In this document: positions 1-5,549 of the stretch, piece by piece
Layout of the letters: the number at the start of each line of letters is the position of its first letter
How positions within the stretch are numbered: the first letter of the stretch is position 1
Source of the DNA: Candidatus Hydrogenedens sp.
GTDB taxonomy: Bacteria; Hydrogenedentota; Hydrogenedentia; Hydrogenedentales; Hydrogenedentaceae
NCBI GenBank assembly: GCA_049968235.1
Contig: JBMFRC010000042.1
Location: forward strand, 1-5,549
Reading direction: 5' to 3'
DNA: 5,549 nucleotides
Program-made: the position numbers and the translations under genes
The notes under the pieces: model-generated
Seen by the model: the letters and a program-made list of their open reading frames with translations, nothing else
What the model was told of the DNA's origin: nothing
The model's database searches: none

Positions 1-396
<396 letters not shown>

Positions 397-500
397 ATGT
401 TATCATAAGCCAGATATATTCCCTACGAGTTCATGTCGCTTATTCTTGCACTCCTTGCATTCGCTGTCGAAAGTTTTTATAAAGTTTAATATATAAGTTT

Positions 501-617
<117 letters not shown>

Positions 618-632
618 TTTTTATTTAAACTG

Positions 633-688
633 TGATGAGATGAAAAATCCATACCTTTTACCAGATTATCATCTCATTTTGTTTTTTT
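633..688 (+). terminator. Putative rrn operon terminator (hairpin + T-run)
   Basis: Inverted repeat 'gatgagatga' (634-643) / 'tcatctcatt' (669-678): 9 Watson-Crick pairs plus a G-U. It is immediately followed by 'ttgttttttt' (679-688). The loop is unusually long (~25 nt), so confidence is moderate. Confidence 0.4.
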
Positions 689-838
689 AGTGCAGGTCTA
701 AATTATTATAAATATAAAATAAGGCTACGATTTGTTTTATACTTATATTATATGAGATGTAAATAATTGTAAATTCTACAATTTATTTTCTCCTTCCACT
801 ACTTATAATTGCTTTATACTCCTCCAAAATTTTGTTTC

Positions 839-867
839 TTGATGCATAATTCATATAGAATTATAAA
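839..867 (+). promoter_or_regulatory. Possible sigma70-type promoter for the isomerase gene: TTGATG, 17-nt spacer, TATAAA
   Basis: 'ttgatg' at 839-844, a 17-nt spacer, then 'tataaa' at 862-867, ~25 nt upstream of the ATG at 891. The SD-like 'aaggga' lies ~9 nt before the ATG. The region is very AT-rich, so chance matches are likely. Confidence 0.25.
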
Positions 868-890
868 AACATAACATAAGGGAAATATCT

Positions 891-2396
891 ATGAATACAT
901 CAAATCAAGAATCAAAAAAGTTTTCGTCCTGTTTCTCAGGTTGTTCACGCAGGCAATTCATTCTGGCTTCGGCAGGTATGGTGGCAGTGGCTAATCTGCC
1001 GATTTATGGGAAATCTATTGTTGAGCAGGGACCCTTGGCTGAGTTACAGATTAAGAGTAAGGTTAGGGTAGGAAAAATGTATGTCGGTATTCCCAGCCCC
1101 GGTTGGCCTATGCATCTGGTTGACCTGAAAGCGGAAGTAAACCGATATGAACAGGAAATATCGAAACTCAAAGAACAACTTGCTGATATTGAATTTGTGG
1201 AAGGTGGGCTGGTTACAAATCAAGATGAACTTGCAAAAGCAAAAGAAAAGTTTGGGGATGTGACGGGGATATTGGTTCTGCATCTGACTTTAGGCACAGG
1301 CGGGCTGATTTCAGGGTTGTTTGACATGAACAAGCCTGTGATGATTTTTACCATGCCGTATTGTGGGCATGAATGGCATATTGTTCCATCGTGGCAGAGG
1401 GAAGGAAAAATTGTGGATATAGTTCCAAGCAGTCAATATGCAGATATTGCTGAAGCGGTGAAACCGTTCCGTGCTATTCAAAGACTAAAAGAGACACGAA
1501 TACTCCATGTAAACTATGGTGAAGCAGACCCGCAATATTGTGCTTCTATTAAGGAGAAATTTGGAACTGAAATCATTACAGTAACACTTCCGGAACTTGA
1601 AAAGGCTTACGAGGAAGCATCCGAAGAAGAGGTGCTTGCTGATACAGAAAGATGGATTAAAGAAGCGGAGAAAATTGTTGAGCCCGGTAATGAAGATATA
1701 AAAAAAGGGGCGAGAATGTATATTGCTATGAAGAATCTTATGAAGAATTACAAGGCACAAGCCATTACAATGAATTGTTTAGGTATGAAATTAATGGAAA
1801 GGAATATGGGCTATCCGTGTTTAGGCTTTGTTCGATTAAATAATTCCTTGCTTGCAGGTGTGTGTGAGGCAGACCTGAAATCTACAATGACACAACTACT
1901 ATTTACCTATCTCGTGGGACGCACAGGTTTTGTTACTGACCCGATGTTTGACCTTTCAAATAATACAATCATACATGCCCATTGTGTCGCAGCGACACAG
2001 ATGAAAGGTCCGAATACCGAGCCTTCCCCTTACATAGTGAGAACTCATTTAGAGGACAATAGAGGCGTTTCACTGCAAGTGAAGATGCCTGTCGGCGAAA
2101 AAGTAACTATGGCACGACTAATAGGTAGCGATATATTGCTGTATAGCACCGGTGATGCCATCGATAGTCCACTTGAAGAGCGTGGCTGTAGAAGTAAATT
2201 AACGGTAAAAGTGGATAATATAGATAATTTCCTATATAACTGGTCATGTGGACTACATCGTGTAATCTTTTATGGTGACCACACAAGGGATATAGAACGC
2301 TATTGCAGGTTAACAAGAATTAAAATCCTCCGCGAAGGGATTGATAATCTCCATCATGTCGAAGGACTTGAATGGAACCCCAATGTCCATGCATAG
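891..2396 (+). CDS. L-arabinose/L-fucose isomerase family (AraA/FucI superfamily) sugar isomerase with N-terminal twin-arginine (Tat) signal peptide
   Basis: 501-aa ORF with ATG at 891 and TAG at 2394-2396. The N-terminus 'SCFSGCSRRQFILASAGMVAVANLPIYG' is a canonical Tat motif (S-R-R-x-F-[IL]) followed by a hydrophobic h-region. The core 'GVCEADLKSTMTQLLFTYLVGRTGFVTDPMFD' resembles the AraA metal-site motif 'GEGDWKTAALLRIM...TSFMEDYTY', and 'TIIHAHCVAATQM' resembles the AraA His-containing strand. Antisense ORFs inside it are AT-rich junk. Confidence 0.8.
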   Translation: MNTSNQESKKFSSCFSGCSRRQFILASAGMVAVANLPIYGKSIVEQGPLAELQIKSKVRVGKMYVGIPSPGWPMHLVDLKAEVNRYEQEISKLKEQLADIEFVEGGLVTNQDELAKAKEKFGDVTGILVLHLTLGTGGLISGLFDMNKPVMIFTMPYCGHEWHIVPSWQREGKIVDIVPSSQYADIAEAVKPFRAIQRLKETRILHVNYGEADPQYCASIKEKFGTEIITVTLPELEKAYEEASEEEVLADTERWIKEAEKIVEPGNEDIKKGARMYIAMKNLMKNYKAQAITMNCLGMKLMERNMGYPCLGFVRLNNSLLAGVCEADLKSTMTQLLFTYLVGRTGFVTDPMFDLSNNTIIHAHCVAATQMKGPNTEPSPYIVRTHLEDNRGVSLQVKMPVGEKVTMARLIGSDILLYSTGDAIDSPLEERGCRSKLTVKVDNIDNFLYNWSCGLHRVIFYGDHTRDIERYCRLTRIKILREGIDNLHHVEGLEWNPNVHA

Positions 2397-2624
2397 ATTA
2401 TTGAAAAGAAACAAAGGATGAAATTATATTTTCCTGTTGTATTTTATTGCAAAAAAAAATTGAACAACAAAACCCTGCATAACAAAGTTAAATAATTTAA
2501 CAGCAATTCTTTATTTGCACATTCTTTAAATTTATGAAGTTATATACTGCCAAAATATATCACAATTTAATTGTTAACATAAATTTATTTTGAGAGTTCT
2601 TTTTGTTTTGTCGTCATTTTTGAA

Positions 2625-3398
2625 TCAATCGTTTTTTTTAATAGTCTCTGCCAATTCTATTTCATCAAATAAGGTTTTCCAGCCTATTACAGGTACGCCA
2701 TCTTTTATTTCTGGCGGAGAATGGTGCTTAAGTATTACGAGTATAGGGATGGACATTCTTCCTAATATTTCAGATTGAGCCTTAATTTTATTGATTTTAT
2801 TGGTTATAGTAAAACTACGTTTAGATACTTTGCAAGCTATTACTAAATAGCTTTGTTCAAAAACACAGGCTATATCTATTTCACTTTTAAATGCATGGCC
2901 TTGATATTCTTCATTTATGTTTCTCTGATTCTCTTCTGACCATTTTGTTTTTATCCCTAATCGAATTTGCTTACAACCTATTTTCTCAAATGCAAATGCG
3001 GTTAATTCTTCAAAAAAGTGTCCATCACTCCTCTTAGCCTCTAATATGTGGTCAATATCATTATCTATTTCTTCTGCAGTTAATATTTTATTCTTCAATA
3101 CTTTATCTTTTAAGTTTTTGAATTTGGTAATGAAATTTTGGTAGAGACTTTTTTTGTCATTATTCAATGTTTTCCCTATATTTTTGATATCATCTTTCAT
3201 TTGTAATACTATTACTAAAGGAGGTTCCTTTAATGGTATTTTTTCAGAACCATCTAATAAATCAATGGTATTAGTACTATTATTAATAGAATATATCTTT
3301 CCATGTTGTTTTATTCCCCAAAAACTTAGTACTCCAGCATGAGATTTTGGTCCGGGTGTTATATTTATGATTGCTTCTCCATTCCCAAACATCTTCAT
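2625..3398 (-). CDS. Hypothetical protein; C-terminal half resembles an Mrr-type PD-(D/E)xK restriction-endonuclease fold (possible nuclease effector)
   Basis: 257-aa ORF, 77 nt downstream of the CARF gene on the same strand. Segment 'FEELTAFAFEKIGCKQIRLG...QGHAFKSEIDIACVFEQSYLVIACKVSKRSFTITNK...ILGRMSIPILVIL' matches the Mrr_cat layout: a helix with FE..l....L...GY, a Gly + hhhD strand (EIDIA), then hh.xCK (IACK). Motif III has Ala where Q/E is usual. The N-terminal ~110 aa (K-rich linker) is of unknown function. Weak RBS. Confidence 0.6.
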   Translation of the reverse strand: MKMFGNGEAIINITPGPKSHAGVLSFWGIKQHGKIYSINNSTNTIDLLDGSEKIPLKEPPLVIVLQMKDDIKNIGKTLNNDKKSLYQNFITKFKNLKDKVLKNKILTAEEIDNDIDHILEAKRSDGHFFEELTAFAFEKIGCKQIRLGIKTKWSEENQRNINEEYQGHAFKSEIDIACVFEQSYLVIACKVSKRSFTITNKINKIKAQSEILGRMSIPILVILKHHSPPEIKDGVPVIGWKTLFDEIELAETIKKND

Positions 3399-3475
3399 AT
3401 TATATAAATTAAATCCTGTAATATCTGTTGGTAATGATTGTAAGCCTCTTACTTGATTCGGTAAATTAATTTTAC

Positions 3476-3976
3476 CTATTTAATTTTTTCGATAACTTTA
3501 TTCACCCGTGAATCATCATAAGTATAAATTATACAAAGATTTGAATAGTTGTGAGTATACATCACCTTCAAGGTGTTTATTAATTCAGGACTCATTACAA
3601 CATATAAAGTAGAACCTTCTTTAGGTTCTTTTATTATTTCTGGTGAATTTATTTTTTTTGATAAATCAACAGAAAATGTAGATTTATTATTTGTTTTCTC
3701 TAAATAATTTCCAAATTCATTGAGATTACTAAATATTTTAACATCTCCTATTGCCTCTGATTGAAATCTTTCCTTAGTCCTAGTATCTTTAGTCTTAGGA
3801 TATTTTTTAATGATAATAGTTTCATAACTATGAAGTTCTTTTAACTGTTTACGATCCTTTCCACAAAATGCGATAATTTTACGAACTTTGTCTAATTCGT
3901 ATGAATCTATACTTATTATAAGTTTTAAGAAATTATTTTTAGAGATAATAAAATCGAATACAATATTTTCAAGCAT
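3476..3976 (-). CDS. C-terminal fragment (166 aa from first ATG) of the frameshifted CARF-domain protein; C-terminal domain of unknown function
   Basis: ORF from ATG 3976 to the stop at 3476. The same frame stays open upstream to 4192 with protein-like sequence and no canonical start, so the true gene is longer. Contains 'DRKQLKELH' (R-x6-H), a weak HEPN-like hint only. Confidence 0.45.
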   Translation of the reverse strand: MLENIVFDFIISKNNFLKLIISIDSYELDKVRKIIAFCGKDRKQLKELHSYETIIIKKYPKTKDTRTKERFQSEAIGDVKIFSNLNEFGNYLEKTNNKSTFSVDLSKKINSPEIIKEPKEGSTLYVVMSPELINTLKVMYTHNYSNLCIIYTYDDSRVNKVIEKIK

Positions 3977-4295
3977 TATCGCCGTAGATGATTGTTTTCC
4001 TGCTTCCCGTGGTATTTTTAATGATTTAAAATTCCCTTCTCTTTGTTTACATTTATATTCAACTCCCTGGATAGCTAAAATATCTAAAGGTTCTAACTCA
4101 ATACAAGGATTTAATTCTTTATATTCACCATTATTTAAGTTAAGAGACCATATAGATTCCCTTTCTGAATATATGAAGTTTAAATGGGGGGATTAAATGT
4201 TTTTAAGTATTGAAAGACAAAACTGGCAACCTGATGGTTCATCCCTCCAGCCAGATTGAAATATATCTCCTCATCTTTATCAACAGGGATGTCTT

Positions 4296-4508
4296 TTATA
4301 TTAAAAATTGGAGCGACAATTTGTTTTGAATTTCTAATTTTGGATTCTGTTTTAACAACTGAGAAGAGATTTTATCTGTTTGTTCAGCAGTTATTTCTGT
4401 ATGTAAAAGTAAAAATTTGCATCGCGATTTTTCTAAATTTAATACAGATAGAGCAGAGTTTAGTGTTCCCATAACCTGTGTACCTACAAAAGAAATAAAT
4501 TGAGCCAT
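4296..4508 (-). CDS. N-terminal fragment (70 aa) of the frameshifted CARF-domain protein, as an ORF caller would report it
   Basis: ATG at 4508 preceded by 'aggagattaaaa'. Encodes CARF beta1-alpha1-beta2 ('FISFVGTQ...CKFLLLHTEITAEQ'). Terminates at TAA 4296-4298 only because of the upstream frameshift. Confidence 0.5.
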   Translation of the reverse strand: MAQFISFVGTQVMGTLNSALSVLNLEKSRCKFLLLHTEITAEQTDKISSQLLKQNPKLEIQNKLSLQFLI

Positions 4509-4514
4509 TTTTAA

Positions 4515-4520
4515 TCTCCT
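4515..4520 (-). promoter_or_regulatory. Shine-Dalgarno sequence (AGGAGA) of the CARF gene
   Basis: + strand 'tctcct' is 'aggaga' on the - strand, 7 nt upstream of the ATG at 4508. Confidence 0.6.
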
Positions 4521-4563
4521 ATATTCAATTTAATTAACTTTTAATTTATTTTATCTCTATTAT

Positions 4564-4605
4564 GTTATTAAATCAAAAAAATAGCCCTCTGTGCGGGGAA
4601 AATCC
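4564..4605 (-). terminator. Rho-independent terminator of the PASTA-domain gene
   Basis: Perfect 11-bp inverted repeat 'atagccctctg' (4571-4581) / 'cagagggctat' (4595-4605) with a 13-nt loop. On the - strand the stem is followed by a T7 run (A-run 4564-4570 on +). It lies 54 nt downstream of the stop at 4659. Confidence 0.65.
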
Positions 4606-4658
4606 AGAGGGCTATGTATGTTGTGACAGAAAGTTTTCTCCCTGATGGGACTGAATGT

Positions 4659-5549
4659 TTAATTGTGCGTGTGTTTGCGTTTCCGTGTTTGAACGAGGAG
4701 TAGTCCGGAAAGGATAGTTAGCATTACCCAATCGCCTGTGTTGGAGTTATCCGATGAACTATGGGTTCCACAAGAAACGATAAATCTGCGTTTCTTACCC
4801 TTGCTAACAATTAAATCCACAGGGGTATCCTTTGCAACTCGCGCACCTGCTTCTGGCGCCTGACTAATTACACTTCCTTTTGGAACAGTGTCACTATATT
4901 CTTGTTTAATCGTTCCTACAGTAAGTCCGGAAGCAATTATTTTTGTTCTTGCATCCTGTTCTGTCATCCCAACCACATTGGGTACTGAGATAGGGCATGG
5001 ACCTGTAGAAACTACGAGATTTACTGATGTTCTTTTATTAACTGTTTGTGCTGGTAATGGACTCTGACTAATAACATTTCCTTCAGGAACGGTATCACTA
5101 CATTGTCTTGTTATGCTTCCCACAACCAGTCCTATGGATGTTATTTGTTCGATTGCTGATGTCTCGGAACTACCAATTAGATATGGAACTGTAACCTTTT
5201 CGACTTCACCTTCCACGATACCTTCCGGAGTACCCTCTGGTGTCCCTTCGGGAGTTCCTTCCACGACGCCTTCCGGAGTACCGTCGGGCGTACCTTCCGG
5301 GGTCCCTTCCACGACGCCTTCCGGAGTTCCCTCTGGCGTTCCTTCGGGCGTTCCTTCAACCACACCTTCCGGTGTACCTTCTGGCGTGCCTTCTGGAGTA
5401 CCTTCGACTACACCTTCGGGGGTGCCTTCCGGCGTCCCTTCTGGCGTTCCTTCACCTTCTACAACTCCTTCTCCTTCTGGAGTGCCTTCGCCTTCAGGAC
5501 ATGGTCCTGTGGATACCCAAAGATTCACTAATGTTCCTACCTCTACAGT
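4659..5549 (-). CDS. PASTA-domain repeat protein (N-terminus outside the window; PknB-like Ser/Thr kinase or PBP-associated sensor not decidable), with a PEGT-rich repetitive linker and a C-terminal hydrophobic/basic tail
   Basis: The reading frame is open to the window edge. The listed GTG at 5526-5528 is not the real start: upstream codons continue '...TVEVGTL'. Two full PASTA units: 'VPYLIGSSETSAIEQITSIGLVVGSITRQCSDTVPEGNVISQSPLPAQTVNKRTSVNLVVSTGPCP' and 'VPNVVGMTEQDARTKIIASGLTVGTIKQEYSDTVPKGSVISQAPEAGARVAKDTPVDLIVSKG'. These match the PASTA consensus (vP.vvG.t..eA...l...Gl.v......s..v..G.Vi.Q.P.aG..v..g..V.L.vS.G). A third unit ends '...NLWVSTGPCP' at the window edge. The C-terminus is '...SSSDNSNTGDWVMLTILSGLLLVQTRKRKHTHN'. 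Confidence 0.85.
   Translation of the reverse strand, partial: TVEVGTLVNLWVSTGPCPEGEGTPEGEGVVEGEGTPEGTPEGTPEGVVEGTPEGTPEGTPEGVVEGTPEGTPEGTPEGVVEGTPEGTPDGTPEGVVEGTPEGTPEGTPEGIVEGEVEKVTVPYLIGSSETSAIEQITSIGLVVGSITRQCSDTVPEGNVISQSPLPAQTVNKRTSVNLVVSTGPCPISVPNVVGMTEQDARTKIIASGLTVGTIKQEYSDTVPKGSVISQAPEAGARVAKDTPVDLIVSKGKKRRFIVSCGTHSSSDNSNTGDWVMLTILSGLLLVQTRKRKHTHN
5190..5507 (-). repeat. Imperfect 48-nt tandem repeat (~5-6 copies) inside the PASTA gene, encoding (TPEG)3-VVEG linker units
   Basis: Protein 'EGTPEGTPEGTPEGVVEG' is reiterated. On the + strand the recurring unit is 'ccttccggagtaccctctggtgtcccttcgggagttccttccacgacg' with synonymous third-position variation between copies. The RK-rich ORF 5177..5365 is an alternative-frame artefact of this repeat. 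Confidence 0.8.

Follow-up and report, generated by a model that had tools for sequence, protein, structure and literature searches.

Results and Discussion

The minus strand of the window, by which we mean the whole 5,549-nucleotide stretch of DNA analyzed here, carries one gene rather than two between positions 2625 and 4508. In this Candidatus Hydrogenedens genome, the gene stands apart from any cas locus and is broken by three indels. We consider it probable that it is a single Can1-type CRISPR ancillary nuclease gene and that what the window holds would be left over from an orphaned effector inactivated not long ago. The protein is of a known defence kind, here in a decaying copy, and does not amount to a new architecture.

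One gene interrupted by three frameshifts

The sequence-only reading had split this region into a CARF gene (3476-4508) and a separate gene for a 257-aa Mrr-like nuclease (2625-3398). Both parts do lie on the same strand, and 3476-4508 does encode CARF sequence, but it is not open and instead passes through three frames (4508-4299, about 4371-4183, and 4192-3479). The frame of the 257-aa ORF is open upstream to 3479, the exact stop of the preceding piece, and when an intact homologue was compared with the window by tblastn, residues 1-626 were covered in frames -1, -3, -2, and -1 successively. These frames, together with the frame open to 3479, therefore indicate one gene with three frameshifts and not a two-gene module. 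Mending the three 1-nt frameshifts, all in homopolymer tracts, yields a corrected product of 628 aa. The gene and its frameshift sites are as follows:

2625..4508, minus strand: whole Can1-type tandem-CARF nuclease gene (ATG at 4508, stop at 2625-2627), delimited by its frames and full-length homologues
4319..4328, minus strand: frameshift site 1, tract CAAAACAAAT (about 4320-4327) around residue 63, where the frame changes from -1 to -3
4186..4191, minus strand: frameshift site 2, C6 run around residue 108, where the frame changes from -3 to -2
3476..3481, minus strand: frameshift site 3, yielding a TAG (3476-3478) that reads as a stop separating the two "genes"

At site 1, the intact orthologue P0001 reads CAA AAA CAA AAT. 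At site 3, the window has ATT AAA TAG GTA versus ATT AAA AAA GGG in P0001, and the site falls inside a highly conserved block of the homologue alignment (KIxxGKIxLP...TDITGFNL). The alignment is continuous and conserved over all three junctions. Three uninterrupted homologues, P0001-P0003 (634-652 aa), align to the corrected protein with 43-61% identity and 100% coverage, and every intact relative is a single chain, 634-700 aa in length. In the window copy, three frame changes within ~1.88 kb leave no full-length uninterrupted reading frame; the resulting fragments measure 70, about 45, 166-237, and 257-283 aa, none of which holds a complete CARF-plus-effector unit. As it stands in the assembly, the gene is a pseudogene.

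We weighed these results against a functional two-protein model, with a ~345-aa CARF sensor bearing a new effector domain and a separate 257-aa Mrr-like nuclease forming a stand-alone module responsive to cyclic nucleotides. The two parts are adjacent on one strand, and the MAG annotation lists the 257-aa ORF, which has an ATG, as a gene. However, two more frameshifts disrupt the "sensor" itself, no homologue shows a split here, and the stop between the parts is a frameshift in a conserved block. The boundary also falls inside the second CARF domain, so that the first three Rossmann strands would be missing from the 257-aa product and the NITPGxK half of the same domain from the upstream product. 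We therefore regard a working split pair as very improbable.

Domain organization of the corrected protein

The sequence-only reading had suggested structure prediction. AlphaFold2 (AF2), run with a 76-sequence alignment, folded the corrected chain into one compact protein (pLDDT 92, pTM 0.92); this run superseded an earlier one with 5 sequences, which had left the nuclease domain at pLDDT < 50. Four domains could be delimited:

4106..4508, minus strand: CARF domain 1 (residues 1-135), motifs FISFVGTQ and FNLAGGMN, containing frameshift sites 1 and 2
3626..4105, minus strand: linker and middle nuclease-like domain (residues 136-295), alpha-beta-beta-beta-alpha-beta core in the AF2 model
3222..3625, minus strand: CARF domain 2 (residues 296-430), motifs LYVVMSPE, IIYT, and NITPGPK, cut by frameshift site 3
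2628..3221, minus strand: helical linker (431-496) and PD-(D/E)xK nuclease domain (497-628), from PADLOC CARF_PDDEXK and PDB profile matches
3009-3011, 2880-2882, 2874-2876, and 2829-2831, minus strand: catalytic-type residues E501, E544, D546, and K561, respectively

The earlier call of a CARF domain was borne out. The PADLOC Csx1 model matches residues 41-157, and the profile picks up the ring nucleases Sso2081 and Sis0455. In all 76 sequences, G9 and G89 are unchanged. For CARF2, the family profile matches the CARF domain of Can2 (7bdv), and P386, G387, and K389 are invariant. Profile alignment with the narrow-clade alignment A1 places the Can2 cA4 contacts S19/T42/K99 opposite S307/T330/K389. 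The second half of CARF2 sits in the 257-aa ORF, which starts in mid-domain with NITPGPK at its N terminus. The two CARF domains are related yet non-identical (HHalign probability 94-95%, specifically 94.9%, E 4e-8; FNLAGGMN versus NITPGPK), a resemblance that may be the trace of a duplication.

The nuclease call also held, with its proposed relationship to Card1/Can2. PADLOC CARF_PDDEXK matches residues 486-598, and the family profile matches PDB entries 7bdv, 8bao, and 1xmx. Can2, DUF1887, VC1899, and Cdn1 are the proteins named among its PDB matches. Conservation across the 76 sequences is near complete for E501 (74/76) and complete for D/E544, D546, and K561 (76/76 each). The canonical ExK glutamate position is A559 in the window copy; the family has Ser there in 59/76 sequences and Glu in 13/76. 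Membership in the Mrr family as such was rejected, the nuclease being of the Can2/VC1899 type.

In the middle domain, conserved residues comprise F185, D186 (61/76), N193, R210, and R220 (70/76 for each arginine), and Lys is found at position 199 in 47/76 sequences, with Ile in the window. HHalign found no similarity between this domain and the C-terminal nuclease domain; in Can1, too, domain 2 was reported to be without sequence similarity to the C-terminal nuclease (PMC6981274). Neither the corrected protein nor the 257-aa ORF had a meaningful match in Pfam or NCBIfam, the one hit being a spurious sub-threshold match to MPM1, and phmmer with the single window protein found no match in the PDB.

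Comparison with Can1 and other CARF effectors

Foldseek aligned the model with Can1 of Thermus thermophilus (TTHB155, PDB 6SCE) over 667 columns (E 4e-19, TM 0.57/0.59). Like Can1, the corrected protein carries, on a single polypeptide, a CARF domain, a nuclease-like domain, a second CARF domain, and a PD-D/ExK nuclease, packed as an intramolecular pseudo-dimer. The middle domain superposes as part of the whole-chain superposition. The C-terminal ~200 aa of the supposed sensor, previously read as an unrecognised and possibly new effector, appears to correspond to the nuclease-like domain of Can1, and the proposal of a new CARF-effector architecture falls away.

At the sequence level, no similarity to Can1 could be detected. 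Structure-based identity to Can1 is ~10%, and the family profile does not match 6sce even at E <= 10. Only 9/50 family members are touched by a PADLOC Can1 model, and the window protein matches CARF_PDDEXK and Csx1 but not Can1. Within the active site, the acidic ExD pair and the Lys are kept (E541/D543/K562 in Can1, E544/D546/K561 in the window protein), whereas the equivalent of Can1 E560 is Ser in most family members and Ala in the window protein. The middle domain of the family has arginines at R210 and R220, and Can1 requires R206/R249 there; Asp186 and Lys199 are fairly conserved in the family, unlike in Can1. In CARF1, the window protein has Asn91 (of GGMN) where CARF2 has Lys389, whereas Can1 relies on K90 of CARF1.

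At the level of sequence, the C-terminal half (CARF2 plus nuclease, ~300-600) is homologous to Can2/Card1/DUF1887 (PDB 7BDV, 8BAO, 6WXW), with profile E-values of 6e-13 for 7bdv and 1.5e-9 for 8bao, and the PADLOC CARF4--CARF_PDDEXK models match 46/50 family members. Unlike the window protein, Can2 and Card1 consist of one CARF-nuclease unit that homodimerizes, which gives two active sites (PMC7969007). VC1899 of Vibrio cholerae (PDB 1XMX) has a degenerate ligand pocket and is not regulated by cA4 (PMC7969007). Its gene is intact and encodes a single CARF domain, whereas the window copy keeps the CARF2 residues aligned to the Can2 cA4 contacts and has lost its frame. Csm6-2 (CARF-HEPN-CARF-HEPN; PMC11229360; PDB 9W3U) follows the same evolutionary logic, in which duplication and fusion turn a dimeric CARF effector into a monomeric pseudo-dimer; its effectors, however, are HEPN RNases and not PD-(D/E)xK nucleases, and its structural match, confined to the CARF domains, is weak.

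A divergent family associated with type III CRISPR loci

A genome scan with A4, a 12-sequence subgroup alignment, was productive. With A1, by contrast, a scan of genome contigs yielded no relative and a metagenome scan yielded three loci, all already known; repeating the word-indexed search with profiles A1 and A2 brought up four proteins, the same ones each time. The wider family comprises 335 clusters at 50% identity, spread over Desulfobacterota, Bacteriovoracaceae, Planctomycetota, Succinivibrio, and Hydrogenedentota. Most members sit in type III-D loci of Desulfobacterota and are recognised by neither Pfam nor NCBIfam. As in Can1, the genes of the wider family adjoin type III cas genes, mostly III-D, which was the case at 7/11 informative loci: Cas10 is adjacent in L015, L018, L022, L024, and L025, L016 has Cas6 and an RtcR-like CARF protein, and L023 has a type III-D Cas7. 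Two further loci carry another CARF effector without cas genes. Can1 was described in 2020 as confined to Thermus (PMC6981274); its four-domain design is common to a sizeable, sequence-divergent family. Such a family offers natural variants for structure-function work, among them Ser at the position of the ExK glutamate, a CARF1 lacking the lysine, and an Asp/Lys pair in the "inactive" domain that is semi-conserved.

By analogy with the biochemistry of Can1 and Can2, the intact relatives would respond to cA4 made by type III Cas10 upon detection of foreign RNA. In a Can1-type monomer, CARF1 is followed by the nuclease-like domain and CARF2 by the catalytic PD-(D/E)xK domain, and the two non-identical CARF domains are expected to form one cyclic oligoadenylate (cOA) pocket. 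cA4 would bind between them and the chain would close, bringing the nuclease-like and nuclease domains together as a DNA-binding cleft. The E501/E544/D546/K561 site may then nick or degrade DNA in a metal-dependent reaction, slowing phage replication. Both the cA4 ligand and the DNA nuclease activity are thus putative for this family.

Neighbourhood of the window gene

Unlike Can1, the window copy stands outside any cas locus and is frameshifted. The window contains no cas gene, cas10 included, and no CRISPR array, as the sequence-only reading had noted. A CRISPR array was considered and rejected: TPEG repeats at 5197-5499, which are coding, account for all tandem repeats in the window. Rfam and tRNA scans of the window found 23S and 5S genes only, and the nuclease gene lies near an rRNA operon. 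On the upstream side of the nuclease gene lie the following:

4509..4573, minus strand: AT-rich upstream region of the nuclease gene, with RBS AGGAG (4516-4520) and a promoter-like site (4576-4548) defined by consensus match only
4574..4615, minus strand: intrinsic terminator of the giant upstream gene, 11-bp GC-rich stem plus U7
4659..5549, minus strand: C-terminal end of a TPEG-repeat/PASTA surface protein of ~1,900 aa that runs off the window and is not part of the effector

The terminator folds at -19 kcal/mol (z = -5.4), with an equally stable fold in 0/200 shuffles, and separates the giant upstream gene from the nuclease gene. The PASTA assignment rests on a Pfam match of 1.4e-31 and on 69-85% identity to L001:4144-9873. 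This protein is a conserved upstream neighbour in the Hydrogenedens-type clade, being found upstream of the nuclease gene in L007, L013, and L028 as well. No cas genes were found within ~10 kb, upstream in L001 and L002, downstream in L007, or in L013. The claim of missing CRISPR context thus stands for this clade but not for the wider family. The "orphan" status of the window gene and its clade holds for flanks of 10 kb or less, and the genome may still carry a type III locus at some other place.

Intact P0001, P0002, and P0003 in Hydrogenedens-type genomes raise the idea that a functional Can1-type nuclease has long been kept without a neighbouring type III system. Such a protein might answer a distant or non-CRISPR cyclase, or have been recruited to a non-defence role, with homopolymer frameshifts acting as on/off switching. 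In the AT-rich clade (the P0001-P0003 lineages), the gene always follows the same giant PASTA surface protein. We hold long-term retention of this kind to be doubtful.

Decay or sequencing error

Returning to the reading of a recently inactivated remnant, we compared the window with related assemblies. Besides the one that holds the window, Candidatus Hydrogenedens MAGs include GCA_049969095.1 and GCA_049971155.1. An independent MAG contig, L009, differs from it by 5 SNPs and 0 gaps, and therefore carries all three frameshifts too. The two MAGs sharing the frameshifts may stem from one study. At least 6 independent assemblies have the P0001 orthologue in one piece, so that an AT-rich gene of this kind can be assembled unbroken. 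Intact P0001 is present in GCA_029552885.1. Three other lineages of the clade are also broken (L028, L029, and L030), and their differing break positions imply independent damage. The clade as a whole is AT-rich and fast-evolving, breaks in the gene having arisen independently in about four of seven lineages. The breaks in L028 and L029 lie in homopolymer runs, as do the window's three, with A6 and T7 runs among those of other lineages. Homopolymer runs are also where sequencing errors arise.

A leave-one-out count of private changes at otherwise invariant positions gave 19/205 for the window and 14/203 for P0001, no clear excess, and none of the catalytic or CARF2 signature residues has been lost from the window copy. 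Inactivation must therefore be very recent or not real. If not real, the gene would be intact in the living organism, the three frameshifts would be homopolymer-length errors of sequencing or assembly, and a functional 628-aa nuclease would answer a cyclase encoded elsewhere. The preserved catalytic and CARF2 residues and the lack of a clear excess of private substitutions fit such an account, as do the location of every break in a homopolymer tract and the gene's own RBS and promoter-like region. Against it, the same three indels recur in the second MAG assembly 5 SNPs away, two of the tracts are just 3-4 bases long, and neighbouring genes on the contig, a 501-aa ORF among them, are intact. 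The P0001 gene, just as AT-rich, came out whole in its several independent data sets, and the separate breaks in L028, L029, and L030 likewise speak for damage. The contig ends fall in rRNA and in coding repeats, a pattern that would be typical of short-read assembly, in which homopolymer indel errors are rare. Taken together, these observations make sequencing error an unlikely, though not negligible, source of the frameshifts.

The slippery A-rich and C-rich runs at the breaks, and the A6 and T7 runs broken in other lineages, could also be read as sites of programmed ribosomal frameshifting or transcriptional slippage that restore a low level of full-length protein and so keep a toxic nuclease limited. 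This would require three separate events in one gene, at sites that vary by lineage and are not conserved in intact orthologues, and we find it scarcely credible. To our knowledge, there is no precedent for it in this protein class.

Of the two fates that the sequence-only reading had offered, decaying cargo agrees with these results and a working stand-alone two-gene module does not; the false lead of a new split CARF-effector architecture gives way to a frameshifted Can1-type gene only. For the inactivated remnant that we favor, a plausible course is that a toxic nuclease without a local signal generator would come under weak or negative selection. The Hydrogenedens-type clade may thus provide a small natural example of the fate of a toxic cOA effector once parted from its cas genes.

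A single frameshifted gene in the AT-rich block

Features of the window
1-396, plus strand: 3′ end of a 23S rRNA gene (model positions 2534-2925)
501-617, plus strand: complete 5S rRNA gene
891-2396, plus strand: 501-aa ORF with a TAT-signal-like start and weak sugar isomerase similarity
about 2400-4560: AT-rich block, 26-30% GC
3476-3481, minus strand: frameshift 3, AAA then TAG
4186-4191, minus strand: frameshift 2, C6 run
4319-4328, minus strand: frameshift 1, tract CAAAACAAAT
4574-4615, minus strand: intrinsic terminator 3′ of the giant gene (11-bp stem, 13-nt loop, U7; −19 kcal/mol, z −5.4)
4659-5549, minus strand: last 296 codons of a TPEG-repeat/PASTA protein

The sequence-only reading had divided the AT-rich block into a CARF gene (3476-4508) and a separate Mrr-like nuclease gene (2625-3398). 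We found instead that 2625-4508 is one frameshifted, locally orphaned gene of the Can1-2 effector class. The supposed CARF gene has no open frame, as the region spans three minus-strand frames (4508-4299, about 4371-4183, and 4192-3479), and the frame of the 257-aa ORF (2625-3398) is open upstream to 3479, the exact end of the preceding piece. Every break falls within a homopolymer tract and displaces the frame by a net 1 nt, and joining the four pieces yields a 628-aa protein.

Among 5.8 billion proteins searched, only four relatives of this protein were found. The three that are uninterrupted (638, 634, and 652 aa; 61, 51, and 43% identity) cover 100% of the corrected protein as single chains, and the homologue alignment is unbroken through all three junctions, which argues against a split two-gene module. 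The third junction, previously taken for an intergenic gap, lies within the block KIxxGKIxLP...GLQ..TDITGFNL, which is among the most conserved of the family. When the intact orthologue P0001 was compared with the window by tblastn, matches in frames -1, -3, -2, and -1 covered its residues 1-626. The start of the 257-aa ORF falls inside the second CARF domain, whose signature NITPGPK stands at the N-terminus of the ORF; the ORF is hence incomplete both as a nuclease gene and as a CARF unit.

Domain architecture and relation to Can1

Both earlier domain calls, CARF and PD-(D/E)xK nuclease, were borne out by PADLOC, which matched a Csx1-type CARF to residues 41-157 of the corrected protein and CARF_PDDEXK to residues 486-598. 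Pfam, NCBIfam, and single-sequence PDB searches of the protein gave no match. When 1.84 billion cluster representatives were searched exhaustively with a profile, 335 relatives emerged, 122 of them at E <= 1e-30; almost all are 640-700 aa long and matched end to end. A profile built from 50 of these relatives matched solved Can2/DUF1887 structures (7bdv, E 6e-13; 8bao; Cdn1 8z4i; VC1899 1xmx) through its second half alone, and its N-terminus gave weak matches to CARF ring nucleases.

Domains of the 628-aa protein and conservation among 76 family members
Residues 1-135: CARF1; G9 and G89 invariant
Residues about 136-295: nuclease-like domain; R210 and R220 each in 70/76
Residues 296-430: CARF2; P386, G387, and K389 invariant
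Residues 431-628: helical linker and PD-(D/E)xK nuclease; D546 and K561 invariant, 544 always D or E, E501 in 74/76

The window copy retains all of these conserved residues. CARF1 and CARF2 are homologous to each other (HHalign probability 94-95%), and HHalign detected no sequence similarity between the middle and nuclease domains, as reported likewise for Can1, the Thermus tandem-CARF nuclease. The order CARF, nuclease-like, CARF, nuclease is also that of Can1 (PMC6981274). The window gene is an additional member of the Can1-2 effector class and not the new effector domain or architecture once proposed. Thermus Can1 is beyond the reach of the family profile by sequence, even at E <= 10. The Can1 architecture extends far beyond Thermus, in a family that standard domain libraries leave unannotated.

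In the profile alignment, S307, T330, and K389 align to S19, T42, and K99, the residues of Can2 that contact cA4 (PMC7969007). The family differs from Can1 at several positions. The ExK glutamate of Can1 is Ser in 59/76 members, Glu in only 13/76, and Ala (559) in the window; CARF1 has Asn where CARF2 carries lysine; and the "inactive" middle domain keeps two semi-conserved residues, Asp186 (61/76) and Lys199 (47/76), the latter replaced by Ile in the window. The positions of D186 and K199 resemble a D...xK nuclease motif.

Based on the biochemistry of Can1 and Can2 (PMC6981274, PMC7969007) and on residue conservation, we infer that in intact members Cas10-made cA4 would bind the pocket between CARF1 and CARF2 and the chain would close. 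The nuclease-like and nuclease domains would then form a DNA-binding cleft, and the site E501/E544/D546/K561 would cut DNA in a metal-dependent manner. No fragment in the window holds a complete sensor-plus-effector unit, hence the locus is most probably non-functional.

Origin of the frameshifts

Two observations weigh against real breaks: they all lie within homopolymers, where sequencing errors also arise, and private substitutions are not clearly in excess in the window copy (19/205 versus 14/203 in P0001). Others weigh in favour. L009, which belongs to another MAG assembly (GCA_049969095.1), aligns to window 645-5286 with 5 SNPs and 0 gaps and so carries all three frameshifts; its gene calls are likewise 257, 166, and 70 aa. 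At least six independent data sets hold an unbroken assembly of the equally AT-rich P0001, and the contig ends fall in rRNA and coding repeats, a pattern suggestive of short-read assembly. In further lineages of the clade, the gene is disrupted at other positions.

Breaks in other clade lineages
L028, 511-2420: one frameshift, A6 run; the downstream piece is P0004 (464 aa)
L029, 2250-2617: one frameshift, T7 run
L030, 451-876: truncated remnant, residues ~56-202 only

Taken together, an artefact is improbable, and we consider it likely that the three breaks reflect real, recent inactivation. In the orphan clade, the nuclease gene has decayed repeatedly and independently. Compared with the window, the contig of a third MAG (L010) has 5 SNPs clustered within 93 nt of the nuclease domain (2857-2949), all non-synonymous (K>N, E>D, I>L, S>N, and E>G) and adjoining the end of L010; these could arise from relaxed constraint, strain variation, or contig-end assembly noise.

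Genomic context

The absence of a local CRISPR/cas context noted earlier holds: we detected no tRNA genes, cas genes, or CRISPR arrays in the 5,549 nt scanned, where the coding TPEG repeats are the sole tandem repeats, and no cas genes within the <=10 kb flanks of the clade loci. In the window, L001-L006, L007/L008, L013, and L028, the nuclease gene lies directly 3′ of the same ~1,900-aa TPEG/PASTA protein, with a strong terminator between them; the other neighbours are housekeeping genes (TrpA/B, GH94, RuvAB, PAS kinases, rRNA). The nuclease gene has 28-30% GC in every orphan-clade lineage against 36-48% in the flanks, despite divergence among the lineages down to 43% protein identity, whereas cas-linked family members equal their loci in GC.

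For the wider family, 13 loci were recovered from named MAGs (Desulfobacterota, Bacteriovoracaceae, Planctomycetota, Succinivibrio), of which L017 and L019 were too short and were left out of the count.

Neighbouring genes at the 11 informative loci
L015, L018, L022, L024, L025: Cas10, with Cas5/Cas7 of type III-D
L016: Cas6 and an RtcR-like CARF protein
L023: Cas7 of type III-D
L020, L021: further CARF effectors only
L026, L027: none detected among the ORFs tested

These neighbours identify the wider family as a type III ancillary effector family. L020, from a Syntrophorhabdaceae MAG, encodes two tandem-CARF nuclease paralogues (235-2301 and 4059-6128) ~1.7 kb apart.

Neighbouring genes in the window

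The 501-aa ORF has a sub-threshold Pfam TAT_signal match (residues 19-36) and resembles sulfoquinovose isomerase and the central domain of L-arabinose isomerase only weakly, below threshold; it may represent a sugar-isomerase-like protein that is exported and falls outside any curated family. The consensus terminator scan missed the 4574-4615 hairpin due to its long loop. The giant protein consists of long (G)TPEG/VVEG repeats and PASTA domains, and its full-length orthologue (L001:4144-9873) has no Pfam match on record. Its C-terminus, FIVSCG followed by a hydrophobic stretch and RKRK, looks like a sorting signal. Lastly, the window begins inside the 23S gene, L009 begins just past the 5S gene, and the P0001 contigs continue for about 1.3 kb past the nuclease gene before they end, so that in several lineages an rRNA operon probably lies near the nuclease gene.

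What the first reader, a model, noticed from the sequence alone, without database searches (positions are those of the whole stretch)
2625..3398. Mrr-like nuclease fold with Ala in place of the catalytic Q/E of motif III
The C-terminal domain follows the Mrr_cat order: a helix carrying 'FEEL', the strand 'SEIDIAC', then 'LVIACK'. Where Mrr-type enzymes have (Q/E)-x-K the sequence has A-C-K. Either the catalytic acid comes from elsewhere (e.g. 'FEQS' six residues earlier, as in permuted PD-(D/E)xK variants) or the domain is a non-catalytic DNA-binding or sensor module. The N-terminal 110 aa, including a very K-rich low-complexity linker, have no recognisable family.
Basis: inference. Interest (0 to 1): 0.5.

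Follow-up and report, generated by a model that had tools for sequence, protein, structure and literature searches.

The report
Broken Can1-like CRISPR nuclease gene fragment
The 257-residue reading frame is the tail end of a roughly 640-residue, signal-activated CRISPR helper nuclease gene that four small insertions or deletions have broken; its odd alanine sits where healthy relatives carry serine or glutamate, so this copy is most likely a dead remnant.

Summary
The ORF is not a complete gene. It is the last fragment of a gene spanning 2585..4508(-) that is broken by three 1-nt deletions and one 1-nt insertion at short base runs.

Repairing these gives a 628-aa protein. It aligns end to end with an intact syntenic orthologue (P0151, 638 aa, 63% identity). 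It folds confidently (pLDDT 89, pTM 0.90), and its best PDB match is Can1 (6SCE, E=3e-20, TM 0.6). The domain order is CARF, nuclease-like domain, CARF, PD-(D/E)xK nuclease.

The ORF's "unrecognisable" N-terminus is the second half of CARF2 plus a helical linker.

At the Ala position, 116 full-length relatives have Ser (96) or Glu (18). Ser-type members carry a conserved Glu on the next helix, usually 11-15 residues after the Lys. This resembles the permuted K-X12-13-(E/D) site of CCGG-family restriction enzymes. This copy has Ala and Lys at the two positions, so neither acid is present.

The indels recur in two assemblies that differ by SNPs. I conclude this is a recently inactivated pseudogene. 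Distant relatives sit inside type III CRISPR operons, outside Thermus.

The parts
2585..4508 (-). Whole disrupted Can1-like gene. The ancestral reading frame runs from ATG at 4508 to the ancestral stop TAA at 2585-2587. It is now read in four frame segments plus a shifted tail.
   Evidence: Three-frame translation. Repair of three sites gives a 628-aa protein that aligns end to end with P0151, P0002 and P0004. The AF2 model has pLDDT 89.4 and pTM 0.90. The best PDB match is Can1 6SCE_A at E=3e-20.
2625..3398 (-). The reported 257-aa ORF. It comprises the second half of CARF2 (aa 1-75), a helical linker (aa 80-139) and the PD-(D/E)xK nuclease domain (aa 126-257).
4106..4508 (-). CARF domain 1 (repaired residues 1-135; 'SFVGTQ...', 'FNLAGGMNHQ'). 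It is split over three frames.
   Evidence: hhalign of the N-half against the C-half aligns CARF1 with CARF2 at Prob 94%, E=9e-8. PADLOC Csx1/CARF model PDLC01619 matches repaired residues 41-157.
4324..4327 (-). Frameshift 1. The run is A4 where the intact orthologue has A5 (a 1-nt deletion). It creates the stop that ends the 70-aa ORF 4296..4508.
   Evidence: The repaired 'EIQKQ' matches P0151 'EIQKQ'.
4186..4191 (-). Frameshift 2. A 1-nt deletion at or next to a C6 run. The exact base is ambiguous within about 4186-4200.
   Evidence: The repaired 'PHLNFIYSER' matches P0151 'PHLHFIYSER'.
3641..4093 (-). Nuclease-like domain (repaired residues about 140-290). It has a PD-(D/E)xK-like fold without the catalytic triad and keeps conserved Arg210 and Arg220.
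   Evidence: Secondary structure, conservation, whole-chain match to Can1. The Can1 nuclease-like domain is described in PMC6981274.
3177..3613 (-). CARF domain 2 (repaired residues about 300-445; 'LYVVMSPE...', 'YTYDD', 'NITPGPK'). It is cut in two by frameshift 3.
3476..3481 (-). Frameshift 3. A 1-nt deletion: the window reads AAATAGGT where the orthologue reads AAAAAAGGG. It creates the TAG stop of the 166-aa ORF 3476..3976.
   Evidence: The repaired 'KIKIGKINLP' matches P0151 'KIKKGKINLP'.
3009..3011 (-). Codon of E130 (repaired E501), the conserved helix Glu of 'FFEEL'.
   Evidence: E in 114 of 116 family members.
2874..2882 (-). Codons E173-I174-D175 (repaired E544-I-D546). These are the ExD metal-binding strand, equivalent to Can1 E541 and D543.
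   Evidence: D invariant in 116 of 116. Can1 residues from PMC6981274.
2829..2837 (-). Codons A188-C189-K190 (repaired A559-C-K561). Ala sits at the ExK/SxK position.
   Evidence: The family has S in 96, E in 18 and T in 1 of 116. K is present in 115 of 116. The position aligns with E of Can2 'ECK'. The same GCT codon is present in the second MAG contig L020.
2787..2789 (-). Codon K204 (repaired K575). This is the helix position that carries the relocated catalytic Glu in Ser-type family members.
   Evidence: It lies in helix 198-212 of the model, directly after the A-C-K strand.
2632..2639 (-). Frameshift 4. An A8 run containing a 1-nt insertion relative to the orthologue. It produces the premature 'ND*' ending of the ORF.
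   Evidence: The identical A8 run is present in the independent contig L020.

Best explanation
The ORF is the 3'-terminal fragment of a pseudogenised orthologue of a Can1-like type III CRISPR ancillary nuclease.

The ancestral gene (window 2585..4508, minus strand, about 640 aa) encoded one polypeptide with four domains: CARF1, a nuclease-like domain, CARF2 and a PD-(D/E)xK nuclease.

By analogy with Can1 (inferred, not shown here), the two CARF domains together bind a cyclic oligoadenylate made by Cas10. This would close the nuclease-like and nuclease domains around DNA and switch on metal-dependent cleavage.

In this protein family the second catalytic acid is usually not on the ExK strand. 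Most members have S-C-K and a conserved Glu on the next helix, a permuted site of the Cfr10I/NgoMIV type. A minority keep the canonical E-C-K.

The window's copy has lost the gene's integrity through three -1 indels and one +1 indel. It has also lost both alternative acid positions (Ser to Ala188, Glu to Lys204). It most likely makes no functional protein. The 257-aa ORF is simply the longest frame left open.

At other conserved positions the copy is no more diverged than its intact relatives, so the inactivation is recent.
For: 1. Fragment status. An exhaustive phmmer search found 156 hits. Most are 630-700 aa, and the ORF aligns with their last 260 or so residues.

2. Repair. Correcting three single-base sites gives 628 aa that align end to end with P0151 (63%), P0002 (51%) and P0004 (44%), with exact matches across each junction.

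3. Orthology. P0151 is preceded by the same giant TPEG-repeat/PASTA gene, 71% identical to the window's.

4. Fold. The repaired protein gives pLDDT 89.4 and pTM 0.90. The Foldseek top hit is Can1 6SCE_A at E=3e-20 with TM 0.59/0.60 over the whole chain, followed by Can2, VC1899, Cdn1 and Card1. The family profile hits Can2 7BDV at E=3.9e-11. PADLOC CARF_PDDEXK scores 1.4e-8. CARF1 and CARF2 are homologous to each other.

5. Active site. At the Ala position the family has S in 96 and E in 18 of 116. The helix Glu is present in 86 of 102 Ser-type members and 1 of 16 Glu-type members (Fisher p about 1e-9, not corrected for phylogeny). The Lys-to-Glu spacing has its mode at 12 residues. The window has Ala plus Lys.

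6. The indels are real. The window and NCBI contig JBMFPN010000267.1 differ by 5 SNPs and 0 gaps over 4642 bp. A second MAG contig, JBMFLO010000381.1, differs by 9 SNPs and 0 gaps and carries the same A8 run, Ala and Lys. The contigs break at the rRNA operon and at the TPEG repeats. I take this as typical of short-read assemblies, where 1-nt errors in A3 to A5 runs are rare (inference).

7. CRISPR link of the family. In L009 the homologue sits between Cas6 and Cas10, followed by Cas7/Csm3-like genes. In L011 it sits next to Cas6 and an RtcR-like CARF regulator.

8. Experimental support from the literature. Alanine double mutants that include the equivalent acid are inactive: TsuCan2 E302A/K304A, and SthCan2 E276A/D278A (PMC7969007). 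The Can1 active site is E541, D543, E560 and K562 (PMC6981274). Cfr10I E204Q is inactive (PMC5389614).
Against: No raw reads were available, so a systematic sequencing or assembly error at the four base runs cannot be formally excluded. The two MAGs have neighbouring accessions and probably share a study and a sequencing platform.

Outside the two catalytic positions, the copy is not more diverged at conserved columns than its intact relatives. It has 3 deviations against a median of 2. It has 22 clade-specific substitutions (27 deviations counting five gap positions caused by the C-terminal frameshift) against 17 for P0151. There is therefore no independent signature of long relaxed selection.

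No cas genes or CRISPR array are visible in the 5.5-kb window or within 10 kb of the closest intact orthologues. The CRISPR link rests on distant family members.

Sequence similarity to Thermus Can1 itself was not detected. The Can1 relationship is structural and architectural only.

Confidence: 0.8

Rival explanations
1. The four indels are sequencing or assembly artefacts. In the cell the gene is intact and encodes a full-length Can1-like protein with A-C-K and Lys at the helix position. That protein would be a naturally nuclease-dead cyclic-oligoadenylate binder, acting as a sponge, a regulator or a DNA-binding sensor.
For: All four disruptions lie at mononucleotide runs. The amino-acid sequence is otherwise as well conserved as in intact relatives, including the CARF signature motifs, E130, D175, K190 and R214. 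The repaired protein folds with high confidence.
Against: The same run lengths occur in records that differ by SNPs elsewhere, with 0 gaps over 4642 and 2967 bp. Three of the four runs are only 3-6 nt long, which is not a typical error site. Three deletions and one insertion within 1.9 kb contrast with an intact neighbouring 501-aa gene in all three records. A second, more decayed remnant of the same clade exists elsewhere (L013).
Confidence: 0.12
2. The 257-aa ORF is a free-standing Mrr-like PD-(D/E)xK protein. It either borrows its acid from elsewhere in the same chain (for example E181 of 'FEQS') or acts as a non-catalytic DNA-binding module, with a novel N-terminal domain.
For: The ORF has an ATG and is open for 257 codons. 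The fold is PD-(D/E)xK.
Against: There is no Pfam Mrr_cat hit. The N-terminal 75 aa are half of a CARF domain whose other half lies upstream of a stop codon. Conserved coding sequence continues upstream of the ATG. All homologues longer than fragments carry the additional 370 or so N-terminal residues. E181 is not conserved. The C-terminus is itself frameshifted.
Confidence: 0.03
3. The gene is expressed through programmed or stochastic frameshifting, or through phase variation at the base runs. Full-length protein would then be made in a subpopulation, as happens with contingency loci of defence genes.
For: The C6 and A8 runs are of the kind that can slip. Defence genes are sometimes phase-variable (general knowledge, not tested here).
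Against: Four independent corrections, three +1 and one -1, would have to coincide. Two of the sites are runs of only A3 and A4. No run-length variation was seen between the three records. The catalytic positions are also lost.
Confidence: 0.02

Closest known systems
Can1 (TTHB144, Thermus thermophilus; PDB 6SCE)
   Same: It shares the single-chain order CARF, nuclease-like domain, CARF, PD-(D/E)xK nuclease, and a similar length (636 aa against about 628-640 aa). It is the best whole-chain structural match (E=3e-20, TM 0.6). The ExD strand and the Lys are conserved. The nuclease-like domain lacks the catalytic residues but keeps conserved arginines. Family members sit in type III CRISPR loci.
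   Different: No sequence similarity to 6SCE was detectable with the family profile. Can1 has the canonical E560-x-K562 (PMC6981274), whereas this family mostly has S-C-K with the acid on the next helix. The family occurs in Planctomycetota and Desulfobacterota-type MAGs and anaerobic-digester metagenomes, while Can1 was described as limited to Thermus (PMC6981274, PMC9704534). The window's copy is frameshifted and lacks both acids.
Can2 / Card1 / VC1899 (DUF1887; PDB 7BDV, 8BAO, 6WXW, 1XMX) and Cdn1 (9U49, 8Z4I)
   Same: These are the closest relatives by sequence. The profile scores E=3.9e-11 to 7BDV across CARF plus nuclease. PADLOC CARF_PDDEXK matches. They are the top structural hits for the ORF model.
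   Different: Can2 and Card1 are homodimers of a single CARF-nuclease unit with a canonical ExK. Here two such units are fused, the first nuclease is degenerate, and the ExK Glu is replaced.
CCGG-family type II restriction endonucleases (Cfr10I, NgoMIV, Bse634I)
   Same: They have a permuted active site in which the ExK Glu is absent and an acid 12-13 residues after the Lys, on the following helix, completes the metal site (PMC5389614). From my own recollection, not from a paper read here, the strand position is Ser in Cfr10I (S188-V-K190). The family here shows S-x-K, then mostly 11-15 residues (mode 12), then Glu. The Can1 authors noted NgoMIV and AgeI as the nearest DNA-bound structural neighbours of the Can1 nuclease domain.
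   Different: There is no sequence-specific recognition module, no R-(D/E)R motif was examined, and the proteins are regulated by CARF domains. The resemblance concerns active-site geometry only, and here it is inferred from sequence rather than measured.
Mrr_cat (PF04471), NERD, DUF4263
   Same: They share the general PD-(D/E)xK fold with the order helix-Glu, then D, then (E/Q)xK.
   Different: The ORF gives no Pfam match. NERD matched 1 of 41 family members at E=0.006 only. The best structural matches are all CARF-coupled nucleases.

Membership tests
Can1 (fused CARF-NLD-CARF-nuclease effectors) | One polypeptide with the order CARF, nuclease-like domain, CARF, PD-(D/E)xK nuclease | tested here: met
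AF2 gives pTM 0.90. The whole-chain Foldseek hit to 6SCE_A is E=3e-20 with TM 0.59/0.60. CARF1 and CARF2 are homologous. It is not met by the DNA as it stands, which encodes only fragments.
Can1 (fused CARF-NLD-CARF-nuclease effectors) | Detectable sequence homology to TTHB144 | tested here: not met
   A profile of 41 family members searched against all PDB sequences at E<=10 lists Can2, VC1899 and Cdn1 but not 6SCE.
Can1 (fused CARF-NLD-CARF-nuclease effectors) | Canonical nuclease site E-x-D ... E-x-K (Can1 E541, D543, E560, K562) | tested here: not met
   E173, D175 and K190 are present. The ExK Glu is Ala188. The family's alternative helix Glu is Lys204.
Can1 (fused CARF-NLD-CARF-nuclease effectors) | Activation by cyclic tetra-adenylate bound between the two CARF domains | not testable with these tools
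   Only motif retention can be shown: 'FNLAGGMNHQ' in CARF1, and 'NITPGPK' with the invariant Lys in CARF2.
Can1 (fused CARF-NLD-CARF-nuclease effectors) | Genomic association with a type III CRISPR-Cas locus | tested here: inconclusive
   Met for the distant members L009 (Cas6, homologue, Cas10, Cas7/Csm3) and L011 (Cas6, RtcR-like). Not seen in the window or within 10 kb of the closest orthologues. The rest of the source genome was not available.
Can2/Card1 (DUF1887, CARF4-PDDEXK) | Sequence match to the CARF plus Card1-type endonuclease profile | tested here: met
   PADLOC PDLC01968 CARF_PDDEXK scores E=1.4e-8 on ORF residues 115-228. The family profile against 7BDV scores E=3.9e-11 over CARF plus nuclease. 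The Pfam Card1_endonuc and CARF_Card1 models hit only 2 and 1 of 41 members, weakly.
Can2/Card1 (DUF1887, CARF4-PDDEXK) | Single CARF-nuclease unit acting as a homodimer | tested here: not met
   Homologues are 630-700 aa with two tandem units.
Mrr_cat (PF04471) | Match to the Pfam Mrr_cat profile | tested here: not met
   The Pfam scan of the ORF at E<=1 gives only a spurious MPM1 hit below the cut-off.
CCGG-family permuted PD...K-X12-13-(E/D) nucleases | Acid located 12-13 residues after the Lys, on the following helix, in place of the ExK acid | tested here: not met
   The family meets it at sequence level (86 of 102 Ser-type members, spacing mode 12). The window's copy has Lys at that position. 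Spatial equivalence was not measured.

The most novel reading that the evidence does not exclude
The gene is in fact intact in vivo, or was until very recently. In that case this lineage carries a naturally nuclease-dead Can1-like protein, with Ala and Lys at the two alternative acid positions. It would still bind cyclic oligoadenylate and act as a second-messenger sponge or regulator encoded away from any CRISPR locus.

Independently of that, the evidence supports a family-level reading. A large Can1-architecture effector family, almost invisible to Pfam, exists outside Thermus. In it the catalytic acid has moved between the ExK strand and the following helix.
Probability: 0.1. Interest if true: 0.6.

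Novelty: new variant of a known kind. Interest (0 to 1): 0.35.

Why it matters
For this locus the result is mainly a correction. An apparently novel [quoted passage not shown] is a decaying fragment of a known type of CRISPR ancillary nuclease, and it should be annotated as a pseudogene.

The wider value lies in the family it exposed. More than 110 sequence clusters at 50% identity have the Can1 architecture. They come from Planctomycetota, Desulfobacterota-type and digester MAGs, and some are embedded in type III operons. The papers read here still describe Can1 as confined to Thermus (PMC6981274, PMC9704534). Pfam barely detects the family.

The family also shows a clean natural either/or between E-C-K and S-C-K...E active sites. 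This is directly testable by swapping residues in an intact member such as P0151. It would also help genome annotation and censuses of type III effectors.

Tried and rejected
- Pfam and NCBIfam scans of the ORF and its neighbours found nothing for the ORF.
- phmmer of the ORF and of the repaired protein against PDB sequences found nothing meaningful. The caspase-3 hits at E of about 0.6 are noise.
- The word-indexed protein search with the ORF found nothing at E<=0.01. Only the exhaustive search found the family.
- The word-indexed search with the family alignment returned only four close relatives.
- The metagenome scan returned only P0151-like and P0004 loci. It gave no further near-identical copies that could confirm the first three frameshifts independently.
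- The genome scan returned only 8 loci.
- The 'FEQS' acid hypothesis is rejected because E181 is not conserved.
- A fixed K+14 spacing for the helix Glu failed on unaligned sequences. The loop length varies, so I re-anchored on the downstream G-R-F motif.
- I tested for excess divergence at conserved columns as a sign of long-term decay and found none.
- The CARF-superfamily classification paper (PMC7498327) is not held. I could not check whether it already lists this tandem architecture outside Thermus.
- Programmed frameshifting is rejected as implausible for four sites that need corrections in opposite directions.
Full report
**1. The observation**

ORF 2625..3398 on the minus strand (257 aa) exists.
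- HFFEEL, with E130
- SEIDIAC, with E173 and D175
- LVIACK, with A188, C189 and K190

Pfam, NCBIfam and a plain sequence search of the PDB give nothing for it. PADLOC's CARF_PDDEXK model matches residues 115-228 at E=1.4e-8. The nuclease-fold reading is therefore right, but the family is the CARF-coupled Can2/Card1 type and not Mrr.

**2. The ORF is a fragment**

A three-frame translation of the minus strand between 4700 and 2400 shows four consecutive open segments in frames 0, 2, 1 and 0.
- The first begins 'MAQFISFVGTQ...'.
- The second contains '...YFNLAGGMNHQV...'.
- The third ends '...STLYVVMSPE...IIYTYDD...KIK*'.
- The fourth is the reported ORF, whose frame is already open 27 codons upstream of its ATG.

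The word-indexed protein search found no homologue. The exhaustive search of 1.84 billion representatives found 156. Most are 630-700 aa, and the ORF aligns with their last 260 or so residues.

Adding one base at each of three short runs gives a 628-aa protein. The runs are A4 at 4324-4327, C6 at 4186-4191 and A3 at 3479-3481. The repaired protein aligns end to end with P0151 (638 aa, 63% identity), P0002 (51%) and P0004 (44%). Residues match exactly across every junction: EIQKQ, PHL.FIYSER and KIK.GKINLP.

The homologues also continue past the ORF's 'ND*' with 'TIDSKMTTKQ'. The window still encodes this in another frame, down to a TAA at 2585-2587. A fourth shift therefore lies in the A8 run at 2632-2639.

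Compared base by base with the intact orthologue's DNA, the window has three 1-nt deletions and one 1-nt insertion.

**3. Orthology and reality of the indels**

P0151 occurs on at least ten contigs from several samples. It always lies downstream of a 1,800-1,900-aa gene. The C-terminal 300 residues of that gene (TPEG repeats, two PASTA domains and a hydrophobic C-terminal stretch) are 71% identical to the window's upstream gene. The two loci are therefore syntenic orthologues, one intact and one broken.

The exact 257-aa product is on NCBI contig JBMFPN010000267.1 (GCA_049969095.1). That contig differs from the window by five SNPs and no gaps over 4,642 bp, and none of the SNPs lies in the gene.

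A second MAG contig, JBMFLO010000381.1 (GCA_049971155.1), starts inside the gene. It differs by nine SNPs and no gaps over 2,967 bp. It has the same A8 run, the same GCT (Ala) codon and the same Lys204 codon.

The contigs end in the rRNA operon and in the TPEG repeats, which suggests short-read assemblies (my inference). The neighbouring 501-aa gene is intact in all three records.

I therefore regard the indels as real mutations, at roughly 80-85%. Only read-level data would settle this.

**4. What the gene was**

The AF2 model of the ORF has pLDDT 94.3. Its PDB matches are VC1899, Can2 (7BDV, 8BAO, 8Q4x), Cdn1 and Can1.

The AF2 model of the repaired 628-aa protein has pLDDT 89.4 and pTM 0.90. 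Its best PDB match, by nine orders of magnitude, is Can1 6SCE_A. The match has E=3e-20 and TM 0.59/0.60 over the whole chain.

The family profile hits Can2 7BDV at E=3.9e-11 across CARF plus nuclease. It does not hit 6SCE by sequence. [quoted passage not shown]

The domain order therefore matches Can1: CARF1, nuclease-like domain, CARF2, nuclease (PMC6981274). On this reading:
- The ORF's first 75 residues are the second half of CARF2, with the invariant 'NITPG.K' motif.
- Residues 80-139 are long helices. These may correspond to Can1's extra helix-loop-helix (residues 441-498); that equivalence is my inference and was not checked by superposition.

Distant members of the family lie in type III CRISPR operons. 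In L009 (a Planctomycetota MAG) the order is Cas6, homologue, Cas10, then Cas7/Csm3-like genes. In L011 (Desulfobacteraceae) the homologue sits beside Cas6 and an RtcR-like CARF regulator.

No cas genes are visible in the window or within 10 kb of the closest orthologues.

**5. The alanine**

Among 116 full-length relatives, the position of Ala188 is Ser in 96, Glu in 18 and Thr in 1. E130 (114 of 116), D175 (116 of 116) and K190 (115 of 116) are nearly invariant. The profile alignment places this position opposite the Glu of Can2's 'ECK'.

A second column, on the helix that follows the strand, is Glu in most Ser-type members and almost never in Glu-type members. Anchoring on the downstream G-R-F motif gives these counts:

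| Strand position | Helix Glu present | Helix Glu absent |
|---|---|---|
| Ser | 86 | 16 |
| Glu | 1 | 15 |

Fisher's test gives p of about 1e-9, without phylogenetic correction. Several of the 16 Ser-type exceptions have the Glu one position off. The Lys-to-Glu spacing is mostly 11-15 residues, with the mode at 12.

This is the pattern described for CCGG-family restriction enzymes as a permuted 'PD-K-X12-13-(E/D)' motif. Cfr10I E204Q is inactive (PMC5389614). The Can1 authors had noted NgoMIV and AgeI as the nearest DNA-bound structural neighbours of Can1's nuclease domain.

The window's copy has Ala at the strand position and Lys204 at the helix position. The near-identical L020 copy has the same. 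These are the only sequences in the set with neither Ser nor Glu on the strand and a Lys on the helix.

Double mutants that include the equivalent acid inactivate Can2 enzymes: TsuCan2 E302A/K304A, and SthCan2 E276A/D278A (PMC7969007).

**6. Interpretation**

The simplest account is a recently inactivated orphan effector gene. The catalytic centre lost both possible positions for the second acid, and four indels broke the frame.

The decay is recent. At columns conserved in at least 85% of the family, the window deviates at 3 positions against a family median of 2. At positions invariant in its three closest full-length relatives, it deviates at 27 of 216 (22 substitutions plus five gap positions from the C-terminal frameshift) against 17 of 206 for P0151.

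Some further observations fit this account:
- A remnant of about 170 aa from another copy of this clade exists in an unrelated MAG (L013).
- The clade's genes are markedly AT-rich relative to their flanks, 28-30% against 36-45% GC. This is compatible with horizontal acquisition.

Whether the active-site substitutions came before the frameshifts cannot be decided from these data. One possible order is that a toxic nuclease was first disarmed after its cyclase was lost.

**7. Rivals**

- Assembly error with an intact, nuclease-dead protein: about 0.12.
- A free-standing Mrr-like 257-aa protein: about 0.03.
- Programmed or phase-variable frameshifting: about 0.02.

The arguments for and against each are in the corresponding fields.

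**8. Novelty and score**

For the window, the finding is ordinary. It is a pseudogene fragment of a known kind of effector.

The family behind it deserves a note. It has the Can1 architecture and occurs outside Thermus, although both the primary paper and a 2022 review describe Can1 as limited to that genus. Pfam barely covers it. It shows a natural alternation between canonical and permuted active sites.

I could not consult the CARF-superfamily census, so prior description of the architecture cannot be excluded. My interest score is 0.35, and I class it as a new variant of a known kind.

Noticed in passing
window 1-396 and 501-617 (+): The window starts with the 3' end of a bacterial 23S rRNA (model positions 2534-2925, 422 bits) followed by a complete 5S rRNA (114 bits). 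This explains the GC-rich left end and probably why the assemblies break here.
   Followed up: partly
window 891-2396 (+): An intact 501-aa gene. It has a weak TAT-signal match and weak similarity to the L-arabinose isomerase central domain and to sulfoquinovose isomerase, all far below the curated cut-offs. It is conserved without indels in all three records.
   Followed up: no
window 4659-5549 (-), repeats at 5208-5454: The 3' end of a very large gene that runs off the window. It has TPEG/VVEG peptide repeats (tandem DNA repeats of 48 and 96 nt), two PASTA domains and a hydrophobic C-terminal stretch. It is 71% identical to the end of a 1,909-aa protein that precedes the intact orthologue in L002. 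The two SNP clusters between records fall in these repeats.
   Followed up: partly
family alignment (repaired residues 559 and 575); proteins P0002-P0150: There is an either/or pattern between E-C-K and S-C-K...Glu-on-next-helix across about 118 family members. This suggests that the second catalytic acid has migrated, as in Cfr10I and NgoMIV. The test is not corrected for phylogeny and has not been checked in 3D.
   Followed up: partly
L009:1099-13443; L011:8431-13570: In a Planctomycetota MAG the Can1-like gene sits between Cas6 and Cas10, followed by several Cas7/Csm3-like genes that match type III-D-like Cas7 models. In a Desulfobacteraceae MAG it is flanked by Cas6 and an RtcR/PspF-like CARF-AAA-HTH regulator.
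   Followed up: partly
L013:10001-10504: Only residues 58-221 of the protein (42% identity) are recognisable in this uncultured-bacterium MAG. This is apparently a short remnant of another copy and hints at recurrent loss of this gene.
   Followed up: no
window 2585-4508 versus flanks; L002, L007, L019: The gene and its three closest intact relatives are all much more AT-rich than their surroundings (28-30% against 36-45% GC). Distant CRISPR-embedded members are not.
   Followed up: no
window 2857-2949 versus L020:1-115: All five SNPs between the window and the second MAG inside the gene change the amino acid (K to N, E to D, I to L, S to N, E to G). They lie within about 110 nt of that contig's end, so they may be assembly noise rather than a sign of relaxed selection.
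   Followed up: no
family alignment A1: Pfam recognises almost none of this family. The hits are Cas_APE2256 in 6 of 41 members, Card1_endonuc in 2 of 41 and CARF_Card1 in 1 of 41, all weak. The precomputed Pfam field is empty for the close relatives.
   Followed up: yes

What the first reader, a model, noticed from the sequence alone, without database searches (positions are those of the whole stretch)
4180..4375. CARF gene split by two single-base deletions, one at a G6/C6 homopolymer
Three - strand frames each carry protein-like, stop-free sequence in this 28-30% GC region, where stops are expected roughly every 12 codons. They join into one continuous CARF protein if one C is added to the C6 tract (+ strand 'gggggg' 4186-4191) and one A is added to an A3/A4 run near 4325-4335. 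Both lesions are 1-nt losses in homopolymers. That could be a genuine pseudogene, slipped-strand phase variation of a defence sensor, or homopolymer under-calling by the sequencer. The neighbouring 1.5-kb isomerase, the 774-nt downstream gene and the PASTA gene are intact, which argues somewhat against pervasive sequencing error.
Basis: seen in the sequence. Interest (0 to 1): 0.7.

Follow-up and report, generated by a model that had tools for sequence, protein, structure and literature searches.

The report
Decayed Can1-like CRISPR-signal nuclease pseudogene
The two frameshifts are real, but they are two of four single-base homopolymer lesions in one roughly 640-residue Can1-like nuclease gene of a Candidatus Hydrogenedens genome, so this is an ordinary recently dead defence gene and not a phase-variable switch or a sequencing error.

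Summary
One base is missing at the G6 tract (4186-4191). One is missing at the run 4325-4328, which is A4 on the - strand where intact orthologues have A5.

They are part of a larger picture. The whole - strand from 4508 to 2585 is one gene with four indels. The third is a 1-nt loss at 3477-3481. The fourth is a 1-nt gain in the T8 run 2632-2639. The "intact 774-nt downstream gene" is the C-terminal piece of this same gene.

Four single-base corrections restore a 641-aa ORF that is 62% identical, end to end, to an intact 638-aa orthologue at the syntenic site in a related lineage.

A second MAG contig is 100% identical across the gene. A third, SNP-distinct MAG shares the fourth lesion. A further lineage carries an independent 13-nt deletion, and four relatives lack the gene at this site.

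Verdict: a recently fixed pseudogene of a stand-alone Can1-like effector. Phase variation is not supported. Sequencing error is unlikely but cannot be excluded without reads.

The parts
2585..4508 (-). Whole Can1-like pseudogene. It runs from the ATG at 4508-4506 to the restored stop at 2587-2585. Four single-base corrections restore a 641-aa ORF.
   Evidence: reconstruction with no internal stop. (end-to-end alignment to P0001 638 aa at 62%, P0002 634 aa at 51%, P0003 652 aa at 43%).
4296..4508 (-). Fragment 1. This is the only piece with the native start and encodes 70 aa (MAQFISFVGTQ...), the N-terminal half of CARF domain 1. It ends at an out-of-frame stop at 4296-4298.
4325..4328 (-). Lesion 1, a 1-nt deletion. 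The - strand has A4 where orthologues L001 and L011 have A5. It falls at about residue 61, in a beta-strand of CARF1.
   Evidence: Nucleotide alignment. Protein junction IQKQ.
4183..4371 (-). Fragment 2, an open stretch of 63 codons in a second frame. It carries the CARF1 motif FNLAGGMNHQV.
4186..4191 (-). Lesion 2, a 1-nt deletion in a C tract (C6 on the - strand, G6 on the + strand; inferred ancestor C7 = N-P-P-H). It falls at about residue 109. The shift must lie within TCCCCCCATT (4183-4192).
   Evidence: The window is 1 nt shorter than L011 and L013 here.
3479..4192 (-). Fragment 3, an open stretch of 238 codons in a third frame. It holds the end of CARF1, the nuclease-like domain and the first half of CARF2. 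The database ORF 3476-3976 (166 aa) is its tail.
3477..3481 (-). Lesion 3, a net 1-nt deletion. The - strand reads ATTAAATA-GG where the orthologue has ATTAAAAAAGG. It creates the TAG stop at 3478-3476. It falls at about residue 345, at the end of a CARF2 helix.
   Evidence: homologues read KIK[KN]GKI.
2625..3479 (-). Fragment 4, an open stretch of 284 codons back in the first frame. It holds the second half of CARF2 (NITPGPKSH) and the PD-(D/E)xK nuclease domain. The database ORF is 2625-3398 (257 aa).
   Evidence: PADLOC CARF_PDDEXK 6.6e-8 at residues 486-598.
2632..2639 (-). Lesion 4, a 1-nt insertion in an A run (A8 on the - strand, T8 on the + strand). With A7 the tail reads TIKKTIDSKMTTKQKELSK*, matching the homologue tails TIDSKMTTKQ. 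As it stands the protein ends ...KKND*.
   Evidence: The third assembly L009 shares it (no gaps).
2585..2631 (-). Out-of-frame remnant of the conserved C-terminal tail (IDSKMTTKQKELSK, then the stop).
4516..4520 (-). AGGAG ribosome-binding site, with a 7-nt spacer before the ATG.
   Evidence: Read from the sequence.
4575..4615 (-). Intrinsic terminator of the upstream PASTA gene: an 11-bp hairpin at 4581-4615 followed by U7. The Can1-like gene is therefore its own transcription unit.
   Evidence: dG -19 kcal/mol, z -4.55.

Best explanation
The - strand region 4508-2585 is a recently inactivated and fixed pseudogene. It derives from a stand-alone Can1-like effector, a single polypeptide with the domain order CARF1, nuclease-like domain, CARF2, PD-(D/E)xK nuclease.

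By analogy with Can1 and Can2/Card1, intact relatives would bind a cyclic oligoadenylate made by a type III CRISPR Cas10 cyclase between the two CARF domains. Binding would switch on a metal-dependent DNA nuclease.

In this Candidatus Hydrogenedens lineage the gene has picked up four slipped-strand indels in mononucleotide runs: A5->A4, C7->C6, a loss in an A run, and A7->A8. Only a 70-residue N-terminal peptide can be made from the native start, and both CARF domains are cut mid-fold. The gene is therefore non-functional.

Shown here: the lesions, the intact orthologues, the fold, and identical lesions in other assemblies. Inferred: the ligand and nuclease activity of the ancestral protein, and that the lesions are mutations and not read errors.
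For: 1. Four single-base edits restore a 641-aa ORF with no internal stop. It is 62.3% identical to intact P0001 over residues 1-636.
2. The nucleotide alignment to intact orthologues places each lesion in a mononucleotide run.
3. Synteny. In every related locus the gene sits directly downstream of the orthologous PEGT-repeat/PASTA gene.
5. A distant family member (P0012) lies inside a type III CRISPR locus with Cas6-RT-Cas1, RtcR, Cas2 and RAMP genes.
6. Reproducibility. Contig JBMFPN010000267.1 of a second MAG has 0 gaps and 0 mismatches across the gene. A third MAG, with 9 SNPs over the shared 2967 nt, shares the A8 lesion.
7. Decay elsewhere in the clade. L010 has an independent 13-nt deletion that splits the gene into 161 + 464 aa. 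Four close relatives have the PASTA gene but no Can1-like gene or detectable remnant.
8. Mild signs of relaxed constraint. The window lineage has 5 unique changes at family-conserved columns (P18S, F199L, A318V, S560A, E575K) against 2 in P0001. The strain difference in L009 is 5 nonsynonymous and 0 synonymous changes.
Against: - No reads were available, so the lesions cannot be proven to be biological.
- All four lesions are in homopolymers, which is the error signature of some sequencing platforms.
- The three MAGs carry the same accession prefix (JBMF) and may share a platform and pipeline. Systematic errors would then recur across them.
- The relative-rate excess of the window lineage is not significant (65 against 48, chi2 2.6). 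There is therefore little independent evidence of long neutral evolution.
- No nonsense mutation or large deletion accompanies the indels.
Confidence: 0.82

Rival explanations
1. Sequencing or assembly artefact. The gene is intact in the organism, and the four indels are homopolymer miscalls that the same platform or pipeline reproduced in each MAG.
For: - All four lesions are +/-1 changes in mononucleotide runs.
- The restored frame has no other defect.
- The assemblies sharing the lesions have the same accession prefix.
- Intact neighbours are weak counter-evidence, because the gene holds 60 of the 97 counted runs of 4 or more bases.
Against: - The indel states are identical in a second assembly, and the fourth is shared by a third, SNP-distinct assembly.
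- Two of the lesions are in runs now only 3-4 bases long. Longer runs in the same gene (T8 3652-3659, T7 3149-3155, T6 and A6 runs) are in frame, which is the opposite of length-dependent miscalling.
- The contigs are 3.0-5.5 kb and break at the rRNA operon and at a 48-nt tandem repeat. That is typical of short-read assemblies, which rarely make such errors. This last step is inference.
Confidence: 0.1
2. Phase variation. Slipped-strand changes in the G6/C6 tract switch the CARF effector on and off in the population.
For: The tract is a G/C homopolymer inside a defence-type gene. It is specific to this lineage; orthologues read AAACAACCTCAT and similar sequences.
Against: - Three further frameshifts keep the gene off whatever the tract length.
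- The second assembly that covers the tract also has G6.
- Six bases is short for a contingency tract (general knowledge).
- No G7 allele exists in any collection searched.
Confidence: 0.03
3. The fragments are functional. Either they are decoded through programmed ribosomal frameshifting or transcriptional slippage, or they work as separate subunits.
For: Three lesions are -1 and one is +1. Each could in principle be bypassed by slippage. The 257-aa fragment contains the whole nuclease domain.
Against: - Four independent recoding events would be needed.
- The runs at lesions 1 and 3 are A4 and A3, far shorter than known slippery tracts (general knowledge).
- Orthologues encode one uninterrupted ORF.
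- The breaks fall inside both CARF folds (secondary structure).
- No AGGAG-like ribosome-binding site precedes the internal ATG at 3398.
Confidence: 0.02

Closest known systems
Can1 (CRISPR ancillary nuclease 1) of Thermus thermophilus, PDB 6SCE (PMC6981274)
   Same: - Same four-domain order in one polypeptide of about 640 aa: CARF, nuclease-like domain, CARF, PD-(D/E)xK nuclease.
- The family motif [D/E]545-x-D547 and K562 correspond to Can1 E541-x-D543 and K562 (paper read).
- A distant family member sits in a type III CRISPR locus.
   Different: - Sequence identity is only 11-12%. A 73-sequence family profile does not detect Can1 in the PDB at E<=1, although it does detect Can2.
- The residue aligned with the Glu of Can2's (D/E)xK motif, which the Can1 paper numbers E560 in Can1, is Ser in 58 of 73 family members and Ala in the window.
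- The host is Candidatus Hydrogenedens, with related contigs from several metagenome samples, not Thermus. The 2020 paper stated that Can1 appeared limited to Thermus.
- In this clade the gene is an orphan, with no cas genes within about 8-10 kb.
- The window copy is a pseudogene.
Can2/Card1 (DUF1887, Pfam PF09002; PDB 7BDV, 8BAO, 6WXW, 1XMX)
   Same: The C-terminal half (CARF2 plus nuclease) is homologous at sequence level: 7BDV 7e-13, 8BAO 8.5e-9, 1XMX 3.6e-7. The motifs NITPGTK and GxWFE...D...CK align with Can2's NVTGGTK and GGWFE...D...ECK.
   Different: - Can2 and Card1 are homodimers of 350-440 aa with one CARF and one nuclease domain. This protein is a fused pseudo-dimer.
- Pfam Card1_endonuc reaches only 17 bits against a cutoff of 26.4 in one relative, and gives nothing for the window protein.
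Phase-variable defence genes with poly-G/C tracts (for example restriction-modification mod or hsdS genes; general knowledge)
   Same: A G/C homopolymer inside a defence-type ORF, with a length that puts the gene out of frame.
   Different: The tract is only 6 bases. Three additional fixed frameshifts are present. No alternative tract length is seen in any assembly.

Membership tests
Can1-type fused CARF nuclease | Single polypeptide with CARF, nuclease-like domain, CARF, PD-(D/E)xK nuclease. | tested here: met
Can1-type fused CARF nuclease | Sequence-detectable homology to Thermus Can1. | tested here: not met
   phmmer and profile searches of the PDB at E<=1 to 10 do not return 6SCE. Structural alignments show 11-12% identity.
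Can1-type fused CARF nuclease | Nuclease active site E541, D543, E560, K562 (PMC6981274). | tested here: inconclusive
   The family has [D/E]545 (73 of 73 acidic), D547 (73/73), K562 (73/73) and E502 (71/73). The ExK acid is Ser in 58 of 73 and Glu in 13 of 73. The window has Ala there and E575K.
Can1-type fused CARF nuclease | Activation by cA4 and metal-dependent DNA nicking. | not testable with these tools
   Needs biochemistry on an intact orthologue.
Can1-type fused CARF nuclease | Encoded in or next to a type III CRISPR-Cas locus. | tested here: inconclusive
   Distant member P0012 is flanked by Cas6-RT-Cas1, RtcR, Cas2 and RAMP genes. In the window's clade no cas gene lies within the available flanks. 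The rest of these genomes could not be inspected.
Can2/Card1 (DUF1887, PF09002) | Match to the Pfam Card1_endonuc model above the gathering score, and a one-CARF, one-nuclease architecture. | tested here: not met
   No Pfam hit for the window protein. The best relative reaches 17.2 bits against a cutoff of 26.4. The architecture is doubled. Homology of the C-terminal half to Can2 is real (7e-13).
CARF domain superfamily | Rossmann-like CARF fold with the glycine-rich ligand loop. | tested here: met
Phase-variable contingency locus | Tract length is the sole determinant of ON/OFF, with alternative lengths in the population. | tested here: not met
   Three other frameshifts are present. The second assembly also has G6. 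Reads were not available.
Pseudogene | Multiple disabling lesions relative to intact orthologues at the syntenic site, reproducible between assemblies. | tested here: met

The most novel reading that the evidence does not exclude
The intact relatives may represent a separate, so far uncurated lineage of monomeric double-CARF nucleases. The profile search found 339 clusters at 50% identity, and no Pfam or NCBIfam model covers them. They are closer in sequence to Can2 than to Thermus Can1, and most carry Ser in place of the catalytic Glu of the ExK motif.

In Candidatus Hydrogenedens this lineage is inherited as an orphan next to a giant PASTA surface-protein gene. It keeps about 28-31% GC against 36-49% GC flanks, and it is repeatedly lost. 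If the orphan copies respond to a signal other than a neighbouring type III system, or if the SxK site changes the chemistry, this would be a new variant of cyclic-oligoadenylate effector. The window would be one snapshot of its loss.
Probability: 0.2. Interest if true: 0.45.

Novelty: new member of a known kind. Interest (0 to 1): 0.25.

Why it matters
- For annotation: three deposited MAGs list the fragments as separate hypothetical proteins. They should be one pseudogene.
- For biology: this is a clean example of gene flux in a defence effector within one clade. The gene is intact in three lineages, broken in two different ways in two lineages, and absent at the site in four.
- For the family: Can1-like fused CARF nucleases are much more widespread than the genus Thermus, and no curated model covers them.
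- None of this opens a new question. The finding itself, frameshifts in a CARF gene, is an ordinary pseudogene.

Tried and rejected
- Pfam, NCBIfam and single-sequence PDB searches of the restored protein gave nothing useful. Only PADLOC gave weak CARF_PDDEXK and Csx1 hits.
- The first AlphaFold model, built from 4 sequences, was poor in the nuclease domain (pLDDT 30-45). It was replaced by a 73-sequence model.
- A scan of GTDB representative genomes with the Can1-like alignment found no relative. The JGI metagenome scan returned only three loci, all carrying homologues already found. No G7 or otherwise intact allele of the window lineage could be found.
- Remnants of the gene downstream of the PASTA orthologue in L021-L024 were sought with tblastn, hmmsearch on six-frame translations and nhmmer. 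None was found.
- Flanking direct or inverted repeats that would mark a mobile island were sought. None was convincing.
- The relative-rate test for accelerated evolution in the window lineage was not significant.
- A literature search for the assembly accessions, to learn the sequencing platform, gave no hits.
- Programmed frameshifting and functional split genes were considered and rejected. The reasons are four sites, short runs and breaks inside the folds.

Full report
**Layout of the window**

- Bases 1-396 are the 3' end of a bacterial 23S rRNA and 501-617 is a 5S rRNA.
- 891-2396 (+) is a 501-aa gene with only sub-threshold similarity to sugar isomerases.
- 4659-5549 (-) is the 3' end of a PASTA-domain gene (PASTA 1.6e-31) preceded by 48-nt tandem repeats.
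- Between them, 2585-4510 has about 29% GC against 42-48% in the neighbours.
- The window is an entire 5549-nt contig of an NCBI MAG named Candidatus Hydrogenedens sp..

**Checking the observation**

On the - strand, local composition predicts a stop every 11 codons. The region nevertheless contains open stretches of 77, 63, 238 and 284 codons in alternating frames.

The G6 tract at 4186-4191 lies in the only 10-nt window (TCCCCCCATT) where the second frame can pass into the third. One extra C gives NPPHLNFIYSERE.

The first junction is at 4325-4328. The - strand reads ATTC-AAAACAAA where the intact orthologues L001 and L011 read ATTCAAAAAC/G. This is an A5->A4 loss.

The frame of the 238-codon stretch ends at TAG 3478-3476, and the next open stretch starts in the first frame immediately beside it. 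The - strand reads ATTAAATA-GGTAAAATT where L001 has ATTAAAAAAGGGAAAATT. This is a third net 1-nt loss.

The "774-nt gene" (2625-3398) is simply the part of the last fragment that follows the first ATG.

That last fragment carries a fourth lesion. The - strand has A8 (+ strand T8, 2632-2639). With A7 the reading continues TIKKTIDSKMTTKQKELSK*, which matches the conserved homologue tails TIQKTIDSKMTTKQNG, TIESKKTTKQEK and FIDEKMTTKK. As it stands the protein ends KKND*.

With three insertions and one deletion of a single base, a 641-aa ORF (4508->2585) with no internal stop is restored.

**Relatives**

The restored protein finds only four clusters among 5.8 billion proteins: P0001 (638 aa, 62% identity, 100% coverage), P0002 (634 aa, 51%), P0003 (652 aa, 43%) and P0004 (464 aa). 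The alignment is contiguous across all junctions.

P0001 is encoded intact on several independent contigs, and P0002 on three.

In every locus the gene lies directly downstream of the orthologous PEGT-repeat/PASTA gene. These are therefore orthologous loci, not scattered homologues.

P0004 turned out to be a second broken copy. In L010 a 13-nt deletion splits the gene into ORFs of 161 and 464 aa.

A scan of GTDB representative genomes with the PASTA tail found four close relatives (72-74% identity, Hydrogenedens-type MAGs). They have the PASTA gene but no Can1-like gene or detectable remnant downstream.

Across the clade the gene is intact in three lineages, broken by different lesions in two, and absent at the site in four.

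**What the gene is**

Curated libraries barely see it. PADLOC gives CARF_PDDEXK 6.6e-8 and Csx1 4.7e-6. Pfam and NCBIfam give nothing.

A profile of the four homologues finds 339 cluster representatives at E<=1e-3, of which 123 are at <=1e-30, among 1.84 billion proteins. Most are 630-700 aa and match end to end.

At sequence level the family profile matches Can2 (7BDV, 7e-13) over CARF2 plus nuclease, but does not detect Can1.

Can1 is described as a monomer with two CARF and two nuclease-like domains that binds cA4 and nicks supercoiled DNA. [quoted passage not shown]

In this family the acidic-x-D pair (545/547), K562 and E502 are conserved. The ExK acid is Ser in 58 of 73 members and Glu in 13.

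One distant member (P0012) lies inside a type III CRISPR locus with Cas6-RT-Cas1, RtcR, Cas2 and RAMP genes. This supports a role in cyclic-oligoadenylate signalling for the family. In the Hydrogenedens clade no cas gene lies in the available flanks.

**Pseudogene, error or switch**

A contig of a second MAG (GCA_049969095.1) matches window 645-5286 with five SNPs. All five are outside the gene and there are no gaps.

A third MAG (GCA_049971155.1) overlaps window 1-2967 with nine SNPs and no gaps, so it shares the A8 lesion. Its five differences inside the gene are all nonsynonymous.

The contigs are 3.0-5.5 kb and break at the rRNA operon and in the tandem repeat, as short-read assemblies do (inference).

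Two lesions sit in runs now only A4 and A3 long, while T8, T7 and several 6-base runs within the same gene are in frame. This is the opposite of what length-dependent miscalling would give.

Phase variation at the G tract cannot restore function while three other lesions persist. The second assembly that covers the tract also shows G6, and orthologues have no tract there.

The window lineage shows a small, non-significant excess of substitutions (65 against 48). It has five unique changes at family-conserved columns against two in P0001, including S560A and E575K in the nuclease domain. There are no nonsense mutations or large deletions. The inactivation is therefore recent.

**Verdict**

This is a recently fixed pseudogene of a stand-alone Can1-like cyclic-oligoadenylate effector (confidence about 0.8). 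Sequencing artefact remains possible at about 0.1 until reads are inspected. Phase variation and recoding are unlikely.

The finding itself is ordinary. The mildly interesting by-product is a large, uncurated family with Can1 architecture outside Thermus and a mostly Ser-for-Glu active-site motif.

Noticed in passing
window 4659-5549 (-); L001 2144-7873; L002 2528-7873; L003 819-6608: The upstream gene encodes a giant surface-type protein, 1781-1929 aa in relatives. It has dozens of 16-aa PEGTPEGTPEGVVEGT repeats (48-nt DNA period, window 5208-5454), two PASTA domains, and a conserved C-terminus (KGKKRRFIVSCG followed by a hydrophobic segment). Its length differs between samples (1909, 1781, 1929 aa), which suggests repeat copy-number variation or assembly collapse. 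The repeat is where all related contigs break.
   Followed up: partly
window 2585-4508; L001 8001-9917; L011 760-2664; L013 1270-3228; L010 511-2420: The Can1-like gene keeps 28-31% GC in all five lineages, although their proteins have diverged to 43-62% identity. The flanks are 36-49% GC. The low GC has not been ameliorated over long vertical inheritance, and no flanking repeats mark an island.
   Followed up: partly
L010 about 944 (GCA_964387125.1, CAYLVQ010000295.1): An independent inactivation of the orthologue. A 13-nt deletion between ...LMPK and IQGVPYE splits it into ORFs of 161 and 464 aa.
   Followed up: yes
L018 4970-22022 (GCA_036845625.1); L019; L020: A distant family member (P0012, 673 aa) sits in a type III CRISPR locus next to a Cas6-RT-Cas1 fusion (905 aa), an RtcR-type CARF sigma-54 activator, Cas2 and RAMP genes.
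   Followed up: partly
Family alignment A3, P0001 residue 560 (window about 2832-2834): The acidic residue of the (D/E)xK nuclease motif is Ser in 58 of 73 family members and Glu in 13. The window has Ala, which none of the 73 has. Whether a Glu at family position 575 (74% conserved, Lys in the window) substitutes for it is speculation.
   Followed up: partly
window 2857-2949 against L009: The third MAG differs from the window by five substitutions within the last 110 nt of its contig. All five are nonsynonymous in the nuclease domain (K->N, E->D, I->L, S->N, E->G). This could be relaxed selection, or strain mixing at a contig end.
   Followed up: no
window 891-2396 (+): This 501-aa gene has a possible twin-arginine signal (SRRQFILASAG; TAT_signal is sub-threshold). 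It has only weak similarity to sulfoquinovose isomerase and L-arabinose isomerase (33 bits against a 700-bit cutoff). Calling it an 'isomerase' is not established.
   Followed up: partly
window 4575-4615 (-): A strong intrinsic terminator follows the PASTA gene: an 11-bp stem, a 13-nt loop and then U7 (dG -19 kcal/mol, z -4.55). The consensus scan missed it because of the long loop.
   Followed up: yes
window 2625-3398 and 3476-3976: The public annotation lists the fragments as separate hypothetical proteins (MGC8739789.1/MGC8846182.1 and MGC8739790.1/MGC8846183.1), not as one pseudogene.
   Followed up: yes
window 1-617: The contig starts inside the 23S rRNA (model positions 2534-2925) and carries a complete 5S rRNA at 501-617. 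The pseudogene therefore lies about 2 kb from the end of an rRNA operon.
   Followed up: yes

What the first reader, a model, noticed from the sequence alone, without database searches (positions are those of the whole stretch)
5190..5507. 48-nt coding tandem repeat ((TPEG)3VVEG)n forming an acidic Pro-rich spacer between PASTA domains
PASTA units are normally joined by short linkers. Here at least 5 to 6 copies of a 16-aa Pro/Glu/Gly/Thr unit separate two PASTA domains. The DNA copies differ at synonymous positions, so the array is maintained by selection rather than a recent slippage burst. It is nevertheless a natural substrate for copy-number variation that would change the reach or spacing of the extracytoplasmic PASTA sensors.
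Basis: seen in the sequence. Interest (0 to 1): 0.5.

Follow-up and report, generated by a model that had tools for sequence, protein, structure and literature searches.

The report
Acidic repeat stalk in surface protein
The repeat is real and encodes a floppy, strongly negatively charged (Thr-Pro-Glu-Gly)n tether inside a giant membrane-anchored surface protein of an uncultured Hydrogenedens-like bacterium; relatives carry the same tether three to five times longer, so it is an ordinary variable-length stalk, and its copy number here cannot be trusted from a short-read assembly.

Summary
On the minus strand, window 5495-5208 encodes a 96-aa linker: one degenerate unit plus five 48-nt units, (TPEG)3[V/I]VEG. 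Of 94 pairwise base differences, 90 are at third codon positions and only 2 residues change.

It lies in the C-terminal 296 aa of a gene that runs off the window. The layout is PASTA end, linker, two PASTA domains, then a conserved KKRRFIVSCG motif, a membrane helix and a basic tail.

Syntenic orthologues in Candidatus Hydrogenedens (68-79% identity) are about 1,750-1,900 aa. They have a signal peptide, a GLUG/M26_N-like head and four PASTA domains, with no kinase or transpeptidase. At the same junctions they carry the same xxEG linker at 300-500 aa.

Only the tetrapeptide is conserved. The higher-order period is 48, 42/84 or 36/120 nt, depending on lineage. Two near-identical contigs differ by 180 aa in the array, always in multiples of 12 nt.

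Seven related contigs, and a same-population contig, end inside the array. The count of 5-6 copies is therefore unreliable.

Best reading: a disordered polyanionic stalk of fast-evolving length, not a spacer between PASTA "sensors". Such stalks are a known kind. This sequence family appears undescribed.

The parts
5496..5549 (-). Last 18 codons (TVEVGTLVNLWVSTGPCP) of an upstream PASTA domain. The gene runs off the window here.
   Evidence: Translation. The same '...VS[ST]GPCP|EGEG' junction follows complete PASTA domains in orthologues and paralogues. It matches the orthologous position at 11-12 of 18 residues, but paralogues P0004, P0007 and P0015 at 14 of 18.
5448..5495 (-). Degenerate first linker unit, EGEGTPEGEGVVEGEG.
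   Evidence: It resembles the TPEGEGVVEG-type units of the L002/L026 lineage.
5208..5447 (-). Five full 48-nt units encoding (TPEG)3[V/I]VEG. This is the core of the finding.
   Evidence: TRF period 48, score 287. Codon table. 90 of 94 differences are at third codon positions. Shuffle tests. AF2 pLDDT 46-57 with no secondary structure.
5196..5207 (-). Conserved junction EVEK between the linker and the next PASTA domain.
   Evidence: E[VI]E[KN]V[TI]VPY is conserved in all orthologues.
4992..5195 (-). PASTA domain (fragment residues 119-186), with a Cys pair (RQCSD ... GPCP).
   Evidence: Pfam PF03793. PDB matches to the Stk1 and PknB ectodomains, 3py9 at 1.5e-22. AF2 pLDDT 98.
4797..4991 (-). 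Second, membrane-proximal PASTA domain (residues 187-251).
   Evidence: Pfam best stretch 188-250. AF2 pLDDT 98.
4662..4796 (-). C-terminal tail: KKRRFIVSCG motif, a Ser/Asn-rich 12-mer, a hydrophobic helix (WVMLTILSGLLLV) and a basic end (QTRKRKHTHN). The stop codon is at 4659-4661.
   Evidence: Conserved in all orthologues and in P0013, P0017, P0029, P0035 and L029, always directly after a PASTA domain. AF2 helix at 272-293. No NCBIfam sorting-signal model matches.

Best explanation
The array encodes an intrinsically disordered, proline-stiffened, polyanionic stalk. It has 26 acidic and 0 basic residues in 96, about one negative charge per tetrapeptide. It sits inside the orthologue of a roughly 1,800-aa secreted protein of a Candidatus Hydrogenedens-like bacterium.

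Shown:
- The protein is exported by an N-terminal signal peptide, seen in the orthologues.
- It ends in a hydrophobic helix plus a basic tail.
- Two PASTA domains lie next to that C-terminal anchor.
- The linker joins them to a third PASTA domain and, in the orthologues, to a roughly 1,300-aa GLUG/M26_N-like head.

Inferred:
- The linker acts as a tether. It sets how far the head can reach from the membrane, keeps the modules apart by charge repulsion, and resists collapse through its Pro and Gly content.
- Polymer scaling suggests roughly 8-10 nm average reach and about 35 nm contour length for 96 aa. For 300-500 aa the figures would be about 17-23 nm and 110-190 nm. These are estimates, not measurements.

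Selection keeps the tetrapeptide xxEG (mostly TPEG, punctuated by VVEG). Array length and higher-order period turn over quickly through in-frame gain and loss of 12-nt multiples. The same linker type is a standard connector in this lineage, joining PASTA, cohesin, dockerin/EF-hand-like and GLUG modules. The copy number in this window (5-6) is a lower-confidence figure from a short-read assembly.
For: - Composition and frame: (G26 E25 T16 P16 V11 D1 I1).
- Purifying selection with saturated synonymous sites.
- AF2 with a 39-sequence alignment: PASTA domains pLDDT 98, linker 46-57 with no secondary structure, C-terminal helix 272-293.
- Orthology by synteny: the 501-aa neighbour is 87-89% identical and adjacent in L001, L016, L017, L019 and L021. 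The three small ORFs are shared with L018, L020 and L022.
- Full-length orthologues are 1,754-1,896 aa, with a signal-peptide-like N-terminus, four PASTA domains, Peptidase_M26_N/GLUG hits, and no kinase or transpeptidase.
- The linker sits at identical junctions (GPCP|EGEG ... VEG|EVEKVTVPY) with 300-500 aa in the orthologues.
- L018 and L020 have flanks 99.9-100% identical but arrays of 1500 and 960 nt, and every gap is a multiple of 12 nt.
- The period is 48, 42/84 or 36/120 nt depending on lineage. An irregular period argues against a regular folded solenoid.
- 35 of 83 database hits carry at least 5 consecutive xx[ED]G units, next to varied domains.
Against: - No experiment or structure exists for any member. 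Disorder is inferred from composition and a low-confidence AF2 region.
- The strict conservation of the order T-P-E-G goes beyond what a pure spacer needs. It hints at an additional role, such as a modification site, metal binding or a semi-rigid PPII conformation.
- The envelope type of Hydrogenedentota is unknown to me. In a diderm cell, a helix anchored in the inner membrane would leave the whole protein in the periplasm, unless the tail is a sorting signal.
- The window shows only 18 residues upstream of the linker, and these resemble a paralogue slightly better than the orthologue. The junction could therefore be chimeric.
Confidence: 0.7

Rival explanations
1. The array is real, but the copy number, and possibly the junction to the upstream PASTA end, is an assembly artefact. 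On this view a longer array of 300-500 aa, as in the orthologues, was collapsed by a short-read assembler, or two paralogous genes were joined through their shared xxEG linkers.
For: - The window starts in the rRNA operon (23S/5S) and ends 54 nt past the array. Both are typical contig breakpoints.
- A same-population contig (L041, 99.9% identical over window 645-5286) ends inside the array. It carries 3 of its 5 mismatches in the last 79 nt, and those change the last copy towards the sequence of copies 3 and 4.
- 7 of 17 related contigs end inside the array.
- All complete orthologue arrays are 3-5 times longer.
- The upstream 18 aa match paralogues P0004, P0007 and P0015 at 14 of 18 residues, against 11-12 of 18 for the orthologous position.
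- Only the mutually divergent copies are present here, which is what collapse of the near-identical copies would leave behind.
Against: - The window sequence is in frame throughout, with the conserved start (GPCP|EGEG) and end (VEG|EVEK) junctions.
- Paralogous PASTA-linker-PASTA proteins have genuine linkers of 20-164 aa, so 96 aa is plausible.
- 14 versus 12 matches out of 18 is not statistically decisive.
- No reads are available.
Confidence: 0.45
2. The TPEG units are functional sites rather than passive spacer. They could be Thr O-glycosylation sites, giving a mucin-like stalk, or a polyglutamate-like Ca2+/metal-binding array. Selection would then act on the motif itself.
For: - Near-perfect conservation of the order T-P-E-G across orthologues whose flanks are only 68-79% identical, with synonymous sites saturated.
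- The same linker co-occurs with EF-hand/dockerin-like Ca2+-binding modules and cohesin in the same lineage.
- From general knowledge: Thr/Pro-rich linkers of cellulases and scaffoldins are often O-glycosylated.
Against: - No glycosyltransferase or other modifying enzyme was identified next to the gene (one search lists only ORF positions, and these were not annotated).
- Many substitutions are tolerated at positions 1 and 2 (AP, IP, TL, TH, TT, VV, GV). This suggests that composition matters more than an exact site.
- There is no direct evidence.
Confidence: 0.2
3. The repeat forms a regular fold in which VV faces a core once per 16-residue turn. Candidates are a beta-solenoid or a polyproline-II bundle.
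For: - A strict 16-aa superperiod in the window.
- A hydrophobic VV pair recurs at a fixed spacing.
Against: - The superperiod is not conserved. Rows of 12, 16 and 20 aa are mixed within single orthologue arrays, and other lineages use a 14-aa period.
- AF2 gives pLDDT 46-57 and no secondary structure, while the adjacent PASTA domains reach 98.
- One charge per four residues with no counter-charge disfavours compaction.
- PDB matches are only low-complexity tetrapeptide repeats: OCM3 xPSG and circumsporozoite protein NANP.
Confidence: 0.05
4. The array is a contingency locus. Rapid length change would serve population-level variation of a surface antigen or receptor, for example against phage or grazers.
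For: - L018 and L020 have identical flanks but arrays of 500 and 320 aa.
- Variants are enriched in the array between same-population contigs: 3 in 79 nt against 2 in about 4,560 nt.
- Lineage-specific unit variants (THEG, TTEG/GVEG, EG-insert) imply ongoing turnover.
Against: - All changes are in frame, in multiples of 12 nt, so there is no on/off switching.
- The copies are too divergent for high-rate slippage in this window (longest exact word 23 nt).
- The differences between short-read assemblies may themselves be artefacts.
Confidence: 0.2

Closest known systems
Ser-Asp (SD) repeat region of staphylococcal Clf/Sdr surface adhesins
   Same: Both are low-complexity acidic coding repeats in C-terminally anchored surface proteins. 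Both lie between the anchor-proximal part and the distal functional domain. In both, copy number varies between strains (PMC3324548 abstract). A wall-spanning stalk role is established for ClfA (own knowledge).
   Different: The unit here is a tetrapeptide, TPEG/VVEG, not the dipeptide SD. The anchor is a hydrophobic helix preceded by an FIVSCG motif, not LPXTG/sortase. The organism is an uncultured Hydrogenedentota bacterium. SD repeats are glycosylated, and nothing is known on that point here.
Pro/Thr-rich linkers of cellulosomal scaffoldins and glycoside hydrolases
   Same: Both are Pro/Thr-rich, extended, disordered connectors between independently folded modules. The same lineage also uses this linker next to cohesin and dockerin modules (P0013 and P0017).
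   Different: The linker here is strongly acidic, with Glu in every tetrapeptide, and Gly-rich. It is far longer in the orthologues (300-500 aa). It connects PASTA domains.
PASTA-domain ectodomains of Ser/Thr kinases (PknB, Stk1/PrkC, StkP) and class B PBPs
   Same: The flanking domains are bona fide PASTA domains (Pfam 1.6e-31). The best PDB matches are 3py9 and 3m9g (chains named 'Protein kinase'; the Stk1 family name comes from the NCBIfam hit) and 2kui, PknB.
   Different: There is no kinase or transpeptidase domain in full-length orthologues. The membrane anchor is C-terminal, not N-terminal, to the PASTA domains. A 96-500-aa repeat separates PASTA units that in PknB are joined by short linkers (own knowledge).
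Fungal adhesin Ser/Thr-rich tandem-repeat stalks (e.g. Candida glabrata Epa1)
   Same: Both are tandem-repeat regions between a ligand-binding head and a C-terminal anchor, and in Epa1 the repeat copy number changes display (PMC7199969 abstract).
   Different: Epa1 is eukaryotic, GPI-anchored and heavily glycosylated, with an unrelated sequence.
Tetrapeptide xPxG/NANP-type repeats in solved entries (OCM3 in 9ufe; Plasmodium circumsporozoite protein)
   Same: Both have a period-4 repeat containing Pro and Gly (or Asn). The matches are weak and low-complexity (E=1.9e-7 and 8e-6).
   Different: There is no shared ancestry or context. These are compositional matches only.

Membership tests
PASTA domain (PF03793) flanking the repeat | Sequence match to the PASTA profile above the curated cut-off | tested here: met
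   108.5 bits against a cut-off of 23.2, in two stretches. Four stretches in full-length orthologues. PDB PASTA ectodomain 3py9 at 1.5e-22. AF2 shows an alpha+beta unit at pLDDT 98.
PASTA Ser/Thr kinase (PknB/Stk1 family, NF033483) | N-terminal cytoplasmic kinase domain, then a TM helix, then C-terminal extracellular PASTA repeats | tested here: not met
   NF033483 scores 112 bits against a cut-off of 450, and only over the PASTA part. Orthologues L019 and L026 have no Pkinase hit, and they have a signal peptide plus a C-terminal anchor instead.
Class B penicillin-binding protein with PASTA (PBP2x/SpoVD type) | Transpeptidase domain N-terminal to the PASTA domains | tested here: not met
   No transpeptidase hit in the full-length orthologues. 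The spoVD_pbp model scores 22 bits against a cut-off of 688.
Variable-length low-complexity stalk of anchored surface proteins (SD-repeat-like class) | Low-complexity coding tandem repeat lying between the anchor-proximal region and the distal head of a secreted, anchored protein | tested here: met
   Architecture in orthologues: signal peptide, head, PASTA, linker, two PASTA domains, TM tail.
Variable-length low-complexity stalk of anchored surface proteins (SD-repeat-like class) | Repeat number differs between close relatives, in frame | tested here: met
   Lengths of 96, 300, 320, 350, 388, 424 and 500 aa. L018 and L020 have identical flanks and gaps only in multiples of 12 nt. Caveat: all are short-read assemblies.
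Variable-length low-complexity stalk of anchored surface proteins (SD-repeat-like class) | Extended or disordered conformation that projects the head away from the cell | not testable with these tools
   Only indirect evidence: composition, AF2 pLDDT 46-57 with no secondary structure, and an irregular superperiod.
Known C-terminal sorting signals (LPXTG, PEP-CTERM, GlyGly-CTERM, MYXO-CTERM and others in NCBIfam) | Match to a curated sorting-domain model | tested here: not met
   No such model matches at E<=1 for the window fragment, P0013 or P0017. The tail has the tripartite look (motif, hydrophobic helix, basic residues), but no family assignment can be made.
M26 IgA1-specific metalloendopeptidase (ZmpA/B/C type) | Peptidase_M26_C catalytic domain in addition to the N-terminal/GLUG region | tested here: not met
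   Only Peptidase_M26_N (27.1 bits, just under the 27.7 cut-off) and Glug hits in the orthologues. No catalytic domain is reported.

The most novel reading that the evidence does not exclude
The xxEG linker could be one standard part of an undescribed, lineage-specific cell-surface assembly system in Hydrogenedentota. Anchor proteins would carry cohesin, linker, PASTA and a conserved 'KRRFIVSCG, spacer, TM, basic' tail. That tail would be a new C-terminal sorting or lipidation signal. Partner proteins would carry PASTA, linker and paired EF-hand/dockerin-like modules (HSADxxGDxxISLxELLRVIQFFN). Giant GLUG-head proteins such as this one would use the same tail. The strictly conserved TPEG unit would be a modification site (for example O-glycosylation), giving a mucin-like stalk of tunable length.
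Probability: 0.2. Interest if true: 0.6.

Novelty: new member of a known kind. Interest (0 to 1): 0.3.

Why it matters
For the biology: an uncultured phylum known from anaerobic bioreactors appears to build very large surface proteins from PASTA, GLUG, cohesin and dockerin-like modules. These modules are strung on one stereotyped acidic tetrapeptide tether, and the tether length changes faster than anything else in the gene. Here PASTA is used as a structural, membrane-proximal module outside kinases and PBPs.

For genome scanning: this is a cautionary case. The array is a systematic contig breakpoint, and its copy number in short-read MAGs should not be interpreted.

It does not open a long-standing question. 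Variable low-complexity stalks in surface proteins are well known.

Tried and rejected
- Single-sequence AlphaFold2 of the fragment was uninformative. Mean pLDDT was 35 and even the PASTA domains did not fold. It was replaced by a run with a 39-sequence alignment.
- NCBIfam hits to FliH, the serine-rich protein and internalin K over the linker all fall far below their cut-offs. They are compositional and were rejected.
- PDB hits of the linker to OCM3, circumsporozoite protein and eL29 are low-complexity matches and not homology.
- Literature searches found nothing describing this linker or architecture. The terms were Hydrogenedentes + PASTA; Hydrogenedens + surface protein/repeat; TPEG + tandem repeat/linker; PASTA domain + GLUG; and OCM3.
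- I looked for active selection for codon scrambling. The number of identical codons (68) matches the expectation from independent draws (66; permutation 60 +/- 4, p=0.055). The data show saturation, not over-dispersion.
- I tried to recover the full gene from the same organism through exact look-ups of neighbouring proteins. Only two short contigs were found. One ends inside the array and the other ends before the gene.
- ORFs on other frames or the opposite strand inside the array (for example window 5177-5365, and L021 8635-10326) were dismissed as stop-free artefacts of the repeat.

Full report
**1. What is in the window**

The window begins with the 3' end of a bacterial 23S rRNA (1-396) and a 5S rRNA (501-617). 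A 501-aa ORF follows (891-2396, + strand). It has a TAT-like signal and weak sugar-isomerase similarity.

Next comes an AT-rich stretch (about 2400-4658, 25-31% GC) with three small minus-strand ORFs.

The gene that holds the finding is on the minus strand, from 4659 to beyond 5549. It runs off the window, so only its C-terminal 296 residues are visible.

**2. The observation**

Tandem Repeats Finder reports period 48, 5.1 copies, 82% matches, no indels and score 287 at 5209-5453, with nested 12-, 24- and 96-nt periods.

In frame, the protein reads as follows:

| Window coordinates (minus strand) | Sequence or feature |
|---|---|
| 5549-5496 | ...TVEVGTLVNLWVSTGPCP |
| 5495-5448 | EGEGTPEGEGVVEGEG |
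| 5447-5208 | five units of (TPEG)3[V/I]VEG |
| 5207-5196 | EVEK |
| 5195-4992 | PASTA domain |
| 4991-4797 | PASTA domain |
| 4796-4662 | KKRRFIVSCG, a 12-residue Ser/Asn-rich spacer, a hydrophobic helix, and QTRKRKHTHN |

- Lag-48 identity is 0.754. Base shuffles give 0.289 +/- 0.028. Shuffles that keep the 12-nt units give 0.611 +/- 0.034, and 0 of 5000 reach the observed value. The 48-nt order is therefore real and sits on top of a 12-nt (tetrapeptide) repeat.
- The 96-aa linker is G26 E25 T16 P16 V11 D1 I1. It has 26 acidic and no basic residues.
- Among the five full copies, 90 of 94 pairwise differences are at third codon positions, and only two conservative residue changes occur. Identical codons at homologous positions number 68 of 152, against 66 expected if codons were drawn independently.
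- Fifteen TPEG units are written with 14 different 12-mers. The longest exactly repeated word is 23 nt.

**3. What the gene is**

Database relatives are mostly annotated as PASTA domain-containing proteins of Candidatus Hydrogenedentes/Hydrogenedens MAGs.

Scans of genome and metagenome contigs with the non-repeat C-terminal 184 aa found orthologues at 68-79% identity. One is Ca. Hydrogenedens terephthalaticus (L001).

Orthology is supported by synteny. The 501-aa gene (87-89% identical) lies next to the big gene in L001, L016, L017, L019 and L021. The three small ORFs are shared with L018, L020 and L022.

Reading the open frames upstream shows proteins of 1,754-1,896 aa with these parts:
- a signal-peptide-like N-terminus;
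- about 1,300 aa of GLUG/Peptidase_M26_N-like repeats with interspersed PASTA-like units;
- a PASTA domain ending ...VSSGPCP;
- the xxEG array;
- EVEKVTVPY and two PASTA domains;
- the same tail.

Pfam finds four PASTA domains plus Peptidase_M26_N/Glug in these orthologues, and no kinase or transpeptidase. The protein is therefore not a PknB-type sensor or a PBP. NF033483 scores 112 bits against a cut-off of 450.

**4. The linker in relatives**

Linker lengths at identical junctions:

| Locus | Linker length (aa) |
|---|---|
| Window | 96 |
| L002 | 300 |
| L020 | 320 |
| L026 | 350 |
| L017 | 388 |
| L001, L019, L021 | 424 |
| L018 | 500 |

- None of these linkers has a basic residue.
- L018 and L020 have flanks 99.9-100% identical over 3 kb and 1.9 kb. 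Their arrays are 1500 and 960 nt, and all gaps are multiples of 12 nt.
- The dominant higher-order period is 48 nt in the window and in L018-L021, 36/120 nt in L017, and 42/84 nt (TPEGTPEGEGVVEG) in L002, L022 and L026.
- Lineage-specific unit variants (THEG; TTEG/GVEG; APEG; DGEG) and exact DNA repeats of 54-98 nt show ongoing duplication and turnover in the orthologues.
- The same linker type occurs in 35 of 83 database hits. There it sits next to PASTA, cohesin/dockerin, EF-hand/dockerin-like, GLUG, FGE-sulfatase and other modules.

It is a lineage-wide connector. The conserved element is the tetrapeptide, not the 16-mer.

**5. Structure**

AlphaFold2 on the single sequence failed (pLDDT 35).

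With a 39-sequence alignment, the two PASTA domains reach pLDDT 98. The linker stays at 46-57 with no secondary structure. A C-terminal helix is predicted at residues 272-293.

PDB sequence matches are PASTA ectodomains (3py9 and 3m9g, chains named 'Protein kinase'; 2kui and 5e10, PknB) for the folded part. For the linker there are only low-complexity tetrapeptide repeats.

The irregular superperiod within and between orthologue arrays argues against a regular solenoid.

**6. Mechanism**

Steps that are shown:
- the gene product is exported;
- it ends in a hydrophobic helix plus a basic tail;
- the linker lies between a membrane-proximal PASTA pair and the rest of the protein;
- the peptide is under purifying selection;
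- array length varies in frame.

Steps that are inferred:
- the linker is a disordered, charge-expanded, proline-stiffened stalk that sets the reach and separation of the distal head;
- selection on reach, or drift, changes its length.

My confidence in this reading is about 0.7.

The very strict T-P-E-G order leaves room for an added role, such as O-glycosylation, metal binding or PPII rigidity.

**7. Reliability of the copy number**

- The window is bounded by an rRNA operon at one end and ends 54 nt beyond the array at the other.
- An independent contig from the same population (L041, GCA_049969095.1) matches window 645-5286 with 5 mismatches and stops inside the array. Three of the five mismatches fall in its last 79 nt, and they convert the last copy towards the sequence of copies 3 and 4.
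- Seven of 17 related contigs also end inside the array.
- The 18 upstream residues match paralogues (P0004, P0007, P0015) at 14 of 18. The orthologous position matches at 11-12 of 18.

Collapse or chimerism therefore cannot be excluded. I put it at about 0.45. Only long reads or PCR can settle it.

**8. Comparison with known systems, and novelty**

Functionally, the array is closest to the SD-repeat stalks of staphylococcal adhesins, the Pro/Thr linkers of cellulosomal proteins, and fungal adhesin repeat stalks (abstracts; the rest is own knowledge).

It is not a member of the PASTA-kinase, PBP or M26-protease families. Their defining domains were tested and not found.

No paper describing the TPEG linker or this architecture was found.

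I class it as a new member of a known kind, with moderate-to-low interest (0.3). The more interesting leads are peripheral:
- the uncurated FIVSCG C-terminal tail, shared with cohesin-bearing proteins;
- the hint of a modular surface-assembly system in this phylum.

Noticed in passing
window 4662-4796 (-); also L001-L005, L016-L027, L029, P0013, P0017, P0029, P0035: A conserved C-terminal tail, 'KG[AK]KRRFI[VI]SCG, 10-12 Ser/Asn-rich residues, D, ~14 hydrophobic residues, basic end', always directly after a PASTA domain. It is shared by the giant GLUG-head protein and by small cohesin(+dockerin)-linker-PASTA proteins. No NCBIfam sorting-signal model matches. It may be an uncurated sorting or lipidation signal.
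   Followed up: partly
window ~2400-4658: An AT-rich (25-31% GC) islet of three ORFs lies between the surface-protein gene and the 501-aa gene. It is present in L018, L020 and L022 but absent in L001, L016, L017, L019 and L021, where the two genes are adjacent. ORF 2625-3398 (-) matches only the PD-(D/E)xK nuclease part of the PADLOC CARF_PDDEXK/Csx1 models (1.4e-8, residues 115-228). The other two ORFs have no hits.
   Followed up: partly
window 1-396 and 501-617 (+): The 3' end of the 23S rRNA and a complete 5S rRNA. The contig starts inside an rRNA operon. Together with the end just beyond the repeat, this looks like a whole short-read contig bounded by two assembly breakpoints.
   Followed up: yes
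window 891-2396 (+): A 501-aa protein with a TAT-like signal (SRRQFILASAG) and weak similarity to sulfoquinovose and L-arabinose isomerases, far below the cut-offs. It is conserved at 87-89% next to the surface-protein gene in Hydrogenedens contigs.
   Followed up: no
L021 3272-4795 (= P0006), immediately upstream of the giant gene; also P0009, P0010, P0031: The neighbouring gene encodes three PASTA domains, an xxEG linker, and two copies of an EF-hand/dockerin-like module 'HSADxxGDxxISLxELLRVIQFFN...GY'. Taken with the cohesin-bearing proteins that carry the tail (P0013, P0017), this suggests a cohesin-dockerin-like surface assembly.
   Followed up: partly
window 4992-5195 vs 4797-4991 (-), and orthologues: The Cys residues in the PASTA units come in pairs or not at all. 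'..QCSD..' and '..GPCP' occur together, whereas the last PASTA domain has '..QEYSD..' and '..SKG'. This pattern suggests an intradomain disulfide and an extracytoplasmic location. It was not tested structurally.
   Followed up: no
window 5208-5495 vs rest of gene: The third-position GC of the repeat (0.45) is much higher than in the rest of the gene (0.27). For example, ACG/ACT and CCG are used in the repeat, against ACA and CCA elsewhere. The sample is small and the cause is unknown.
   Followed up: no
P0048 C-terminus: A related GLUG-PASTA-linker protein ends in 'GCGCFGG..., hydrophobic stretch, RRKK'. This is a MYXO-CTERM-like tail and differs from the FIVSCG tail. No NCBIfam match was reported.
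   Followed up: no

What the first reader, a model, noticed from the sequence alone, without database searches (positions are those of the whole stretch)
4659..4800. PASTA protein ends in a sorting-signal-like tail (hydrophobic helix + RKRK), and each PASTA unit ends in GPCP
Downstream of the last PASTA domain the protein finishes with 'SSSDNSNTGDWVMLTILSGLLLVQTRKRKHTHN'. This is a short polar stretch, a ~13-residue hydrophobic segment and a basic cluster at the extreme C-terminus. That is the tripartite layout of LPXTG, PEP-CTERM and GlyGly-CTERM sorting signals, but with none of their canonical motifs. PknB-type proteins instead anchor through an internal TM and end with PASTA. All three visible PASTA units also terminate in an invariant 'VSTGPCP', giving one Cys per unit with possible disulfide or metal roles. 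Together these point to an atypical cell-surface PASTA protein, perhaps processed by an unrecognised sortase or exosortase-like system.
Basis: partly seen in the sequence, partly recalled or inferred. Interest (0 to 1): 0.5.

Follow-up and report, generated by a model that had tools for sequence, protein, structure and literature searches.

The report
Undescribed cysteine-box C-terminal sorting tail
The last 45 residues of this protein are a conserved tail found on several unrelated exported proteins in Hydrogenedens bacteria; it has the layout of a cysteine-containing surface-sorting signal but matches no catalogued family, and whether it is actually processed is unproven.

Summary
The tail is real and sits on the minus strand (4659-4796). 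The GPCP claim is only partly right: two of three visible PASTA units end in GPCP, and those units carry a covarying cysteine pair, not one cysteine.

The full-length ortholog (L005, 1,843 aa) has a Sec signal peptide, GLUG modules, four PASTA units and a ~490-aa TPEG linker. It has no kinase and no internal TM, so it is not PknB-like.

All 34 distinct tails keep a basic run, F-I-[IV]-S-C-G, an 11-13-residue polar spacer, an invariant Asp, 13-15 hydrophobic residues and a basic end.

The tail ends four architectures that otherwise share no domains, two of them without PASTA. It occurs 2-5 times per genome. Only 12 clusters among 1.84 billion proteins carry it, and the named records are Candidatus Hydrogenedens/Hydrogenedentes MAGs.

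It meets seven of Haft's eight sorting-signal attributes outright and the eighth in part. Its geometry mirrors the TraA MYXO-CTERM tail, but it matches no NCBIfam sorting model.

Best reading: an undescribed member of the Cys-containing C-terminal sorting-signal class. Processing and the enzyme are inferred, not shown; no candidate enzyme lies near any locus.

The parts
5496..5549 (-). C-terminal end of a PASTA unit cut by the window edge (...VNLWVSTGPCP); the gene's 5' end lies outside the window
   Evidence: Translation. The ortholog L005:4940-10471 shows the equivalent PASTA followed by the linker.
5196..5495 (-). Pro/Glu/Gly-rich linker of 16-residue TPEGTPEGTPEGVVEG repeats (about 100 aa here, about 490 aa in the ortholog)
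   Evidence: Tandem repeat with a 48-bp period, 5.1 copies, at 5209-5453. Translations.
4992..5195 (-). PASTA domain with a cysteine pair (C150 at 5100-5102 in RQC-SDTVP; C185 within GPCP at 4992-5003)
   Evidence: Pfam PASTA. Coordinates. Cys co-occurrence 17/2/0/95.
4797..4991 (-). Last PASTA domain, cysteine-free (Y in place of Cys1, SKGKK in place of STGPC)
   Evidence: Pfam best stretch 188-250. The AF2 model has pLDDT >90 over this domain.
4767..4796 (-). Signature motif of the tail: polybasic run plus box, KKRR-FIVSCG. The invariant Cys is at 4770-4772. I-V-S-C fits the lipobox consensus.
   Evidence: I, S, C and G are invariant and F is present in 33 of 34 distinct tails. Coordinates.
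4734..4766 (-). Polar Ser/Asn/Thr/Gly spacer (THSSSDNSNTG), predicted disordered
   Evidence: The spacer from G to D is 11-13 residues in all 34 tails. AF2 pLDDT is <50.
4692..4733 (-). Invariant Asp plus a 13-residue hydrophobic segment (D-WVMLTILSGLLLV): the predicted transmembrane helix
   Evidence: D is invariant in 34/34 tails. AF2 predicts a helix at residues 86-104 of the model.
4662..4691 (-). Basic C-terminal end (QTRKRKHTHN), predicted cytoplasmic by the positive-inside rule
   Evidence: Translation. Nearly all of the 34 tails have a basic cluster.
4659..4661 (-). TAA stop codon
4574..4615 (-). Terminator-like hairpin (11-bp stem, 13-nt loop) followed by U7, 44 nt after the stop
   Evidence: RNA fold -25.2 kcal/mol, z = -4.0, 0 of 200 shuffles as stable. 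The consensus scanner missed it because the loop exceeds 8 nt.

Best explanation
The window holds the 3' end of a gene for a very large Sec-exported protein of a Candidatus Hydrogenedens relative. By orthology it has a signal peptide, GLUG-type modules, PASTA units and a long TPEG stalk. It ends in a previously uncatalogued tripartite C-terminal sorting and anchoring signal of the cysteine-containing class.

Shown here. The tail is an autonomous, conserved, strictly C-terminal module: polybasic run, F-I-[IV]-S-C-G, an 11-13-residue polar spacer, Asp, 13-15 hydrophobic residues, basic end. It is shared by several otherwise unrelated signal-peptide-bearing proteins per genome, within one narrow lineage.

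Inferred mechanism, by analogy with MYXO-CTERM and myxosortase. After Sec export the protein is held in the inner membrane by the C-terminal helix, with the basic end in the cytoplasm. The invariant Cys of the lipobox-like box is lipid-modified. An intramembrane protease, most likely CPBP/Rce1-type, removes the helix distal to the Cys. The mature protein stays anchored by its modified C-terminal Cys, helped by the adjacent polybasic and hydrophobic residues, and is displayed at the cell surface.

The Cys-free PASTA unit that usually precedes the tail, and the extended Pro/Glu linker, would act as a wall-proximal stalk.
For: Topology. The full-length ortholog L005:4940-10471 (1,843 aa; its C-terminal fragment P0002 is 78% identical to the window query) starts MKKEIFKSGMGLYFYIFFCILLIIFSPLFAYA|AP. 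It has no kinase and no internal TM. The 501-aa neighbour is 87% identical, so synteny is conserved.

Modularity. The tail ends four architectures: GLUG/PASTA; CarboxypepD_reg-dockerin-cohesin; DUF7948-Ig-like x3; and FTP-Peptidase_M4-TIG. Two forms lack PASTA before the tail (L009/L027/P0077 and L019/L040/L044). By BLASTP the M4/TIG type shares only the tail with the Ig type and nothing with the other two. GLUG versus the PASTA-less cohesin type share only the tail.

Multiplicity. There are 5 genes in Ca. H. terephthalaticus and 4 in MAG CAKZKR01.

Conservation. In 34 distinct tails I, S, C, G and the TM-edge D are invariant. HMM scores are 48-77 bits against 9.5 or less for noise.

Rarity. 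12 clusters among 1.84e9 proteins and 13 loci in 5 of 185,579 species genomes.

Signal peptides are visible on every carrier with a complete N-terminus.

A PASTA-repeat homologue from elsewhere (P0009) carries GlyGly-CTERM instead (17.7 bits against 15.5).

AF2 gives a confident PASTA fold, a low-confidence spacer and a terminal helix, and does not dock the box onto PASTA.

Literature. Haft's eight attributes of such signals, and the Cys-containing class with CPBP enzymes (10.1101/2023.06.07.544157). MrtX cleavage of TraA needs the Cys, and the TraA tail AFCCG-12 aa-TM-RPRRPAR has the same geometry (PMC11980579).
Against: No processing enzyme was identified. No CPBP, exosortase, rhombosortase or sortase lies within 10 kb of about 40 tail loci, and whole genomes could not be searched. 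The literature says housekeeping myxosortases are never adjacent to their substrates, so this is weak negative evidence.

Cleavage and lipidation are entirely inferred.

Most carriers share the linker-PASTA-tail cassette, so part of the spread could be duplication of a cassette rather than selection on a signal.

The box sits 11-13 residues from the membrane. In PEP-CTERM, PGF-CTERM, GlyGly-CTERM and CGP-CTERM the motif abuts the TM.

The basic cluster is Lys-rich rather than Arg-rich.

The window's own genome could not be checked for paralogues, and the window gene's N-terminus is inferred from an ortholog.
Confidence: 0.6

Rival explanations
1. Plain, unprocessed C-terminal membrane anchor. 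The proteins remain type I inner-membrane proteins. The conserved FIxSCG box has another role, such as an intermolecular disulfide, oligomerisation, or docking to a partner or to peptidoglycan together with the adjacent PASTA. The TPEG stalk simply spans the periplasm.
For: The signal peptide plus a single C-terminal helix with a basic end is sufficient for stop-transfer anchoring. No processing enzyme was found near any locus. Most carriers keep a PASTA, a peptidoglycan-associated domain by general knowledge, right next to the tail.
Against: A passive anchor does not explain five invariant juxtamembrane residues plus an invariant Asp across proteins that otherwise share nothing. The hydrophobic segment is only 13-15 residues, which is short for a stable bilayer span. 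The ectodomains (M4 protease with propeptide, cohesin/dockerin-like, Ig-like, GLUG) are typical of extracellular or surface proteins, and loci from the lineage encode outer-membrane and LPS functions (Lip_A_acyltrans, Alginate_exp). So an inner-membrane tether would keep them from the surface. The tail meets seven of Haft's eight sorting-signal attributes outright and one in part.
Confidence: 0.28
2. Release signal rather than anchor. The lipobox-like I-[IV]-S-C is handled by the ordinary lipoprotein machinery (Lgt, then cleavage before the Cys as Lsp does). The passenger would be cut free from a small lipidated C-terminal peptide and secreted.
For: I-[IV]-S-C fits the lipobox consensus [LVI][ASTVI][GAS]C in 33 of 34 tails (the consensus is from general knowledge). 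One carrier is a thermolysin-type protease with a propeptide, a class that is usually released. A fraction of MYXO-CTERM proteins is also released extracellularly (PMC11980579).
Against: Lsp acts on an N-terminal signal peptide whose helix lies before the lipobox; here the helix is after it and the topology is inverted. The polybasic run upstream of the box would be left on the released protein without an obvious role. There is no direct evidence.
Confidence: 0.07
3. Standard PknB/Stk1-type PASTA kinase, or a PBP, whose C-terminus merely happens to be hydrophobic.
For: PASTA units hit the NCBIfam PknB_PASTA_kin model over the PASTA region only (112 bits against a cut-off of 450). JGI auto-annotations call many PASTA fragments 'serine/threonine-protein kinase'.
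Against: The full-length ortholog has no kinase or transpeptidase domain and no internal TM, and it starts with a cleavable signal peptide. The tail is conserved on non-PASTA proteins.
Confidence: 0.02

Closest known systems
MYXO-CTERM sorting signal / myxosortase MrtX (Myxococcota; TIGR03901)
   Same: Tripartite C-terminal tag with an invariant Cys followed by Gly, a TM helix and a basic end. It occurs on many unrelated Sec-exported surface proteins per genome, in a diderm. The TraA tail (AFCCG, 12-residue polar spacer, 12-residue TM, RPRRPAR) has the same geometry as FIVSCG, 12-residue spacer, 13-residue TM, QTRKRK (PMC11980579). Metalloprotease carriers exist in both; NCBIfam has a 'myxosortase-dependent M36' model.
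   Different: None of six tails registered on TIGR03901.2 at E<=10, while the TraA control scores 20.6 against a cut-off of 20. The box here is F-I-[IV]-S-C-G with a polybasic prefix and fits a lipobox, whereas MYXO-CTERM is GCGC-like with 'no defined lipobox'. Further differences: an invariant Asp at the TM edge, a Lys-rich end, and a different phylum (Hydrogenedentota, FCB group). The enzyme is unidentified.
[quoted passage not shown]
   Same: An invariant Cys in the signature motif, the tripartite layout and lineage restriction (10.1101/2023.06.07.544157).
   Different: Different motifs: a DP inside the TM for JDVT, a Pro in a Leu-rich TM for Synerg, and CGP abutting the TM for CGP-CTERM. 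JDVT is a one-enzyme, one-substrate neighbour pair, and no such pairing is seen here. No HMM match.
GlyGly-CTERM/rhombosortase, PEP-CTERM/exosortase and LPXTG/sortase
   Same: The general tripartite design, with multiple substrates per genome. LPXTG signals also have a spacer between motif and TM. A PASTA-repeat protein from another lineage (P0009) carries GlyGly-CTERM.
   Different: There is no GG, PEP or LPXTG motif. The LPXTG_anchor model reaches only 12-13 bits against 15.9, over the TM and basic part alone. Those signals have no invariant Cys.
Bacterial lipoprotein signal (lipobox; Lgt/Lsp)
   Same: A basic run followed by [LVI][ASTVI][GAS]C. Here that is KKRR-F-I-[IV]-S-C, in 33 of 34 tails.
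   Different: It is located at the C-terminus rather than the N-terminus. Only three hydrophobic residues separate the basic run from the Cys, instead of a 7-22-residue h-region. The TM follows the Cys instead of preceding it.
PknB/Stk1 PASTA kinases and PASTA-bearing PBPs
   Same: Extracytoplasmic PASTA repeats.
   Different: There is no kinase or transpeptidase domain. An N-terminal cleavable signal peptide replaces the internal TM, and PASTA is only one module within a 1,843-aa multidomain protein.

Membership tests
Tripartite C-terminal protein-sorting signal (Haft attributes, 10.1101/2023.06.07.544157 section 5) | 1. [quoted passage not shown] | tested here: met
   All 12 library hits and all locus hits end within about 10 residues of the stop.
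Tripartite C-terminal protein-sorting signal (Haft attributes) | 2. [quoted passage not shown] | tested here: met
   5 genes in Ca. H. terephthalaticus AWNW01, 4 in CAKZKR01, and 2 each in DAOOVZ01 and CALLRP01. This was not testable for the window's own genome.
Tripartite C-terminal protein-sorting signal (Haft attributes) | 3. [quoted passage not shown] | tested here: met
   In F-I-x-S-C-G, the residues I, S, C and G are present in 34/34 distinct tails and F in 33/34.
Tripartite C-terminal protein-sorting signal (Haft attributes) | 4. Strongly hydrophobic TM-like middle region | tested here: met
   13-15 hydrophobic residues follow an invariant Asp. AF2 predicts a helix, at low confidence. 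The segment is on the short side.
Tripartite C-terminal protein-sorting signal (Haft attributes) | 5. Cluster of basic residues at the end | tested here: met
   RKRK, RKGRK, KKSKK and similar occur in nearly all tails. They are Lys-rich rather than Arg-rich, and one tail (P0077) ends with a single K.
Tripartite C-terminal protein-sorting signal (Haft attributes) | 6. N-terminal signal peptide on most carriers | tested here: met
   By inspection, every carrier with a complete N-terminus starts with a basic n-region and a hydrophobic h-region. This covers the L005/L038, L034, L027, L037, L044, L040, L006 and L010 genes and P0083. No dedicated signal-peptide predictor was available.
Tripartite C-terminal protein-sorting signal (Haft attributes) | 7. 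Pairs of carriers with no similarity outside the signal | tested here: met
   BLASTP: the M4/TIG type shares the tail only with the Ig type, and has no hit to the GLUG or cohesin types. GLUG versus the PASTA-less cohesin type share the tail only. The other pairs share only the linker-PASTA-tail cassette.
Tripartite C-terminal protein-sorting signal (Haft attributes) | 8. Homologues elsewhere that lack the signal or carry a different one | tested here: met
   P0009 (3 PASTA) carries GlyGly-CTERM, 17.7 bits against 15.5 for the isolated tail and 15.3 in the whole protein. Tail-less PASTA/GPCP paralogues end in an EF-hand/dockerin-like module instead. This evidence is modest.
Tripartite C-terminal protein-sorting signal | A cognate processing enzyme that co-occurs with the signal, and demonstrated cleavage | not testable with these tools
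   No candidate lies within 10 kb of any locus.
MYXO-CTERM (TIGR03901) | Match to the curated HMM at or above its cut-off; restricted to Myxococcota | tested here: not met
   None of six tails registered at E<=10, while the TraA positive control scores 20.6 against 20. The named carrier records are Hydrogenedentota MAGs.
LPXTG / GlyGly-CTERM / PEP-CTERM and the other NCBIfam CTERM models | Signature motif and an HMM score at or above the cut-off | tested here: not met
   The best result is LPXTG_anchor at 12.1-13.0 bits against 15.9, over the TM and basic part only. No other CTERM model hits.
PknB/Stk1 PASTA kinase | N-terminal cytoplasmic kinase, an internal TM, and C-terminal extracellular PASTA repeats ending the protein | tested here: not met
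   The ortholog has a signal peptide, no kinase and no internal TM. The NCBIfam PknB_PASTA_kin model scores 112 bits against a cut-off of 450, over the PASTA part only.
PASTA domain (PF03793) | Pfam HMM at or above the gathering score | tested here: met
   108.5 bits against 23.2, in two stretches.

The most novel reading that the evidence does not exclude
The tail is an 'inverted lipoprotein' signal. Its canonical lipobox (I-[IV]-S-C), placed on a flexible spacer next to a C-terminal helix, would be diacylglycerylated directly by the housekeeping Lgt and then clipped by a CPBP-type protease. That would leave a C-terminally lipidated protein with a polybasic patch, a bacterial analogue of the K-Ras polybasic-CAAX anchor. 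If so, it would be natural evidence that Lgt is the missing acyltransferase of all Cys-containing C-terminal sorting signals.
Probability: 0.15. Interest if true: 0.75.

Novelty: new variant of a known kind. Interest (0 to 1): 0.55.

Why it matters
C-terminal sorting signals determine which proteins a bacterium displays on its surface. The cysteine-containing class gained an experimentally proven enzyme only in 2025, and the lipid-attaching step is still unknown.

This tail would add a fifth family to that class, from an uncultured phylum (Hydrogenedentota) whose envelope biology is essentially unstudied. It also gives a specific marker for the lineage's surface proteome: GLUG/PASTA, cohesin/dockerin-like and Ig-like proteins, and an M4 protease.

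Unlike MYXO-CTERM, its Cys sits in a sequence that fits the lipoprotein lipobox. That makes the hypothesis of Lgt-type lipidation of C-terminal tags directly testable, for example by fusing the tail to a reporter in E. coli.

It also corrects automatic annotations that call these fragments 'serine/threonine-protein kinase'.

Tried and rejected
1. I tried to recover the window gene's own 5' end. The only public contig carrying the neighbouring gene (GCA_049969095.1 JBMFPN010000267.1, 4,642 bp) is shorter than the window and breaks inside the TPEG repeat. The architecture therefore had to come from the ortholog.

2. A word-index search with the tail alignment returned only one hit among 17 candidates. 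That was uninformative about distribution and was superseded by the exhaustive HMM search.

3. I screened neighbours for a sorting enzyme. In 515 kb around about 40 tail loci the only polytopic proteins are Nramp, MFS, TauE and DUF502. None has the CPBP motif set, and there is no sortase, exosortase or rhombosortase. This does not refute processing, because housekeeping myxosortases are not adjacent to their substrates either.

4. NCBIfam scans of the tails against all curated CTERM models were negative, with a working positive control.

5. I rejected the idea that the FIVSCG box is an extra strand of the PASTA fold. The box occurs without PASTA, and AF2 does not dock it onto the sheet.

6. 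I rejected the PknB/PBP reading.

7. I rejected the idea that GPCP belongs to the tail signal. GPCP-type units are the upstream ones and the tail-proximal unit lacks it.

8. Literature searches for Hydrogenedentes with exosortase or with PASTA found nothing relevant.

9. The consensus terminator scan found nothing. A direct fold shows a long-loop hairpin followed by a U-run.
Full report
**What is in the window**

The finding lies on the minus strand. The reading frame is open from the right edge of the window (5549) to a TAA stop at 4659-4661. The 296 visible residues are, in order:
- the end of a PASTA unit (...VSTGPCP, 5496-5549);
- about 100 residues of 16-residue TPEGTPEGTPEGVVEG repeats (5196-5495), which form a 48-bp tandem repeat in the DNA;
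- two complete PASTA domains (4992-5195 and 4797-4991; Pfam 1.6e-31);
- the tail KKRRFIVSCG-THSSSDNSNTG-DWVMLTILSGLLLV-QTRKRKHTHN (4662-4796).

An 11-bp hairpin followed by a U7 run lies 44 nt after the stop (z = -4.0).

The window starts in the 3' end of a 23S rRNA gene followed by a 5S rRNA gene. The only public contig found via a neighbouring gene is shorter than the window and breaks inside the repeat. The gene's own 5' end is therefore unavailable.

**Checking the observation**

The tail has a polar stretch, 13 hydrophobic residues and an RKRK cluster.

The GPCP statement is only partly right:
- Two of the three visible PASTA units end in VSTGPCP. The last one ends VSKGKKRR.
- GPCP-type units carry two cysteines, not one. 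The second is in the motif x-C-SDTVP.
The units are related, so the Fisher p-value of 2e-18 is only indicative.
- This pattern points to an intradomain disulfide in the upstream PASTA units. It has nothing to do with the tail, because the tail-proximal PASTA always lacks both cysteines.

**Topology**

The closest homologues are from Candidatus Hydrogenedentes. In Ca. Hydrogenedens terephthalaticus the ortholog's gene call was truncated; its C-terminal fragment P0002 is 78% identical to the window query. The full ORF (L005:4940-10471) encodes 1,843 residues.
- It begins with a typical Sec signal peptide (MKKEIFKSGMGLYFYIFFCILLIIFSPLFAYA|AP).
- It continues with GLUG/IgA-protease-like modules and four PASTA units, then about 490 residues of TPEG repeats, with the last two PASTA units and the tail following the repeats.
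- It has no kinase, no transpeptidase and no internal TM.

Synteny supports orthology. The convergent 501-aa neighbour is 87% identical.

Homologues P0002, P0005 and P0038 share not only the hydrophobic-basic end but also an upstream box, RFIVSCG.

I collected tails from four sources: a genome scan (13 loci in 5 species-level genomes), a metagenome scan (25 loci), an exhaustive profile search and neighbouring genes. Together they gave 34 distinct tails.

All 34 share the following:
- a basic run, usually K-R-R;
- the box F-I-[IV]-S-C-G, with I, S, C and G invariant and F present in 33 of 34;
- a polar Ser/Asn/Gly/Thr spacer of 11-13 residues;
- an invariant Asp;
- 13-15 hydrophobic residues;
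- a Lys/Arg cluster.

A local HMM separates true tails (48-77 bits) from everything else in 515 kb of loci (9.5 bits or less). Every true tail is at the C-terminus.

The tail is rare. Only 12 clusters at E<=1e-3 were found among 1.84 billion representatives. The named genomes are Ca. Hydrogenedens or unclassified MAGs. One contig is labelled Nitrospirales, but its gene is nearly identical to a Hydrogenedens one, so the label is doubtful.

**The tail caps unrelated proteins**

Pfam shows four carrier architectures:
- (A) GLUG modules plus PASTA. The window gene belongs to this type.
- (B) CarboxypepD_reg, then dockerin-like, then cohesin-like domains.
- (C) DUF7948, three bacterial-surface Ig-like domains, then CarboxypepD_reg.
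- (D) A thermolysin-family protease: FTP propeptide, Peptidase_M4, He_PIG and IPT/TIG.

Most carriers have a TPEG-type linker and one Cys-free PASTA immediately before the tail. There are two exceptions:
- Type D joins the tail to a TIG domain through PEPEPP.
- Some type B proteins (L009, L027, P0077) join it directly to a GEGE linker.

BLASTP among full-length representatives shows:
- Type D shares only the tail with type C, and nothing with A or B.
- Type A and the PASTA-less type B share only the tail.
- The remaining pairs share only the C-terminal cassette.

Every carrier with a complete N-terminus has a signal-peptide-like start.

Ca. H. terephthalaticus has five tail genes, one of them a duplicated 3' fragment next to a transposase. 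MAG CAKZKR01 has four.

AlphaFold2 models the last PASTA confidently (pLDDT >90). It gives the spacer pLDDT <50 and predicts a terminal helix. It does not dock the box onto the PASTA sheet.

**Comparison with what is known**

Haft lists eight attributes of tripartite C-terminal sorting signals (10.1101/2023.06.07.544157). The tail meets attributes 1 to 7. It meets attribute 8 modestly:
- A PASTA-repeat protein from another lineage, P0009, carries GlyGly-CTERM (17.7 bits against a 15.5 cut-off as an isolated tail).
- Tail-less PASTA paralogues in the same lineage end in an EF-hand/dockerin-like module instead.

The same paper defines a class of four signals with an invariant Cys: MYXO-, JDVT-, Synerg- and CGP-CTERM. 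Each is linked to a CPBP/Rce1-type intramembrane protease.

Guo, Haft and Wall showed that MrtX cleaves the TraA MYXO-CTERM in a Cys-dependent manner. [quoted passage not shown]

The TraA tail they quote is AFCCG, a 12-residue polar spacer, a 12-residue TM and RPRRPAR. That is the same geometry as the tail here.

Membership in any curated family fails:
- None of six tails registers on any NCBIfam CTERM model.
- The best result is LPXTG_anchor at 12-13 bits against a 15.9 cut-off, over the TM and basic part only.
- The TraA control passes TIGR03901.2 (20.6 bits against 20).

So the tail works like a Cys-class sorting signal by architecture, but it is not a member of any described family.

One distinctive point concerns the lipobox. 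The authors note that MYXO-CTERM lacks a defined lipobox. Here, I-[IV]-S-C fits the lipobox consensus [LVI][ASTVI][GAS]C (general knowledge) in 33 of 34 tails, and it is preceded by a polybasic run.

**Mechanism, and how sure**

Shown by the data:
- Sec-type export signal on carriers.
- An autonomous, conserved, C-terminal, multi-copy, lineage-restricted module with a Cys box, a helix and a basic end.

Inferred:
- Retention in the inner membrane by the helix.
- Modification of the Cys.
- Removal of the helix by an intramembrane protease, CPBP-type by analogy.
- Surface display.

Loci from the lineage encode a lipid A acyltransferase, an outer-membrane beta-barrel family and flagellar and T2SS-type ATPase genes. 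This is consistent with a diderm envelope, in which an unprocessed inner-membrane tether would keep these ectodomains from the surface.

No enzyme was found. The literature notes that housekeeping myxosortases are never adjacent to their substrates, so this is weak negative evidence.

My confidence estimates are:
- processed sorting signal: about 0.6;
- unprocessed anchor whose box has another function: about 0.28;
- lipobox-driven release signal: about 0.07;
- PknB-like protein: about 0.02.

**Verdict**

The tail is real, and the sorting-signal-like reading is substantially supported. It can now be stated more sharply: an undescribed Cys-box C-terminal signal of a Hydrogenedens clade, carried here by a giant GLUG/PASTA exported protein.

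The GPCP part of the finding is a separate feature and was partly misread.

Novelty is a new variant within a known class, and interest is moderate. No literature on it was found, and NCBIfam release 20 has no model for it.

Noticed in passing
window 1-396 and 501-617 (+): The 3' end of a 23S rRNA gene (422 bits) and a complete 5S rRNA gene (114 bits). The window starts inside an rRNA operon, which probably explains the contig break.
   Followed up: partly
window ~2400-4650: A block of 25-31% GC, against 40-54% in the flanking genes. It holds three minus-strand ORFs of 257, 166 and 70 aa. It is absent from Ca. H. terephthalaticus, where the 87%-identical 501-aa gene lies about 240 bp from the tail gene, so it is an insertion. 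The 257-aa ORF (2625-3398) matches the nuclease part of the PADLOC CARF_PDDEXK/Csx1 models (1.4e-8), suggesting a defence-type island. The other two ORFs have no hits.
   Followed up: partly
window 891-2396 (+): A 501-aa protein with a TAT-like signal and weak, sub-threshold matches to the L-arabinose isomerase central domain and to sulfoquinovose isomerase. It is conserved next to the tail gene in Ca. H. terephthalaticus.
   Followed up: partly
window 5196-5495; L005:~8650-10120: The TPEG/VVEG 16-residue repeat (48-bp DNA period) is about 100 aa in the window but about 490 aa in the ortholog. Public contigs break inside it. The stalk is length-variable and prone to assembly breaks.
   Followed up: partly
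L005:3188-4711; P0010; P0026: Tail-less PASTA/GPCP paralogues in the same lineage end in two copies of 'ADQNGDGKISLxELLRVIQFFNxGGYHxC...DGYxPG'. This Cys-containing module gives only sub-threshold EF-hand and dockerin matches (E 3e-4 to 0.02). It may be an alternative, calcium-dependent attachment module.
   Followed up: partly
L002:10001-10564 (P0038) next to L002:8902-9897: A 187-aa ORF that duplicates the 3' end of the adjacent 989-aa carrier (cohesin end, linker, PASTA, tail). It lies beside an rve-family transposase and is conserved in two single-cell assemblies. It is probably a remnant of an IS-mediated duplication.
   Followed up: no
L008 (CAZJTZ010000034.1): This contig is labelled 'uncultured Nitrospirales bacterium', yet it carries a GLUG/PASTA tail gene whose C-terminus is almost identical to that of Hydrogenedens sp. 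contig L012. The taxonomic label or the binning is doubtful.
   Followed up: no
P0009 (JGI metagenome protein): A protein with three PASTA units, a poly-Pro/Ser/Gly linker and a GlyGly-CTERM tail (17.7 bits against 15.5 as an isolated tail; 15.3 in the whole protein). PASTA-repeat exported proteins with sorting tails are therefore not confined to Hydrogenedens.
   Followed up: partly
L016:10145-11197 and L014:699-1754: A YceG/MltG-type endolytic transglycosylase gene lies immediately downstream of, and convergent with, the Ig-like-type carrier in two genomes. Two DUF502 membrane proteins and GlnRS lie upstream. There is no evident functional link.
   Followed up: no
window 4574-4615 (-): A terminator-like hairpin with an unusually long 13-nt loop followed by U7. 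The consensus terminator scan missed it.
   Followed up: yes
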